From NCBI GenBank assembly GCA_964401905.1, contig CAYOAH010000001.1, positions 45,162 to 109,161 on the forward strand: a stretch of 64,000 nt of DNA, given 5' to 3'. The DNA is from an uncultured Gammaproteobacteria bacterium. Lineage in GTDB: Bacteria > Patescibacteriota > Patescibacteriia > Patescibacteriales > Patescibacteriaceae. Both the position numbers and the translations under genes were made by a program. The notes under the pieces are model-generated. The model searched no databases. It was given only the letters and a program-made list of their open reading frames with translations, and was not told the DNA's origin. Of the stretch, positions 1-64,000 are shown in pieces (the stretch's first letter is position 1; the number at the start of each line of letters is the position of its first letter).

Positions 1-1598
1 TATCTTTCTGGGAAGATTTAAATGATTTTGATGAAATTAATTTTTTAGGCACCTTTGTTGTCAATAATGAGTATAAAGATCGGGAAGGATTTGTTGATTT
101 AATAGATGGTCAACAAAGAATAATAACCATCACAATGATGTTGGCTATACTAAGAAATCAATTTTATTCTAACGATTTAAATAGTAAAGCCGAGGGGATA
201 CATTCTAGTTATATTTGTAATAGGGATGATAATGGTAATGATAGTTATAAACTAAAGGTCGGTAATAGTCTTGAAAATTATTTTATTAACTGTGTGCAAA
301 AAAATAATAATAGCTTCGATCTAAAACAAAAAACTGAGGAACAAAAGTTGTTAGAAAGGAATTATAAAATATTAAATGATAGGCTTTGTGAGCAACTAAA
401 AAAAGAGAGTGACAAGGAGTTATATTTAACAAAATTAAGAGATAGAATTAAAGATTTTGAGATTGTTTTTATAGAGGTTGATAAAGAAGAAGATGCTTTT
501 ACTTTTTTTGAAACTCTAAATGCTAGAGGCTTGGAACTTTCCACGGCTGATGTTTTAAAAAATTTGATTTTCAAGAAATTAAACAAACAAGAGAATATTA
601 ATAAATTACAGGAATCATGGCAAAATATTACAGATAATTTAACGGATAATAATGAAGAAATTGATGCATCAAGATTTATAAGACATTATTGGTTGTCAAA
701 AAATAAATTTATAACACAAAAAAGATTATTTAGATCAATTAAAGGCCACATGGAAGGAAATTCAAGGGAGTACGCCGGCTTTTTAAGTGATTTAGAAAGA
801 GAATCATTTTTTTATAGAAAAATTAATTTTCCGATAAAAGAAGAATGGAATGGCGATTATATTCAAATATATAAATCGCTAAAAAATTTAAAAAAAATGA
901 AAACATCTCAATCAAACAGCATAATGTTGTCATTAATGAGAGTTATTCATAGAAAAGACTACAGTGATAAATATAAAACAAAATATATAAGAGATACTTT
1001 TTTGTGGATTGAATATTTTACATTTACTTTTTCAGTAATAGCGAAAAAATCACCAGCCCCTCTTGAAAGAATGTACTCTAGATATGCCATTTTAATTGAT
1101 AGAGCCAAAAACAAGAAAGAACTTGAAAATAATTTATTAGATTTCAAACAAGAATTAATTAAATTAACTCCAGATAAAGATAGTTTTGTGGATGGTTTTA
1201 AAAATATTAGATATTCAAAAGCTAATCAAAAATTAATTATTTATATTCTAGAAAAGATTAACTATGCAGAAAGCAATGAACAGTCTTTCGATAATGTAAA
1301 TATTGAACATATAATTCCACAGAACCCAGATAAAAAATCAAAATATAAAAAAGATAAAATAAAAGATTTTGTTGATAATATTGGGAATTTAATGCCATTG
1401 GGTCCGGAATATAATAAAGAAGCTTCAAATCATGATCCTATAAACAAAATTGAGTACTACAAAAAATCAGAAATAAAAATGGCTTCAGATATCATTGATA
1501 AAATTGGTGTAAGTAATGATTGGGGTGAGTTTGATGTGGAAAATAGAGCTATTGATTTAGCTAATATGGCTTGGAAAATATGGAATATAAATAATTAA
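1..1598 (+). CDS. GmrSD-like DUF262/DUF1524 nuclease (type IV restriction-like), 5' partial
   Basis: The reading frame stays open to the window edge (codons start at position 3). In-frame residues upstream of the listed Met include LIDGQQRIITI (DGQQR motif of DUF262). FETLNARGLELSTADVLKN follows. The C-terminus carries a His-Me-finger-like pattern, NIEHIIPQN...IGNLMPL...N (DUF1524). Very AT-rich. Confidence 0.75.
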   Translation, partial: SFWEDLNDFDEINFLGTFVVNNEYKDREGFVDLIDGQQRIITITMMLAILRNQFYSNDLNSKAEGIHSSYICNRDDNGNDSYKLKVGNSLENYFINCVQKNNNSFDLKQKTEEQKLLERNYKILNDRLCEQLKKESDKELYLTKLRDRIKDFEIVFIEVDKEEDAFTFFETLNARGLELSTADVLKNLIFKKLNKQENINKLQESWQNITDNLTDNNEEIDASRFIRHYWLSKNKFITQKRLFRSIKGHMEGNSREYAGFLSDLERESFFYRKINFPIKEEWNGDYIQIYKSLKNLKKMKTSQSNSIMLSLMRVIHRKDYSDKYKTKYIRDTFLWIEYFTFTFSVIAKKSPAPLERMYSRYAILIDRAKNKKELENNLLDFKQELIKLTPDKDSFVDGFKNIRYSKANQKLIIYILEKINYAESNEQSFDNVNIEHIIPQNPDKKSKYKKDKIKDFVDNIGNLMPLGPEYNKEASNHDPINKIEYYKKSEIKMASDIIDKIGVSNDWGEFDVENRAIDLANMAWKIWNINN

Positions 1599-1600
1599 AT

Positions 1601-2521
1601 ATGAAATATCTTAAATTTTATAATGATACTTTGAACTGCAAAAACGAAGATCAAGTTTTTACCTATCTACTTAACACACTTAAGCCAAGCAACATGCTTT
1701 GGTCTTATTTTGTTAATTGGTCTAAAGTTTTGGACAACACAAAAAAGATAGAGATTGCTCTCAATAATCTTAATTATCTCATCGGTAAACAAGACTTTGA
1801 TAATGAATTTAAATTTTTAATCAGACAAAATCCTAAGATAGCCAAAATTATTCCAGCCTTAGTTGTTCGTGACGGCAATAATACCAATAAATTTAAAATT
1901 TTAGTCGATTACCAACATAAAAAGCTCGTTTATGAGGAATATGATTTCTCAAAAGAAGTTATAACTGACAAAGATCTTAAAAAATATCTTTTATTTGTCA
2001 AAGAAACTGGACTCAAAGATCTTATAGTCTCACAAAAAATAAAAAATTTAGTTGATTACATGATTGGCGTTGAGGCCGGCCTAGATAGTAATGGTCGAAA
2101 AAATAGAGGTGGCCATTCTATGGAAAATATCGTTGAATTTTTTATTGCCGATATCTGTAAAGATAAAAAATGGCAATATTTAAAGGAGGCTACTGCAAAA
2201 AAGATAAAGAATGAATGGGATTTTAATGTTCCAGTTGATAAATCATCGCGCCGCTATGATTTTGTTGTTAACAATGGAAATAAATTAATCATTTTTGAAA
2301 CTAATTTTTACGGTGGAGGCGGATCAAAATTAAAATCAACAGCAGGTGAGTATAGAGATCTATTTAATATTCTCAACGGCCAATACAAGTTCGTCTGGAT
2401 CACTGACGGCAATGGCTGGAAATCAACAACCAGACCACTGAGAGAGACATTTAATCATAACGACTACTTAATTAATTTGGATATGATCGAAAAAGGTATC
2501 CTAAAAGCTTTATTAATATAA
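1601..2521 (+). CDS. DpnII/MboI-family type II restriction endonuclease-like protein
   Basis: 306 aa. Blocks remembered from DpnII-type GATC endonucleases: LVDYMIGVEAGLDSNGRKNRGGHSMENIVE, RYDFVV, IIFETNFYGGGGSKLKSTAGEY, FVWITDGNGW. The ATG lies 2 nt after the upstream TAA. Confidence 0.72.
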   Translation: MKYLKFYNDTLNCKNEDQVFTYLLNTLKPSNMLWSYFVNWSKVLDNTKKIEIALNNLNYLIGKQDFDNEFKFLIRQNPKIAKIIPALVVRDGNNTNKFKILVDYQHKKLVYEEYDFSKEVITDKDLKKYLLFVKETGLKDLIVSQKIKNLVDYMIGVEAGLDSNGRKNRGGHSMENIVEFFIADICKDKKWQYLKEATAKKIKNEWDFNVPVDKSSRRYDFVVNNGNKLIIFETNFYGGGGSKLKSTAGEYRDLFNILNGQYKFVWITDGNGWKSTTRPLRETFNHNDYLINLDMIEKGILKALLI

Positions 2522-2579
2522 ATTTTTTAGAAGAATTCGATAATTTTAATTTTAAAAATAGGTGCTAAGAATAACAAAT

Positions 2580-2607
2580 AAAAGCTGGCAAAAGCCAGCT
2601 TTTATTT
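2580..2607 (+). terminator. Rho-independent terminator closing the AT-rich two-gene unit
   Basis: Stem AGCTGGC (2583-2589), loop AAAA, stem GCCAGCT (2594-2600), then a T-run. Confidence 0.6.
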
Positions 2608-2633
2608 ATGTCTAAATTATAAACATCGTTAGT

Positions 2634-2662
2634 TTGACTTTCAGACTTAGCGATGCTACAAT
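2634..2662 (+). promoter_or_regulatory. Sigma70-like promoter for the HTH-Panacea gene
   Basis: TTGACT (2634-2639), 17-nt spacer, TACAAT (2657-2662), with TG at 2654-2655 (extended -10). This places the transcription start downstream of the ATG at 2653. Confidence 0.5.
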
Positions 2663-2715
2663 ATTCTTGGGTGGGGGACACTAACCATAATCTTATGATC
2701 CCCAAATATCATAAC

Positions 2716-3378
2716 ATGATTAGAAACTTGCGTTTGGAACGAGGCCTATCCCAAGAAGAAGTTTATAGCCGCTGCGGTATCGGCCGATCTTCTTATATTT
2801 CTTTCGAGCAAGGCAAGACCGAGCTTAGCTTTTCCCAGGTTGCTCAGTTGGCCGACCTTTTCGGCCTATCCTTGGAGCAAGTGGAGGGCGGCCTCAAGCC
2901 GAACTATGAAAAATACAAGCAGATGATTCTGGCTTATTTGCGCTATCATCCTTCTAGCGACGGTAAGGTCGTCAAAACCAAACTAGCCAAGCTTTTATAC
3001 TTGGCTGATTTCGCTTGGTTCTACGACCATTTGGAGAGCATGAGCGGCATGCAGTATCGGCGCCTGCAATATGGACCTGTGCCCAATGAGTATTTTCGGG
3101 CCATCGACGAATTAGAAGAATCCGGTCAAATCAATGTTGACCACAAATCAGACATACAATTAATCTCTGAGACTACCAGCTCAAAAAAACATGTCCTAGC
3201 TGAATTATCTAAAGACGAATTAAATCTAATCAAAAAAATCTGCCAGAAATGGAAGTCTAAGAAATCGACTGAGATAGTCCATTTTACTCACAATCAGTTG
3301 CCTTACAAAATCTGTCAGCCTGATGAGATTATTCCCTATGAGCTAATCACTCAAGAAGATCCTGGCTATATTTACTAA
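2716..3378 (+). CDS. XRE-type HTH fused to a Panacea (DUF4065, SocA/GepA-like) antitoxin-type domain
   Basis: HTH: LRLERGLSQEEVYSRCGIGRSSYISFEQGKTELSFSQVAQLADLFGLS. DUF4065-like: KLAKLLYLADFAWFYDHLESMSGMQYRRLQYGPVPNEYFRAIDELEESGQI. The start is chosen at ATG 2716 because the predicted promoter excludes 2653. ATG 2695 is also possible. Confidence 0.7.
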   Translation: MIRNLRLERGLSQEEVYSRCGIGRSSYISFEQGKTELSFSQVAQLADLFGLSLEQVEGGLKPNYEKYKQMILAYLRYHPSSDGKVVKTKLAKLLYLADFAWFYDHLESMSGMQYRRLQYGPVPNEYFRAIDELEESGQINVDHKSDIQLISETTSSKKHVLAELSKDELNLIKKICQKWKSKKSTEIVHFTHNQLPYKICQPDEIIPYELITQEDPGYIY

Positions 3379-4868
3379 TCATTTAACTCCTTCTCCAGCA
3401 CCTCCCGCGCCACTTGCGGGTTGGCTTTGCCGGAGCTGCGACGCATTAATTGACCGACAAAAAACTGCATCAGGGGAGTCTTGCCGGCGCGGTAGTCAGA
3501 TACCTGTTGGGGGTATTCGGCGATAATAGCCCGAGCTAATTCGGCTAATTCATCACTATTATCCACTTGTTCTAAATCTAATCTCTCAATAACTTCCGCC
3601 ACGCTGAGGTTATTATTTTCAACCAATTCGGCTAGCACCGCTTGGCCGGCCGTGGAATTAATCTTGTTATCAGCAATAGCTATTGCCAGATCAACCAAGT
3701 GGCTGGGGCTAACTGGACCGTCAGCTAGATTATCTAAGCGGCAATGCTTGGCGACTTCGCTAGTTAGCCAATTGATAGCCGTTTTAGCAATAATTGCCGC
3801 CGCCTCTGGCCGATTCTTGGTGGCTAAGGTCAAAACCTGGTCAACATAAGCCGCCGTGGCCGGCCAACTGGTCAGTAAATCAGCGCTATCTCCTGGCAAC
3901 TGATAATCTCTTTGCCAACGCTGAGCTTTAACTAAAGGCAATTCAATTTTTTCCACCTCGCTAGCGGCTGTTGCCAGCCAGTGATCATTAACCACCAGCG
4001 GGGGAATATCCGGTTCAGTGAAATAGCGGTAATCGGCCATCGTTTCTTTGACCCGCTGGGCCTTGGTGGCGTTGCCAGCTTCGTCCCAGCCCCTGGTTTC
4101 AGCTGCTACCTGGCCGCCGCTAGTTAGCACTTCGCCTTGGCGCTTGATTTCATAATCAATAGCTCGCTCTAGGGCTTTGAACGAATTAAGATTCTTGACT
4201 TCTACCTTGTTATTTAGCTGATAACCAGCTAGACCAATAATAGTCGCGCCGTCAATCTGGTAGCGACCGGCTTCTTGCAGGCTGATATTGGCTTCGCAGC
4301 GCATCTCCGCCTTTTCCATATTGGCAGCGGAAATCCCCAGATAGCGCAATAATCTTTGAAATTCTTGACCAAAGCGCCGCGCCTCTTGCGCCGATGTAAT
4401 CACTGGCCCGGTAACCAATTCAATCAGGGGAGTGCCGGCCCGATTAAAATCAACCAAGCTATGCTGGTTATTTTTATCATGAGCCAGCTTGCCAGTGTCT
4501 TCTTCCAAATGAATGCGAGTAACGAAAATATCGCGGCCGTCAATTGACAATTTACCACTATACCCTAGTGGAGTATCTGATTGAGTTATCTGATACCCTT
4601 TGGGGAGGTCAGGATAAAAGTAATTCTTGCGGGCGAAGCGACTGTGCTGATTTATCTGGCAATTCAAAGCTTTGGCCAAGAGCAGCCCGAAGTGGACCGC
4701 TTGCCGGTTAGGCCGCGGTAGAGTGCCTGGATGCCCTAGACAGATCGGACAAACCACAGTATTAGCCGCCTGCCCTTCGGCATTATTATCGCAGCGGCAA
4801 AACATTTTGCTTTTGGTCTTCAATTCGGTATGGATTTCCAGGCCGATGACTGGGATTAATTGTTCCAT
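3375..4868 (-). CDS. gatB: Asp/Glu-tRNA(Asn/Gln) amidotransferase subunit B
   Basis: MEQLIPVIGLEIHTELKTKSKMFCRC... and YFYPDLPKGYQITQ are typical of GatB. The start is moved to ATG 4868, because the 35-aa extension in the ORF track runs into the upstream gene. Confidence 0.9.
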   Translation of the reverse strand: MEQLIPVIGLEIHTELKTKSKMFCRCDNNAEGQAANTVVCPICLGHPGTLPRPNRQAVHFGLLLAKALNCQINQHSRFARKNYFYPDLPKGYQITQSDTPLGYSGKLSIDGRDIFVTRIHLEEDTGKLAHDKNNQHSLVDFNRAGTPLIELVTGPVITSAQEARRFGQEFQRLLRYLGISAANMEKAEMRCEANISLQEAGRYQIDGATIIGLAGYQLNNKVEVKNLNSFKALERAIDYEIKRQGEVLTSGGQVAAETRGWDEAGNATKAQRVKETMADYRYFTEPDIPPLVVNDHWLATAASEVEKIELPLVKAQRWQRDYQLPGDSADLLTSWPATAAYVDQVLTLATKNRPEAAAIIAKTAINWLTSEVAKHCRLDNLADGPVSPSHLVDLAIAIADNKINSTAGQAVLAELVENNNLSVAEVIERLDLEQVDNSDELAELARAIIAEYPQQVSDYRAGKTPLMQFFVGQLMRRSSGKANPQVAREVLEKELND

Positions 4869-4890
4869 AATAAAGCTTGAATTGTTTGGC

Positions 4891-5475
4891 TTAAAACAAA
4901 GCTTGAACCGCCAGCCACAATTGATCGTTGAGATTGTCGATAGGCTGATTAGCGTCAAAACGCGGCCAGCCATAACGCTCAGCTAGCTGTTGGTGGCATT
5001 CGCGGACTTTATCCATTAACTGATTATTATTTTCGTGCTTATGGCCTTGTTCAATACCGCTGACAAAACGCTGGCCGTCCAGCCACAAGGCCAAATCCGG
5101 TTTCAGTAAGCCGTCGTTGATTGCTTCCAGAAAATTAAGCTTGGCGCCAGCTCCCCAGCCCCAAGCCAAACCGGTGCCGGTATAATCTTCAGCGACAATC
5201 CATTCACCGGCGGCTAATTGCTTTTCCAGCTCCGGTTGGTATTGAAAACGATTTAAAGCATAGATAATCTGCGCTTCCCGCGGCGATAGCTGTAGTGGAT
5301 TGCCTTCCCGCAAATAGGCGTTGAGCAGCGGACCGCTCGGCGCCAGCTCATAAATCGGATATTTCAAATAGGTAGTGGAATAACCGGCATCGCGCAAACG
5401 GTCAACCAGCAGCTTGGCCTGAGTGCTCTTGCCTAGATTATTAATACCGTAGAGAACGATTAATTTTCCGGCCAT
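4891..5475 (-). CDS. Thymidylate kinase-like P-loop kinase
   Basis: P-loop LYGINNLGKSTQAKLL. Length (194 aa) and layout resemble the dTMP kinase family. Confidence 0.6.
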   Translation of the reverse strand: MAGKLIVLYGINNLGKSTQAKLLVDRLRDAGYSTTYLKYPIYELAPSGPLLNAYLREGNPLQLSPREAQIIYALNRFQYQPELEKQLAAGEWIVAEDYTGTGLAWGWGAGAKLNFLEAINDGLLKPDLALWLDGQRFVSGIEQGHKHENNNQLMDKVRECHQQLAERYGWPRFDANQPIDNLNDQLWLAVQALF

Positions 5476-5492
5476 AAATTTAAGCTTAAGTT

Positions 5493-6047
5493 TTAACCGG
5501 CCAATTGCCGGTAAATATTTTCCGCCTGCTCATACAGGGCGGCTAGATCGCCATTATTATCTACTTGGAAGTCGGCCTCAGCGATTGCCTGCGGAATATC
5601 TTGTTCGGCCTCGCCTTGCTCATCAATTTTGAATTGCTCCAAAGTCTTGCTGGCGTCGTCCGGATTCTGGCCGCGCTTGGTTAAACGCTGATGGCGCAGG
5701 CCCTGATCAGCCAAGACCGCCACTAAATGAAAATTGGGGAATTCGCGAAAAGCCACAAAATCACCATAGCGGCGCATACCCTCCAGGAGTATAAACGGAC
5801 AGGGGTCATTTTGAACATCGCGCATAATCGCTTTCAAAATAATATCCTGACCGAATTGGCGCCTGAGGATTGATGACAGATTAGCCATGTTTTCCCTGGT
5901 CTGCGGCAGAGTCAGGCGATCAACGATATCACGCAGGGGACCGGAAAAGCCATAGACTTTACCGCCATATTTTTCCGCCAAATACTTGGCAATAGTCGTC
6001 TTGCCGGCGGCTAATTGGCCGGTCAGACCGATAATCAACTTGTCCAT
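5493..6047 (-). CDS. P-loop nucleotide kinase (CoaE/dNMP-kinase-like)
   Basis: Walker A GLTGQLAAGKTT. Small kinase-like size. The ATG at 6047 is preferred over the TTG at 6059. Confidence 0.5.
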   Translation of the reverse strand: MDKLIIGLTGQLAAGKTTIAKYLAEKYGGKVYGFSGPLRDIVDRLTLPQTRENMANLSSILRRQFGQDIILKAIMRDVQNDPCPFILLEGMRRYGDFVAFREFPNFHLVAVLADQGLRHQRLTKRGQNPDDASKTLEQFKIDEQGEAEQDIPQAIAEADFQVDNNGDLAALYEQAENIYRQLAG

Positions 6048-6067
6048 AAATTCTTTCAATCAACGAA

Positions 6068-6604
6068 TTAAGCTTGTTCTATATTAACGGCGGCGCCGTA
6101 TTGTTCGCTATCGTCCAGCATGTCTTTTTCTTGCCAATCATTAACCCAATCGCTAATTTTATAGGTTTTAAAGCTGCCGTCGGCTTGGCGGCCGACCAGT
6201 TTTTCAATGCCGGCGTTGATAATCATTTTCTTGCAGATAAAACAGGGATAAGCATCTTGCGGTTTTTCCTGGCCGTCGCGAATAACTGTGGAATAGAGAT
6301 ACATGGTTGAGCCGAGCAGGCTGGCGCCGGCTCGAGCGGCGTTAATGATGGCATTTTGTTCGGCATGGACACTGCGGCACAATTCATAACGATGGCCGTG
6401 CGGCACCTTAAGCATGGCCCTAAGGCAGTTGCCGCGTTCCCAGCAATCCTTAGTCTTGCGTGGCGACCCTAGGTAGCCGGTGGAAATAATCTGATCGTCG
6501 CGAACAATAATGGCGCCATGTTTGGCCCGATAACAAGTGGAGCGGCCGGCCACTTCGCCGGCGATATTCATATAATACTCCAATTTGGATGGTCTGCTTG
6601 GCAT
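6068..6604 (-). CDS. dCMP (deoxycytidylate) deaminase
   Basis: Zinc motifs HAEQNAI and PCFICKKMI (HAE...PCxxC). Confidence 0.85.
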   Translation of the reverse strand: MPSRPSKLEYYMNIAGEVAGRSTCYRAKHGAIIVRDDQIISTGYLGSPRKTKDCWERGNCLRAMLKVPHGHRYELCRSVHAEQNAIINAARAGASLLGSTMYLYSTVIRDGQEKPQDAYPCFICKKMIINAGIEKLVGRQADGSFKTYKISDWVNDWQEKDMLDDSEQYGAAVNIEQA

Positions 6605-6676
6605 AAAATATTGATTTTAACTGTTCTTTATAATCATTTTAACAGATTAAACTAGCTTTCGGCAAGCCTGAAAAAA

Positions 6677-6685
6677 TGCTATAAT
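6677..6685 (+). promoter_or_regulatory. Extended -10 element (TGcTATAAT) immediately upstream of the Smr gene
   Basis: TG at 6677-6678 and TATAAT at 6680-6685. The ATG at 6695 lies only about 10 nt downstream, so the mRNA is nearly leaderless. Confidence 0.4.
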
Positions 6686-6694
6686 CTAACCATT

Positions 6695-7006
6695 ATGAGC
6701 CGCCACTTAATTCAGCGCAAGGTCAATAAATATCTGCAAGAACCAGCTGCCAAGCTGGACTTGCACGGCCACAGCCGCCGCGAAGCCGAAGTAGAGCTGA
6801 TCGGCTTCTTTGACTACTGGATCAAGCAGGGTGGCGGTGTCAAGCTACTGATTATTACCGGCCAAGGCTGGCATTCAGCTGATGGCCAGGGCGTGCTCAA
6901 AGATTTTACCGCCGCTTGGCTTAAGACTCGGGGCTATCGTCAGCGAACCGCCAAGCCACAATTTGGCGGCGCTGGAGCTATTGAAGTTGACTTGCCAATA
7001 ACTTAA
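6695..7006 (+). CDS. Smr domain protein
   Basis: LDLHGHSRREAEVEL and a standalone Smr-like size (103 aa). Confidence 0.7.
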   Translation: MSRHLIQRKVNKYLQEPAAKLDLHGHSRREAEVELIGFFDYWIKQGGGVKLLIITGQGWHSADGQGVLKDFTAAWLKTRGYRQRTAKPQFGGAGAIEVDLPIT

Positions 7007-7009
7007 ACA

Positions 7010-7041
7010 AAAAACCAATCCTTGAGGGGATTGGTTTTTTT
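7010..7041. terminator. Bidirectional hairpin terminator between the Smr gene and rplA
   Basis: CCAATCC (7015-7021), 6-nt loop, GGATTGG (7028-7034), with an A-run on one side and a T-run on the other. Confidence 0.6.
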
Positions 7042-7081
7042 ATGGGGCGCTCCAATGACGGAGCAGCTGGTAATTTTAGAA

Positions 7082-7798
7082 TTATTGACCCAATGAAACT
7101 CGGATGCCCGGCCCCATTGAGGAACAGATGGTCACGCTCTTGATGTAAGTGCCCTTGGCCGCCGACGGCTTGCTCTTTTTGATAGTTTCCATTAAAGCCT
7201 GGAAATTATCGGCCAGCCGTTCGGCGCTGAAAGAAACTTTACCAATGGCGACATGCAGATTGGCAGTATCATCATTCTTAAAGCTGACCTTGCCTTTCTT
7301 TAATTCAGTAACCGCTTTGGCTGGATCAGTCGTCACGGTTTCATTCTTGGGTGACGGCATCAAGCCGCGAGTACCCAAGATCTTGGAAATAACCGCCAAA
7401 TTGCGCATCAAAGCCGGTTCAGCCACTGCTACCTGAAAATCGGTCTTTTCAGTCTTGCGGATTTCTTCAATCAATTCATCGCCGCCGACCAAATCAGCAC
7501 CGGCCTCTTTAACAGCCGCCTCATTTTCCGGACTGACAAACGCCGCCACTTTGACGGTCTTGCCAGTACCATGCGGCAAGCTGACCGCGCCGCGAATCTG
7601 CTGATCGCCCTTACGCGGATCAATACCGAGCCGCAAATGAACCTCTACCGAAGCGTCAAACTTGGTCACGCTGGTTTTCTTAACCAGCTCCAAAGCCTCA
7701 GTCAAAACATAGGTCTTGGTCTTGTCAACCAGCTGGCGGACTTCGGCTTGCGCCTTGCCCTGCTTAGCGGTCTTGTTTTTCTGTACTTTCTTAGCCAT
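7082..7798 (-). CDS. rplA: 50S ribosomal protein L1
   Basis: Typical L1 sequence (DASVEVHLRLGIDPRKGDQQIRG...) and its position after rplK. Confidence 0.95.
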   Translation of the reverse strand: MAKKVQKNKTAKQGKAQAEVRQLVDKTKTYVLTEALELVKKTSVTKFDASVEVHLRLGIDPRKGDQQIRGAVSLPHGTGKTVKVAAFVSPENEAAVKEAGADLVGGDELIEEIRKTEKTDFQVAVAEPALMRNLAVISKILGTRGLMPSPKNETVTTDPAKAVTELKKGKVSFKNDDTANLHVAIGKVSFSAERLADNFQALMETIKKSKPSAAKGTYIKSVTICSSMGPGIRVSLGQ

Positions 7799-7815
7799 AC
7801 GATTGTGGTGCGAGT

Positions 7816-7830
7816 GCTAGCTAGCTAGCT
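7816..7830. repeat. (GCTA/CTAG)x3 microrepeat in the rplK-rplA spacer
   Basis: gctagctagctagct read directly. It lies within an imperfect hairpin spanning 7805-7835. Confidence 0.8.
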
Positions 7831-7855
7831 CCCACGATCCTATTTAATAAATAAA

Positions 7856-8281
7856 TTAGTCTTTAATCTCAATACCCATCTGACGAGCAGTGCCGGCAAT
7901 AATTTTCATCGCCGCCTCAACATCGCGGGCATTCAAATCGCTCATCTTGGTTTCGGCAATCTCTTTCAGCTGGGCTGTTGTCAGACTGCCGACTTTTTCT
8001 TTGAGCGCCTTGCTGGAACCTTTGCTAACCTTGGCCGCCTTTTTGATCAATTCAGAAGCTGGCGCCGTTTTGGTAATAAAATCAAAGCTGCGATCAGCAT
8101 AAACAGTAATAACAACCGGCACGACATCACCCATCTTGTCGCGGGTGGCGTCGTTGAACTTGCTGCAAAAATCAGCGATATTCAAGCCGTGCTGGCCCAA
8201 GGCTGGGCCGACCGGCGGGGCTGGATTAGCTTGACCGCCTTTAATCTGCAATTTTATCTGGGTAACTATTTTTTTAGCCAT
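7856..8281 (-). CDS. rplK: 50S ribosomal protein L11
   Basis: [27 protein letters not shown] is the canonical L11 N-terminus. Confidence 0.95.
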
Positions 8282-8348
8282 ACGTTTGTTTAAGGGGCGG
8301 TGAGCGGAGAAGCGCGCCGTTACCGGCCCGCCACCAGCCTATCTGTAA

Positions 8349-8894
8349 TTAAAGCTTATTAATCTGTAAAAAATCTAACTCTACCGGGGTCTCGCGACCG
8401 AACATGGAAATCAGCAATTTGACCTTGCCGCGGTTTTCATCAACCTCGGTGACCTTGCCTTCCAAATTCTTGAACGGACCGTCAATAATCCGCACCGGTG
8501 AGCCGACGGACACATCAATCTTAAACTTCGGTTCATCCAAGCCCATTCTCTTTTGCAATTCTTTAATCTCGGCTTCATCAATCGGCGTTGGCACGGTGCC
8601 GGTACCGACAAAACCGGTAACATTCGGCGTATTGCGAATAGCATACCAGGAATCATCAGTCACAATCATTTCCACTAAGATATAGCCGGGGAAAATCTTT
8701 TCCTCATAAACCTTGCGCTTGCCGTTGACGATTTTAATCTTCTTTTCGATCGGAATCATGACATTAAAGATTTTGTCTTCCATGTCCATCGATTCAATGC
8801 GCTGCTTGATATTCTGGGCGACATTTTCTTCATAGCCCGAATAAGTGTGCAGGACATACCAGCGCCGTCCTTGATTAAGAGTTTGTTTAGCCAT
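8349..8894 (-). CDS. nusG: Transcription termination/antitermination factor NusG
   Basis: RWYVLHTYSGYEENV... NGN domain plus a KOW region (GSPVRIIDGPFKNLEGKV). Located in the secE-nusG-rplK-rplA cluster. Confidence 0.95.
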   Translation of the reverse strand: MAKQTLNQGRRWYVLHTYSGYEENVAQNIKQRIESMDMEDKIFNVMIPIEKKIKIVNGKRKVYEEKIFPGYILVEMIVTDDSWYAIRNTPNVTGFVGTGTVPTPIDEAEIKELQKRMGLDEPKFKIDVSVGSPVRIIDGPFKNLEGKVTEVDENRGKVKLLISMFGRETPVELDFLQINKL

Positions 8895-8916
8895 AGGAAT
8901 GAACTAAAATTAGTGA

Positions 8917-9102
8917 TTATTGCTTAATCAGCAACTTCAAGCCTGCCGCGAATAAAGCATCTAGGCCGCCCAAAAAAATGGCGGTGCCCACGCTGATGCC
9001 AATGACTAGCAAGGTGTAGTTGTAGGTTTCTTTCTTAGTCGGCCAGGCGACCTTCTTGATTTCCGCCCAAGCTGAACGAAAATAAGCAGTGATTTTCTCC
9101 AT
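8917..9102 (-). CDS. secE: Preprotein translocase subunit SecE
   Basis: 61 aa with a single TM segment, containing AEIKKVAWPTKKE, directly upstream of nusG. Confidence 0.8.
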   Translation of the reverse strand: MEKITAYFRSAWAEIKKVAWPTKKETYNYTLLVIGISVGTAIFLGGLDALFAAGLKLLIKQ

Positions 9103-9189
9103 AAATCTTGATTTTAAAAACAGCCCTGGCGGGCGTTTTATTGATAGTTCTATTTTATCAAAAGCGGTCTGTATTTGTCAACATTCTTG

Positions 9190-9261
9190 TACCACCACGG
9201 GGAATCGAACCCCGGTTACATGGATGAGAACCATGCGTCCTAGCCGCTAGACGATGGTGGC
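9190..9261 (-). tRNA. tRNA-Glu (anticodon CUC), no encoded CCA
   Basis: Hand-folded cloverleaf, 72 nt. Acceptor GCCACCA/TGGTGGT (G1-U72). D arm GTCT/GGAC. Anticodon stem CATGG/CCATG with loop TTCTCAT. T arm CGGGG-TTCGATT-CCCCG. The D and T regions resemble E. coli tRNA-Glu. Confidence 0.85.
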
Positions 9262-9313
9262 GTCTATAATTCGCTTGGTAATATACCAAAAACTTTCTGG
9301 TCTGTCCAGCCCT

Positions 9314-10249
9314 TTAGGCTAAATATTCTCCCAAGATATCGGCTTGGCCGATCAAAAATTCGCTGGCGCTAACCGCCTGACGGCCGGCTAACTGCAGACA
9401 ATGGATAATCAAGGCGCCTTGACCGCTGCCAATAGCCAACTGCCCATCAATTAAGCCGACTTTACCGGGATTAAGCCAGCCCTGATTAGATACCGCCGCG
9501 GCCATAATCTTCAAACGCTGATCGTGCCAATTCGTCCAAGCACCCGGCGCCGGCTGCATCGCCCGTACCAATCTCTCAATCTCTGGAGCCGGCTGATGCC
9601 AATCAATCTTGGCATCGGCCGTCGCCACCAAACCGACATAGCTGGCTTGGCTGTCATCTTGCGGCTGAGTGGTTAGACGTCCTTCAATATACCCGATGAG
9701 GGTATCTGGCAAAATATCAGCGGCGACTTGCCCAATTTTACTGGCTAAACTGCCCATCGTTTCATCACTGGCTAAGTCAATTTTAACCTGAGTAATGACC
9801 GGTCCGGCATCTAATTCTTTAATCAATTTCATTATGGAGATGCCGGTTTGCTGATCGCCATTAATAATCGGGGCCGATAATACACCAGCGCCGCGATATT
9901 TCGGCAACAGCGAGCCATGAACATTAACCCAGCCTTGCGGCGGCATCTCCAGTAGCACTTGAGGAATCAATTGGCCATAAGCGATAACCGCAACCACATC
10001 CGGTTTGATATCGGCTAACACTGGCTGCCAAGTTTTTAATTTTTCCGGCTGCCAAACCGTTAAGCCATTATTTAGGGCCCAAACCTTAGCTGGCGGGGGA
10101 GTCAACTTGAGACCGCGGCCAGCCGGTTGATCCGGCTGAGTTAATAGTCCCAAGACCTGAAAACGCTGGTCATCAGCTATCGCTTGAAAGGCCGGCACGG
10201 CCAATTGCGGCGAACCGGCTAATAATATTTTAACCTTAGGGCTAGTCAT
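9314..10249 (-). CDS. fmt: Methionyl-tRNA formyltransferase
   Basis: Fmt-like N-terminus, NVHGSLLPKYRGAGV motif, and adjacency to def. Confidence 0.9.
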   Translation of the reverse strand: MTSPKVKILLAGSPQLAVPAFQAIADDQRFQVLGLLTQPDQPAGRGLKLTPPPAKVWALNNGLTVWQPEKLKTWQPVLADIKPDVVAVIAYGQLIPQVLLEMPPQGWVNVHGSLLPKYRGAGVLSAPIINGDQQTGISIMKLIKELDAGPVITQVKIDLASDETMGSLASKIGQVAADILPDTLIGYIEGRLTTQPQDDSQASYVGLVATADAKIDWHQPAPEIERLVRAMQPAPGAWTNWHDQRLKIMAAAVSNQGWLNPGKVGLIDGQLAIGSGQGALIIHCLQLAGRQAVSASEFLIGQADILGEYLA

Positions 10250-10251
10250 GA

Positions 10252-10728
10252 TTACTGATTTAGGTGATCAATAAACAACACGCCGTCAAGGTGATCAACC
10301 TCGTGCTGAATGACTCGAGCTAAGGCGCCCTTAGCCGGTAGATGAACTTCCTGCCCCAAATCATTGATATAATGGCAAACCAATTCTTTAGACCGCCGGA
10401 CTGGACCAAAAACATTGGGCACCGACAAGCATCCCTCTTCCTCAACAATGGTAGCCGAACTTAAATCACTCAAGACCGGATTAATCATCGGCCAGACGCC
10501 CTCATCAGTATTGACCACAATCAAGCGCCAATTGCGGCCGATTTGCGGCGCCGCTAAACCGACACCGTCCTTGACTAGCATGGTTTTGGCCATATCAACT
10601 ATCAATTCTTGGAATTTCTTGTCTTGAAGCATAGCTAAATCAACCGTCTGAGCTACGCGGCGCAGGCGGGAATCGGGATTGATGACTAGCCGCCGAACCC
10701 GGCCGCTGGAAATTTGCTTTTGATCCAT
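10252..10728 (-). CDS. def: Peptide deformylase
   Basis: Motifs GLAAPQIG, EGCLSVP and HEVDHLDG. Confidence 0.92.
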   Translation of the reverse strand: MDQKQISSGRVRRLVINPDSRLRRVAQTVDLAMLQDKKFQELIVDMAKTMLVKDGVGLAAPQIGRNWRLIVVNTDEGVWPMINPVLSDLSSATIVEEEGCLSVPNVFGPVRRSKELVCHYINDLGQEVHLPAKGALARVIQHEVDHLDGVLFIDHLNQ

Positions 10729-10785
10729 AGCTTCGTTATAATTTATAGGTCTTTTATCTTAAAACTTTTGTCTTATTTGCGCAAT

Positions 10786-11079
10786 ATGCCCCGCGATGTC
10801 CGCCAATTTACCGATATCAGCCAATTAATCAACCGGCCGCGGCCAATAATCAAGCCGACCGCTTATCCTTGGCAACAATTGGCCCTCGAGGTAATTGAAC
10901 GGCTGCGCATACCTGATTTTAAACGTAATTCAGTTTTTAAGGCCTGCCAGCAGTTTCCCGAATCAATCATCCGCCAAGCCGTTATTGACACTCAGGAACT
11001 CTGCCAACAAGGCTCGCGTTGGCAGTATTTTTTCAAAATTCTGGGCAATTATCGCCAAGACCAGCCTACTCGGCGCTAG
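10786..11079 (+). CDS. Hypothetical protein (97 aa)
   Basis: ORF only. Trimmed to ATG 10786 because the listed start overlaps def. No recognised motif. Confidence 0.35.
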   Translation: MPRDVRQFTDISQLINRPRPIIKPTAYPWQQLALEVIERLRIPDFKRNSVFKACQQFPESIIRQAVIDTQELCQQGSRWQYFFKILGNYRQDQPTRR

Positions 11080-11866
11080 CCGGCTGCCACTGCCAAACCG
11101 CGCCGCCAACCCCGAAAGGCGCTTCATAAGCCAAGTTCTGCCACGATCCCGCTTGCCAAGCCAAGGCAGCTTGTAAAGTCAGATAAGCCAGCCAAGCGCA
11201 TTGGCCGGTTTCATTAGCTTTATCTATTGGTAATTCCAATAACGCTTGGCCATCATTTTGCCGCAAGGCTTCTTGCAGGCGCTGGTCAAACTTGTGGCCG
11301 CGCGCCTGTAAACCATTCGGCTGATCAGCCCCTAAACAATGGGCTAAATCGCCGGAACCGATTAACGCCGCTTTGCCCGGCCATTGTCGCAAAAATTCTC
11401 CCAGCCGCCGACCAAACTCCGCCTGCCGCTCCGGCTGATTATCTATATAACCGATCGGCAAAATCGGCACATTCTTTAAATCTTCGCTTAATAAAAGCAG
11501 CGGCACGGCCGTGCCATAATCCAACTCCGGCTGGCTATAAAAACGCAATTGTTCGGTTTGTCCCAAAAAGCCCTGCAACTCTTCGGCCAAGCCCAAAGCG
11601 CCCGGCCATTGCCCTTGAGTGAGCAAATCGCCGAACAAGCTTAAATCAACCTGATAATTCAAGCAAACGTTGGCGTTCCACCAGTCTGGCCCGCTAACGG
11701 CATGGGCAGAAATAATAACTATCGCCTCCGGCTGAGCCGCCGCCAAATTTTTAGCTAACAAATTATAAGCTTCCAGTGTTTTTCCCAGTTGAGCCCGATG
11801 TTCTTTGCCGATATTCGGCGCCAGAAGCGGTGAGTGCGGCACGAGGCCGGCAAAAGCTAAGGCCAT
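11066..11866 (-). CDS. Memo/LigB-type (class III extradiol dioxygenase B-like, AmmeMemoRadiSam-B-like) protein
   Basis: N-terminus AFAGLVPHSPLL, then IISAHA and SGDLAH, as in the Memo/LigB family. Confidence 0.55.
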   Translation of the reverse strand: MALAFAGLVPHSPLLAPNIGKEHRAQLGKTLEAYNLLAKNLAAAQPEAIVIISAHAVSGPDWWNANVCLNYQVDLSLFGDLLTQGQWPGALGLAEELQGFLGQTEQLRFYSQPELDYGTAVPLLLLSEDLKNVPILPIGYIDNQPERQAEFGRRLGEFLRQWPGKAALIGSGDLAHCLGADQPNGLQARGHKFDQRLQEALRQNDGQALLELPIDKANETGQCAWLAYLTLQAALAWQAGSWQNLAYEAPFGVGGAVWQWQPASAE

Positions 11867-11870
11867 ATTA

Positions 11871-13418
11871 TTAAGGATTGGTTGAAGTTGGACTAGTCGT
11901 AGCGGCAGTCGTTGTTGGTGCTAGGCTATCAGGCGTTGAGGTGGCAATGGGCTGACCATAATCGGCTGGCAAATTATCTTCAACAATCGGCCCTTGGCTA
12001 TAAAGACTGAAGTGGCGAGAATTAATAGTAATGATATTGGCCCAGCTATATCCTAAGTAGTTAAACATTCGTTCGCTGGCAATCAGCCGCCGCTGGCCAT
12101 GATCCAACAAATAAACGTTGGGGTCGCCATCCAGCTTGATTAAGCTGCCGTCGTCCAAGCTAACCGGCTCAACCGTTTTGTAGGCAGCCAACTCTTTTTG
12201 GTCGGCGGGAATAATTCGCCGCTGAGCAAACTTGGCCGCTAGGGTGGCCCGATCTAGGATTGGCGCCTTACTGCCTTCTTCCACCCAATAAACGCCGCCG
12301 GTTTTCTTATCTTGTAATAGCGCGCCAGTCGGATAAGTCGAGGTAACCGTAATCGGCGTTGATTCTTTATAGGCGGCCAATTCCTCCCAACTGCCCTTGA
12401 TTACTTCTTGGCGATTAAAGCCCATCTTGGCGAAAGCCTGTTGGCTGGTAAAGCCGCGGCGCTTATCATCAACCAAGAGATAAACCGCTCCAGATGGCGC
12501 CTGGACTAAAGCGTATTGTTGAAACTTAATCGGCGTGCCTTCCGGATAGCTGTCTAAATCTTCCGGCCTGACTATGACAATCTTATTGGGGTTAAACCGT
12601 GAAACTAAGGCGCCGCGGCTGGAGAATGGCCGCTTGCGGCCGGACTGGATCAGATAAACTGTCTCTTGGCCGGCAGCTTGCAGCAAAGACCCGTCGGGGT
12701 ATACCTGAGTGAAATAGCGCTGCCAAATATTCCAAAAATTATAGTTGCCATTATAGACGTGGGGGGTATAGTTATAAAGCGCGGCGGTTGCCCGATTGGC
12801 CGGAACAACAATCATCGGGTCGCGGCCGGTATTGGTTATGGTATAGGTTTGACCAACTTGATATTTATAATAACGGGGATTAACCATATAATCGTAGAAC
12901 TGCAGCGCCGCGGCGTTAACTTGCTTGCCAAAGCCGCGCCAGCGTTCGCCGCAGGCGGCATTATCTGGACAGCCATAGCCGACCGCCCAATCTAATTGGC
13001 TTTGTCGCGGCCCCTTGCTGTCAATCAAGCTCTGTTCTTTTTGCAATAGAACGATTAAAAAACGGGGATTGATTGACACTTTGACGCACTTGATTCTGGC
13101 CTCTTCAATGTCCTGCGGGTTATTAACTTCAACGCCGCTGCAATCATAACTATTGACCGCGGCATTATAGATGATCTCGGCGGCGCTGCGGACAACCCCA
13201 TAATAATCAGTTGTCCGATAGGTAGCTAAAAAACTGCCGCGATCTTCCAGAAAGCTTTGAATCTCTCCCAAATTCATGGCCGCGCTATCCATAATCTCCT
13301 GATCGGTGATAATCAGGTTAGGATCAAAATCGGCCGCTTGAGCTCGGCTGCCAGCAACTAGCCAGCTGCTGGCAATTAAACCGATAATTAGCAAAACTTT
13401 ACTGGTCAATGATTTCAT
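11871..13418 (-). CDS. Secreted protein with four C-terminal repeats of about 50-55 aa (cell-wall associated?)
   Basis: Signal peptide MKSLTSKVLLIIGLIASSWLVAGSRAQA. Repeats begin at TVYLIQSGRKRPF, AVYLLVDDKRRGF, GVYWVEEGSKAPI and NVYLLDHGQRRLI. T/P-rich tail. Confidence 0.6.
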   Translation of the reverse strand: MKSLTSKVLLIIGLIASSWLVAGSRAQAADFDPNLIITDQEIMDSAAMNLGEIQSFLEDRGSFLATYRTTDYYGVVRSAAEIIYNAAVNSYDCSGVEVNNPQDIEEARIKCVKVSINPRFLIVLLQKEQSLIDSKGPRQSQLDWAVGYGCPDNAACGERWRGFGKQVNAAALQFYDYMVNPRYYKYQVGQTYTITNTGRDPMIVVPANRATAALYNYTPHVYNGNYNFWNIWQRYFTQVYPDGSLLQAAGQETVYLIQSGRKRPFSSRGALVSRFNPNKIVIVRPEDLDSYPEGTPIKFQQYALVQAPSGAVYLLVDDKRRGFTSQQAFAKMGFNRQEVIKGSWEELAAYKESTPITVTSTYPTGALLQDKKTGGVYWVEEGSKAPILDRATLAAKFAQRRIIPADQKELAAYKTVEPVSLDDGSLIKLDGDPNVYLLDHGQRRLIASERMFNYLGYSWANIITINSRHFSLYSQGPIVEDNLPADYGQPIATSTPDSLAPTTTAATTSPTSTNP

Positions 13419-13422
13419 GTGG

Positions 13423-16080
13423 TTAATCTTGATGATTTTTTAATTCAACGCCGGCCTTAAAAATAATTTTATTGCCCGACGATAAGTCGGCATTAATTAT
13501 ATCACCCTCTTTAATTTTGCCCTCAATTATTTGCAAAGCCAATTCATCTAATAATTGATTCTGAATAACTCGTTTCAGCGGCCGTGCGCCAAAGGTAATG
13601 TCATAACCTTGGTCGGCCAAGAACCGCTTGATCTTGGCGGTCACTTTAAATTTGATGCCTTTAATCGCCAGGCGTTGGCTGACTTTCCGCAGTTCCAATT
13701 CAACAATATTACCCAAAGCTTCCTTACTCAGACTCTTAAAAATAACAATTTCATCAATCCGATTCAGGAACTCCAATTTAAAGTGCTGCTTAAGGATATT
13801 GTCAATCTTGTCTTTCATCTCATCCTCGCGAACTTCGGCCAGTTTCTTGGCATCGCTGCCATCATAAAAACCAATGGAATAATCCTTAATGACTTCATTG
13901 CCCAAATTGGAAGTCATGATGATGATGGTGTTCTTAAAATTAATCACTCGGCCTTTGGCATCAGTCAAGCGGCCGTCATCCAAAATTTGTAACAAAATAT
14001 TAAAAACCTCGGGATGAGCCTTTTCTATTTCATCAAACAAAATAACACTGTAGGGGCGGCGGCGCACCCGATCAATCAATTGGCCGCTATCGTCATAGCC
14101 GATGTAGCCGGCTGGCGCTCCCAAAATCTTGGAAACGCTATGCTTTTCCATAAATTCGCTCATATCTAAACGAATCAGGGCATTTTCATCATCAAACATG
14201 AATTCCGCCAAAGTCTTGGCCAGTTCAGTCTTACCAACACCAGTTGGACCGACAAATAAGAAAGAGCCGATTGGCTTTTTTTCTTCGCTGATACCGGCCC
14301 GTGACCGGCGAATGGCGTTGGCTACCGCCACAATCGCTTCAGCTTGGCCAACTACCCGGGCCTTGAGATAATCTTCAATCTTGGTTAGTTTCTGAGCCTC
14401 GGTTTCCAGCATCCGAGCCATCGGGATACCAGTCCAACGGGCCACTACTTTAGCGATATCTTCTTCGTCAACCTCTTCTTTTAAAATCCGCTGGCCGTTG
14501 CTCTGAATCTTTAGTAAATTCTGCCGCTCCGTTTCAATAGCTTTTTCTAAATCCGGAATCCGGCTATAACGAATCTCCGCCACTCTAGTCAAATCATCGC
14601 CGCGCCGCTCAATAATTTCCGCCTGCGCCCGCAATTCATCAATATCTTTTTTAAACTGGCGAATTTTGGAGATAATCTCTTTTTCATTGGACCAATGCAG
14701 CTCCAGCTGTTTGGCCTTTTCCTTTAAATTTTCCAAATCACGATTGACCTTGCGAGCTTTTTCTTTATTATCTTCTTTTAATAGGCCGGCCTTCATAATT
14801 TCCAGACGGCGAATTTCTCTTTTGAGGCCGTCCAATTCGTCCGGCGAGGAATCAATCTCCATCCGCAAGCTGGAGGTGGCTTCATCAATCAAATCAACCG
14901 CCTTATCCGGCAGAAAACGATCGGTAATATAGCGAGCCGATAATTTGACCGCGGCAATCAAGGCGTCATCAGTGATCCGCACGCCGTGATGAACTTCATA
15001 TTTTTCTTTAATCCCGCGCAAAATGGCGATAGCATCCTCAACGCTCGGCTCTTCCACGAAAATCGGCTGAAAACGCCGTTCCAAGGCGGCGTCTTTTTCA
15101 ATATATTTTTGGTATTCTTTAGTGGTTGTGGCGCCGACCAATTTAATTTCACCGCGCGCCAATGCCGGCTTCAGCATATTGGAAGCGTCCATGGACCCTT
15201 CTGAAGCGCCGGCCCCGACAATAGTATGGAGCTCATCGACGAATAAAATAACTTGACCATTGCTTTTCTGCACCTCTTTGATGACCGACTTGAGCCGGTC
15301 TTCAAATTCGCCCCGAAACTTGGCGCCGGCAATCAAGGCGCCCAAATCTAGACTGACTAATTCTTTGCCTTTCAAAGTTTCTGGCACATCGCCAGCGATA
15401 ATCCGCTGAGCCAAGCCTTCCACGATAGCTGTTTTACCGGTGCCGGCTTCACCGATTAGAACTGGGTTATTTTTGGTCCGCCGTGACAAAACCTGCATAA
15501 TGCGGCGGATTTCCTCATCACGGCCAATGACCGGATCCAATTTTTTCTGGCGGGCTAAATCAGTTAAATTAATGGCGTATTTCTGTAAAATCTTATATTT
15601 CTTTTCGGCATCAGTTGACCCGGCCGCCTGTGAACCGCGGAGCTCAATCAAGGCCTTGAGCAGACCTTCATAACCCAGTCCGACTTTCAATAAAATTGAT
15701 TGCGCTTTGGACTTGATACCGACAATCGCTAACAGTAAATGCTCGGTGGCAATATATTCATCATCTAAATTTTTGGCTTCTTTTCGCGCCCGCTCAATTA
15801 CCATTGAGGCTTCAGCTGTGCCCTGAACCACGCCCTCGGCGACTTCGGCCCGATCAGATTTCGGTAACTTATCTAATTCAGCCTCGGTCTGGCTAGCCAC
15901 TAAGTCTGGATCGATCTTTTGCGCCTCAATAATTGGGCGCACCAAGCTCTCATCCTGTTGTAATAGGGCTAAAAGCAGGTGCAAGGCGCCGATAAACTCC
16001 TGGCCGAACTGCTGGGCAACTATCTGAGCGTTAATAATGGCTTCTTGCGATTTTTGAGTAAATTTATCTAGCATGTCCAT
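13423..16080 (-). CDS. clpB: ATP-dependent chaperone ClpB
   Basis: Clp_N repeats and two AAA+ modules ([14 protein letters not shown] and [22 protein letters not shown]), with a long coiled-coil M-domain between them. Confidence 0.9.
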
Positions 16081-16108
16081 ATTATTTATAGGCTATTAAG
16101 CTAATTAT

Positions 16109-16135
16109 TTAGCAGTCGCTGGTCTAGACTGCTAA
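16109..16135. promoter_or_regulatory. CIRCE-like inverted repeat (putative HrcA operator) in the clpB leader
   Basis: TTAGCAGTC-N9-GACTGCTAA is a perfect 9-bp inverted repeat. The CIRCE consensus is TTAGCACTC-N9-GAGTGCTAA. On the minus strand an extended -10 (TGCTATAAT) sits at 16170-16178, so the repeat lies between that promoter and the clpB ATG at 16080. Confidence 0.6.
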
Positions 16136-16305
16136 AAATAATATAGCCGAGCCGGCGTCGTCTGTCAAGATTATAGCATAAAAATCGCCGAGCTAAAAAT
16201 TAACCAATTAGCTGTTGACAAAAACATCAATTAAGCGTAATTTGAGACGACATCAATTTGTACCTATTGTACCTAAAAATCAATAAAATAAAAGAGGAGG
16301 AGGTT

Positions 16306-16851
16306 ATGGAAACTTCCAAAAATCTCGCCGCCCAGATCGTTGATAGCGCTTGCCAAGAGTTCCAACAATTCGTTGGCCAGCAAACAACCTTGGTGTCTAT
16401 GGCGCAGAGAGCCGGCACGCAGGCAAAGGCTTATAAAATAATCACCGTATTTATAGCAGCCCTATTCTTTATAACCATGTTTGCTAGCTTGTTTGTAAAG
16501 CAAGGTTACAATATGGTTATTATTGCCGTAAGCGCCGTAGGGGTAGCAGCTATTGTTTTTTTTATTATATATCTTTGCTATGCAGGGAAAGAACGCGCCT
16601 GTTACCGAGATATTAAAACAATTGCCGCCGGCCGCCTTAGCTATACCAAGAAAGCAATCAACCGGGCGCTAATGGAGCACATGTGCGCCAACGAAGATGA
16701 CAACACCGAAGACTTTTATTTTAAGCGGATGAAGAAAATCACCAGCGGCTTCTTCGCTGATGATTTCAATTCCTCCCTAACCGCGGAGGAAACATCCGAG
16801 ATAAGAAATTGGCTGAGATCCAGCTACTCAGCCTGCCTCCGAGCCGATTAA
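16306..16851 (+). CDS. Hypothetical membrane protein (2 predicted TM segments)
   Basis: The ATG at 16306 follows AGGAGGAGG. Hydrophobic segments IITVFIAALFFITMFASLFV and VIIAVSAVGVAAIVFFIIYL. Confidence 0.55.
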   Translation: METSKNLAAQIVDSACQEFQQFVGQQTTLVSMAQRAGTQAKAYKIITVFIAALFFITMFASLFVKQGYNMVIIAVSAVGVAAIVFFIIYLCYAGKERACYRDIKTIAAGRLSYTKKAINRALMEHMCANEDDNTEDFYFKRMKKITSGFFADDFNSSLTAEETSEIRNWLRSSYSACLRAD

Positions 16852-16873
16852 CTTCTTTCTGTCTTTCTCCACT

Positions 16874-16898
16874 AAGCCTCTCTAGGGAGGCTTTTTTA
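16874..16898 (+). terminator. Rho-independent terminator
   Basis: AAGCCTC (16874-16880), loop TCTAGG, GAGGCTT (16887-16893), then a T-run. Confidence 0.55.
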
Positions 16899-16934
16899 TT
16901 TTCTAAATAGCCAAAAGACGATATAATTATCTTA

Positions 16935-17264
16935 ATGAAAAAAATAATTCCACCAATCACTCCTTTTGCCTCGCTAGTCTACTCGGCGACCCAGCAAATC
17001 CCTCGAGGACGCCTCAGCACTTACGGCGCCATTGCTCAGGCCATTGGCCGGCCACGGGCAGCTCGGGCGGTCGGCCAAGCCCTGAACCGTAATCCATATT
17101 GGCCAGCCGTGCCGTGCCAGCGCGTCGTTGGCAGCACCGGCCAGCTGACCGGCTTTGCCACCGGCCTCAATAAAAAACGACAGCTCTTGCAACAAGAGGG
17201 TATAGTTATTAAAAATAATCGCGTCACTGATCTGGCCCGAGTTTTTTATCAGCCACATTTATGA
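16935..17264 (+). CDS. MGMT/Ogt-family DNA-binding domain protein (single domain, PCQRV variant)
   Basis: YGAIAQAIGRPRAARAVGQALNRNPYWPAVPCQRVVGSTGQLTGF matches the C-terminal O6-alkylguanine transferase domain, with Gln in place of the His in PCHRV. Confidence 0.75.
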   Translation: MKKIIPPITPFASLVYSATQQIPRGRLSTYGAIAQAIGRPRAARAVGQALNRNPYWPAVPCQRVVGSTGQLTGFATGLNKKRQLLQQEGIVIKNNRVTDLARVFYQPHL

Positions 17265-17998
17265 AAATCAATGAATCATCTCAAAATAGCTACTCCGCTA
17301 TTCGCCAAGCCCTACAAGAACTAGCCAACCCAGCCAAAGCGGCGATTCTTAGTCGCTTTTTTAAGACCGGTCCAGGGGAATATGGCCAGGGCGATATTTT
17401 TTGGGGTATTACGGTGCCGGAGCAACGAATAGTTGCTAAGCGTTTCGCTAATTTACCGCTGGCCGCCATCAAGGAAATGCTAGCTGATCCAATTCACGAA
17501 GTCCGCCTAACAGCCGGACTGATCTTGGTTGACCAATACCAGCATAACCCGAACCAACACCAAGGCTATTTAGATTTTTATCTAAACAACATTAGAAGTT
17601 TTAATAATTGGGACCTGATTGACCTAACCGCTCCCAAGATAATCGGCCAACATTTAGTTAATAATCAAAACAAGAAACTGCTCAAAGAACTCAGCCGCAA
17701 TAATAATATGTGGGCTAGGCGAGCAGCCATGGTCGCCAACTTAACGCTTATTAAATCCGGCGACTACCAAACAGCCTTGCAAATGGCGCCTCAATACTTA
17801 AAAGAACAGCACGATTTGCTCCATAAAGCTACTGGCTGGGTTCTGCGAGAGGTGGGCAAGCGTAATCAAGCGGCTTTGCTGAATTTCTTAGACCACTGGG
17901 CTGGCCGAATGCCCAGAGTTATGTTAAGGTATAGCCTAGAAAAATTACCGGAACCACTCCGGCAAAAATATTTACAAGTCCGTTATGTCAACTATTAA
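17261..17998 (+). CDS. DNA alkylation repair protein (AlkC/AlkD-like HEAT-repeat glycosylase family)
   Basis: LANPAKAAILSRFFKTGPGEYGQGDIFWGITVPEQR and WDLIDL... are typical of this family. The start overlaps the upstream stop by 4 nt. Confidence 0.7.
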   Translation: MKINESSQNSYSAIRQALQELANPAKAAILSRFFKTGPGEYGQGDIFWGITVPEQRIVAKRFANLPLAAIKEMLADPIHEVRLTAGLILVDQYQHNPNQHQGYLDFYLNNIRSFNNWDLIDLTAPKIIGQHLVNNQNKKLLKELSRNNNMWARRAAMVANLTLIKSGDYQTALQMAPQYLKEQHDLLHKATGWVLREVGKRNQAALLNFLDHWAGRMPRVMLRYSLEKLPEPLRQKYLQVRYVNY

Positions 17999-18728
17999 AA
18001 TATTAGGTATTCGCTTGGATAATTTAACCGACCAAGCGCTCCGGCAACGTTTAGCGACTTATTTAGCTAGCCGGCAAAACCATCTGATTGTCACGGTTAA
18101 TCCGGAATTTACGCTAGCTGCTCAAAAAGATCAGTCCTTTAGCGACATCCTCAATCAGGCCGACCTATCTTTACCGGATGGCTTTGGTCTCAGCTTGGCC
18201 GCCTCAACTTATGGTCAAAAATTAATCCGCCATACTGGCGCCGATTTAACAGCCGATTTATTAATTCAGGCTGAAAATAATGGCTGGCCGATAGCTATTG
18301 TCAATTGGCGCGGCGGGCTATCGCCAGCCGCTGTTCTGCGGCCGGCACTACTAGCTAAATTCCCCAAACTCCATTGCCTAATTGAGGACTGTGGCCGCAA
18401 TGGTTATTTGGGCCAGCGGCAGCTATCACGATTAAACGCTTTTCAACCACGACTAGTTTTCTGTTCATTAGGCGCGCCTTATCAGGAATACTTTCTAGCC
18501 AAACATCAAATGACTTGGCCGAGCTGCCGCATCATGATTGGCATTGGCGGCAGCTTTGATTTTATCATTGGCCGCATCAAAAGAGCGCCCCAATTATGGC
18601 GGCGCTGCGGACTGGAGTGGCTGTGGCGGCTAATTCAACAGCCTTGGCGCTGGCGGCGCATCTGGAGGGCTGTTGCTGTTTTTAGCTGGCAGTTTATAAT
18701 CTGGCGCTATAAAAATAAAAGCCGCTAG
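17985..18728 (+). CDS. WecG/TagA/CpsF-family glycosyltransferase
   Basis: ILGIRLDNLT... N-terminus, LPDGFGL, and a C-terminal GLEWLWRLIQQPWRWRRIW tail characteristic of the family. Confidence 0.8.
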   Translation: MSTIKILGIRLDNLTDQALRQRLATYLASRQNHLIVTVNPEFTLAAQKDQSFSDILNQADLSLPDGFGLSLAASTYGQKLIRHTGADLTADLLIQAENNGWPIAIVNWRGGLSPAAVLRPALLAKFPKLHCLIEDCGRNGYLGQRQLSRLNAFQPRLVFCSLGAPYQEYFLAKHQMTWPSCRIMIGIGGSFDFIIGRIKRAPQLWRRCGLEWLWRLIQQPWRWRRIWRAVAVFSWQFIIWRYKNKSR

Positions 18729-18766
18729 TTTCCTAGCGGCAAAGTTTCTGGAAAAGTTTGGACGGA

Positions 18767-19165
18767 CTATTTAAGGCCGTCTTTTTTTAGCTTGTCCCAG
18801 GCCAATCTGGTGATGGCTCTGGGAGCACTGATTTGGAAGACGTGACCAGTGTCCATGGTAAAAGACTGATAACGCTGGCCATCATAGACGGCCACCATGA
18901 CAGTATTGTATGAAGAACCCAGCTCCTCATACAGGTCAATGACGTTATTAATGACAATCTCGTTGTCGCGAGATTGCACCTGGCTGCGGTCAGCCAGACC
19001 GGCGCAATGATGAGCCTCATAAAGGCCATCACTGGTGCCGTACCAGACCACGTCTGGATAACAGCGGGATTGCCGTTGAAAATTAACGCGGTAAGCGGCT
19101 GTTGATTGACCAGCCAGTATTAAGCTGCTAGCCAACAGGATCAATGTACAAACAATTCTGCGCAT
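18767..19165 (-). CDS. Small secreted hypothetical protein
   Basis: The ATG at 19165 is preceded by GGAGG. Signal peptide MRRIVCTLILLASSLILAGQSTA. Confidence 0.45.
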   Translation of the reverse strand: MRRIVCTLILLASSLILAGQSTAAYRVNFQRQSRCYPDVVWYGTSDGLYEAHHCAGLADRSQVQSRDNEIVINNVIDLYEELGSSYNTVMVAVYDGQRYQSFTMDTGHVFQISAPRAITRLAWDKLKKDGLK

Positions 19166-19231
19166 TTTACCTCCCTTCTTCTTGACAGAATGACCATATC
19201 TTACTAAAACCAATAGTTTTGTCAACTAAGT

Positions 19232-19260
19232 TTGCCAATGGCTAGCCAATTCGCTATAAT
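19232..19260 (+). promoter_or_regulatory. Sigma70-like promoter for gltX
   Basis: TTGCCA (19232-19237), 17-nt spacer, TATAAT (19255-19260). Confidence 0.45.
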
Positions 19261-19291
19261 ATAGGGGTTATTAACCTTGTTTTTACTTCCT

Positions 19292-20770
19292 ATGCCTGAC
19301 GCTCGCTTGCGCTTAGCTCCATCGCCAACCGGCTTCCTCCATCTAGGCAATTTACGAACCGCTATTTTTGGCTATCTAGCTGCCAAGCAGCTCCACGGCC
19401 ATTTTATTCTACGGATTGAAGACACTGACAATAAGCGGCGAGTTAAGGGAGCTGAAGATAGCTTGATTAAAGTGCTAAACCAGCTCGGCATTAAATTTGA
19501 CGAAGGCCCGCATATCGGCGGCGGCTATGGACCATATGTTCAAACTGAACGCCTGGACATTTATCAGCATTACGCTCAAAAACTGATTGATAGCGGCAAG
19601 GCTTATTATTGTTTTTGCAGCGAGGAGCGCCTAGAAAAATTACGCGCCGAACAAACCGCCAGCCATTTACCGCCACGCTATGATCGGGCTTGTCGCAAGC
19701 TCAGTGCCAAAGAAGTCAGCCAGCGTTTAACGGCTGGCGAAAAATATGTTATCCGGCAAAAGATGCCGACCAGGGGCGAAATAACCGTCATTGACGCTCT
19801 GCGTGGCACTATCACTTTTGCGGCCAGCGACCTTGATGACCAGGTTTTGATGAAATCCAGTGGCATTCCGACCTACCAACTAGCTAGCGTTGTTGACGAC
19901 CACTTAATGGAAATTAGCCATGTTACCCGAGGCGCTGAATGGCTGCCATCTTTTCCTAAAAATATTCTGCTCTATCAGGCTTTTGGCTGGACACCGCCCG
20001 AGTTTATCCATCTGCCATTAATACTTAACAAAGACGGTGGCAAGCTTAGCAAGCGCCAAGGCGATGTTTTTGTTGAACAGTTTTTAGATAAAGGCTATCT
20101 GCCGCTGGCTTTGATCAATTTCTGCGCCCTCTTGGGCTGGCATCCGCAAGGCGATCAAGAAATCTTCACTAGTTGGGCCGACCTGATTAGTCAATTTGAT
20201 TATCGTAAAATCAATAGCAGTCCGGCTATTTTTGACCTAGATAAACTCAACTTTCTCAATGGCTACCACTTGCGCCAGCTGCCAGCCGAACAATTGACCG
20301 AATTATTGACCCCGCATTTAATAGAAAATCAGGCGCTGGCTACGGAAAAATCAAAAAAAGAATTTAATTTTAGCCTAAAAATAGCTAAGCTATATCAGGA
20401 GAGGCTCAAGAACCTCAATGAAATCGGGGAGTTGAGCCGCAACCTATACCTGGATCAGCCCGATTATGATCCAACTCTATTAGTTTGGAAAAAATCAACG
20501 CCAGCCGCTACTATTGAAGCCCTAAAAACGATTATCAATTTTCTCAAAGATTATTCCCAAACCAACTGGAACACCGCTGAACTACAGACAGCCACCATGG
20601 ATTTCCTACAAAAGAATAATTTAGCCAACGGCGATCATCTCTGGCCTTGGCGAGTTGCCCTGAGCGGTTTAGCAGCCAGTCCCAGCCCATTTGAATTAGC
20701 TGACATTCTTGGTCAAGCCGCAACCATCAAGCGTCTTCAACACGCTTTGCGGTCTATGCAAGCTCAATAA
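19292..20770 (+). CDS. gltX: Glutamyl-tRNA synthetase
   Basis: RLAPSPTGFLHLGN (HIGH region) and KLSKRQG (KMSKS region). ATG 19292 is preferred over the TTG at 19277. Confidence 0.92.
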   Translation: MPDARLRLAPSPTGFLHLGNLRTAIFGYLAAKQLHGHFILRIEDTDNKRRVKGAEDSLIKVLNQLGIKFDEGPHIGGGYGPYVQTERLDIYQHYAQKLIDSGKAYYCFCSEERLEKLRAEQTASHLPPRYDRACRKLSAKEVSQRLTAGEKYVIRQKMPTRGEITVIDALRGTITFAASDLDDQVLMKSSGIPTYQLASVVDDHLMEISHVTRGAEWLPSFPKNILLYQAFGWTPPEFIHLPLILNKDGGKLSKRQGDVFVEQFLDKGYLPLALINFCALLGWHPQGDQEIFTSWADLISQFDYRKINSSPAIFDLDKLNFLNGYHLRQLPAEQLTELLTPHLIENQALATEKSKKEFNFSLKIAKLYQERLKNLNEIGELSRNLYLDQPDYDPTLLVWKKSTPAATIEALKTIINFLKDYSQTNWNTAELQTATMDFLQKNNLANGDHLWPWRVALSGLAASPSPFELADILGQAATIKRLQHALRSMQAQ

Positions 20771-20789
20771 AAAATAGTATAATTTAGCC

Positions 20790-22052
20790 ATGAAACATCG
20801 TCGCTATCAAAAAATATTATCAGGCAGCCTAATAACCATTGGCTTATCTTTATTCTTATTCTTGACTGCCTACCATCCGCAGTCAGCGCGCGGCAGCTAC
20901 GAAGAAGAAGTCAATCAACTCAATAGCCAAATCAACGATAAAAAAGGCGCTCTAACTAAGCTGCGCGACCAACAGCGCTATTATCAACAATTAGTAGCTG
21001 AAAAACAAAGTGAAAAAGCCACCCTCAGCAATCAGCTGACCATTTTGGACAGTAAAATCGCTGAAGCTGAGCTGGATATTCAAGGCACCGAGCTGGAAAT
21101 GGAGCAAACCAACCTGGAATTGCGCAGTCTAGAGCTAGAAATTGCCGATAAAGACCAATCAATTGACCAAAACAAAACCAAGCTCGGCAATCTGCTTAAA
21201 ACCATTGACCAACAGGGGAGCAAAAGCGCCTTGGAAATTATCTTATTAAATGATTCTTTTTCCGAATTTCTCAATGAAATCAAGTATCTCAACGATATCA
21301 GCAGCGGTGTCCGCGACCAATTGGAAGACTTGCGGCAGCTCAAAAATTCACTAGAAGAACAACGAGCCGCCCTGGACACCAAGCGCCAGCAACTGGCTGA
21401 ATTGCAAAAAGTCCTGGCTGACAAAAGGGGTTCGCTAGACCAAGAAAAACAAGATAAAAGTTTTATTCTAGAACAGACCCAATTGTCAGAAAGCCAATAT
21501 CAAAATTTACTGGCGGCCGCCAAGCAAGAACAAGCTCAAGCTAATGCTGAAATTAGCAGTTTAGAAAAAAGCGTCCGGCAAAAACTAGCCCTTATTGAAG
21601 CTAACAAACCCAAGACTGGTCAAAAAAGTTCCAGCAGTAATAGCTCATCCGGCCTAGTTTGGCCAGTACCCAAGAATTACGTCAGCACCTATTTCCATGA
21701 TCCGGAATATCCTTTCCGCTATCTTTTTGAGCACCCGGCCATTGATATCCGCGCCGGCCAAGGAACGGCCGTAGTGGCTGCCAGCAACGGCTATGTCGCC
21801 GCTGCCAAAGATGCCGGCATGGGCTATAGCTATATTATGATTGTCCACGACAATGGTCTAGCTACAGTTTACGGCCATATTTCTAGGATTGCCACTAAAG
21901 AAGACGCCTACGTGACTGCCGGCCAAGTAATCGGCTACAGCGGCGGCATGCCTGGCACGCCCGGTGCCGGTAAACTAACTACCGGACCGCATTTGCATTT
22001 TGAAGTCCGTCTCAATGGCATTCCGGTTGATCCTTTAGCTTATCTGCCTTAA
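20790..22052 (+). CDS. Coiled-coil M23/LytM peptidase (EnvC-like architecture, catalytic residues retained)
   Basis: N-terminal TM segment, about 250 aa of coiled coil, and a C-terminal M23 domain with HPAIDI (HxxxD) and GPHLHFEV (HxH). Confidence 0.85.
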   Translation: MKHRRYQKILSGSLITIGLSLFLFLTAYHPQSARGSYEEEVNQLNSQINDKKGALTKLRDQQRYYQQLVAEKQSEKATLSNQLTILDSKIAEAELDIQGTELEMEQTNLELRSLELEIADKDQSIDQNKTKLGNLLKTIDQQGSKSALEIILLNDSFSEFLNEIKYLNDISSGVRDQLEDLRQLKNSLEEQRAALDTKRQQLAELQKVLADKRGSLDQEKQDKSFILEQTQLSESQYQNLLAAAKQEQAQANAEISSLEKSVRQKLALIEANKPKTGQKSSSSNSSSGLVWPVPKNYVSTYFHDPEYPFRYLFEHPAIDIRAGQGTAVVAASNGYVAAAKDAGMGYSYIMIVHDNGLATVYGHISRIATKEDAYVTAGQVIGYSGGMPGTPGAGKLTTGPHLHFEVRLNGIPVDPLAYLP

Positions 22053-22057
22053 TCGCC

Positions 22058-22633
22058 ATGAATTATCATCGCTCCAAGCCTGGATTTGGGCCGTTAGAAG
22101 CTATTTTAATCTTAAGCACTCTGTTGCTGATAGTCAGTGCCGGTTTTACTTATTGGTCAATTGACCAAGCCAAGCAGCGCGACCAGGTCAGAATCGCTAA
22201 TCTTAAGATAATCCAATCGGCTATCAACCAATATTTCAATCAATACCGCGAATTTCCAGCCGGGGACCATGATGTTGGCAATTGGGATTTGGGCTACCGT
22301 GATGCCAGCGATCAGCGGTTTATCGCGCCGTTGGTGGAAAAAGGCTTCTTACCGGCCAATTTTGCGGCCGATCCAATCTCTAAATACGATGAAAACAAGG
22401 GGATTGACTATACCTTCCGCTATCAAGTCTACCAAGATGACGGCCAATATTGCCCACGCGGCCAAGGCCAATTCTATGTTTTAGGCATTCGCGATTTAGA
22501 AGCTGACAGCGGCGGTCTTAATGATAAGGCTAGCCAATTTACCGATAGTGGATTTTTATGCAAGAATCGCAACTGGCAAGATGAATTTGATTATGTGGTT
22601 GGCGCTTTTGCTAGTCCGCTAAAAAAGAAATAA
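22058..22633 (+). CDS. Type IV pilin/pseudopilin-like protein
   Basis: N-terminus KPG/FGPLEAILILSTLLLIVSAGF has a prepilin-type G/F junction, Glu at +5 and a hydrophobic helix. Confidence 0.55.
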   Translation: MNYHRSKPGFGPLEAILILSTLLLIVSAGFTYWSIDQAKQRDQVRIANLKIIQSAINQYFNQYREFPAGDHDVGNWDLGYRDASDQRFIAPLVEKGFLPANFAADPISKYDENKGIDYTFRYQVYQDDGQYCPRGQGQFYVLGIRDLEADSGGLNDKASQFTDSGFLCKNRNWQDEFDYVVGAFASPLKKK

Positions 22634-22669
22634 TTTACTTAATAGCAGTTGAATCAGAAAATAAATAAA

Positions 22670-22698
22670 GAATCGGCGATAATTGCCGATTCTTTTTT
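22670..22698 (+). terminator. Rho-independent terminator
   Basis: GAATCGGC (22670-22677), 7-nt loop, GCCGATTC (22685-22692), then TTTTTT. Confidence 0.6.
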
Positions 22699-22803
22699 AT
22701 CAAACCCAAAGCCGCTGCGGGGAGCGCTAGTCATAATGTCGCACAATACATCTTATACGACATAGTGGTTAGACTGGCCCTAATCCAAAATCTCTTTTAG
22801 GGC

Positions 22804-22953
22804 TTAGGGATAAGTCAAAATCATGCCCATTAAATGTAATTCCGGGCTGAAGAGTAATAAAATCTTGCAGAGCAATAAAAAGACGCCGACGACCAAGACA
22901 CAGAAGACTAGGACTGCCAAGAAGAAGACTAGTTTGAAGATTTGTTCATCCAT
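22804..22953 (-). CDS. Possible 49-aa hydrophobic peptide (below the ORF-track cutoff)
   Basis: Hand translation: MDEQIFKLVFFLAVLVFCVLVVGVFLLLCKILLLFSPELHLMGMILTYP*. The ATG lies 18 nt after the stop of the FtsQ-like gene. Confidence 0.3.
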   Translation of the reverse strand: MDEQIFKLVFFLAVLVFCVLVVGVFLLLCKILLLFSPELHLMGMILTYP

Positions 22954-22970
22954 ATTATTTATTAAACTTA

Positions 22971-23807
22971 TTATTGAAAAATAATCCGATCGCCATAGCG
23001 CAGGTCAATCACCTTGGCTTGACTCAACTGCTGGGCAAATTTACTTTGGCCAGCTTGCCATAGCTTTAGTTGATCGTCTAGGCTATCCCGCAATGTTAGT
23101 TTGACAACTTGCTGATTATCCAGAACGGCCTGAATAGAATTTGGCTCTTGCTGGTTAAAAATAAACTGATGCGGGATTGAACCCAGCCAACTAGTCTGAC
23201 TGGCAGCAATCAACTGCCAAAAATCAGGATCAATAACCACTTGCCGCTCAGCTACCAAGGTATCTCGGCTATCAATTACCGGATAAAGCTTAGCACTGGC
23301 GGCGTTGGGCGACTCTTGTTTAACTACCCGCCCCAATCGATCAACCCAGTAATACCAGCCATTCTCTTGCCAAATCGCTATCACCGGCTCTTCTTCAATC
23401 TTCAGCGTCAGCTTATTCGGCCATTGCCGTTTTAAACGACAACTGACTAAGTTATACTCTTGTAGCGGGCGGCAATATCGCTTGGCTGAGGCTAACCAAA
23501 AATTACCTGGCCAAAACTGCCAAAAATGGCCTTTGAGCGCTGTTTCTGACTGTTGGCGCAACACATTTCCATCCAAGAGCTTAACGCCGTCTATGGAGAC
23601 GCTAGTAGCCCTAAAATAAGACGAGCCAAATAACCCATAAATCATCCCGATAATCAAAACAATTATGGCTACCAGCACGGCTCCCCGACCGATTTTACGC
23701 CAATTAGTCCCCTTAGAGTTAGCCGTTCGCCGTACCGGCAATGAAACCGCCTTGGGGCGTTGGCTTAAGAGGACAACATTTTTTTTGGGCTGAGGGCGAG
23801 CCTTCAT
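22971..23807 (-). CDS. FtsQ/DivIB-like cell division protein (POTRA)
   Basis: Basic N-terminus, one TM segment (AVLVAIIVLIIGMIYGLF), then a POTRA-like segment, FRATSVSIDGVKLLDGNVL. Confidence 0.6.
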   Translation of the reverse strand: MKARPQPKKNVVLLSQRPKAVSLPVRRTANSKGTNWRKIGRGAVLVAIIVLIIGMIYGLFGSSYFRATSVSIDGVKLLDGNVLRQQSETALKGHFWQFWPGNFWLASAKRYCRPLQEYNLVSCRLKRQWPNKLTLKIEEEPVIAIWQENGWYYWVDRLGRVVKQESPNAASAKLYPVIDSRDTLVAERQVVIDPDFWQLIAASQTSWLGSIPHQFIFNQQEPNSIQAVLDNQQVVKLTLRDSLDDQLKLWQAGQSKFAQQLSQAKVIDLRYGDRIIFQ

Positions 23808-23813
23808 AATGCT

Positions 23814-25088
23814 TTAAGCAAAAAACATTGATGATAAATCTAACGGTATAAACGATTTAAGAATGGCTGGCAACTTAATCCGGCCATCAACCTGCTGATG
23901 ATTCTCTATAATAGCAATCATGGCGCGCGGCAAGGCTAATCCGGTTCCATTAAGAGTATGCACCAAGCCTTTCTGTCCGTCGGCGGTTTGATACTTAATA
24001 TCCAAGCCACGAGCCTGATAATCGGTGCAGTTAGAGGCTGACGTCATTTCCGCCCAGTCGCCAGCTTGGCCATCTTTGTTAGGCTTGCCAGGCAGCCAGG
24101 CTTCCAGGTCAAAAGTGCGGGCCGATGGCGCGCCCAAATCGGCCGTGCAATGATCAATGACCCGAAATGGAATTTCCAGACCGCTAAAAATTTCCTTTTC
24201 AATTTCTAGCAATAATTGATGCTCTTTGGTACTATCTTCCGGTCGGCAATAGACGAACATTTCCACTTTATTGAATTGATGGACGCGGAAAATGCCCTTG
24301 GCAAACTTGCTATAACTCCCCGCCTCGGTCCGAAAACACTGCGACAAAGCGGCATAACGCAATGGCAGCTGATCGCCCTTTAAAACCTCGTCTTGATGAT
24401 ACCCCCCTAGGGTAATCTCAGCCGTACCTATCAGACTCAAATCATCGTTGGCAATATTGTAAATCTGAGTTGACTCACCGCGCGGATTATAGCCCAAACG
24501 CTCAATAATACTGGTTTTAGCCAAATCTGGCGTGGTCATCACCTGAAAGCCGTGCTTGGCGATAACTGACAGAGCATATTGGATTAACGCTAACTCCAGC
24601 CAGACTAAATCATTGCTAGTATAATAAAACTTGGCCCCGGCCACCTTAGCTGCCCGTTCAAAATCCAGCCACTGCCACTGTTCGGCCAAAGCTAGGTGAT
24701 CTTTGGGGGCAAAGGCAAGCTCAAGCGGCTGGCCGTTTTCTTCTAAAATTGGATTATCTTCTTCATTCAAGCTGCGAACCACTGCCGAATCGGTTTGGTT
24801 GGGCACAGTCAACAATAGGCTATCCAATTCATCGATAATCTCCGCTAAACTGTCTTCGCCTTGTTTAATTGCTTCATTATTGACCTTAATATCAGCCACC
24901 TGCTCCGGCGTCGGCTTTTGTTTAGACCAAGCATTGCGCTTGGAACGCCGATCGTCTAATTCCTGCTGCAGATTACGCCGCTGTTCATCTAAGCTGACCA
25001 AATGGTCAATATCAACATCAGCCAGGCGATAACGGCAGTTTTCTTTAACCTCGTCAATATTCTCGCGGATGTATTTTAGATCTAACAT
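23814..25088 (-). CDS. serS: Seryl-tRNA synthetase
   Basis: MLDLKYIRENIDEVKEN... N-terminal coiled coil and class II motifs (FRTEAGS..., TLNGTGLALPR). Confidence 0.95.
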   Translation of the reverse strand: MLDLKYIRENIDEVKENCRYRLADVDIDHLVSLDEQRRNLQQELDDRRSKRNAWSKQKPTPEQVADIKVNNEAIKQGEDSLAEIIDELDSLLLTVPNQTDSAVVRSLNEEDNPILEENGQPLELAFAPKDHLALAEQWQWLDFERAAKVAGAKFYYTSNDLVWLELALIQYALSVIAKHGFQVMTTPDLAKTSIIERLGYNPRGESTQIYNIANDDLSLIGTAEITLGGYHQDEVLKGDQLPLRYAALSQCFRTEAGSYSKFAKGIFRVHQFNKVEMFVYCRPEDSTKEHQLLLEIEKEIFSGLEIPFRVIDHCTADLGAPSARTFDLEAWLPGKPNKDGQAGDWAEMTSASNCTDYQARGLDIKYQTADGQKGLVHTLNGTGLALPRAMIAIIENHQQVDGRIKLPAILKSFIPLDLSSMFFA

Positions 25089-25092
25089 AAAA

Positions 25093-26550
25093 TTATTGTT
25101 GTTTTGGTTTCATAAAGGGAAATAAAGTCACTTCCCGGAGCGGCTGGCCGGCTAGACAAGCAAATAAGCGTTCGCCGAAGCCGAAGCCGCAGGTCGGCGG
25201 CATGCCGTGCTCCAGCATTTCCACAAATTCCCAATCCGGCATCATCGCTTCGTTATCGCCAGCTTTCAGCAGCTTCTGTTGTTCTTCAAAACGAGCCCGT
25301 TGGTCAACTGGATTGTTAAGTTCCGAATAGCCATTACCGATTTCGGTGCCGGCAATCAATATTTGAAAACGCTCAGTCAGCTCCGGATTATCCTGACGAG
25401 CCTTAGCTAATGGTGAAATCAGCTTCGGATGACCGACAACAAAAGCTGGCCCGGCAATATTTTTACGGCAATATTTCCACAGAGTATCAGTCAGGCGCTC
25501 GCGATTATTACCATCATATTTAACTTCCAGTTGGGCTAATTTATCACGCATCGCCTGCTCGCTAGCCGCTAAAATATCAATGCCGGTCTGCCTGAGTATT
25601 TCTTGCTGATAATCAATCTCTGGCCACTGTCCAGCTAAATCAAAATCCAACCCCTTGTTAGTAAACTTGGTGGTGCCGAAAACTTCCTGGGCTAGCGTCT
25701 GATAAAGTTCTCTGGTCAATCTCATACCATCACGGTAATCAGCATAGGCCCAATAAAACTCCAGATTGGTGAATTCTTGTAGATGATCCGGACTGCTGCC
25801 TTCATTGCGGAAAGCCCGGCCAATCTCAAAGGTCTTATCAAAACCGGCCGCCATCAAGCGTTTCTGCCACAATTCGCCGACTGAAATACGCAGAAAGACT
25901 TCAGTATCGTAATCTTGATGATAAGTCTTAAACGGATTAGCCTCGGCGCCGCCAGTGGTTGTTTCCAAAGTCGGCGTTTCCACTTCCAAGAAGCCATGCT
26001 CCACCATAAAACGGCGGGTCACCTGCCAGAATTTGGCTTTTTTAATAAATAGTTCGCGCAGCTGATCGTCAAACAGTAAATCCAGATAACGCTTGCGCAA
26101 ACGCTCATCATCGTCCTGCAGGCCATGCCATTTCTCTGGCAGCGGCCGCACAGCTTTGCTAATTAATTGCCAATCGGTCACTAGTAGGCTATTTTGGCCG
26201 GTATGGGTAACAAAAACCGCGCCCGAAACAGCCACAAAATCAGCAATATCAATAGTTTTCAAAAATTGCTTATATTTATCCCCTAGCTCTTTCTTACTAA
26301 AAGCCGCCTGAATAGTAGCGGTGCCGTCCTGCAGGTTGGCAAAGGTCAGATTGCCGTGCTCGCGTAAAGTGCGCAGTCGGCCGGCCAAATAAACGGTTTC
26401 ACCGCTAGACAAATAGTGCTCAAAATTGTCCAAAACTTGACCATTGGTTTGTTCGCGGCGGCAATGAGCCGGATAGGGATCAACTCCGGCTTGGCGCAAA
26501 TCGGCCAATCGCCCCAAGCGTTCCTGATATTCGCTAATTTTTTCAGCCAT
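25093..26550 (-). CDS. lysS: Lysyl-tRNA synthetase (class II)
   Basis: OB-fold N-terminus (VYLAGRLRTLREHGNLTFANLQDG) and class II core (FEIGRAFRNEG, GFGFGERL). Confidence 0.95.
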   Translation of the reverse strand: MAEKISEYQERLGRLADLRQAGVDPYPAHCRREQTNGQVLDNFEHYLSSGETVYLAGRLRTLREHGNLTFANLQDGTATIQAAFSKKELGDKYKQFLKTIDIADFVAVSGAVFVTHTGQNSLLVTDWQLISKAVRPLPEKWHGLQDDDERLRKRYLDLLFDDQLRELFIKKAKFWQVTRRFMVEHGFLEVETPTLETTTGGAEANPFKTYHQDYDTEVFLRISVGELWQKRLMAAGFDKTFEIGRAFRNEGSSPDHLQEFTNLEFYWAYADYRDGMRLTRELYQTLAQEVFGTTKFTNKGLDFDLAGQWPEIDYQQEILRQTGIDILAASEQAMRDKLAQLEVKYDGNNRERLTDTLWKYCRKNIAGPAFVVGHPKLISPLAKARQDNPELTERFQILIAGTEIGNGYSELNNPVDQRARFEEQQKLLKAGDNEAMMPDWEFVEMLEHGMPPTCGFGFGERLFACLAGQPLREVTLFPFMKPKQQ

Positions 26551-26555
26551 AAAAA

Positions 26556-26587
26556 CAATATAACCAGTAATTAAACTGGTTATATTG
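26556..26587 (-). promoter_or_regulatory. Perfect 13-bp inverted repeat with a U-tract abutting the lysS start codon (terminator and/or operator)
   Basis: CAATATAACCAGT (26556-26568), loop AATTAA, ACTGGTTATATTG (26575-26587). On the minus strand the hairpin is followed by TTTTT (26551-26555) and then the lysS ATG. A TACAAT -10 candidate (26584-26589, minus strand) overlaps one arm. Confidence 0.55.
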
Positions 26588-26642
26588 TAACTAATTTATA
26601 GTTGGAAGTAAAGAAAAGACAAATTTTGTTATACAAAAAAAT

Positions 26643-26706
26643 CCCAAGGAATCCTAGAGCTCGGTTTGGAACCAAATTCTAAGAATCCAAGGGATCAAGG
26701 GAATCC
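26643..26706. repeat. Three copies of a CCAAGG(G)AATCC-like motif
   Basis: cccaaggaatcc (26643-26654), gaatccaagggatc (26683-26696) and caagggaatcc (26696-26706), read directly. Confidence 0.6.
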
Positions 26707-26729
26707 ACCAGTGAAGAAATTGGCAGAGG

Positions 26730-27392
26730 CTAAAAAGAGGGGGTCACAAGGCGATACCGTTCCCTAGCTTTCCAGACGGCACAGTCGTTCTCAAGATGAA
26801 TGACTTCGACACGCAAACCACCACCGTTCATACCGACGCTGGTCACGAAATACTGCTTATTTTCCTTTATCAGGAAAAACGTGGCGTATCCGTCTTGGCG
26901 CAGCCAATCTGGATACTTCTGGCAGAAGCTGATAATCTGAGCCTGAGACATAACTAGTTTGTCCAGATTATCAGCTAAAGAACCGAACATCTGACTGAAT
27001 GTTGCGTCTGTTTTCAAATCATAAATATCCAAGCCAGTTTTGACGGTTGCTGGGCTGGCTTTGTCCAAACCAAGACTCTTAAAATCAGAGTCAATATAGG
27101 ACATGAAAACGTTCTCGGCTTTGGCGATAGTCGCCTGACCGTCTAGAGCTTCAATAACTAAGCTCTCAGTGCCTGATATTAGCTTCAGAAAAGTATTCTG
27201 GGCTTCTCTGAAGTCATCAGCGATGACTTTCGCCACCGTTTCTAAAGTCTCGGCTCCCTCCGGAGTGGCGAGACGATAAATGGCTTCCATCGTGCCACCA
27301 AGTTTGGTGACAAGCTTAACCAAATCAGTAACGATACTGGTCAGGACGCCCATGGCCGATAAAATCGGCGCGACATCTTTTTTCTTGCCCAT
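26730..27392 (-). CDS. Hypothetical protein (220 aa), orphan
   Basis: Clean ORF with an AGGAG Shine-Dalgarno 5-9 nt upstream of the ATG. No motif recognised. Confidence 0.55.
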   Translation of the reverse strand: MGKKKDVAPILSAMGVLTSIVTDLVKLVTKLGGTMEAIYRLATPEGAETLETVAKVIADDFREAQNTFLKLISGTESLVIEALDGQATIAKAENVFMSYIDSDFKSLGLDKASPATVKTGLDIYDLKTDATFSQMFGSLADNLDKLVMSQAQIISFCQKYPDWLRQDGYATFFLIKENKQYFVTSVGMNGGGLRVEVIHLENDCAVWKARERYRLVTPSF

Positions 27393-27471
27393 TTTTTCTC
27401 CTTCTGACCAACCCCTCGCTCCAGCTTGATGCTAGAGTCCCAGATTAGTCAATTTGAAATGAACTAATAAA

Positions 27472-27499
27472 ACTATAGACTTTTTAACGATTCTGTCAA
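27472..27499 (-). promoter_or_regulatory. Sigma70-like promoter for the orphan 220-aa gene
   Basis: On the minus strand: TTGACA (27494-27499), 16-nt spacer, TATAGT (27472-27477). This gives a 5' UTR of about 70 nt. Confidence 0.5.
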
Positions 27500-27532
27500 T
27501 GTCTTGCAATGATTTGATATCTTGACACCAGC

Positions 27533-29206
27533 CTATTTCTTCCCCTTCAAACAAACCTTAATAAACTCAACAAACAATGGGTGTTGATCTAGTGGCCGCG
27601 AGATATATTCAGGATGAAATTGGGTGCCGATAAAGAAAGGATGATCAGTAATTTCAATTGCCTCAACTATCTGACCATCTGGCGAAGTGCCGGCAATGAT
27701 CAGGCCGCCTGTCTCTAATATCTCCCGATAATCATTATTAAATTCATAGCGATGGCGATGGCGTTCGCTGACGACCTTGGTGTCAGAGCCGAATTTCTTA
27801 GCATAAGCTTTGGCCAAATGAGTTCCTGGTACCAGCTGACAGGGCCAGCCGCCCAAGCGAATCGTGCCGCCGTATTGTCCTTTGGCCAATAATTCGGCTT
27901 GCCCGGGCATGATATTGATGACTGGATGCTTAGTTTTCGGATCAGCCTCCAAGCTATTAGCGCCCTTGAGGCCGCAGACATTACGGGCAAACTCAATCAC
28001 CGCCATCTGCATACCGTAACACAGGCCAAAATAAGGCACTTTATTGGTGCGACAATATTCAATCGCTTTAATCTTGCCTTCATGGCCGCGGCTACCCCAA
28101 CCCTGTGGCACGACGATGCCGTCATAGCCTTTCAGGATGCTTGTCCCCTTTTCTTCAACCTCTTCGGCGCTGAGCCACTCCAGCTGCGGCCGACAATTGT
28201 TGGCTACTCCAGCGTGCTTGAGAGCTTCAATGACACTAATATATGAATCAGTCAGGCAAAAGTCGCCGGAAGCGAAATACTTGCCGACTACGCCGATTTT
28301 AACCGTCTGCTGGCCGCGTTTGGCCTCTTTGACTTTTTCTGACATCATTCGCCAAGCCGCCGAGTCATTGCGCCGCGGCTTAAGACCAAAATGCTTCAAT
28401 ATCTTAAATGACAGATGATTCTTTTCAAAATTGGCCGGCACATCATAGATAGAGTCAATATCTGGGGCAGCAATAACATCGTCATTATGAATATTGCAAT
28501 GGATAGCAATCTTTTTGCGACGCGGTTCATCAATCGGCGTATCGGAGCGAGCGACAATAAAATCAGGTTGAATGCCAGCTGAGTTGAGCGCCCGCACCGC
28601 GTGCTGGGTTGGCTTGGTCTTCATTTCACCGATCTTGCCAGGCACTGGCAGGTAGCTGACCATGACAAACAGGACGCTCTTGGGATCCTGCAATCTCATA
28701 ACCCGAGCTGCTTCCAAAAACAGTAAATTCTCATATTCACCGACGGTGCCGCCGATTTCAATAATCATGATTTCGGCGCCAGTTTTCTTGACTGCCGCCT
28801 TGATCCGGTCACGCACTTCCATCGGAATATGGGGCACTACCTGGACACATTTGCCGCCATAGCCCAGATTGCGCTCGCGCTCAATGACCGTCTGATAAAT
28901 CCGGCCAGTCGTCATGTAATTTTCCTTATAGATATTACCATTCAAAAACCGTTCATAATTGCCGATGTCTTGATCGGTTTCATCACCGTCCTCAGTCACA
29001 AAAACTTCGCCGTGTTCAATCGGGTTCATCGTGCCAGCATCAATATTGATATAGGGATCAATTTTAATGGCACTCACCTTGTAGCCGCGGTCAATTAAAA
29101 TGCGGCCAATCGAGGCCGCCGTAATTCCCTTGCCGACACCAGACATTACGCCGCCAACTACGAAAACATATTTCGTCTTAGCTGGGCGAGTTTTCTTTAA
29201 AGCCAT
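27533..29206 (-). CDS. pyrG: CTP synthase
   Basis: KYVFVVGGVMSGVGKGI N-terminus and a C-terminal glutamine amidotransferase domain (GLCYGMQ, HRHRYE). The start is trimmed to ATG 29206. Confidence 0.95.
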   Translation of the reverse strand: MALKKTRPAKTKYVFVVGGVMSGVGKGITAASIGRILIDRGYKVSAIKIDPYINIDAGTMNPIEHGEVFVTEDGDETDQDIGNYERFLNGNIYKENYMTTGRIYQTVIERERNLGYGGKCVQVVPHIPMEVRDRIKAAVKKTGAEIMIIEIGGTVGEYENLLFLEAARVMRLQDPKSVLFVMVSYLPVPGKIGEMKTKPTQHAVRALNSAGIQPDFIVARSDTPIDEPRRKKIAIHCNIHNDDVIAAPDIDSIYDVPANFEKNHLSFKILKHFGLKPRRNDSAAWRMMSEKVKEAKRGQQTVKIGVVGKYFASGDFCLTDSYISVIEALKHAGVANNCRPQLEWLSAEEVEEKGTSILKGYDGIVVPQGWGSRGHEGKIKAIEYCRTNKVPYFGLCYGMQMAVIEFARNVCGLKGANSLEADPKTKHPVINIMPGQAELLAKGQYGGTIRLGGWPCQLVPGTHLAKAYAKKFGSDTKVVSERHRHRYEFNNDYREILETGGLIIAGTSPDGQIVEAIEITDHPFFIGTQFHPEYISRPLDQHPLFVEFIKVCLKGKK

Positions 29207-29304
29207 ATCGCAAATTAAATAATAATCCTTGGCTTGATTATAGCAAAAACAAAACCGCCCAGCCAGACCGGCCAAGCGGTTATAAAATAAGCTGATTATG
29301 AAAG

Positions 29305-29760
29305 CTAATCAATGCTGACAATCTGATATTCAATCTCGCCGCGTGGCGTCTGTACTTTGACCTTATCACCGGCAATATGCCCTAAAAAAGCTTGGCCCAA
29401 AGGTGATTCATTAGAAATCTTGCCATTGAGCGGATCGGCCTCATTAAAACTGACAATGGTAAACTCCTTAGTAACTTCCCCATTTTTAGCAGTCAAATGC
29501 GAACCCATGCCCACTTTGCCATTAGCGTGGCCATCAACCACAATTAAGCTCTTTAACAAATTAGACAATTCCGAAATCCGGCCTTCATTAAAGGCTTGCG
29601 CTTCTTTGGCATCGCTATATTCAGCATTCTCGCTTAAATCACCCAATTCTTTAGCCCGCTCAATCCGCTCGGCAATTTCTCGGCGCCGCTCGGTGCTCAA
29701 GAGCTCCAACTCTTCAACTAATTTTTGATAACCCTCGCGGGAAATGATTTGTTCACTCAT
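29305..29760 (-). CDS. greA: Transcription elongation factor GreA
   Basis: ELGDLSENAEYSDAKEAQ coiled-coil motif. 151 aa. Confidence 0.92.
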   Translation of the reverse strand: MSEQIISREGYQKLVEELELLSTERRREIAERIERAKELGDLSENAEYSDAKEAQAFNEGRISELSNLLKSLIVVDGHANGKVGMGSHLTAKNGEVTKEFTIVSFNEADPLNGKISNESPLGQAFLGHIAGDKVKVQTPRGEIEYQIVSID

Positions 29761-29855
29761 AATCTAAACCCTTTTAATAAAAGACGCGAAATAATACTTC
29801 GCGCCAAAAACAATAACGCCAATTATATACTAAAAGCCAAAACTTGGCAAGAGCT

Positions 29856-32594
29856 TTAGAGAGCGGCTGCTGAAACTATCTCGACCTGACCTTGTTCATT
29901 AATCAAAACAGTGTCACGGCGCTTTAAAGTCTTGGCTAACAGATTTTCAGCCAAGGTATTGTTGATTGTATCTTGCAATAAACGCTTCAGCGGCCGCGCG
30001 CCATATTCCGGATCAAAACCGGCTTTAGCCAAATAAATCAAGCCTTGATCGCTAACCTGGAAATTAATATTTTTGTCGGCTAATTGACGGCCGATCTTGT
30101 TTAATTGTAATCGGGCAATCGCTTGCATATCTTCAATATTGAGCGGTCTAAAGACAACAACGCCGTCAAAACGATTAATCAATTCCGGCCGCATTACTTT
30201 AACTAGTTCATTATCCATCACCCATTGGCGGATAGCCCCAAGATCAGCCCCGGCCTTGACCTGTTCACGAATATACAGCGCTCCGGCATTAGAAGTAGCA
30301 ATAATAATGGTATTGCTGAAATCAATCGTCCGGCCTTGAGCATCAGTCAGACGGCCATCGTCAAAAACTTGCAAGAATAAGTTCAAAATATCCGGATGAG
30401 CTTTTTCCAATTCGTCCAACAAGACCAAGCTAAATGGTTTTTGGCGCACCGCCTCAGTTAAATAGCCGGTTTCGCCATTGCCGCCAATCATCTTATTAAC
30501 GCTATCCGGTCGCTGATATTCGCTCATATCCAGTCTAATCATAGAGCCCTCATCACCAAAATAGACCTCAGCCAGTGTTTTAGCTAACTCAGTTTTACCG
30601 ACACCAGTCGGACCTAAAAATAAAAAGTTGGCAATCGGCTTACTAATATCCCGCAATTCCACCCGAGCCCGACGCAAACTGGCCGCCACCATATCCACCG
30701 CCTCCTCTTGACCGATTAAGCGCTGATGAATCGTTTCTTCCAAATTTAATAATAGCTCGCTTTCTTGCTGACCGACCTGTTGCATCGGCACGCCAAAGGC
30801 CTGACTAGCATAAGCTCGGACTACTTCATCGCTAACTAGCCGTGGCGTGGCCTGTTTGGCGGCTTGTCGTGCTGACGCCTCAAGGACACTCAAAAAACGG
30901 GCTGGTTGAGCCGGGTCTGAAGCATAGCGCTGGCTGGCTAATTTAGCCGTTTCCAAAGCAGCATAAGTAAAAATAACCCCCAACCGTCTTTCCCAATAAC
31001 TGGCCCAGCTTTCAGCAATAGTCATCATCTGCTGATTATCTGGCTCAGCAATATCAATTTTGGCCAGATTGGCACCAATAGATCGTTTAGCCAAATGCTC
31101 TTGGTAATCAACTTGGTCAACGGTAGTTAAACAGCGCAAAGCCCCGCGCTGTAAGGCGTTAGACAAGATGTCAGATAAATCCAAGCTCTGTTCTTGACCA
31201 CTGGACAGACCGGCAATCTTTTCAATCCCATCAATAAATAAAATTATGTTACCGGCCTGATTAACTTCGGAAATAATTCTAGCCAGCTTGCCCTGAGCCT
31301 CTTCTGGACCAGAACCACCTAATAATGTTGCCAGATCAACCTCCACTAATCGTTTGTCTTGTAAAAAAACCGGCACATCTTCAGCCACCATCAATTGAGC
31401 CAAGCCGTAGGCTAGTGATTTCTTGCCCACCCCCTCCGGACCGACCAAAACTACGCCCATTCGGCCAGCCGACCAAGCTTCTAAAATTTGACTAAGCTCG
31501 GTTGTCCGCGCCACGCAGAGCGGTAATTGATTATTCTTGGCAGCTAAGGTCAAATCATAAGAATATTGGTTCAAGAACGGTGTCGCCACGGCCGTGTAGG
31601 CTCGATCCATATTGGAGCCGGGCTTAAATTGCGCCGAATCTCTAATCTGTAAATAAGTCTTAGCTAAACGACGATTAATGTGAAACCAATTAGCCACATC
31701 GCTAAACTTGTCCTCTTTGGCGCCAGTATCATAAATAACTTCTTTAATCAGTTGACTTTGCTTAATCAGCGGCGCCAAGAAATCAACCGTTAGCGGCACC
31801 TCACCCAAGGACCAGGCACTGGCCACCCCCTGGATTATGGCCGACCTAACCTCAACCGATAAACTAATCGACTGAACTTTAGCCTTATCTTTAGTTTGAT
31901 GTTTGCCCAGTTTGTCGGCAATTGCTTTGCCATCTAAATTAAGCCTGAACAATAAAGACTTAACTACTGGGTCGGCCAATAGAACTTGGAACCATTGTTC
32001 GGCAGTAATCTGACTGTGGCCATGGCTAGCTGACGACAACAACGCTCGTTCTAAGCTCAGCATGACTTCCGTTGGCAATTGGTTAATCAAGTTTAATAGG
32101 CGCTTTCTAGGCAATTGAAAAACAGCCAGCCAATCAGCTGGCGGCAATAATTGTTCATCAACATCCAACCGCGGCAACTTAATGACTTGAGTGTTGCGAA
32201 TTAGCCGATAAATTGCCGCTAAAGTAAACAGGAACGACCAAGCAAACCAGCGCTTGGGCCAAGTTGGCGTTAACCACCAAGCCGCCTGACCGATTTGGGT
32301 CCAATCAATAAACCAGTTACTGGCTTGACCAACCTGCCAAACCAGAACGATCCAACCGCTTAATGCTGCTAAATATAAAGCTAGATCTAAAATCAACAAA
32401 ATCCGCCGGCCAAGCTGTTTTTGTCCAATAACCAACCATGAAGACGACCAATCAACAAATAACCAGTGACTGGCACCAAACCAGCCAACGCCGTGACCGT
32501 GGCAAGTCGCGCAAGGTATGCCCTCAATATAACCGGCGCCATGACAAGAATCACAGACCAACCAGCCATTATTAACCTTACGGTTCTTGACCAT
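29856..32594 (-). CDS. Membrane-anchored Clp/Hsp100-family AAA+ ATPase with an N-terminal DnaJ-type zinc finger
   Basis: N-terminus CDSCHGAGYIEGIPCATCHGHG (2x CxxCxGxG), then W-rich TM segments and Clp_N-like repeats. D1 is degenerate (GPEGVGKKS; LFIDGIEK). D2 is canonical ([12 protein letters not shown]; LLDELEKAH). Confidence 0.8.
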   Translation of the reverse strand: MVKNRKVNNGWLVCDSCHGAGYIEGIPCATCHGHGVGWFGASHWLFVDWSSSWLVIGQKQLGRRILLILDLALYLAALSGWIVLVWQVGQASNWFIDWTQIGQAAWWLTPTWPKRWFAWSFLFTLAAIYRLIRNTQVIKLPRLDVDEQLLPPADWLAVFQLPRKRLLNLINQLPTEVMLSLERALLSSASHGHSQITAEQWFQVLLADPVVKSLLFRLNLDGKAIADKLGKHQTKDKAKVQSISLSVEVRSAIIQGVASAWSLGEVPLTVDFLAPLIKQSQLIKEVIYDTGAKEDKFSDVANWFHINRRLAKTYLQIRDSAQFKPGSNMDRAYTAVATPFLNQYSYDLTLAAKNNQLPLCVARTTELSQILEAWSAGRMGVVLVGPEGVGKKSLAYGLAQLMVAEDVPVFLQDKRLVEVDLATLLGGSGPEEAQGKLARIISEVNQAGNIILFIDGIEKIAGLSSGQEQSLDLSDILSNALQRGALRCLTTVDQVDYQEHLAKRSIGANLAKIDIAEPDNQQMMTIAESWASYWERRLGVIFTYAALETAKLASQRYASDPAQPARFLSVLEASARQAAKQATPRLVSDEVVRAYASQAFGVPMQQVGQQESELLLNLEETIHQRLIGQEEAVDMVAASLRRARVELRDISKPIANFLFLGPTGVGKTELAKTLAEVYFGDEGSMIRLDMSEYQRPDSVNKMIGGNGETGYLTEAVRQKPFSLVLLDELEKAHPDILNLFLQVFDDGRLTDAQGRTIDFSNTIIIATSNAGALYIREQVKAGADLGAIRQWVMDNELVKVMRPELINRFDGVVVFRPLNIEDMQAIARLQLNKIGRQLADKNINFQVSDQGLIYLAKAGFDPEYGARPLKRLLQDTINNTLAENLLAKTLKRRDTVLINEQGQVEIVSAAAL

Positions 32595-32925
32595 AATATA
32601 GAATATACAAATAATAGAAAATCGCTACCGGAGCCGCCGGCCAAGCCATAATAGCCAACAAGGCAACCACCCAGCAAACCAGCCAGATGGCCAGACGGGA
32701 GATAATCTGGACTATCCTCATCATGAAGCTGATTAAGAAACTGACAATATCGCGCTGGCCATACATCGGTACAAAAATATTCTTCAGCCAGACCGCTAAA
32801 GCCAAACCGCGACTAATCTTATTTAACCAGGCCCACCAATAGCCAATCCAAATAAACCACCCTTGGGAATACCACCACCAGGGGAACCAGAATATCTCTT
32901 TAAAAATCCGCCAAACAATATACAT
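32578..32925 (-). CDS. Small Trp-rich membrane protein
   Basis: 115 aa, multiple hydrophobic segments. Its stop overlaps the start of the Clp-like gene by 17 nt. Confidence 0.45.
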   Translation of the reverse strand: MYIVWRIFKEIFWFPWWWYSQGWFIWIGYWWAWLNKISRGLALAVWLKNIFVPMYGQRDIVSFLISFMMRIVQIISRLAIWLVCWVVALLAIMAWPAAPVAIFYYLYILYYGQEP

Positions 32926-32954
32926 ACTAAATAGTATAACAAAATAAACCCTTC

Positions 32955-34250
32955 TTAGCTATCTAACCAGCTGCCATCTTGACGGACTAGTTGACTGGCT
33001 GCCGCGGTTGGATCCAATAATAACGCCTTAGTTATCCTTTCTATACGAGACCCCTGCGAGCCTTTTAGTAGAACAACCGCCCGCTCAGGAATAATCTCTC
33101 TAATCTTATCAGCGGCGGCTATGGAATCAGCAAAATAATCAATCTGACCAGCCCAACCGCGCTCTCGAGCCTCTTGGCCAATCATTTCAGCCAGCGAACC
33201 GACCAAGACTAAATGGCCAATCGGTAATTGAGCGACAATCTGCCCGATTCGACGATGTTCGGCTGGTCCGTCAACTCCTAATTCCAACATATCGCCCAAG
33301 ACAGCTACCCGCTGCAGCGCTGGCCAGCGACCCAGAATATCCAAAGCTGCCGCTACGGCTGTCGGCGAAGCATTATATGAATCATCTAATAAAATAGCGT
33401 TTTGACAACCGGTCAAGATGTTGAGCCGACCTTTGGGCGCATGAAAATCGCCAAGAGCTTTGATGGCGGTTAACAAATCAATCTCTTGGCTGATGCCGAC
33501 CGCAATCGCCGCCAAAACCGAGTAAACCGCCGCCTCACTAATTATTCCCGGCAGAGTTACTGACACAGTGGCGGCTTGATAACTCAATTTAAAACGCAAA
33601 CCAACCGATGATGGAATTGCCTTTTCACCGACCTGACCATAATCAAATTGTAGGTCGGTTGCCCGAACATCGGCTTGCGGTCCAAAACCATAGGTTATTA
33701 TTTGAACCTGTTTATTGTGGCCAGTCATTAGACGAGCCCGCTGATCGTCAGCATTAAGAACTGCCCAACCAGCGGCCGGCAGACTGACGATGAGCTTTCC
33801 TTTCTCCTGAGCAATGTTGTCCTGGCTGCCGAAGAATTCTAAATGAGCTTGACCGATAGCGGTAATAATACCGATATTGGGCTGAACAATGGATAACAGG
33901 TAATCCATATCGCCTGGATGATCGACACCCATTTCTAAAACTAAAAATTCTGGATAACTAGGATCGGTTTTTTGAATCAGCCGCCAAGCTGAAAACAAAA
34001 CCTTAAGCCAGCCACCGATTGACCGGCCTGGCGATTCTAGTCCTAGAATAGTTAATGGCAAACCAATCTCATTATTATAGTTTTTGATATTGCCACGAAC
34101 GCGATATTTCTTAGCTAGCACCATCAACACTGCCTCCTTGGTCGTAGTCTTACCAACACTGCCGGTAATGCCAATAATCTGCGGTTGATATTTATCGATC
34201 ACCGCTCGAGCTAACCTTCTTAATAAATAGCGAAGCAAGTGGCTAAGCAT
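32955..34250 (-). CDS. murF: UDP-MurNAc-tripeptide--D-Ala-D-Ala ligase
   Basis: Mur ligase P-loop GITGSVGKTTTKE, DDSYNASP motif, and position in the dcw cluster after ftsI. Confidence 0.85.
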   Translation of the reverse strand: MLSHLLRYLLRRLARAVIDKYQPQIIGITGSVGKTTTKEAVLMVLAKKYRVRGNIKNYNNEIGLPLTILGLESPGRSIGGWLKVLFSAWRLIQKTDPSYPEFLVLEMGVDHPGDMDYLLSIVQPNIGIITAIGQAHLEFFGSQDNIAQEKGKLIVSLPAAGWAVLNADDQRARLMTGHNKQVQIITYGFGPQADVRATDLQFDYGQVGEKAIPSSVGLRFKLSYQAATVSVTLPGIISEAAVYSVLAAIAVGISQEIDLLTAIKALGDFHAPKGRLNILTGCQNAILLDDSYNASPTAVAAALDILGRWPALQRVAVLGDMLELGVDGPAEHRRIGQIVAQLPIGHLVLVGSLAEMIGQEARERGWAGQIDYFADSIAAADKIREIIPERAVVLLKGSQGSRIERITKALLLDPTAAASQLVRQDGSWLDS

Positions 34251-34257
34251 AAAACGA

Positions 34258-36459
34258 TTATTTAGCCGGACGCTGCGCCGGCACCTGCTTATATTTTAGA
34301 ATAAAATTGGCAATTTCACCAAATAGCGGTGCCGCCGAACTCTCCGCCCAAACCACGCCGCGCGGATGATCAATCCTGACCACCATAACAAAAATCGGGT
34401 CTTCCACCGGAGCATAACCGGCAAACGAACCGATATTAATATTAGCTAAATAACCGCGGCCGTCTTTGCTGGGCACCTGAGCGGTGCCAGTCTTACCAGC
34501 CACATAATAGCCATCAACTCCGGCTTTTTTGCCATGACCATCTTCCACCACATTAACCAGCATACCGCCAACCGTTCGCGCTGCCTGCGGACTGATTACC
34601 TGCTCCACCACTTGCGGCTCAGCCTTGATCCGGCCACCATCCGGCGCCACAATTTCTTCCACCAAATACGGTTTCATCAATTTACCCTCATTAGCCAAGG
34701 CGCCGAAAGCCATCGCCATCTGCAGAGTAGTCACATTAATGCCTTGACCGAAAGAAGCAGTGGCCGCGTTAATTTCTTGGCCGAATTTACGATATAAATT
34801 ATTCAAATTACCGGGTGATTCTGAATCTAGCTCAATACCAGTTGGTCGGCCAAAACCGAATTTTTTCAAGCTATCGCGAAAAGTATCAATTCCCAGACGA
34901 TTAAGCACATAAACCATGCCGGTGTTTAAAGAGTCTTGCAATACTCTAACCATATTAACCACTCCCCGCCCTTTAAAATCAGAATTATTAATCTTATTCT
35001 TGCCGACCATGACTGAACCGGCGTCATTATAGGTAGTTTGCGGCGTCACCTTGCCCCGATCAATACCAATAGCCATTGTAATGGCCTTAAAAATTGAACC
35101 TGGCTCATAGGCTTCAAAAGTCGGTTGGTTATTGAATTGCCGCAAGTCTTTGACTAACTGAAAATCATTCGGATCAAAATCTGGTGCTGAACACATCGCC
35201 AAAATAGCTCCGGTCTTAGGATTAATAATAATGACGCTGCCAGAATCAGCCTGATGTTTAGCCACGGTTGCCAGCAGCTTGCTACAGGCAATATTTTGAA
35301 TAGACCGATCAATCGTCAAAATCAAATCAGAGCCATTAGTCTGCTGCTGATAATCACGACCCTGCAAAATGGTGGCCTTATTGGCGCTGCGCTCGCCCTT
35401 CATTGACCCGGCCCGACCCATCAAGATATCGTCAAAAGCTCCCTCTAAGCCGTATTGCCCTCGGCCAATTAAATCATCATCATTCTCTAGCGACACAAAA
35501 CCAAGCATATTGGCGCCAATATTCTTTTCCGGATAATAACGATAATCACGGCTGCTCTGTCCCAAACCATTAATCGTTATCGTCGTCGACTTAGCTTGAC
35601 CGGCCGGCTGCCAAACAACTGTCTCGCCACTGATTGACAAGTCGTCCGGTTTAACGGCGGCTTCGCCCTGCTGTCGACTCAAAACTTTAAAATAAATCTT
35701 TAAAATTTGTTCACTCTCCAATTTTTTGGCTACCACTTCATAAGGATCATCACCCTTGTTCAAGATATCTAAATATTCCTTAATCTTAGCCTCTGATTTC
35801 TCTTTAATCGCTGCTTCACGTCGCGCTTTAGACATTTCCTGATAAAACGGATCAGTCAGCAATTCGGTTTGGCGCTTCAGAATTGCTTCTTTGGCAGCGG
35901 CTAATTCATCGGTGCTGGAAGCGGCCGGCAATTGATTTAACTGCTCATCCAATTGCTGCTTCAAGCGATCATTTTCAATTTTATCAATCTCTGCCATAAT
36001 CATCGGCTGATCAAAACTCTCAAATAATATTTCCGCCAATTCTGACGGTTCCAAGATAATAGACAAGACTTTATTATTTTTAGATTGAGTCTCGGCTTGC
36101 TGTTGGCGTAATTTGCTTAAGGACTCAGCCTGCAAAGCATTAGGCACAGCATAAAGAGTAAAAAAGCGCCGATTAGTAGCAATCGGATAAAGCTCGCTGC
36201 CGGCAACAGCCGAATTATTATGAACAAAAATCTGGCCGCGGGTCGGCGCCAGCTGGACATTAAATTCGTGCTGGTCGCGAGCCTTAGTTAAATAATGATT
36301 ATGTTTAATCAACTGTAACCAAAAAAGCCGACCGATTATCGCTAGGCCGACCACGGCAAAAGCCGCAAAAACAATATTAAAATTAGAATTAAGCCGCTTG
36401 CTGGACTGAACGGCGCCAGAACGGTTATGCCGGCTGATCAGCCGCCCTGATTGAGCCAT
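34258..36459 (-). CDS. ftsI: Class B penicillin-binding protein (FtsI-like) with a long coiled-coil insertion
   Basis: N-terminal TM segment. Transpeptidase motifs: EPGSIFK (SxxK), LNTG (read as the SxN-motif position; tentative) and KTGTAQ (KTG). Located in the dcw cluster. Confidence 0.85.
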   Translation of the reverse strand: MAQSGRLISRHNRSGAVQSSKRLNSNFNIVFAAFAVVGLAIIGRLFWLQLIKHNHYLTKARDQHEFNVQLAPTRGQIFVHNNSAVAGSELYPIATNRRFFTLYAVPNALQAESLSKLRQQQAETQSKNNKVLSIILEPSELAEILFESFDQPMIMAEIDKIENDRLKQQLDEQLNQLPAASSTDELAAAKEAILKRQTELLTDPFYQEMSKARREAAIKEKSEAKIKEYLDILNKGDDPYEVVAKKLESEQILKIYFKVLSRQQGEAAVKPDDLSISGETVVWQPAGQAKSTTITINGLGQSSRDYRYYPEKNIGANMLGFVSLENDDDLIGRGQYGLEGAFDDILMGRAGSMKGERSANKATILQGRDYQQQTNGSDLILTIDRSIQNIACSKLLATVAKHQADSGSVIIINPKTGAILAMCSAPDFDPNDFQLVKDLRQFNNQPTFEAYEPGSIFKAITMAIGIDRGKVTPQTTYNDAGSVMVGKNKINNSDFKGRGVVNMVRVLQDSLNTGMVYVLNRLGIDTFRDSLKKFGFGRPTGIELDSESPGNLNNLYRKFGQEINAATASFGQGINVTTLQMAMAFGALANEGKLMKPYLVEEIVAPDGGRIKAEPQVVEQVISPQAARTVGGMLVNVVEDGHGKKAGVDGYYVAGKTGTAQVPSKDGRGYLANINIGSFAGYAPVEDPIFVMVVRIDHPRGVVWAESSAAPLFGEIANFILKYKQVPAQRPAK

Positions 36460-36465
36460 AACTGC

Positions 36466-36813
36466 CTATCTTTTAGCCAACAAATCATTGGTGACCGCGT
36501 AGGGCAAGCGATCAACTGGCACCATGCCCAGGCTCTGTACTCGGCTCTGCAAATAATCATAAGAGCTAAGCAAGGCCACCTGCCCTTGCAAGTCGGCTTG
36601 CTGTTGGCGCAATTCCGCTAATTGGCTCTTGCAATCTTTGAGAGCGAATGACTTGGCCGCCAAATCATTGGCCACCACCAAATAAGACAAAACCAACACT
36701 GCTGTTCCCAGCCATAAACAACGATTAACCCGCTGCCAACTCCAACCACGCTTGGCCGGTTTCTTGGTCTTGGAACAATTGGCAGAAACTAATTCTTGAT
36801 TGTTGACGGTCAT
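36466..36813 (-). CDS. FtsL/septum-formation-initiator-like protein
   Basis: Single TM segment followed by a coiled coil (CKSQLAELRQQQADLQGQV). Sits between rsmH and ftsI. ATG 36813 is preferred over the TTG at 36831. Confidence 0.5.
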   Translation of the reverse strand: MTVNNQELVSANCSKTKKPAKRGWSWQRVNRCLWLGTAVLVLSYLVVANDLAAKSFALKDCKSQLAELRQQQADLQGQVALLSSYDYLQSRVQSLGMVPVDRLPYAVTNDLLAKR

Positions 36814-36823
36814 AGGGGGGTTA

Positions 36824-37771
36824 TTAAGCAATTCTTTGAGCAGCGCGCAACTTGGCGCTGCGTGATCGCGGGTTAGCCGCGATTTCGGCCGGACTGGCCG
36901 TTACTGGATGACGATAAATTATTTTTAAGCGTGCGTGGTGGCCGCATTGGCAGATAGGAAATTCGGGTGGGCAGAGGCAGTCCTTGCTCTCTTTTAAGAA
37001 AAACTGCTTAACCAGACGATCTTCCAAGCTATGGAAGCTCACTGCGGCAATGCGGCCGCTTAGGCACAACAAGCCAAGGGATTGGTCAAGAACGGCTGAC
37101 AAATTGTCCAGTTCTTGATTGGTGGCGATACGTAGGGCTTGAAACAGTTTGGTGGCGGGATGCTGCCGGCTTTTAGCCAAATACTTTGCTGGCAGCGTGG
37201 TTTGGACTATTTCTACTAATTCTTGACTGGTAGTAAATGGCTGACGGCCACGACGACGGACAATTGCTTTAGCTAATGGTCCAGCCCAAGGTTCTTCGCC
37301 ATATTCACTGATAATTCGCCTTAATTCACTTTCGGTCCAATGATTGACAATTTCCGAAGTTGATAGCGGACTATTCGGACCAAAAGCCATATCTAACGGA
37401 CCTTCCTGGTTAAAAGAAAATCCCCGACTACGATCAGCTAATTGAGCTGATGACAGACCTAAGTCCAAAACCAGGCCGTCAAACAGTCCATCAATCCGTC
37501 TTTCAGCCAGAGCTGTCGATAGATTGGCGAAATTATCATTAATCAAAAGAACATTACTTAATTTTTCTTGGGACAACTTTTCTTGCGCGGCGGCGATGGC
37601 CAATGGGTCAAGATCAAATCCGACTACCAGCCCTTGCGGACCAACCGCTTTGGCCAAAGCCGCGGTATAGCCGGCTCCACCCAAAGTGGCATCAATAAAA
37701 CGCTGTCCTGATTGTGGTTGTAAAACTGCTAAAACTTCTTCCAATAAAACTGGCTGATGCTGGTAATCCAT
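36824..37771 (-). CDS. rsmH: 16S rRNA (cytosine1402-N4)-methyltransferase
   Basis: HQPVLLEEVL, DATLGGAGY, DLGLSS and SFHSLEDR motifs. Confidence 0.95.
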   Translation of the reverse strand: MDYQHQPVLLEEVLAVLQPQSGQRFIDATLGGAGYTAALAKAVGPQGLVVGFDLDPLAIAAAQEKLSQEKLSNVLLINDNFANLSTALAERRIDGLFDGLVLDLGLSSAQLADRSRGFSFNQEGPLDMAFGPNSPLSTSEIVNHWTESELRRIISEYGEEPWAGPLAKAIVRRRGRQPFTTSQELVEIVQTTLPAKYLAKSRQHPATKLFQALRIATNQELDNLSAVLDQSLGLLCLSGRIAAVSFHSLEDRLVKQFFLKESKDCLCPPEFPICQCGHHARLKIIYRHPVTASPAEIAANPRSRSAKLRAAQRIA

Positions 37772-37774
37772 AGA

Positions 37775-38206
37775 TTACGGCAAATCATCCAGTGATTCGG
37801 CAATTGAACCGCTAGTCTTGTCATTATTAGACCGGTAAGCTTCCCAGCGGTCTTTGTCCCAGATTTCTAAACGATCGTAGAGACCGGCCACCACGGCTTG
37901 CTTGCGCAAGCTGGCGAATTGGCGCAGATATTCGGGCAGCACTACCCGTCCCTGCGCGTCACACTCTACTTCGCTGGCACCAGACAACATGAAACGGGCA
38001 AAGGCCCGCTGGTTAGCCTTGTTAAATGACAATTGGCTCAATTTGCTAGAAACTAATTCCTCCCAAGCGGCTTTAGTATACAAAAACAGACAGTCATCCA
38101 ACCCCTTGGTGACAACTGCCCCTTTTTTCAAATCGGCCCGGAACTTAGCCGGAATCGCTAAGCGGCCTTTCTCATCTAGATTGTGTTGGAATTCGCCGAT
38201 AAACAT
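37775..38206 (-). CDS. mraZ: Transcriptional regulator MraZ
   Basis: MFIGEFQHNLDEKGRLAIPAKFR and a second DAQGRVVLP repeat. The start is trimmed to ATG 38206. Confidence 0.9.
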   Translation of the reverse strand: MFIGEFQHNLDEKGRLAIPAKFRADLKKGAVVTKGLDDCLFLYTKAAWEELVSSKLSQLSFNKANQRAFARFMLSGASEVECDAQGRVVLPEYLRQFASLRKQAVVAGLYDRLEIWDKDRWEAYRSNNDKTSGSIAESLDDLP

Positions 38207-38236
38207 TGTTTGGGAGTTAGGTGGCGGTGTTAAGTA

Positions 38237-38264
38237 TTCACCACTCTTCACCACTTTTCACCAC
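38237..38264 (-). promoter_or_regulatory. Three direct GTGGTGAA boxes at 10-bp spacing (putative MraZ operator)
   Basis: The plus strand reads ttcaccac at 38237-38244, 38247-38254 and 38257-38264. The boxes lie between the predicted -10 and the mraZ ATG. Confidence 0.6.
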
Positions 38265-38271
38265 ATTGACA

Positions 38272-38300
38272 ATTATAGGCTTTTTTAAAAAAGCCGTCAA
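38272..38300 (-). promoter_or_regulatory. Pmra-like sigma70 promoter
   Basis: On the minus strand: TTGACG (38295-38300), 17-nt spacer, TATAAT (38272-38277). The spacer is the palindrome ggcttttttaaaaaagcc. Confidence 0.6.
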
Positions 38301-38351
38301 GTCTTTTGACTTGCTAAAATAATGGCTAATTATAAACAAAAAAATCATTAC

Positions 38352-38374
38352 AAAAAACACCCTAATTAGGGTGC
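38352..38374 (-). terminator. Rho-independent terminator after the tsaB-like gene
   Basis: Perfect palindrome CACCCTAATTAGGGTG (38358-38373), followed on the minus strand by TTTTTT. Confidence 0.6.
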
Positions 38375-38428
38375 TTGATAATCAGCTGTGGAAAATTTGT
38401 GTTCAGTAAAGAATAGGCCTAAAACGCC

Positions 38429-38806
38429 TTATTTAACCACCTTCTTAATCGTAATATTGGGCTGACCGGAATATTCTGGCTCAACAATTTGATAACCATC
38501 ACTCTGTAGTGCCTGGCCGCTGATCCCCACCACTGATAAACCTAAGGCATAGGCCAGAGCATTAGCTGTGACGACGCCAATCCGCAAGGAAGTAAAACTA
38601 CCGCCCTGATTAGCCACCTGAATAGCACTTAAATCCGACCAGCTCAACTTCTGCTCAGTTAATAACTCCAAAATACCCGGTAGTAATTGTTCGGCCTGCT
38701 GGCGATCACCGGCCCAAAAACGCTCAGTGATTAGCTTGTCAGCCTGCTTAATGGCCACTCTGACGCCCGCCTGAGAAACAGTATCAATAAATAATTGGTA
38801 TTTCAT
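38429..38806 (-). CDS. TsaB/YeaZ-like protein, N-terminal half only (125 aa)
   Basis: IDTVSQAGVRVAI..., LSWSDLSAIQVANQGGSFTSLRIGVVTANALAYALGL resembles the TsaB N-terminal domain. Confidence 0.6.
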   Translation of the reverse strand: MKYQLFIDTVSQAGVRVAIKQADKLITERFWAGDRQQAEQLLPGILELLTEQKLSWSDLSAIQVANQGGSFTSLRIGVVTANALAYALGLSVVGISGQALQSDGYQIVEPEYSGQPNITIKKVVK

Positions 38807-38830
38807 AGTCTTATTGTAAAGAATCTATTC

Positions 38831-38892
38831 AAAAAAATAAAGGCCCAGGTCTTATTCTTTCAGCGGTTAGACTGATTAAATAAGACCGGGCC
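38831..38892 (-). terminator. Long hairpin terminator after the PKD lipoprotein gene
   Basis: Arms GGCCCAGGTCTTATT (38842-38856) and AATAAGACCGGGCC (38879-38892), with one bulge. A T-run follows on the minus strand (38831-38837). Confidence 0.5.
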
Positions 38893-38907
38893 CAGAGGAA
38901 GTTTTGG

Positions 38908-40077
38908 TTAGTATTGAGTCGGGCGGACTTCCCAACCGCCCTTACCACCGTCAATTGGTAAGAGGTAAAATTCCAACCAACCGTCGGCGGGGACCCAGTA
39001 TTTACTGTTGGTCATGTCCGCCAGGTCATTAATGTTATGACCGTAACGGATCTTAACTGGATTATCATTGAGGGCCGATAGTGGTAAAACCACCTCAGCC
39101 CAGCCGGAGAAAAAAGACGATACTTGCAGCGGTTGGCGATTGTGGTCGCCGTTAGCTGCTGTGTATTCCAACCAGGCACCCCCGTCAAAATTTTGTAACC
39201 GGTCAAGGTTACAGAAAAATTTAAGGGAGTCCTGCCCGGCGGTTATCCGTAGGGTTGCCGGAGTATTGTCACCTATTAATCCCGGTAGTTGGGCAATATT
39301 ACCACCGACCGGCAGGAGTTGCCCGGCGGTCAGAGAGAAATGCAAATTACCGCCGCCGTCTTCGGCGACGAAATAGGCACTCTCGCTAATGTTAGCCCAA
39401 TTCCATTGGGCTGGCGGCTGACCATTAATGAAATTTCCCCCATAGTTGAGGAAAACATCATTCTGGTCCCAACAGGTGATAGTGACGACAAGTCGGCCAC
39501 TCTCCTGCTGGTTGATCAACTGCACCCAGCTGTAACCGGCGACTGGGTTGGTGATAACCACCCCACTCGGTTGACCAGTGATGAATGGGTTTGCACCACT
39601 TCCGCCAGAATAGGCGGAAGTCGCCAAACCCAAACGATAAGTCCACTTCCCCGAATTCTCCTGACTCGAGGACAACAAGACTAATACGTCGTCACTGGGC
39701 GGAGCTGATGGCTGGTAGACCCGCACCGACCTAGCGTAGGTGTTACTACCCCCATTTGAGTAAGCAACGACTACCGAGGCCGTGAAGGTTCCCGTGGCAA
39801 TATACCGATGCTCAGTCTGAGCAAAGGTAGTATTAACCACCTGGGTGCCGTCACCGAAATTCCATTGATAGGACACCGGGGAACTACCGGCAACATTGAC
39901 CGAAAAGAGAGCATAAATATTGACCAATAAAGAGTCAACATTCTTGCCGTTCTGGGTCAGCTTGATGCCGGTGTCGTCCGGCGGGATGCTGGGGACGGTC
40001 GGCATGTCGGAACATGCCGCCAAAAAAACCATGGCCAGCATTGCTGCCAGCCCGAAAAAGAGAACTCTCCTTTTCAT
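38908..40077 (-). CDS. PKD-domain lipoprotein
   Basis: Lipobox MKRRVLFFGLAAMLAMVFLAAC. PKD signature YQWNFGDGT. AAGGAG Shine-Dalgarno. Confidence 0.7.
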   Translation of the reverse strand: MKRRVLFFGLAAMLAMVFLAACSDMPTVPSIPPDDTGIKLTQNGKNVDSLLVNIYALFSVNVAGSSPVSYQWNFGDGTQVVNTTFAQTEHRYIATGTFTASVVVAYSNGGSNTYARSVRVYQPSAPPSDDVLVLLSSSQENSGKWTYRLGLATSAYSGGSGANPFITGQPSGVVITNPVAGYSWVQLINQQESGRLVVTITCWDQNDVFLNYGGNFINGQPPAQWNWANISESAYFVAEDGGGNLHFSLTAGQLLPVGGNIAQLPGLIGDNTPATLRITAGQDSLKFFCNLDRLQNFDGGAWLEYTAANGDHNRQPLQVSSFFSGWAEVVLPLSALNDNPVKIRYGHNINDLADMTNSKYWVPADGWLEFYLLPIDGGKGGWEVRPTQY

Positions 40078-40191
40078 TTTTTACTCCTTCGCCCCCGTAG
40101 GGGCTTCTTTTGTTTATTTTTTTGTTAAAGTGCTGACTTACGCCAGCCGACGAGTTATTATGATTAACTAGCCGTCGGCTGACCCCAAACC

Positions 40192-41301
40192 TTAAGCTTG
40201 GGACAGCTGATATATCTTTAAAGTACTGATGGTAATGTTTTGCCAATTATACTCGCTATTAACCCGATTCTGCGCTTGCTTAGCTATTTCTTGACCAGCT
40301 TTAGGATCATCCAGCCACTGCTGTAATTTAACGGTCAAACCAGCCACATCTTTATTGGTAAATGACCAACCATAGCCGCCAACCGCTTCTAAATTTTCAG
40401 GAATATCACTAACCAAGACCGGCAAGCCATAAGCCATCGCCTCCAGTAAAGCCACTGACAGGCCTTCTGATTCAGATGGCTGGACAAATAAACCAGCTTG
40501 ACTGAATAATTGCGCTAAATTGTCACCAGACTGTTCGCCAGCGAAGATAATCCGCGCATCATCAGCTGCTAAATTCTTGAGCTCAGCAACATAGTCATCA
40601 GTGTGAGCGGCAGCGCCGACAATCACCAAATTATGGTCACTTTTAATATTCTTAAAGGCCTTGATTAAGTGCTGCAAACCTTTGTGGCGCACCAGGCGAG
40701 AAACCGCCAAAATATATTTCTGCGGACGCAAGCCTAGGTCTGACAGAATAACAGCATTATCGCCATGGCCAGTAAGAGCTACTCCATTGGGCACATAACT
40801 GGCTTGGCGACCATAAGTCTTGGCAATATAATCAACCAATCCATGAGAAACAGCAATCACTTCATCAGCCAATCGGCAACCAATCATTTCCCCGAGCCGT
40901 AAATACCAGCGTGCCAACCGACCCCATTTTTGATGATAATAGTCTTGGCAATGAAAGGTAAAGACGATCTTGGTTTTAGGTTTGAACAGCTTGACTAACC
41001 ATAGCAACGAAGCCGGACCGATTGCTTGAAAGTGAATTACATCAGCGCGACGAAACAAGACATCCAAACTGCACAACAAAGTATGGCTAAAAGCGTCCAA
41101 GTGCTTAGTCGGCAATGACGGTCGACTAATTAGCTGAACACCCTGATAGGCGGTCAATTTTTTATCGGTATAGTTAGGCCGGGTATAAACAAAGACTTCT
41201 TGACCTTGTTTGACCAAATTAATGGTCAAAGCTTCAACATGTTTTTCTACGCCGCCGCTCTTAGCCGGTATTCCTTTTTGTCCGATAAAATAAATTTTCA
41301 T
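40192..41301 (-). CDS. GT4-family glycosyltransferase
   Basis: GGVEKHVEAL N-terminus and a C-terminal SESEGLSVALLEAMAYGLPVLVSD (E-x7-E region). Confidence 0.85.
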   Translation of the reverse strand: MKIYFIGQKGIPAKSGGVEKHVEALTINLVKQGQEVFVYTRPNYTDKKLTAYQGVQLISRPSLPTKHLDAFSHTLLCSLDVLFRRADVIHFQAIGPASLLWLVKLFKPKTKIVFTFHCQDYYHQKWGRLARWYLRLGEMIGCRLADEVIAVSHGLVDYIAKTYGRQASYVPNGVALTGHGDNAVILSDLGLRPQKYILAVSRLVRHKGLQHLIKAFKNIKSDHNLVIVGAAAHTDDYVAELKNLAADDARIIFAGEQSGDNLAQLFSQAGLFVQPSESEGLSVALLEAMAYGLPVLVSDIPENLEAVGGYGWSFTNKDVAGLTVKLQQWLDDPKAGQEIAKQAQNRVNSEYNWQNITISTLKIYQLSQA

Positions 41302-41333
41302 ACACGATTTGAGAATTAAAAGATACTTAGTCT

Positions 41334-42665
41334 TTAATTTTCAATCTGAAAGCTGATGCTATAAGTTTTTTTACTAGTTTGTCCAACAACCTTGATATCG
41401 GTTGGCAATGGATTTTGTGTATAAGCTGTCTGGTTAGCAATAGCTGGCACGGTTAAAATCTTTTGAAAACGGCCAAAGCTATCGGTAGTTACAGTAGATG
41501 TCGCCTGTTGATTGCTTAAAAATTTAATTTCTAAGTTCTCATTAGCAGCAAAACCGGTGCCGCGCAAAGAAATTTGGCTGTCAACAGCTGCCCGGTTCTT
41601 GTCTAAATTCAACATTAGCGGCTCGCTAAAGGCCGGCTGACTATCTGAACGATTCTCGGTGGAATGAAAATTGGCCACCTTCTTAAGCTGATCATTCAAA
41701 ACACTAATAGTGCCATTATTAAAGACGATTAAGTGATCACGGCCTTGCCAATTAATCAAACGCAAGCCCATAGACCAACCATCAGCGGCGCCCATGTCTT
41801 TAACATAAACCCATTTATCTGGCTGCAAGCTGCCCTTAATCAAACGAACAACACCGACGCCATCGCTCAAATAAACTTTCTGGCCGTCAGTAGATGGCAC
41901 CATGTCATAACCGTTATTGGCAGTAAAACGGAAGCTATTAATTAAGTTACCATTAAAATCAAACTGCTTAGCCGCCCAATCATCAGCCACAAAAATGGAA
42001 CTGCTGTTTTGATCATTATAAATCTGACGATTACCTTTTTCTTTAATAGTTAGGCTGACGCTCTTAGTCCACTGCCGATCCTGCAGGTTATACATTTTTA
42101 GCTGATCATTATCAACAGCTAATAAGAAATCGCGGCTCAAAGCATAATTAAAAGGATTGTCCAGTTGGACCGCCAAACTGTCAACGACCTGTAAATCATT
42201 ATTCCAAACTTTCAGACCCTTGGTGCCGACAGTTACTAGACGACCATTGGAAACGCCAACTGATCTAAACCAGTCCCAAGAATTGTCTTTAATTTTGTTA
42301 ACTAATTCCGGCTGGCTGGGATTGCTGACATTATACTTATATAAATAACGGCCGTTAACGGCATACAAATATAGCGCACCGCTTTCTTGATTAAAGGCGC
42401 AATTATAAAAATTATCGCCCGGTAGATAGCCGGTTTTATCCGGAGCTAGTTCCGCCAATAAATTAATCCGCTGATCATTGGCCTCCATGACCTGCAAACG
42501 ATCCATATTAGTGGAAGCAATCAATAACCGGCCGCGATAATTGACGGCATCGCCTTGATAATAAGGCTTGACTCGTCCCTGGCTAAATGGAGCAATGATA
42601 ATAATAGCCGCCAAGACCAGCCAAACCGGCCATAAATTAATCAATTTTTTCTTAAAGTTAGACAT
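41334..42665 (-). CDS. Secreted beta-propeller-like protein (LVIVD-repeat-like) with a C-terminal Ig-like segment
   Basis: Signal anchor at ATG 42665. LYLYAVNGRYLYKYNVSNPSQPELV resembles LVIVD repeats. The call is tentative. Confidence 0.45.
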   Translation of the reverse strand: MSNFKKKLINLWPVWLVLAAIIIIAPFSQGRVKPYYQGDAVNYRGRLLIASTNMDRLQVMEANDQRINLLAELAPDKTGYLPGDNFYNCAFNQESGALYLYAVNGRYLYKYNVSNPSQPELVNKIKDNSWDWFRSVGVSNGRLVTVGTKGLKVWNNDLQVVDSLAVQLDNPFNYALSRDFLLAVDNDQLKMYNLQDRQWTKSVSLTIKEKGNRQIYNDQNSSSIFVADDWAAKQFDFNGNLINSFRFTANNGYDMVPSTDGQKVYLSDGVGVVRLIKGSLQPDKWVYVKDMGAADGWSMGLRLINWQGRDHLIVFNNGTISVLNDQLKKVANFHSTENRSDSQPAFSEPLMLNLDKNRAAVDSQISLRGTGFAANENLEIKFLSNQQATSTVTTDSFGRFQKILTVPAIANQTAYTQNPLPTDIKVVGQTSKKTYSISFQIEN

Positions 42666-42765
42666 AAAATACGTTAAATTTAAATCAATCAACGTCACCA
42701 CAAAGATGACTTAGTATCTTAACATATTTGATTTGAATAGTCAAGAGGTGCTCTCCCGCAATCGA

Positions 42766-43845
42766 TTACTGTTCTAGCCAATTCTGGACCTCACCCTGGC
42801 CTTTAGATCGGCTATCATAGTCTAGGTTAGTTGATAGCGCTGGCAGACGGCCGCGCCAAACTTTTTCTGACCAACTATCATCAACCCGCCACTCACCTTC
42901 TTTAATCAACGGTATTACGCGGCCGACCATCTCAGCGGTTGGGTTAAGAGAAACATAAAAATTAACTTGTTTTTTGGGTGCTTCATCCGGCCACTGGCTA
43001 ATTCGCCAATTAACCTTGCGATTGGCAACATCGTAACTAAGATTACCGCCAGTCAAGCCAGCCTCGCCTTGCCAAACAACATTATCGGCTAATTGGGCTG
43101 AAAACTGCATGTCGGTCAAATCACCACCAGCGTTTTCCAACGACCAAGTAATTAGATAACTGGTTGGCAAACCGACAATCGGCGGCAAAGGGCCGATGCC
43201 GACTTGGTCGCCATCATTGGTATAAAAATAAGCGCCAGCTGTCGCCTGAACCGCTCCCGATTTCTTAAAAACAAACTCCTGATCTGGCTTAAGCCATATT
43301 TGACTGGCTAGACCGGCCTGCAGGCGGCAGATAACCTGAATCTCTTTGCTAGTCGCCGCCGGCTGAGCTGACCACAGCCAACTGACTGTCAGTTGCCCTG
43401 ACTGGCCTGCGGCCAATTCAGTGGTTAATTGACCATCGGGCCAAGTAAAGCTAGCATCAGAAACATCTTTAAGCGGCAGCTGTTGCTGAGAACCGCCATA
43501 ATGGCAAGAATAAGCAATATTAATCGGCTGATCGGCTAGATTAGCGTAATTGATATCAGCCACCAATTGATTGGTTTCTTTATTAATCACTGTCGGACGA
43601 AATTTAATTTGCCACTCTAACGGCATCTCCTTATAATGAGCCACTTGTCGACTGGTTGACCGCAGATTAGACCAAAAGCGCCCATCCAAGGAAACCGCTG
43701 AATTCTTAATTAACAATAATAAAATAAGCAATATAAAGACCAAGAGAACCGCGCCGGCATCAAAAACTATCCGCCAATATCCACGGGTATAAAATCGTTG
43801 ATAGCGCCGCTGCCAAATGGTAATTATTTTTCTAATCATAGCCAT
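42766..43845 (-). CDS. Membrane-anchored extracytoplasmic hypothetical protein
   Basis: The upstream stop at 43856 sets the start at ATG 43845 or 43839. TM segment AGAVLLVFILLILLLLI. No motif recognised. Confidence 0.45.
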   Translation of the reverse strand: MAMIRKIITIWQRRYQRFYTRGYWRIVFDAGAVLLVFILLILLLLIKNSAVSLDGRFWSNLRSTSRQVAHYKEMPLEWQIKFRPTVINKETNQLVADINYANLADQPINIAYSCHYGGSQQQLPLKDVSDASFTWPDGQLTTELAAGQSGQLTVSWLWSAQPAATSKEIQVICRLQAGLASQIWLKPDQEFVFKKSGAVQATAGAYFYTNDGDQVGIGPLPPIVGLPTSYLITWSLENAGGDLTDMQFSAQLADNVVWQGEAGLTGGNLSYDVANRKVNWRISQWPDEAPKKQVNFYVSLNPTAEMVGRVIPLIKEGEWRVDDSWSEKVWRGRLPALSTNLDYDSRSKGQGEVQNWLEQ

Positions 43846-43855
43846 AATTATAGCA

Positions 43856-45850
43856 TTAATTGCGTTGGCCGACCAATATTTCACCGCGGCCATCACCGTT
43901 AATATCATTAATCATTACCTGATAACCGGTCTTAGCCTCATCTTTGAAGGCCTGGAATTGACCCAGCAACTTGCCGTAACGATTAAAGATGCGCACTTGC
44001 GGACCGCCGCCGATGCTCGCCACTGCCACGATTTCCGACTCGCCATCGCCACTGATATCACCAATAGCTGTGCTGACACCGCCGCGGAACTTCTGATCAA
44101 AGGCTAACCAGGCTGGTGCTAATAATTTGCCAGAGTTAGAATAAAGCTTAATTAGCGGCTCCATACCGCCCTGCGGAGTAACAGCAATCGCCATTTCGCC
44201 ACGATTATTCAACTGACCAGCCGAAACATTGACGCCGCCGCGGAACTTCTGATCAAAGGCTAACCACTCCGGACTTAATAGCTTGCCCTGATAATTATAA
44301 ATCCGCACCACCGGTTTCAGTCCTGACCCGGCGCCAATAATCAAATCAGCCTTCTTATTTGGCGGAGCATAAAGAGCAATGCTGGGACGACCTAAATATT
44401 GCTGACCAAACGGATACCATTTATAAATAATTTGGCCGCGCCGAGTAATCATCACTTCGTTGCGACGATTAATCGCCTGCTCCAGCCCACCTTGACCGTC
44501 CATATCAAACAAAATCGTTTGATCGCCACCGGCCAAGTTAGCTTGGTAGGCAAAAAAACCATTACGCACTGATTGGCCGCGTTGATCAAAAACCCTAACA
44601 AAACCGCCATTATAGAAAGTCTGACTGGTAATCTTTAAATCCCGTTTGAGCAAAATTAAGCCATCATTGGGTTCTAATAGTAAATAATTAACTCGCTGAC
44701 CATTATTAATCAACGGCGCTTGGCTACCGCGAATCTTTTCTAATTCTTCTTTATTTAAAGAATACAGCTGACGCTTATTGGTTGAATTAACCACAGCCAC
44801 GCCATAATCAAAATCACGACGCCAGAGGCCAGCCTGAATCTTGTTATTATTGGGCGCTAATAAATTATATGGTCCAGAAGTCGGCTGCCCCAGCTTCACT
44901 GAATATTCGTCATACCACCAAGTCTGTTCGTGGGCCTGATCGCCATGATCAAAAGAAAAATAGCCGTCACCGAGCAAGGTGCTCGCCAAGCCAAAACGCA
45001 TTTTTTGATAATTATTCTGTTGGCCGGTATTATTGGTGTTGCCATTAATAATATAAACTGACGGCTGGTAATTCTGTTTTGGCAAACGATTAAGATACTG
45101 CTCCATAGAGGCTGCCCAGGTGCCGCTATCTTCCCAATGCGCCGGAAAGGTTTCAAATATCCGGCCATTGATTGACGGCTGGTAAATCGGCAAAGAGCTG
45201 CCATTAATTAAAATTAACTTGTCTTTGCCCCAACATTGCCGAGCTGTTTTGAATAACCGAACCAAGCCCTGTTGCCAACTGGAATCTAGACTAGCCAGTG
45301 CATCAGCCCGACAATCGCCATCTAAATCAATACCATTTTGATTAAAACGACCCAAGCTATTTTCTACAGTGTCAAACATTAAGCCGTCCCATTTTTGACG
45401 ATCCAGCTCATTTTGCCAAAAACTTAAGTTCAAGTCGGTCCAAGCCGGTTTATTAATATTAACCGCATAAAGATTGGGCCACAGCTCCAATTTCTCGCCT
45501 CGGCCATTTCTTAACCATAAATCCTGCTCATCAACCTGCCTAAATAGACTGCTTAAGTTGCTGGTCATAGCCATGGCTGGATAAGTATAAGCCAAAACTT
45601 TTCCATCAGGGTTGGCTTGCTTATACTGCTCAAAAAAATTAGGAAAAGCCCATTGATAATCATTAGGGATAACCAATAAATCCCAGCGATACAGGCTGGT
45701 CAAATCAGCCGGTTGAACATGGCCGTAATACTTTAGGTAATAATTAGCCAGTCGCGGATAATCGGTTGATAAATTAACGGCCTGAGCCGAATTAATGGCT
45801 GTGCTGAAAAATAAACCAATCGCCAAAATTGTCCAAAAGTGTTTAATCAT
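43856..45850 (-). CDS. Secreted glycoside-hydrolase-like (GHL/GH114-like TIM barrel) domain fused to FG-GAP/VCBS repeats
   Basis: Signal peptide. N-terminal region (LANYYLKYY..., WDGLMFDTVEN) resembles putative GHL families. C-terminal repeats contain DISGDGESEIV and DINGDGRGEILVG. Confidence 0.55.
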   Translation of the reverse strand: MIKHFWTILAIGLFFSTAINSAQAVNLSTDYPRLANYYLKYYGHVQPADLTSLYRWDLLVIPNDYQWAFPNFFEQYKQANPDGKVLAYTYPAMAMTSNLSSLFRQVDEQDLWLRNGRGEKLELWPNLYAVNINKPAWTDLNLSFWQNELDRQKWDGLMFDTVENSLGRFNQNGIDLDGDCRADALASLDSSWQQGLVRLFKTARQCWGKDKLILINGSSLPIYQPSINGRIFETFPAHWEDSGTWAASMEQYLNRLPKQNYQPSVYIINGNTNNTGQQNNYQKMRFGLASTLLGDGYFSFDHGDQAHEQTWWYDEYSVKLGQPTSGPYNLLAPNNNKIQAGLWRRDFDYGVAVVNSTNKRQLYSLNKEELEKIRGSQAPLINNGQRVNYLLLEPNDGLILLKRDLKITSQTFYNGGFVRVFDQRGQSVRNGFFAYQANLAGGDQTILFDMDGQGGLEQAINRRNEVMITRRGQIIYKWYPFGQQYLGRPSIALYAPPNKKADLIIGAGSGLKPVVRIYNYQGKLLSPEWLAFDQKFRGGVNVSAGQLNNRGEMAIAVTPQGGMEPLIKLYSNSGKLLAPAWLAFDQKFRGGVSTAIGDISGDGESEIVAVASIGGGPQVRIFNRYGKLLGQFQAFKDEAKTGYQVMINDINGDGRGEILVGQRN
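44075..44266. repeat. Intragenic 36-nt near-identical direct repeat (period 156 nt)
   Basis: ccgccgcggaacttctgatcaaaggctaacca is identical at 44079-44110 and 44235-44266. It encodes WLAFDQKFRGG in two successive blades. Confidence 0.85.
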
Positions 45851-47063
45851 GCCCGCGATTCTGTAAAAGCTGTTGATAAATCGCCTCTATGGCTAAAAAA
45901 TGTTTTTCCCAGCTATATTCTTCAACTGATAGTTTCGCTTGCTGACTAAACTCAATCTGATTGGCTTGGCTAGCCAGTTCTAAGGCCACTAGCCAGGACT
46001 TACTATCGCCTGGTTCAGCTAGCCAGCCGTTAATTTGGTTATTGATAATTTCAGGGATACCGCCAATCCGGCTGGCCACCACCGGACAACCTCGGCCCAA
46101 AGCTTCCAAGATATTAAGCGGCATATTTTCATACCAAATTGAGGGCACAGCTAAGGCAATGGCCCCATCTAATAGTTTAGCCAATTGCTCACGGCCTTGC
46201 TGACCGAGAAAATCAACCTGCTCAGATAATTTTAAGTCTTTAGCTAGCTGGCGCAAAGCATTTTCTTGCGGCCCGCGGCCAGCAATCTTCAGCTTATAAT
46301 TGCTGCCAGCTAGCGCTTTGAGTAGAACATCAACTCCCTTCTCATTAGACAAGCGGCCAGCATATAAAAAGTAACCGGCTACTTGGCGTTGGCCAGCTGG
46401 CAATTCTGGTACCGGGTTAATTAAAGCCCGAAAACGATCCTGGGGCCAGCCAGCGGCCTGACATTTATCAGCCATAAATTGACTGGGAGCGATAAATAAA
46501 TCAACTCCTCGCTGATAGGTCTGCCAGCGTTTGTGTAAAACCGCCTCCAAACTAGCCAGAAAACTTTGCGACCGCGAATCTTTAAAGCATTTTTCTTGAA
46601 AACAATGCCAAAAATTACCATCCAGACATTTCTCGCAAACTTGACCATGATTGAGCAGCTGATAATTAGGACAAACCAGTTTATAATCATGCAGTGTCAT
46701 TACTACCGGCACTTTAGCCTCCCGAGCCGCATCTAAGACTGATGGCGATAATTGATGGTAAATATTATGGACATGGATAATATCCGGCTGAAAATCTTTA
46801 ATCAATTTGGCCAAACTTCTTTTGGCCGCCCGACTATAAATAATCCGTTCCGGGGCCCGTAGTTTATCTAAGAGAGCCGGCTGTTCAAAATCAATCCGGC
46901 TCAACCAATACCCCGACCAGGTATCATTCAGATTACGCCGGTCAGTCATGCAAAATTTAGCCACCTCGTGACCAGCCTGTGTTAACCTCTCGGACAATTC
47001 CAAAAAATATTTCTCGGCACCGCCGCGCAAATAATTGAATTTGTTAATCTGAATTATTTTCAT
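45843..47063 (-). CDS. GT4-family glycosyltransferase
   Basis: GGAEKYFLEL N-terminus and YENMPLNILEALGRGCPVVASRIGGIPE C-terminal motif. Confidence 0.85.
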   Translation of the reverse strand: MKIIQINKFNYLRGGAEKYFLELSERLTQAGHEVAKFCMTDRRNLNDTWSGYWLSRIDFEQPALLDKLRAPERIIYSRAAKRSLAKLIKDFQPDIIHVHNIYHQLSPSVLDAAREAKVPVVMTLHDYKLVCPNYQLLNHGQVCEKCLDGNFWHCFQEKCFKDSRSQSFLASLEAVLHKRWQTYQRGVDLFIAPSQFMADKCQAAGWPQDRFRALINPVPELPAGQRQVAGYFLYAGRLSNEKGVDVLLKALAGSNYKLKIAGRGPQENALRQLAKDLKLSEQVDFLGQQGREQLAKLLDGAIALAVPSIWYENMPLNILEALGRGCPVVASRIGGIPEIINNQINGWLAEPGDSKSWLVALELASQANQIEFSQQAKLSVEEYSWEKHFLAIEAIYQQLLQNRGHD

Positions 47064-47069
47064 AATTAT

Positions 47070-48203
47070 CTAATTAACAAGTTGGTGATAAAGTTGCTGG
47101 TAATTTTCTAGCATAGTGGCAAAACTAAATTTTTCTTCTACTGATTGCTTGAGCCGACTAGCCAGTTCCTCGGCTAATTGTGGCTGGCTGGTTAGTAATA
47201 TTATTTTATCGGCCAATTCTTTAGAATTACGCGGATCGAATAATAAGCCATTTTTTTGATCAGTAATTATTTCCTGATTACTCGAGATATTGGAAGCAAT
47301 GACTGGTAAGCCACTGGCTCCAGCTTCTAATAAGCAGACCGGCAAACCCTCCCAAAAAGATGGTAAGACAAAAATGTCCAGTTTCTTTAAGAATTCAGCC
47401 GTATTAGCTTGCCAGCCAATTAGCTTAACTTGCTTAGCAACTCCCAGCAAGTCAATCATTTTTTGTAAGCGCTGCTTATCTGGGCCAATTCCGGCGATAT
47501 TAATAATAAGGTTATCCGGTAAATATTGAGCGGCCGCAATTAAAGCCGGCCAATTTTTCTGCTGGCTCAATCGCCCCAGAGAACCGATTACAATTGGCTG
47601 ACTAACTCCCCTAACTGAATCACTGACTTTTTTATGATCAACGAATTTATCCAGCGGCACACCATTATAGATTATCTGACCCTGCTCTTTATCAACCCCT
47701 TCATATTTTTGAGCATATTCTAAAACGGTTTGCGAAACCGCCACCACTTTTTCCGCCAACGGAGCAGTCCAAGACTTTAGTTGGCGCTTTAAATAGCCCT
47801 CAGAAAAATTAATATTATGCTCAGTGCTGATAATGTGCCGAACACCAGCTAGACGACCAGCTAGACGACCATAGAAATCACCGCCGAATAAGTGAGTATG
47901 TAAAATATCTGGCCGATTGTTTTTTAACCAAATTGCTAAGCGCCAAACAGAGGTTGGATCTAATTTAATTTTCTTATTAAGCTGAACTAGTTCAACACCA
48001 GCGGCGGCCAATTCTTCACGCCAAATCGGTGTTGACGAACTTTTTAAACAAACCACGGTCACAGCGTATTGATCTTGGGGTAAATGAATAGCTAAATCAA
48101 CCACTAACCGTTCGGCTCCGCCGCCAAAAAGCCGCGGCAATAAATAAACAATCTTAATCTTCTGATTATTTAATTCGCTCATAATAATTTTGGTACTGCT
48201 CAA
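47070..48203 (-). CDS. GT4-family glycosyltransferase
   Basis: GGGAERLVVDL and WEGLPVCLLEAGASGLPVIASN. The start may instead be ATG 48182. Confidence 0.85.
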   Translation of the reverse strand: MSSTKIIMSELNNQKIKIVYLLPRLFGGGAERLVVDLAIHLPQDQYAVTVVCLKSSSTPIWREELAAAGVELVQLNKKIKLDPTSVWRLAIWLKNNRPDILHTHLFGGDFYGRLAGRLAGVRHIISTEHNINFSEGYLKRQLKSWTAPLAEKVVAVSQTVLEYAQKYEGVDKEQGQIIYNGVPLDKFVDHKKVSDSVRGVSQPIVIGSLGRLSQQKNWPALIAAAQYLPDNLIINIAGIGPDKQRLQKMIDLLGVAKQVKLIGWQANTAEFLKKLDIFVLPSFWEGLPVCLLEAGASGLPVIASNISSNQEIITDQKNGLLFDPRNSKELADKIILLTSQPQLAEELASRLKQSVEEKFSFATMLENYQQLYHQLVN

Positions 48204-49320
48204 CAGTCTTGATTATAGAAAAGTTCTCCTTAACGGTCTTCTGTAAATTTATGGCCCAGGTTAAGCGTTCGTCAGAGCTAGCCGCCGTAAGTACATCCGT
48301 CAAACCCTTGGTTAGCTGGTTGACGCTGCCAGCCTCTACCAAATAACCATTGTTTTGATGACTAACTATTTCCACAATACCATCAATTTGACTAGCGACC
48401 ACCGGCACGCCGGCGGCGCCAGCCTCTAAAATAACCAATCCCAAGCCCTCCCAGCGGGATGGAGCAACCAATAAATCTAGGCCAGCTAAAAATTTTGGCA
48501 CATCAGTTTGTAGGCCAACTAATTTTATTTGATTGCTTAAACCGAACTTAGTAATCAAGCTATTCAAATGACTAGCTTGAGGACCACTGCCGGCAATTGA
48601 ACACTGCCAATTTATTTCTTTGGGCAGCGCGGCTAAGGCTTTAATTAAAACGTCAAACCCCTTCTGTTTGGTTAGGCGACCGATAGCTCCCAGCCGCCAA
48701 ACTGGCTGAGACTGACTGGCTAAATGAGATCGGTCAATCGATTTAAAAAATTTATCTAAATCAACACCATTATAGATAACCTCAATCTTTTGTGGTGAAT
48801 AATGATAGCGCCTAATAATATCCTGTTTGACCGCCTGTGATACAGCAATTATTCCATCAACCGCCCAGCGGCTGATTATTTTGGCCAATCTAGTCCAGGC
48901 CGGCTCATCATAATCTAAATTATGCTCCACGCTAATAATTGTCGGCACGCCAGCTAGCCTAGCTATTGGCCGATAAACATCAGCAAATAACTGCGTCTGC
49001 ACAATATCCGGCCGATTTTTTCTTAAATATCGCCACAATCGCCAACCGATTACTATCAGCCGCCATAAACGACCGACTTGTTGTTTCGGTTTTTGGTCAC
49101 TAGCTAAAACTGCCACCTCAATGCCGGCTCGTTCTAGCTCAAGACGCCAGCTAGCCGAATCAGCAGAATCACCCTCTAGACAACACCATTGCGGCTGAAA
49201 ACGCCGGCGATCTAGGCGGCTAAAAATATCAATCATTAGGCGCTCGGCTCCGCCGATAAATAAATGCGGCGTCAAGCAAACTACCTTCAGGGGCTGATTA
49301 TTACTTTGCCTTTTTTTCAT
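48166..49320 (-). CDS. GT4-family glycosyltransferase
   Basis: IGGAERLMIDI and WEGLGLVILEAGAAGVPVVASQ. Paralogous to the downstream gene. Confidence 0.85.
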   Translation of the reverse strand: MKKRQSNNQPLKVVCLTPHLFIGGAERLMIDIFSRLDRRRFQPQWCCLEGDSADSASWRLELERAGIEVAVLASDQKPKQQVGRLWRLIVIGWRLWRYLRKNRPDIVQTQLFADVYRPIARLAGVPTIISVEHNLDYDEPAWTRLAKIISRWAVDGIIAVSQAVKQDIIRRYHYSPQKIEVIYNGVDLDKFFKSIDRSHLASQSQPVWRLGAIGRLTKQKGFDVLIKALAALPKEINWQCSIAGSGPQASHLNSLITKFGLSNQIKLVGLQTDVPKFLAGLDLLVAPSRWEGLGLVILEAGAAGVPVVASQIDGIVEIVSHQNNGYLVEAGSVNQLTKGLTDVLTAASSDERLTWAINLQKTVKENFSIIKTVEQYQNYYERIK

Positions 49321-50584
49321 AAGCTAGTAATCGGATAGCCGCTAAACTAATAGCCACTGGCAACCAAACCTTGCCCTTATAATAAGAAGTATTGAACAAT
49401 TGAAATAGCAAGCCACCAGCGGCTCCTAAAATCAAAGGTGTTAACCAAGACCGCGACTTGGGATTATTTAACCAAGCCCGCCACCAAATAGATATTAAAC
49501 CAATAAATAAAATAGCCAAAGCTATTAGGCCAATAATACCGTTCTCAGCCGCCACTTTTTGCAAGACCCCATGCGAGTCTATCGGGTCGCCGTATTTGGC
49601 CCGAAAACGCAAATTATCATCAACTAATTGCAAAAACTGGCCACTGCCCCAACCCAAAATTGGTTTTTGTTTTAATCTTTCCCAAGCAATTTGAGTCAGT
49701 AAAACACGATTCTCAGTTGAACTATAATTAGCGCTTTGCAGGCTGTCCATCTTTAACCACAAAGGAATAGCCAGAACAATCAAAAAAACTGAGGCAACTA
49801 GCCAGCCTATCCTTTGGCGACGATTGTTTAAAGAGAACCACCACAAAATTAATTGAACGGCCACAACTATCCAAGCAGCTCGAGAAAAAGTTAATAAAGT
49901 AACAATTGATGAAATAATAAAAACAATATCCAGAACCCGGCGTTGTCGATTATTAGCGCTAAGTCGTCCCCAGGCTAATAAGAAAAAATTGCTAATAACC
50001 AAAAATTCCGCTAGAAGATTATGATTACTACCCATCCACCAACGGCCAAAGATAGCCATGGGCTGAACTCTAAAAAAAGCATCTGTTAAATCCTGTAACT
50101 TTAAGGACAATAGGCCGACGACTGAGCTATAGGCGCCAGCAATAATCAAGCCAACGAAGGGCCAACGCCATTTCGGCCACGAGTCTAAAGCATTAAAAGG
50201 CACAGCTACATAAAAAACATAAGCAAAAACAATAACCCTAAGTGAATACTTAAGAGCCTCCAGCGGCCAAGGACTAAGAGCCGAGCTCAACAAAATAATT
50301 ACTAGAAAAATAACCGCTGGCCAACCAAAAGGCCAACGCCAAGCTCTAACTGACTGACCACTCAATTTGCTAAAAATACGACTAATAAAGTAAACAATTG
50401 CTGTCAACAAAATCAAAAAATCACTAATGTTGAACTCAAGGCCAGAAAGATAAAAACGCCAATCTAGCAGTGGCAAAGAAAAAGCCGTCAAAAATAGGCC
50501 AATCATAACTAATAATTGACCAATACTAACTGGCTGGCGACAAAAACCTGGTTTAGTGACTAAATTATTTGTCTGTTTAACCAT
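49301..50584 (-). CDS. O-antigen ligase/polymerase-like (Wzy/WaaL family) membrane protein
   Basis: About 10 hydrophobic segments, with a TFSRAAWIV motif typical of the O-antigen ligase family. Confidence 0.7.
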   Translation of the reverse strand: MVKQTNNLVTKPGFCRQPVSIGQLLVMIGLFLTAFSLPLLDWRFYLSGLEFNISDFLILLTAIVYFISRIFSKLSGQSVRAWRWPFGWPAVIFLVIILLSSALSPWPLEALKYSLRVIVFAYVFYVAVPFNALDSWPKWRWPFVGLIIAGAYSSVVGLLSLKLQDLTDAFFRVQPMAIFGRWWMGSNHNLLAEFLVISNFFLLAWGRLSANNRQRRVLDIVFIISSIVTLLTFSRAAWIVVAVQLILWWFSLNNRRQRIGWLVASVFLIVLAIPLWLKMDSLQSANYSSTENRVLLTQIAWERLKQKPILGWGSGQFLQLVDDNLRFRAKYGDPIDSHGVLQKVAAENGIIGLIALAILFIGLISIWWRAWLNNPKSRSWLTPLILGAAGGLLFQLFNTSYYKGKVWLPVAISLAAIRLLAYEKKAK

Positions 50585-50632
50585 AGCTCTAAAATGCCAT
50601 AAAATATGGATAAAGTCAAACTTTTGACCAAG

Positions 50633-50682
50633 AAAAAACCTGTCATCCCATCAAGCTCGAAAGCTTAACAGGACGACAGGTT
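50633..50682 (-). terminator. Compound hairpin terminator
   Basis: Outer arms AACCTGTC (50637-50644) and GACAGGTT (50675-50682), with an inner AAGCT/AGCTT stem. A T-run follows on the minus strand. Confidence 0.45.
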
Positions 50683-50687
50683 AATGT

Positions 50688-51701
50688 TTAGTCAGAGGTT
50701 TGTCGATTCAGGCGAACCTGAATCACCTCACCTCCTAATTGCCGCTGATAAGTATAAGTAGCGGCATCAAAAGTTAAAGCCCCGCGCTGATTAGCTGGCA
50801 GCTTTTTCAAACTGTTCAGCTTGGCCAGCATAGAATCAGGCACGGCTGTATTCTGGCTAAAGCAGAAATATGAATTGTCCAACAGCAAGCTGCTGTTGAA
50901 AGCCAAATCAATATTCCGGCCTTTACCCTGAAAAATCGTGCTAGGCAACTGCTCGCTTATAGCAATTGCCTCCTCCCAACACCAATCCTGGGTGGGGAAG
51001 TCTTCCAGAAAGCGACCGTCTATCTTGTCCTTAAAAAACAAAGACAAGTGGTTGCCCCAAATCTGGAAACGCTCACCCTTAGCCTCACGGATGCCGCTCA
51101 AAAATTGGCTAACCCCGCGATACCATTGAAAATCAATGGTCCGAGCGTCATCCACTTGACCGTCACGGTCTAGATCCAAATATCCTAACCACGACATCTT
51201 GTCAAACAAGTTGTCGAGGAAAAGGCCGTCCCACACTCTATCATTCAAAATATTCTCTAGGAGAACATCTTGAAGGTACTGATTGTAGGTATAGCCCTGG
51301 ATAACCGGACACAGGGCACTCAAATTGAGCGTTTGCATCCCCGGCCAGAAAGCAGCTGGCTGACCATCAGCTTTGACCAGTAGCCAGTCTGGGAATTGGC
51401 TGGTGATGGTCTGACTCAGCCTGGTGCCGAAAGGACGATATGGTGGGACTGGGCTCTGCCAAATTTCAAAGAAATTGACATAGGCCAAAATTTGGCAACC
51501 CGGATTAATTCGCTTGATTGCCCGGAGATTATCCGGGTTGTTAAACAAATTTTCCAAATCTATTATCGCCAGATCATGCCGGGCAATCACCCCGACTTCA
51601 ACCTCATTGATGGTTGGTTGAGTCCAGTAAATTGCCGAGCCGATAGCCGATAAACCGCCCACCAAAATTATGGCCGCAATGACCAAAAATATCTTCTTCA
51701 T
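50688..51701 (-). CDS. Membrane-anchored glycoside-hydrolase-like protein (paralogous in type to the N-domain of 43856..45850)
   Basis: The ATG at 51701 follows GGAGG. Shares ILAYVN..., FWPGMQTLN... and WDGLFLDN with the WDGLMFDT-type protein. Confidence 0.55.
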   Translation of the reverse strand: MKKIFLVIAAIILVGGLSAIGSAIYWTQPTINEVEVGVIARHDLAIIDLENLFNNPDNLRAIKRINPGCQILAYVNFFEIWQSPVPPYRPFGTRLSQTITSQFPDWLLVKADGQPAAFWPGMQTLNLSALCPVIQGYTYNQYLQDVLLENILNDRVWDGLFLDNLFDKMSWLGYLDLDRDGQVDDARTIDFQWYRGVSQFLSGIREAKGERFQIWGNHLSLFFKDKIDGRFLEDFPTQDWCWEEAIAISEQLPSTIFQGKGRNIDLAFNSSLLLDNSYFCFSQNTAVPDSMLAKLNSLKKLPANQRGALTFDAATYTYQRQLGGEVIQVRLNRQTSD

Positions 51702-51775
51702 TATTCCTCCATATAAAGAGAGGGAGAACGGTTTCCAGGCCATTCTCCCTCGAGTTGAAGTTGTTATTTCCGGAG

Positions 51776-52507
51776 TCAGAAGCGGTAGACGAAATAGTCG
51801 CCACTTCTGGTCATCAAACGACTACTCCACCCGCTTTTGTTGGAGCGGAGGGCCGGTCGAAAGTCGGACGGCATCGGTGTGCCCATTATTTGGGCGTACC
51901 AATTTCCGAAGGAGGTAATACTCATCTTGAGCATACTTCCGTCGAAAGATATTCCGTCGACTGAAGCACCTGGCGCCAACAACATGTTGGCTGACCGACC
52001 GGTAAAGTTGGGAACAACGTTGGGGATGGAATACCCTTCGTTGTTGATCAGCTCCCAGAATAAAAATTTCCTGGAAGTGTCGCTGTCCTTGTCCGGTTCG
52101 AGGTCGATGCAGAACAATAGATCCTGCGGACCGGGGTTGTTACTACCAGGGACTATAGTACCACTCTGCGGTGTAGTCCGCTGGGTTTGAGGTTGCTCGG
52201 TGGACTGGTTCGGGATGGAATAATAAGCCGGTTCAGCAGGTTGACGGCCAGCCGGGATTTCCCGAACCGTTTCGCGATAGATTATGGTGCGACGACCGGT
52301 GGGTGTCTTGTTATCACCACAATGCTCATTAATCTGAGCCGCCAAGGTATCCACCTTGGTTTCCACTAAACCGATCTTTTCCAGAATTTGAATGACCAAA
52401 TCTTTGGTCGTCGGCTTTTTGGTGATATCAACATTATAACAACCCTTAAACCATACCAACAAAACAATAATGGCGACGATAACGATAATAATATTTCTGG
52501 TTTTCAT
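51776..52507 (-). CDS. Membrane-anchored hypothetical protein with a P/Q-rich linker
   Basis: N-terminal TM segment IIIVIVAIIVLLVWF, a low-complexity linker and a C-terminal domain of about 115 aa ending FVYRF. Confidence 0.5.
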   Translation of the reverse strand: MKTRNIIIVIVAIIVLLVWFKGCYNVDITKKPTTKDLVIQILEKIGLVETKVDTLAAQINEHCGDNKTPTGRRTIIYRETVREIPAGRQPAEPAYYSIPNQSTEQPQTQRTTPQSGTIVPGSNNPGPQDLLFCIDLEPDKDSDTSRKFLFWELINNEGYSIPNVVPNFTGRSANMLLAPGASVDGISFDGSMLKMSITSFGNWYAQIMGTPMPSDFRPALRSNKSGWSSRLMTRSGDYFVYRF

Positions 52508-52520
52508 CTTTATCTCCTCT

Positions 52521-53534
52521 TTAGAAGCTCAACTGAGCTTCCACTTTTTCTTGTTTTTTTTCACCTACTTCCATTTCGTATAGGACTTTCGCCCAACCGA
52601 GTTGGAGATTAAAGCCATAAAACGCTCTGTCTTTTCCCGGGTTAGTCTCGCCATCAAGATGGCGGTAGCCAAGGTTCATGTTCAAAGAACCATTCCCCCA
52701 CTTATAAAGGGACTGCTCCAAAGAGCTTTCCCACTTGATGGGAGAATATGCTGCGACTGCCACATACTGGCCGTTATTGCCGCCGACGGCGTCGGCTGCA
52801 ATTAGGCCAGTGTACTCAGCCGAAACGCTGGTCTTAGTAAACCAAGATTCAGTGCCCTGATGGACACCAATCCATAGATTAGCTGACCACGTCTCATCCT
52901 CCTGGATCTTACTCCAAGCTCCATCACGGGAATCCGCATGGCGGAACCCATAATAAACCTTGGTAGACCAAGAGTTGAACCAATAACCCGGGCTATAAAA
53001 ATCCAGGACCGGCCCAACCTTGAACGACAAAGCAGTTTGCGACCAATTATTGCCATCGGTGAGCTGGCAAAAATCGTCGCCGATTTCTCCCCAAGCACCG
53101 ATGGAGACTTTAGACGACAGGTTCAACGGTTGCCATTTGGCATTGGCATACCGATAGTAGCCATCGGCGGCGTCATTCCAGAAGTATCCAGCCCCGCCTC
53201 CGGCCGAAGGTTCCTTGCTCAAAACAAAAGTCTGGCGGCTAATGTTGGAGCTGGACGAACCACCAACCAACGAATTTGGCAGCAATAAATTGCCACCACC
53301 CTCATTATTCGCGATGGTCCTGACTTGTTGGCTGGCGGACGGCAGCTCCAACACTTGACCAACCCAAATGATATAGGGTTGATCGATACTATTGATAGCG
53401 GCTAATTGCTCAACTGCCACCCCCTGAGACACGGCGATCCCTTCCAGGGTGTCGCCTTGTTTAACGGTGTAGGTCGCCCCGAAGAGGGCAACCCCGAGGA
53501 TGACGGCCACTATGGCCAAAAAAATCCTCTTCAT
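52521..53534 (-). CDS. Secreted LysM-domain protein with an aromatic-rich, beta-barrel-like C-terminal half
   Basis: The ATG at 53534 follows GGAG. Signal peptide. LysM: YTVKQGDTLEGIAVSQGVAVEQLAAINSI...VGQVLELP. The C-terminal 250 aa or so are rich in alternating aromatic residues and end in ...VEAQLSF. Confidence 0.6.
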   Translation of the reverse strand: MKRIFLAIVAVILGVALFGATYTVKQGDTLEGIAVSQGVAVEQLAAINSIDQPYIIWVGQVLELPSASQQVRTIANNEGGGNLLLPNSLVGGSSSSNISRQTFVLSKEPSAGGGAGYFWNDAADGYYRYANAKWQPLNLSSKVSIGAWGEIGDDFCQLTDGNNWSQTALSFKVGPVLDFYSPGYWFNSWSTKVYYGFRHADSRDGAWSKIQEDETWSANLWIGVHQGTESWFTKTSVSAEYTGLIAADAVGGNNGQYVAVAAYSPIKWESSLEQSLYKWGNGSLNMNLGYRHLDGETNPGKDRAFYGFNLQLGWAKVLYEMEVGEKKQEKVEAQLSF

Positions 53535-53654
53535 GATAGTCTCCTTCGCCCTCCTTGAGGGCATTTTATTTTTTATTCGGTTTTTAAGGTTCAGCCACCT
53601 CTAGAAATCTAGTTGCAGCTCTACAGCTGGCCAGCAACTGGCCGGCTGAAAAAC

Positions 53655-54521
53655 TTAACTAGCGAAAATATTATCAATATTGCCCCCACGAATCAATTGC
53701 TCAGTAATATCCTGACCATCATCAATATCTACTGTTTCCATAGCTAGTGGCTGGCTAACCACATTGCCAGTCTCAATCATCTGACTAATCGCTTGCGGCT
53801 TAAAATTGGTCGGGCTCGGCTCGGTTGTCGCTTCAACTGGCTGTTCAACTATATCATTAATAACTTCCGAGTTGGGCCAATCCATAGCTACTTCCGGCCA
53901 TTCCTCATTATCATGGTTGACACTAACGATATAGATTTGCGCTAAGCCGATAAATATTCCCAGAATAATAGCTAAACCAAAATTAAGCGGCAGGTTGGGC
54001 TTGGCCGGCCAATTGGAAACCAACGGTTCATCAATCACCTTCAAGGTCACTTTGTCGCCCAAACCGTGATAATAATTGTTTTTGGTAATCAAATTATAAT
54101 TAATGGCCCGCACCAATTTTTCAGCCTGCTGCTTGTCGGTATGATAAACCTTGACGCTGATAGCGCCAGAATCATTAATCGGTTTGACTTTAATAGTATT
54201 GCGCCAGTTAGTCATCCGTTTTTTAGCGGTATCACCGAAATAAGCGGTATCAATCTGATAGTCCGGTTTGACTGTCGCTTCAAAAAAGGAGCTGGAATAA
54301 GTCACCTGCGCCAACAAAGAACTCAAGTACTCATTGGTCCGGGAAATCTGATAAGGATCACTGGTCTGCTGATAATCGGGCACCACCAGCACTTGGCTTT
54401 CGGCTGAATATTTTAAAGGTTGCAAAAAACTGACTAGCATGGCCGCGGCTAATAGGCCGACTAACCACCACCAGATGATTGATTGCTTGTCTTTAATTGT
54501 TTGCCACCAGGAATAAGGCAT
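53655..54521 (-). CDS. Wzz/polysaccharide co-polymerase-like protein
   Basis: N-terminal TM segment plus LQPLKYSAESQVLV (Wzz-like), a second TM near residue 190, and an acidic tail. Confidence 0.55.
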   Translation of the reverse strand: MPYSWWQTIKDKQSIIWWWLVGLLAAAMLVSFLQPLKYSAESQVLVVPDYQQTSDPYQISRTNEYLSSLLAQVTYSSSFFEATVKPDYQIDTAYFGDTAKKRMTNWRNTIKVKPINDSGAISVKVYHTDKQQAEKLVRAINYNLITKNNYYHGLGDKVTLKVIDEPLVSNWPAKPNLPLNFGLAIILGIFIGLAQIYIVSVNHDNEEWPEVAMDWPNSEVINDIVEQPVEATTEPSPTNFKPQAISQMIETGNVVSQPLAMETVDIDDGQDITEQLIRGGNIDNIFAS

Positions 54522-54584
54522 TGGAAATCAATAAAAAATTAGTTGATTAACTAATTTAACATAGTTATCATTTTTTGTCAAGAG

Positions 54585-54615
54585 CAAAACGCCACCCCAA
54601 AGGAGTGGCGTTTTG
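54585..54615. terminator. Hairpin terminator after trxB
   Basis: CAAAACGCCAC (54585-54595), 9-nt loop, GTGGCGTTTTG (54605-54615). Confidence 0.6.
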
Positions 54616-54639
54616 GCAAAACTAAAAAATAACCTGGAG

Positions 54640-55569
54640 CTAATTCTTCTTTAAAAAACCAAAGATACTATCAGCGGCAATCGCCCCTTCTGAGCAGGCA
54701 GTGATAATTTGCCGCAAACCGTTAGAATTAATTGTCGTATCACCGGCCGCCCAAACCCCAGTCACAGTCGTGGCCTGTCCAGCGTCAACTATGGCATAGC
54801 CGCGATTATCAATTTGCCCGCCCAATTGCTGCAATAATCCAGTAGCCGGATCACTGCCAATTTCTATAAACAAACCGTCTATGCTCAATTGACTCGTCTG
54901 ACTATCCGAGCTATTCAACTCTACCCCGGTCAAACGATCATCACCTAGCAGCCTATTAATCTTAACGTTAGGATAGTGTTTAATGTTGGCGCGCTTGCCT
55001 ATTTCCTCCAGCCAGCTCGGCTCGGCTGATTTCGGACTATCGCCGGTATAAAACCAATAAACTTGCTGAGCAATGTCGGACAAATAAATAGCCGCGGTTG
55101 CCGCGCTATTGCCACCACCGAGCACACCAACAATTTTATCTTTGAAGAATGGCCCATCACAGGTGGCGCAATAGGCTAGCCCTTTGCCTAAATATTGCTG
55201 TTCATTATCCAGTCCCAAATGCCGACGCTTGGTGCCGGTAGCCAACAAGATGGACTTGGTTAGCAAAACCTGACTGTTAGCCAGTTTGACCGAAAAATTA
55301 GGATATTGTCCACTAATTTCTACCGCCTCACTGGCAATAAATTCAGCGCCCAGTTGACGAGCATTGCCCTCAATCTTTTGCGCCAAATCCCAACCATTAA
55401 TATTTGGTTCACTAGGAAAATTACAAATTTTATGAGCTTCGGTCATGGTGCCGCCGGGTAGGCTACCAAGCACGGCGTGCTTAATCTTGTAACGACTGGC
55501 ATAGATAGAAGCGGTTAAGCCGGCCGGTCCAGCTCCAACGATTAACAGCTCGTAGTTCTGGCCTTCCAT
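54640..55569 (-). CDS. trxB: Thioredoxin reductase
   Basis: GAGPAGLTA FAD motif, CATCDG redox centre and GGGNSA NADPH motif. Confidence 0.92.
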   Translation of the reverse strand: MEGQNYELLIVGAGPAGLTASIYASRYKIKHAVLGSLPGGTMTEAHKICNFPSEPNINGWDLAQKIEGNARQLGAEFIASEAVEISGQYPNFSVKLANSQVLLTKSILLATGTKRRHLGLDNEQQYLGKGLAYCATCDGPFFKDKIVGVLGGGNSAATAAIYLSDIAQQVYWFYTGDSPKSAEPSWLEEIGKRANIKHYPNVKINRLLGDDRLTGVELNSSDSQTSQLSIDGLFIEIGSDPATGLLQQLGGQIDNRGYAIVDAGQATTVTGVWAAGDTTINSNGLRQIITACSEGAIAADSIFGFLKKN

Positions 55570-55570
55570 A

Positions 55571-55903
55571 CTAGGCTATCTTAGCCAAAATATCCTGGCG
55601 TAAACTATCTTGCTGGCGCATACCGACAAAATCGGCAATCTCTTGACCAGCCTTAAATAATTTCAAATTAGGTATTCCTTGAATACCATATTGAGCGGCT
55701 AGCGGCTGATTGATTGGATCATCAACATTAACCTTGGTGACCTTGACCTTTCCAGCCAATTCCGCTGCCAAGCTGTCCAAGACCGGCGCCATCATTCGGC
55801 ATGGCCCGCACCACGGCGCCCAAAAATCAACTAAGACTGGCAGCTCGCTCTGCAAAACCTCGGCGGCAAAATTGCCCGGGTTCAATTCTAAAACCTGTGA
55901 CAT
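55571..55903 (-). CDS. trxA: Thioredoxin
   Basis: WAPWCGPC active site. 110 aa. Confidence 0.92.
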   Translation of the reverse strand: MSQVLELNPGNFAAEVLQSELPVLVDFWAPWCGPCRMMAPVLDSLAAELAGKVKVTKVNVDDPINQPLAAQYGIQGIPNLKLFKAGQEIADFVGMRQQDSLRQDILAKIA

Positions 55904-55945
55904 AAGCTATCTTTAACTTTATTAGCAAAACTAAAAACCAATAAT

Positions 55946-56206
55946 TTATTTGCGCAAGGCCTGGCTAAAAATCTTTTTGACCTCGGGCTTGCTCTTGGTT
56001 GTTTTTAAGCAACGATCCAGCTGCTCTTCCAAAATCTTTTCTAAAACAGCATCCAGCCCGGCTTTAGTCGCCTTAATCTGGGTAATTAACGCCGAACAGT
56101 CATAACGGCCCTTAGCTAATGTTTTCTTCAAGCCATTTAACTGACCGATAATAATATTCAAGCGCTGTTCCGGCGTTCTAGCGCCAGCAAAAAAATTGGT
56201 AGCCAT
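55946..56206 (-). CDS. CsoR/RcnR/FrmR-family (DUF156) transcriptional repressor, C-Q-C fingerprint
   Basis: RLNIIIGQLNGLKKTL helix and an 86-aa size typical of the family. Cys37, Gln62 and Cys66 occupy the positions of the Cys/His/Cys ligands of CsoR. Confidence 0.78.
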   Translation of the reverse strand: MATNFFAGARTPEQRLNIIIGQLNGLKKTLAKGRYDCSALITQIKATKAGLDAVLEKILEEQLDRCLKTTKSKPEVKKIFSQALRK

Positions 56207-56236
56207 AATAATTATTTAAGTTTTAAAAGCTCACTG

Positions 56237-58255
56237 CTATTTTACACTATACCCCTCTGGGGTGTCAAGAGAGCTGAAATACCACTGCCAAAAATCTTTG
56301 GCAATCGGCACCGCGGCATCAGTGCTTTCGCCGCCCTCTTCCACTAAAATAGTCAAAACTATTTTCGGCTGGTCAAACGGCGCAAAGCCGGTAAACCAAG
56401 AGTGAGTTGCTTTACTGCTATCAAACTGGGCCGTGCCAGTCTTGCCGGCCGCCGATACTGGCAAACTCTGCAAACTGCGCGCGCTGCCGGCCAACACCGT
56501 CTGACGCATGGCCTGACGAACAATCTGCAAATTATCTGCACTAACCATATTTTGGCCAATAATCTTCGGCTCCATGGTTTGATAGACCGACTCATCACTA
56601 TTAAGAATTTCTTTAACCAATCTTGGCTGATAAATCCGTCCGCCATTGGCAAAAGCCGTAGTATAATTAGCCACCTGTAATGGCGTTACCAATAAATATC
56701 CTTGGCCGATAGCTAAATGGTAGGTGTCGCCGATATACCATGGCTCGCCAGTCTTTTCTTGTTTCCAGGCCGCCGTCGGAATGAAGCCGCTGGCTTCGCC
56801 GGCCAAATCAATGCCAGTAGTTTTGCCAAGGCCAAACAATTTCAAGTATTTAGCTATTTTTTCCAATCCCAAGCCATTGAATTGCTCATAACCGCCACCA
56901 ATATAATAAAAAAAAGTGTTAACCGATTCCGCAATCGCCTTAGACACATCTGTCCAGCCATGACCGCCGCCCTTCCAATCGGGAAAAAACCACCGGCTAA
57001 TTCGTAGTCCGCCAGTGCTCATAAAGCCCGTAGTGGCGGTAATCACTTTTTCTTGCAGAGCAGCCGCCGCCATAACAATCTTAACCGTTGACCCCGATGG
57101 ATACTCACCGCTGACTGCCCGATTAAACATTGGTTTGGCTGGATCATTAATCAGCTTCTGGTAAGTTGCCTGGTCAATGCCATTAGCAAAGCTATTATTG
57201 TCAAAACTTGGCTGGTTAACCAGCGCCAGTATCGCCCCATTATTCGGGTCCATGGCAATCGCTACCGCTTGGCGGCTATTTACCCGCTGCAGATGCTGGC
57301 GAACCACTTCTTCCAATTTAGCCTGCAAGCGACCATCAATATTTAAAACCAAATGACGGCCATCCAAGGGGTTCTGCTGAGCGATTTTTTTCTTTTCATT
57401 ACCGACAGCATCAACTTCAATCTGCTTGCTGCCGCTCAGGCCGCGTAAATCTTTTTCATAATAAGCTTCCAGGCCAACTTTGCCGATATAATCAATTGGC
57501 AAATAATTATCAGCCTTATTCTTGGTTAATTCTTGCTCATTAATTTTACCAATATAGCCGATAACTAAACTCAAACTATCCAAGTTAAACGGCTGACTAG
57601 AGGTGCTAAGGAATGAGCTGATCGGTAAATAGTGACGCTTATTGCGATTAGTTAAAACAACCCCCGGCAGTTGGTGCGCCTGCACGGTCAGCTGGATTGC
57701 TTGGTCATAGGTCAAATTATCACTAACAAAAATCGGCTGGTAAAAATTCAACGATCGCGGTTGAATTTTCGCCAGGTCATCCTCTAATTTTAAACTAACC
57801 TCTTCACCCAACACTTCCGCGAGGCGAGCCAAGACCGCCTGCCGGTCTACCGGCTTGCTGGGCAAATTACTGGGCGTTACATAAACTAAAAAATTGGCCA
57901 CATTTTGAACTAACGGCTGTCGTTGACTGTCATAAATAATTCCCCGTTTGGCCTCCAAGCGTTCCAAACGCAAACGATTACCCTCAGCCAAATTGTAATA
58001 ATAATCGCCGCGATAAAGCTGCAGCCATATCAAGCGAAACAAAAGTAATAATAACGCTACCAAGCAAATTCTGGAGAAGATATAGCCACGAGTATTGGAA
58101 AAATTATGACTAATGGTTTCACTATTGTCGGTTTGGCTTAAAAAAACCTCCTCAGTCCAGCGATGGTTGGCCGAAGATAGCCGTAAAATCTTCCGGCGAT
58201 GGCTGCCCGTCCCCAAATCATCGGAAAATGGATTGTTGGCATTATCTCGAGCCAT
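56237..58255 (-). CDS. mrdA: Penicillin-binding protein 2 (elongasome transpeptidase)
   Basis: TM anchor. SGSTVK (SxxK), SVN and KTGTAQ motifs. Follows mreBCD. Confidence 0.85.
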   Translation of the reverse strand: MARDNANNPFSDDLGTGSHRRKILRLSSANHRWTEEVFLSQTDNSETISHNFSNTRGYIFSRICLVALLLLLFRLIWLQLYRGDYYYNLAEGNRLRLERLEAKRGIIYDSQRQPLVQNVANFLVYVTPSNLPSKPVDRQAVLARLAEVLGEEVSLKLEDDLAKIQPRSLNFYQPIFVSDNLTYDQAIQLTVQAHQLPGVVLTNRNKRHYLPISSFLSTSSQPFNLDSLSLVIGYIGKINEQELTKNKADNYLPIDYIGKVGLEAYYEKDLRGLSGSKQIEVDAVGNEKKKIAQQNPLDGRHLVLNIDGRLQAKLEEVVRQHLQRVNSRQAVAIAMDPNNGAILALVNQPSFDNNSFANGIDQATYQKLINDPAKPMFNRAVSGEYPSGSTVKIVMAAAALQEKVITATTGFMSTGGLRISRWFFPDWKGGGHGWTDVSKAIAESVNTFFYYIGGGYEQFNGLGLEKIAKYLKLFGLGKTTGIDLAGEASGFIPTAAWKQEKTGEPWYIGDTYHLAIGQGYLLVTPLQVANYTTAFANGGRIYQPRLVKEILNSDESVYQTMEPKIIGQNMVSADNLQIVRQAMRQTVLAGSARSLQSLPVSAAGKTGTAQFDSSKATHSWFTGFAPFDQPKIVLTILVEEGGESTDAAVPIAKDFWQWYFSSLDTPEGYSVK

Positions 58256-58258
58256 AAA

Positions 58259-58786
58259 TTAACGTCGTTTGAATAAGAACAACGGATTCAACCGCCGGTC
58301 TAACCAATAAATTAAATAATGGATAATTATCATCAATAACCAGTTGGCTAAAATCTGTCCACCCAGATCAAGCCACCAATTATTAACCGGCCAGTGGCGA
58401 CTGATAATTATTCGTCCAAACCATTGAAAAATTGTGGCAATAACCACTAGCCCGGAAAAAGCCGTTAACGACTTGTTAGTAAAAAAATTGATCAGCAATA
58501 GATTGACCAATCCCATAGTCAGTATCCAGAGCATGGTTTGACTGCCAAACGGATAAAAAGCTAGGCAATCTAAAAATAGGCCTAAAAATATTATCCACCA
58601 ATTAATTCGCCGCCAGCCGCTCAAAGCTAGCCAATTGATTAAAATCACCAACAATAAATTCGGCCGCAACCAAACTATTGGCAACTGATCAATCCATGAC
58701 AACTGGATAAAAGCCACTAGCAATAACCACAGGGCATTGAACAATTGCAGCCAGCCCATAGATTTAAGGAATAATGACACTAACAA
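58259..58786 (-). CDS. mreD: Rod shape-determining protein MreD
   Basis: Polytopic 175-aa membrane protein between mreC and mrdA. Confidence 0.65.
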   Translation of the reverse strand: MLVSLFLKSMGWLQLFNALWLLLVAFIQLSWIDQLPIVWLRPNLLLVILINWLALSGWRRINWWIIFLGLFLDCLAFYPFGSQTMLWILTMGLVNLLLINFFTNKSLTAFSGLVVIATIFQWFGRIIISRHWPVNNWWLDLGGQILANWLLMIIIHYLIYWLDRRLNPLFLFKRR

Positions 58787-59582
58787 AATTCAACTGATTG
58801 GCATCAGTTAACGGTTCTAATCCGGCATCCTGCCATAAAGCATTGTTTTCTTTATTAACTTGGCTAATGCGGCCAATTAGTAAATTGGGCGGCACAGCCG
58901 GCTCTAGCCCTGAGGTGACAATTTCTTGGCCAACTTGCAACGGCTCATTCTGAGCAACCATTTCCAGCCTGATAGTCAATCCCATCTCGCCGCGGACAAC
59001 ACCGATGGTTTGACTGCTGCTCGCTGTCGCTGCCGCTAAAAGACAGTTTTTGTTGGTGACCAACAAAACTTCAGCTGAATAATCCTTGACTTGGCCAATT
59101 TTACCGACGATGGCTCCCTGTTGATCAATAACAGCCAAGTCAGTCGCTATTCCCTGTCGGGCTCCCTGATCAATAATTAAAGTCTGGCTTGGCGCTAATA
59201 ATCCGCCAGATTGGCCGCGATAAACAATATTAGCTGTTACTAATTTGAATTCCCGAGCTTTTTGAAAATTCAAAAGTTGACGTAACTCTTTATTTTCTTC
59301 AGTTAAACTGGCTAAACTAATAGTTTGCGCCGTCAGCCGGCTATTCTGATTCTTAGCTTCTGACAATTCTGTTTGGCAGGCCCGTCGTTCTCGCCAATTA
59401 TTCAGCCAGCTGGACAATGATTGATTCCGCGATGAGAGTGTCCTAATAGCTGGTTGAACCGCTCGGCTAACCATATTTTCTATTCCGGTCAAAAAGCCGA
59501 CAAAATGAGCTAAAATTAATATAACCAATAATAACCATGGCCAGGCTGACGACTTCTTACCAGGCAAGCGAACCATAGTCAT
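58764..59582 (-). CDS. mreC: Rod shape-determining protein MreC
   Basis: TM segment, coiled coil (LTEENKELRQLL) and a beta-rich C-terminus. Positioned after mreB. Confidence 0.85.
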   Translation of the reverse strand: MTMVRLPGKKSSAWPWLLLVILILAHFVGFLTGIENMVSRAVQPAIRTLSSRNQSLSSWLNNWRERRACQTELSEAKNQNSRLTAQTISLASLTEENKELRQLLNFQKAREFKLVTANIVYRGQSGGLLAPSQTLIIDQGARQGIATDLAVIDQQGAIVGKIGQVKDYSAEVLLVTNKNCLLAAATASSSQTIGVVRGEMGLTIRLEMVAQNEPLQVGQEIVTSGLEPAVPPNLLIGRISQVNKENNALWQDAGLEPLTDANQLNFVSVIIP

Positions 59583-59585
59583 AAT

Positions 59586-60629
59586 TTATAGGTCAGTTAA
59601 GCTCGGTGCCACCACTTTATCCAATAGATTGGTATCGGTTAACAGATGGGCCGCCCCGCGGACAACGCTGCTGATAGGCTCATCAACAATATGAACGCCA
59701 ATTTTGGTAGCCCGAGCAATTGCTTGATCAAAACCAGCCAATAACGAACTGCCACCAGCCAGCATAATTCCCCGCTCATAAATATCGGCTACTAATTCTG
59801 GCGGGGTGACCTCTAAAGTAGCCTTAATGTTGTCAATGATTTGACTAATCGGCCGAGCAATCGCCTCGCGGATATGTTCATCATTAATAATGATTTCTTT
59901 GGGCAAGCCGTTGATTAAATCGCGGCCGCGAATCGCCATTGTCAGTTGCTCTGGCCGCGGCGTGGCCGAACCGATTTTAATCTTTATTTCCTCAGCTAAT
60001 TGCTCACCGATTAACAAGCTGAACTCCTCGCGGATGTATTGAATTATTTCATTATTAAAAGCATTACCGGCCAGTCTCAGTGTCTTCCAGGCGACGCAAC
60101 CGCCTAGAGCTAAAACCGCGATTTCAGTGGTTCCACCGCCAATGTCAACTAGCATGGTTGCTGTCGCCTCCATGATTGGCAAGCCGGCGCCAATCGCTGA
60201 CAGCATCGGCTCTTCAACTAAGAAAACTTGGCGGGCACCAGCCGATTTGGCGGCATCTTCTACCGCTTTTTTCTCCACTTCGGTAATATCTAACGGAATA
60301 CCAATGACAACGGCCGGCTTGGGAGTTAAGAAAGAGCTGCTCTCCTGAGTTTGATCAATAAAATACTTTAATAATTTCTCGGTTACTTCAAAATCAGAAA
60401 CGACTCCATCCACCAATGGTTTAACAATCTCAATGTGTGATGGATTCTTGCCAATCATCGCCTTAGCAGCACCGCCGACAGCTAGAATTTGATCGGTTTT
60501 CTTGTTAACCGCCACAATGGTCGGCTCGGTCAAAAACAAACCGCTCTGCGGCTCGCTAAGCATGGTCTTGCAGGTGCCAAGATCAATGGCTAAGTTACGA
60601 GTAAGTTTTTGTCGAAATCTTTCAAACAT
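59586..60629 (-). CDS. mreB: Rod shape-determining protein MreB
   Basis: Actin-fold motifs LAIDLGT, VDIGGGTTEIAV and LAGGSSLL. Confidence 0.95.
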   Translation of the reverse strand: MFERFRQKLTRNLAIDLGTCKTMLSEPQSGLFLTEPTIVAVNKKTDQILAVGGAAKAMIGKNPSHIEIVKPLVDGVVSDFEVTEKLLKYFIDQTQESSSFLTPKPAVVIGIPLDITEVEKKAVEDAAKSAGARQVFLVEEPMLSAIGAGLPIMEATATMLVDIGGGTTEIAVLALGGCVAWKTLRLAGNAFNNEIIQYIREEFSLLIGEQLAEEIKIKIGSATPRPEQLTMAIRGRDLINGLPKEIIINDEHIREAIARPISQIIDNIKATLEVTPPELVADIYERGIMLAGGSSLLAGFDQAIARATKIGVHIVDEPISSVVRGAAHLLTDTNLLDKVVAPSLTDL

Positions 60630-60637
60630 GGCTAGCC

Positions 60638-61885
60638 TTAATTACTGCCAAAATAAGCGCTAACTTGATCCAGAGCCACCAATCGGCCAGCGGTATCTTG
60701 CCGGCGCTTAATCTCAAAACTCTTCTGGCTCAAGGTTTTGTCGCTAATGACTAAACGATAAGGACAGCCAATCAAATCGGCATCGGCAAACTTAGTGCCG
60801 GCCGGCAAATGGCGCCGATCATCCCATAATACCTCCATGCCCAATTTGACCAAAAGGTCATATAATTTTTTAGCCTGATCATGCCCGCTGTCGCCAGTTG
60901 TTAGATCAATAAGATGGGCTTTAAACGGCGCGATTTCCTTGGGCCAAATTAGACCTTGATTATCGTGATTAACTTCAACAATCGCCCCCATCAACCGGGT
61001 AATTCCTAATCCGTAGCAACCCATTAGAATTGGCTGCTTGGCGCCATCAGACCCAGTAACCATAAAATCAAAGGCCTTGCTGAAACGAACACCCAATTTG
61101 AATATATTGCCGATTTCAATCGCTTTGCGCTCTAACAAATCCTTACGGCCGCAATTCGGACAAACCGGCTGCTCGTTGATAATTTCTTTATTAATGGCCA
61201 AGTTGCAATCCTCGCAAATATGAATTGTATCTTCACCCGCCTCAGTTACTGTCTGAAACTCATGAGAATACTGGCAAAAAGCTCCACCCGAGGCAAAGGT
61301 CAAGTAGGTTTGATCCAATAAGCCACAGCGCTTAAAAACCTGAAAATAGGCTTTCTGAGCTTGCAAATAATAAGCATTGAGATCATCTTGATCCAAGTGA
61401 AAAGAATACAAATCTTTCATTAAGAATTCACGGCCGCGCAATAACCCTGATTTAGCCCGCAATTCATTACGGAACTTAGTCTGTATCTGATAAACCCCCA
61501 AAGGCAAGTCGCGATAAGACTGAACAAATTTTTTGACTAGCGGAGTAACCAATTCCTCGTGGGTTGGAGCCAGAACATAAGGTTTTTTATCAGCACCAAC
61601 AGTCTTAAATAAGACATCAAAACTCGCCAAGCGGCCGGTCTGTTTCCATGGTTCTTCAGTCGTTAAACTGGGCATTAATACTTCTTGGGCCCCCAGAGAA
61701 GCCATTTCCTGACGAACAATCGCCTGGATTTTCTGAATTACTCGAAGACCCAGCGGCAAATACGTATAAACACCAGCCGAACTTTTATCAATAAAACCAG
61801 CCCGCATCAATGTTTGAGCATTGAAGCTAGCCTCGTCTTTAGGCAATTCCTTAAGACTATGGGTAAAAAGTTGGCTTTGGCGCAT
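60638..61885 (-). CDS. proS: Prolyl-tRNA synthetase, short form lacking the INS editing domain
   Basis: MRQSQLFTHSLKELP... bacterial ProRS N-terminus, motif 2 (FRNELRAKSGLLRGREF) and motif 3 (GCYGLGITRLMGA). Only 415 aa. A CxxC...CxxC insert lies at 61149-61222. Confidence 0.88.
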   Translation of the reverse strand: MRQSQLFTHSLKELPKDEASFNAQTLMRAGFIDKSSAGVYTYLPLGLRVIQKIQAIVRQEMASLGAQEVLMPSLTTEEPWKQTGRLASFDVLFKTVGADKKPYVLAPTHEELVTPLVKKFVQSYRDLPLGVYQIQTKFRNELRAKSGLLRGREFLMKDLYSFHLDQDDLNAYYLQAQKAYFQVFKRCGLLDQTYLTFASGGAFCQYSHEFQTVTEAGEDTIHICEDCNLAINKEIINEQPVCPNCGRKDLLERKAIEIGNIFKLGVRFSKAFDFMVTGSDGAKQPILMGCYGLGITRLMGAIVEVNHDNQGLIWPKEIAPFKAHLIDLTTGDSGHDQAKKLYDLLVKLGMEVLWDDRRHLPAGTKFADADLIGCPYRLVISDKTLSQKSFEIKRRQDTAGRLVALDQVSAYFGSN

Positions 61886-61939
61886 AGGATATTAAGAATT
61901 ATTAATGATTGCTAACGATTTAATTAACGATTAATTATT

Positions 61940-62854
61940 TCACTTATTTCTGCGATTACTCCAGTTGTTCCACACCACCAACAACGGAGAAGCAACAAAA
62001 ACTGAGCTATAGGTACCAAAGAAGACACCGACTAACAACGCTAAGGCGAAGTCGCGGATTGAAGCTCCACCAAACAAAACAATGGCTACTAAGGTTAACA
62101 TTACAGTCACCGAGGTATAGATGGAGCGAGCCAAAGTCTGATTTAAGCTCAGATTAACCGTCTCGGCAAAGCTCTGCCGAGTGCGGAATAAGTTTTCTCT
62201 AGTCCGATCAAAAACCACAATCGTATCATTGATACTATAGCCCAAAATGGTCAACACGGCGGCAACCGATGTTATGTCCACTTGATAGCCATAATAACGC
62301 CCCAGTAAAGCCATGAAGCCAATCATGATTATAACATCATGAAAAAGGGCTACCACACCGCAGACGCCATATTTCCAGGAGCTAACCGGTTGGGAAACCT
62401 TGCGGAAAGCCCAAGCAACATAAGCAATAATCGCCAACAATACCAAAACGATGGCCGTTAGCGCTCGACTACGTAAATCGCGACCAACTGATGGCCCTAC
62501 TGAATCATAGCGCAATTCCTCAAAAGCTACCCGGCCATCAACTTTCGGTGACAATTCGCCTAACTTGCCCAATATTTCTTGGTGCTTGGCCTCGTCAACT
62601 TCTTGGAAGCGTAATTTAACTTCATTGTCACCAACTGGCTGAACAATTAAATTATTTAATCCTAGCGGACTGAGACTATCCTTAATCTTATCAGTTGTCG
62701 GCCGATCTTGAGCATAACGAGCCTCCAAGACGCTGCCGCCGGTAAAATCAATACCGAAACGTAAACCCCAAACCGTGATCGCCGTGATTGCCAAGGCAAC
62801 CATGATGGCGGAAAAAGTTAACCAATATTTTCTTTTCGCAATAATCTGATACAT
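61940..62854 (-). CDS. secF: Protein translocase subunit SecF
   Basis: FGIDFTGGSV motif and SecF TM layout. ATG 62854 is preferred over the TTG at 62872. Confidence 0.9.
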   Translation of the reverse strand: MYQIIAKRKYWLTFSAIMVALAITAITVWGLRFGIDFTGGSVLEARYAQDRPTTDKIKDSLSPLGLNNLIVQPVGDNEVKLRFQEVDEAKHQEILGKLGELSPKVDGRVAFEELRYDSVGPSVGRDLRSRALTAIVLVLLAIIAYVAWAFRKVSQPVSSWKYGVCGVVALFHDVIIMIGFMALLGRYYGYQVDITSVAAVLTILGYSINDTIVVFDRTRENLFRTRQSFAETVNLSLNQTLARSIYTSVTVMLTLVAIVLFGGASIRDFALALLVGVFFGTYSSVFVASPLLVVWNNWSNRRNK

Positions 62855-62876
62855 ATAGATAAATGCTAGCAATTAA

Positions 62877-64000
62877 TTATTTATCATCACTATTAATTTG
62901 ACGACGACTAACTCCGAATAACCAAGTCTTCTCCACTAAGCTTCTGGTGATGGTTAAGCGCAGCAAGTTACGGGTGACAACGATAGCGCTAAACATTGAG
63001 ACTAAAACGCCCAGCGCTAGAGTAATAGCAAAACCCTTAATTGATCCAGTTAAAAACTGCGTCAAAATAAAGCAGGTAATCAAAGTAGTGTAGTTACCAT
63101 CACGGATTGACGGCCAAGCGCGAGTAAACCCTTCATTGATAGAGTTGCCTAGCGGCTTACCGGAACGCAGTTCTTCTTTGATGCGCTCAAAAATAAGGAC
63201 ATTAGCATCAACAGCCATACCGATGGACAAGATGAAGCCGGCGATACCTGACAAGGTTAATGTTACCGGCCAAACCTTGAAAATCGCCAGCAGCAATAAG
63301 CCATACAACGAAAGAGCTGCTACCGACAACAGACCAGGCAAGCGATAAAAAATAATCATAAACAAGGCCACCAGAGCTAGACCAATCAAACCGGCCTGCA
63401 AGCTATTGTCTACCGATGATTGACCGAGGCTAGCGCCAATGGTTTGCTGATTAACTAAATTAATCGGCACGGGCAAAGCTCCAGCATTTAAACGCTGCGC
63501 CAATGTCTTGGCTTCAATTTGGCTAAAGCGACCGGAAATAACCGCTTGACCGCCAGTAATCTTCTGGCTAACATTGGGCTGACTAATAATATAGCCATCC
63601 AAGAAAATAGCCACTGGTTTATTAATGTTGCGCCCAGTAATATCTTCAAAAATCTTGCCGCCCTCACTGTCAAAATCTAGAGCCACTTCTGGCGAACCAT
63701 CCTGCGGATTAAACTGGACAGTCGCCCGCTTTAAATATTTGCCAGTCAACTCAGTGGTCTTCCATTCATCAATGTTGCCGAGAATATCGGCCGCCGACCG
63801 AGTTTTAACCAAGATATGGCTCAATTTATAATCAATCACCGCTCGCTCGTCTTGCTTATAAATCAAATGATAACCGAATTGGCTTTCCACGACATCCGAT
63901 ATCTCTCCTTTTTTGAGAGCAAAGGCCGCTTCTTCAAACTTCGGATCCATGGTATCGCGACCAAACCAACCAAGCTCACCGCCACTATCACGAGCTCCTG
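62877..64000 (-). CDS. secD: Protein translocase subunit SecD with an in-frame parvulin (PpiC-type PPIase) segment, 5' partial
   Basis: SecD P1/TM core ([35 protein letters not shown]). The frame stays open upstream of Met 63950 to the window edge. It reads ...[48 protein letters not shown], a parvulin signature. Confidence 0.85.

Follow-up and report, generated by a model that had tools for sequence, protein, structure and literature searches.

A GmrSD-family gene embedded in a putative DpnII-type restriction-modification cassette of a Patescibacteria genome: a candidate second nuclease layer

The question raised by this locus is whether two coupled nuclease genes, which the initial annotation described as a modification-dependent and a modification-blocked nuclease in one operon, make up a candidate new defence system without a methyltransferase. 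The genes lie in an AT-rich block at the start of the window, by which we mean the whole 64 000-nucleotide stretch of Patescibacteria (CPR) DNA analysed here. The in-window part of this low-GC islet (positions 1–2652, + strand) behaves as a discrete unit: its GC content is 27.4% over approximately 1–2650 against 46.1% in the remainder, and in 300-nt windows the fraction is 0.24–0.32 up to approximately position 2600 and 0.40–0.55 beyond. Its first gene is gmrSD-like (Pfam, PADLOC), with the 3′ 93% (residues 39–570 of 570) at positions 1–1598 on the + strand; the ORF leaves the window at its 5′ end, is read in frame from base 3 and stops with TAA at 1596–1598. After a gap of 2 nt there follows a dpnB-like gene for a type II restriction endonuclease of 306 aa (1601–2521, + strand; Pfam DpnII, PADLOC REase_II). 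Both genes share a bidirectional intrinsic-terminator-like hairpin at 2574–2609 (placed at 2580–2607 in the initial annotation; 4470–4505 on contig L001), which consists of AAAAGCTGGC-AAAA-GCCAGCTTTT and then a T-run (16 pairs, 5 GC, loop of 4) and closes the operon. The coupling of the genes and their single terminator favour a self-contained nuclease pair, as does the finding that none of the ORFs of 80 aa or more in the whole 64-kb window contains methyltransferase motif IV, [DNS]PP[YFW].

However, methylase genes are present just beyond the window edge. Contig L001 is 100% identical to window positions 1–3065 and runs 1896 nt further upstream, where it carries two methyltransferase genes on the same strand as gmrSD. 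The first, dpnM-like (L001 161–997, window −1735 to −899), encodes a D12 Dam-type product with DpnM (PDB 2DPM) as its top PDB match (3.6e-69); the second, dpnA-like (L001 998–1777, window −898 to −119), encodes a product matching Pfam N6_N4_Mtase (1e-60) and, in the PDB, CcrM (1.3e-60) and H. pylori DpnA (1.8e-27). Both match PADLOC MTase_II (3e-99 and 5.5e-101) and their translations carry the catalytic motifs DPPY and FxGxG. The methyltransferase genes end 4 nt upstream of the gmrSD start codon, an ATG at L001 1782, 114 nt before the window, and the whole gmrSD gene measures 1713 nt. Because L001 encodes two tightly packed methylases ahead of gmrSD, we read the locus as a dpnM-dpnA-gmrSD-dpnB operon, on a single strand, with intergenic gaps of 0, 4 and 2 nt, all four genes intact and a total length of approximately 4.6 kb (L002 147–4775). 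The sole promoter-like site for the operon is upstream of the dpnM-like gene (L001 114–141, outside the window), and there are no + strand terminator-like sites between the four genes. Misassembly of L001 or L002 is unlikely because the identical dpnA/gmrSD junction is found in four independent assemblies (L001–L004); methylases are, moreover, present at all related loci.

The statement that no methyltransferase is in view was thus correct inside the window, but a nuclease pair lacking one has scarcely any probability of being the true arrangement: it is a window-edge artefact, the methylases having been cut off. It had been anticipated that the 5′ part of the islet lay outside the window, and L001 indeed adds dpnM, dpnA and the start of gmrSD. 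The initial annotation had also foreseen that a Dam-type methylase immediately upstream would reduce the locus to an ordinary cassette with an independent enzyme beside it. Such a methylase is there, but the description does not fit, since gmrSD lies between dpnA and dpnB.

Both nuclease assignments made by eye were upheld by profile searches. For GmrSD, Pfam returned GmrSD_N (DUF262; 3.8e-24) and GmrSD_C (DUF1524; 1.2e-21), and the best PADLOC model was HEC-06 (PDLC04157, 1.9e-87; residues 2–528 against profile positions 42–556 of 558). The hallmark motifs DGQQR and EHIIP begin at residues 74 and 474, and DGQQR together with E474, H475, N501 and N510 is invariant across the GmrSD clade described below. 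An AF2 model (pLDDT 88) retrieved DndI (7e-17), SspE (3.5e-13) and BrxU (4.7e-07) with Foldseek; the fold was nearest to DndI 9JFL (TM 0.73/0.70) and further from BrxU (TM 0.36), in so far as global TM scores for multi-domain models depend on domain orientation. DndI is also the solved structure closest to GmrSD by sequence (8e-10, 19% identity). DpnB matched Pfam DpnII (PF04556, 1e-89) over profile positions 2–277 of 278 and PADLOC REase_II (1.3e-89), and is 66–81% identical to Patescibacteria DpnB genes placed directly after dpnA. A search for solved structures related to DpnB by sequence returned none, and NCBIfam gave no meaningful match for either nuclease. Values of dN/dS of ~0.08 for gmrSD (against the 77% cassette L022) and ~0.05 for dpnB indicate that both genes are under purifying selection.

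From these family assignments the cassette appears to be a DpnII-type GATC restriction-modification system with a HEC-06-like GmrSD-family gene embedded between methylases and endonuclease. The GATC specificity of the methylases and DpnB, and the blocking of DpnB by N6-methyladenine, are inferred from family membership and agree with the site counts: the host part of the window holds 185 GATC against 234–255 expected, which is not avoidance, and the cassette itself holds 15. With GATC present in both host DNA and cassette, methylation protection would be needed. Our working model is that DpnM and DpnA methylate GATC adenines, which would render host DNA immune to DpnB, and that DpnB would cut incoming unmethylated GATC. 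The analogy of GmrSD, BrxU and HEC-06 suggests that the GmrSD-like protein would act independently as a second nuclease layer in which NTP hydrolysis licenses the His-Me nuclease, its target most likely being hypermodified DNA that escapes DpnB; embedding would secure co-transcription and co-inheritance of gmrSD with the cassette. We lean, with modest confidence, towards this type IV-like layer against modified DNA within the dpnM-dpnA-gmrSD-dpnB operon. GC content by gene is 37.0% for dpnM, 37.3% for dpnA, 26.4% for gmrSD and 30.6% for dpnB, compared with 46% for the window remainder. Taking origin and proposed mechanism together, we judge it on balance probable that a four-gene operon was acquired horizontally by a Patescibacteria (CPR) genome and that the AT-rich block represents its distal portion. 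Two further candidates for parts of this module were rejected. Palindromes resembling operators lie upstream of dpnM, but L022 does not conserve them and the window has no further copies, so they were dropped as a general module feature; a downstream HTH-Panacea gene, 11–16% divergent between strains with the same nuclease block, is missing beside L022.

The initial annotation had proposed a survey of co-occurrence of the gene pair. All 14 distinct loci with a GmrSD at least 38% identical to the query proved to lie within Dam-type type II cassettes, each with a D12 and/or DpnA-like methylase; for L112 the stored Pfam annotation alone was used, its DNA having disagreed with the gene table. The endonuclease slot is filled by DpnII, MutH-like, PDLC03457 or PDLC03513 proteins, i.e. 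four unrelated families (a reading of X205 as a divergent MutH-like protein was rejected by BLASTP), and gene order differs among the loci, while the DpnA-like methylase holds 66–72% identity as GmrSD and endonuclease vary. The 14 GmrSD genes form one clade in a neighbour-joining tree, a rough one built on corrected p-distances without bootstrap. No stand-alone member was found among the 14 loci, in contrast to the sister clade, which is mostly stand-alone and outside such cassette slots. Comparable slots are occupied by two distant GmrSD lineages, and in L011 and L017 an independent second lineage is found between dpnA and dpnB, as here. Convergence on this kind of cassette is seen for two or three GmrSD lineages. 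More distant relatives lie elsewhere: one of 33% identity (L028), separate from our clade in the tree, is at an Hma-like locus and one of 26% (L029) is embedded in BREX. A viral contig collection yielded no clade member (best match 27% identical). The pairing of gmrSD with the cassette is therefore real and non-accidental, recurring in many uncultured bacteria, and the sequences point to a coherent GmrSD/HEC-06 subclade, mostly from Patescibacteria, that appears always tied to Dam-type methylation.

This recurrence bears on what GmrSD recognizes. A fully cassette-independent GmrSD would be expected to have stand-alone clade members, yet there are 0 of 14. A possible, though doubtful, alternative to the type IV-like layer is that the enzymes of this clade are restriction effectors under the control of the Dam mark, taking G6mATC as ‘self’ and attacking unmarked DNA, so that one modification module would serve both DpnB and GmrSD as DndBCDE serves DndFGH and DndI. 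It would account for the clade staying with Dam-type methylases (14/14), and with their steadily conserved DpnA-like partner, while the endonuclease is swapped among four families. DndI, the best match in sequence and fold, is co-transcribed with another restriction module under a common modification module (PMC11662687), and phosphorothioate stimulates its ATPase so that it is released from DNA. EF_B0059, a GmrSD-like protein, is toxic in E. coli unable to methylate its DNA (PMC11322646) and acts without DNA methylation. Both observations weaken our preferred reading, the closest solved structure being a self-mark-gated enzyme and not BrxU, and so does the circumstance that modification dependence is assumed from relatives at 14–19% identity. 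We also know of no substrate for HEC-06 or for our GmrSD clade. Against gating by the mark, no GmrSD-family member is known to read m6A, and HEC-06 (Hma-embedded candidate 6, Payne et al.), the best-matching model, defends E. coli alone, cloned without a partner methylase and requiring DGQQR and EHxxP (bioRxiv 10.1101/2024.01.29.577857). A classical endonuclease is present at every resolved locus, which would make a second reader of the mark superfluous; the 14 loci may stem from one ancestral embedding and are therefore not independent; and the TM comparison, as noted, is sensitive to domain orientation. The population contigs count against it too. Across all nine, gmrSD-dpnB shows almost no variation although both flanks diverge and the neighbouring dpnM/dpnA alleles are 3–5% different. 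The pair travels between strains as a recombination unit.

Such mobility raises the question of whether gmrSD is a neutral hitchhiker or a decaying insertion that uses the cassette promoter from a permissive slot. The gene is present or absent exactly at the dpnA/dpnB junction of otherwise similar cassettes, L012 having dpnA and dpnB of 88–90% nucleotide identity without the insert; 9 of 11 close DpnB relatives have no gmrSD; and its GC3 is 20% against 35–36% for the methylases. In addition, an A8 homopolymer within gmrSD (positions 890–897, + strand) is A9 in L003, one of the nine contigs spanning the site, and this frameshift breaks the gene up into one GmrS-like and one GmrD-like ORF, real variation and sequencing error being indistinguishable at this site. 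The low dN/dS and invariant catalytic residues nevertheless make neutrality or decay improbable, as do the arrival of more than one GmrSD lineage in the same cassette type and the survival of the clade through changes in gene order, endonuclease family and even genetic code. The last is seen in L048, first taken for a decayed copy, in which gmrSD is intact with its 19 in-frame UGA read as sense codons.

Another possibility is that GmrSD is no nuclease but an accessory or regulatory subunit that acts physically on DpnB or on the methylases, for instance to delay the nuclease after transfer. At most clade loci gmrSD is immediately 5′ of the endonuclease gene, with gaps of −4 to +14 nt suggestive of stoichiometric co-translation. 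However, a methylase gene separates the two in L032 and L033, and gmrSD is downstream of the endonuclease in L030 and L110. Because endonuclease families and gene positions vary in this way, a specific protein–protein partnership is disfavoured; with the nuclease and NTPase motifs fully conserved as well, we consider a purely regulatory role very improbable.

With this locus the principle of ‘defence genes in defence operons’, described for BREX, Hma, DISARM and type I restriction-modification, extends to compact type II cassettes, which are not covered in the published surveys of embedded defence genes that we examined. The Dam-linked subclade also offers a way to ask whether m6A can gate GmrSD-family enzymes. 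If it does, this would be the first m6A-sensing member of the family, and a single type II modification module would be shared by two restriction modules of unrelated mechanism. CPR bacteria have few recognized defences, and a two-layer 4.6-kb module spreading by recombination would be relevant to their phage resistance.

Neither embedding nor the pairing logic is new in itself. Descriptions already exist of GmrSD-like genes within BREX, Hma, type I restriction-modification and Dnd operons, often so for the first three (bioRxiv 10.1101/2024.01.29.577857). The combination of one nuclease for unmodified with another for modified DNA, which the initial annotation put forward as a means of preventing phage escape, has likewise been published to explain BrxU in BREX and GmrSD-like genes in Hma and type I loci. 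BrxU, which complements BREX via modified-DNA targeting (Picton et al. 2021, as cited in bioRxiv 10.1101/2024.01.29.577857), is, by that account, also a nuclease of the GmrSD family that sits within a methylation-based system, but it is only ~14% identical to our GmrSD and matches its global fold poorly. RloF and other DUF262 genes are nested in type I loci (Miller 2005, cited in Machnicka 2015, PMC4619093); as described there, a GmrSD-family gene lies between restriction-modification genes, as here, although of type I (hsdRMS) and not type II. Table 1 of the latter paper, which gives the twelve neighbourhood domains most enriched (of 169 domains), does not list Dam-type cassettes. DndI (IscS-DndBCDE-DndI/DndFGHI) resembles our GmrSD in sequence and fold, and SspE in fold; those systems use a phosphorothioate mark set by dnd/ssp genes, none of which is present in L001, L002 or window positions 1–6000, and the mark here would be m6A. 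HEC-06 has in common with our GmrSD the DUF262-linker-DUF1524 architecture with DGQQR and EHxxP, and is similarly embedded, in the same orientation, within a methylation-based defence operon; its host operon is Hma (helicase-methylase-ATPase), whereas ours is a Dam-type type II system with D12, N6_N4 and DpnII neighbours. The classical DpnII cassette of S. pneumoniae and its kin (LlaDCHI, MboI) are built from the same D12, N6_N4 and PF04556 families in a one-strand operon. Unlike the DpnII expectation, the second methylase here scores higher to CcrM than to H. pylori DpnA and, while dpnM, dpnA and dpnB are contiguous in the classical cassette, here a gene for a 570-aa GmrSD stands between dpnA and dpnB.

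The window is AT-rich to about position 2650, as the initial annotation had described: GC content is 0.24–0.32 in 300-nt windows to ~2600 and 0.40–0.55 thereafter, and 27.4 % over positions 1–2650 against 46.1 % in the remaining window, windowed and overall values agreeing that the step is real. The block to ~2600 is filled by two plus-strand ORFs, the first open at the 5′ end of the window and stopping at TAA 1596–1598 (Pfam GmrSD_N, 3.8e-24, and GmrSD_C, 1.2e-21; PADLOC HEC-06, 1.9e-87), the second, dpnB (1601–2521), matching Pfam DpnII (1e-89) over essentially its full length and PADLOC REase_II (1.3e-89). Profile searches thus uphold both family assignments, a terminator-like hairpin follows dpnB at 2574–2609 (previously placed at 2580–2607), and the canonical amino-methyltransferase motif IV is absent from all ORFs searched in the 64-kb window; the annotation's account of the window, with no methyltransferase in view, is therefore accurate. 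For the locus as a whole, however, it does not hold. Exact-protein look-up of the DpnII-family product yielded 12 contigs, and L001 (100 % identical to window positions 1–3065, with 1896 nt further upstream) and L002 (99.8 % identical across the window part) share the gene order D12 methylase, N6_N4 methylase, GmrSD, DpnII. On L001, a dpnM-like D12-class methyltransferase gene (161–997, 278 aa), whose product has S. pneumoniae DpnM as its top solved-structure match (2DPM, 3.6e-69), a dpnA-like N6_N4 methyltransferase gene (998–1777, 259 aa) of the beta-class CcrM/DpnA type (1.3e-60 and 1.8e-27; Pfam 1e-60), the complete gmrSD (1782–3494, 570 aa) and dpnB (3497–4417) are separated by 0, 4 and 2 nt; a promoter-like site (114–141) lies directly 5′ of dpnM, and no plus-strand terminator-like site was found between the four genes, the sole hairpin being 3′ of dpnB. 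Gene order, spacing, promoter-like site and single terminator make the locus a dpnM–dpnA–gmrSD–dpnB operon. Upstream extension revealed the Dam-type methylase that the annotation had held incompatible with a methylase-less nuclease pair, a model excluded by dpnM and dpnA immediately upstream in L001 and L002; nor is gmrSD an independent neighbour of an ordinary cassette, since it lies within it. GATC in the host part falls only slightly below expectation (185 observed against 234–255 expected) and the cassette holds 15 GATC sites, which fits protection by methylation.

The promoter region 5′ of dpnM also carries two operator-like palindromes, TATTGCA-N16-TGCAATA, 40 nt apart (L001 4–33 and 44–73, corresponding to L002 187–216 and 227–256, outside the window), found only in L001 and L002 and neither in the 77 % identical cassette L022 nor anywhere in the window. 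Relative to L001, L002 has an additional ~46-nt insert with GTTTACAT repeats upstream of dpnM.

GC content is 37.0 % in dpnM, 37.3 % in dpnA, 26.4 % in gmrSD (GC3 20 %) and 30.6 % in dpnB, against 46 % in the host. By composition the cassette is thus of foreign origin in this genome, and itself a composite. Among nine near-identical contigs drawn from different samples, differences number 0–3 per gene in gmrSD and dpnB, while dpnM and dpnA of L002 carry 43 differences in 837 nt and 23 in 780 nt, the final upstream difference falling ~80 nt short of the dpnA 3′ end, and the downstream HTH_3/Panacea gene differs by 11–16 % in the population contigs L003 and L010. The AT-rich gmrSD–dpnB block is thus a discrete, recently spread unit, and its upstream edge matches the GC step. 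A run of eight A residues in gmrSD (890–897) has nine in L003, from a different sample, dividing the gene into 355-aa GmrS-like and 233-aa GmrD-like ORFs; the difference could be phase variation or assembly error. Directly past the operon terminator, a plus-strand gene (2653–3378) encodes an HTH_3 and SocA/Panacea-domain protein (Pfam 1e-11 and 5.8e-15); no toxin partner is obvious nearby, the gene is missing beside L022, and gatB converges on it from the opposite strand. At 532 aa, the gatB ORF (3375–4973, minus strand) is 35 aa longer at its N terminus than its homologues of 497 aa and runs into the adjoining gene; its true start is probably at 4868. With the closest named matches to this GatB in Candidatus Falkowbacteria (83 % identity) and, at 50–64 %, in other Patescibacteria, the NCBI label ‘Sphaerochaetaceae’ (protein MFA7119364.1) is probably wrong and the contig looks mis-binned or mislabelled. 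Over positions 2651–64000, the 4-bp palindromes TCGA (52 observed, 149 Markov-expected), ACGT (29, 61), GTAC (28, 43; 234 zero-order) and TGCA (96, 136) are strongly depleted, unlike GATC, which is only slightly low; this suggests past or present pressure by other restriction systems.

GmrSD homologues were surveyed by protein search, on the contigs of the hits and in the best 80 metagenome loci, many contigs being short. Where the protein was at least 38 % identical to that of the window, all 14 distinct loci (a locus count, not a count of independent events) combined a candidate type II endonuclease with a methylase of the D12 class, the DpnA-like type or both; the nuclease pairing noted in the initial annotation therefore recurs, within Dam-type cassettes. 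The arrangements were D12–N6N4–GmrSD–DpnII (window, L022/L023), N6N4–GmrSD–DpnII (L024, L025), D12–GmrSD–DpnII–N6N4 (L111, L048), D12–GmrSD–MutH–N6N4 (L112), D12–GmrSD–X205–N6N4 (L026, L031, P0012), N6N4–MutH-like–GmrSD (L030), GmrSD–N6N4–DpnII (L032), GmrSD–N6N4–MutH-like (L033) and D12–REase–GmrSD (L110), so that four unrelated families occupy the endonuclease slot. Enzymes of the MutH/Sau3AI type act on GATC, as DpnII does. The 14 GmrSD proteins form a single clade in a rough neighbour-joining tree without support values. For homologues at 31–36 %, the 36 immediate neighbours included no D12 methylase, DpnII or MutH; N6_N4 methylases made up four of them, at least one (L028) of the large Hma type, and the rest were mostly housekeeping genes. 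An Hma-like locus contains a homologue of 33 % identity and BREX one of 26 %, and a third GmrSD lineage (L074/L076, 28 %) likewise lies 3′ of a DpnA-like methylase. Approached from DpnB, relatives at 66–81 % identity occur in 11 genomes, mostly Patescibacteria, with dpnA directly adjoining dpnB in nine; in the other two (L011 and L017) the same slot holds a GmrSD-like gene just 27 % identical to that of the window. The dpnA and dpnB genes of L011 and L012 share 88–90 % nucleotide identity and the loci differ by the presence of the 1.65-kb GmrSD gene, a clean gain or loss at the dpnA/dpnB junction. The L110 module (1–6740; REase of PADLOC model PDLC03513, DUF6996/6997/7226) has an integrase of phage type and a D5_N/DUF5906 primase as neighbours and thus belongs to an integrative mobile element; among the loci examined, it alone is accompanied by obvious mobility genes.

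Within the clade, the DGQQR and E-H...N...N nuclease residues do not vary; EHIIS occurs in L011 and L017. Of the partners, the DpnA-like methylase varies least (66–72 % identity everywhere), and GmrSD identity ranges from 27 % to 47 % except in L022 (77 %), where all four genes are 73–83 % identical and dN/dS, with dS near saturation, is ~0.08 for gmrSD and 0.05 for dpnB. A neutral hitchhiker or an accessory subunit, like the methylase-less model, is a weak or refuted account of GmrSD. In L048, a 25 %-GC metagenome contig, translation table 11 gives near-zero ORFs and UGA as sense gives 17 of at least 100 aa; its cassette (4020–9145, D12–GmrSD–DpnB–160 aa–N6N4, 19 in-frame TGA codons in gmrSD) is intact on the latter reading, its decayed appearance being due to table 11. 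These ORFs and codons indicate a host probably of Gracilibacteria/Absconditabacteria type, and the module has thus also been at home in a lineage with an altered genetic code.

What the sequence establishes is that the four-gene operon is intact, that its catalytic motifs are conserved and that the embedding recurs. From family knowledge, DpnM and DpnA are predicted to methylate GATC and DpnB to cut it when unmethylated, and the embedded GmrSD would be a second nuclease layer acting independently; this is the best-supported reading, and we consider it somewhat better than evenly probable. BREX has such a published layer in BrxU, and GmrSD-like proteins have been proposed to play this part in Hma and type I R-M (bioRxiv 10.1101/2024.01.29.577857). 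A serious rival, though an unlikely one, is that the methyl mark set by the cassette's methylases gates GmrSD. DndI is its closest solved structure by sequence (8e-10) and by fold (TM 0.73/0.70 against 0.44 for SspE and 0.36 for BrxU; model pLDDT 88), and DndI is a nuclease that leaves self DNA when its own ATPase is stimulated by phosphorothioate, DndI being co-transcribed with DndFGH and the modification module common to both (PMC11662687). The clade, moreover, retains Dam-type methylases while exchanging endonucleases, with no stand-alone member among the 14 loci; yet these may descend from few ancestral events, a classical REase is present in every case, and HEC-06 functions alone, protecting E. 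coli with DGQQR and EHxxP needed (bioRxiv 10.1101/2024.01.29.577857).

The logic attributed to the pair initially, of blocking phage escape through switched DNA modification, is already in the literature. GmrSD-family genes are nested in type I R-M (RloF; PMC4619093), BREX (BrxU) and Hma (HEC-05 and HEC-06; bioRxiv 10.1101/2024.01.29.577857), and DndI and SspE go with phosphorothioation systems (PMC11662687). The published embedding survey comprised Hma, BREX, DISARM and type I R-M, type II lying outside it (bioRxiv 10.1101/2024.01.29.577857), and searches of open-access full text turned up no account of GmrSD embedded with DpnII or in type II R-M. Nesting in methylation-based operons being known and the type II case undescribed in that text, what is new here is therefore a variant, a GmrSD/HEC-06 subclade dedicated to type II cassettes of the Dam type and embedded in them, and not a new system.
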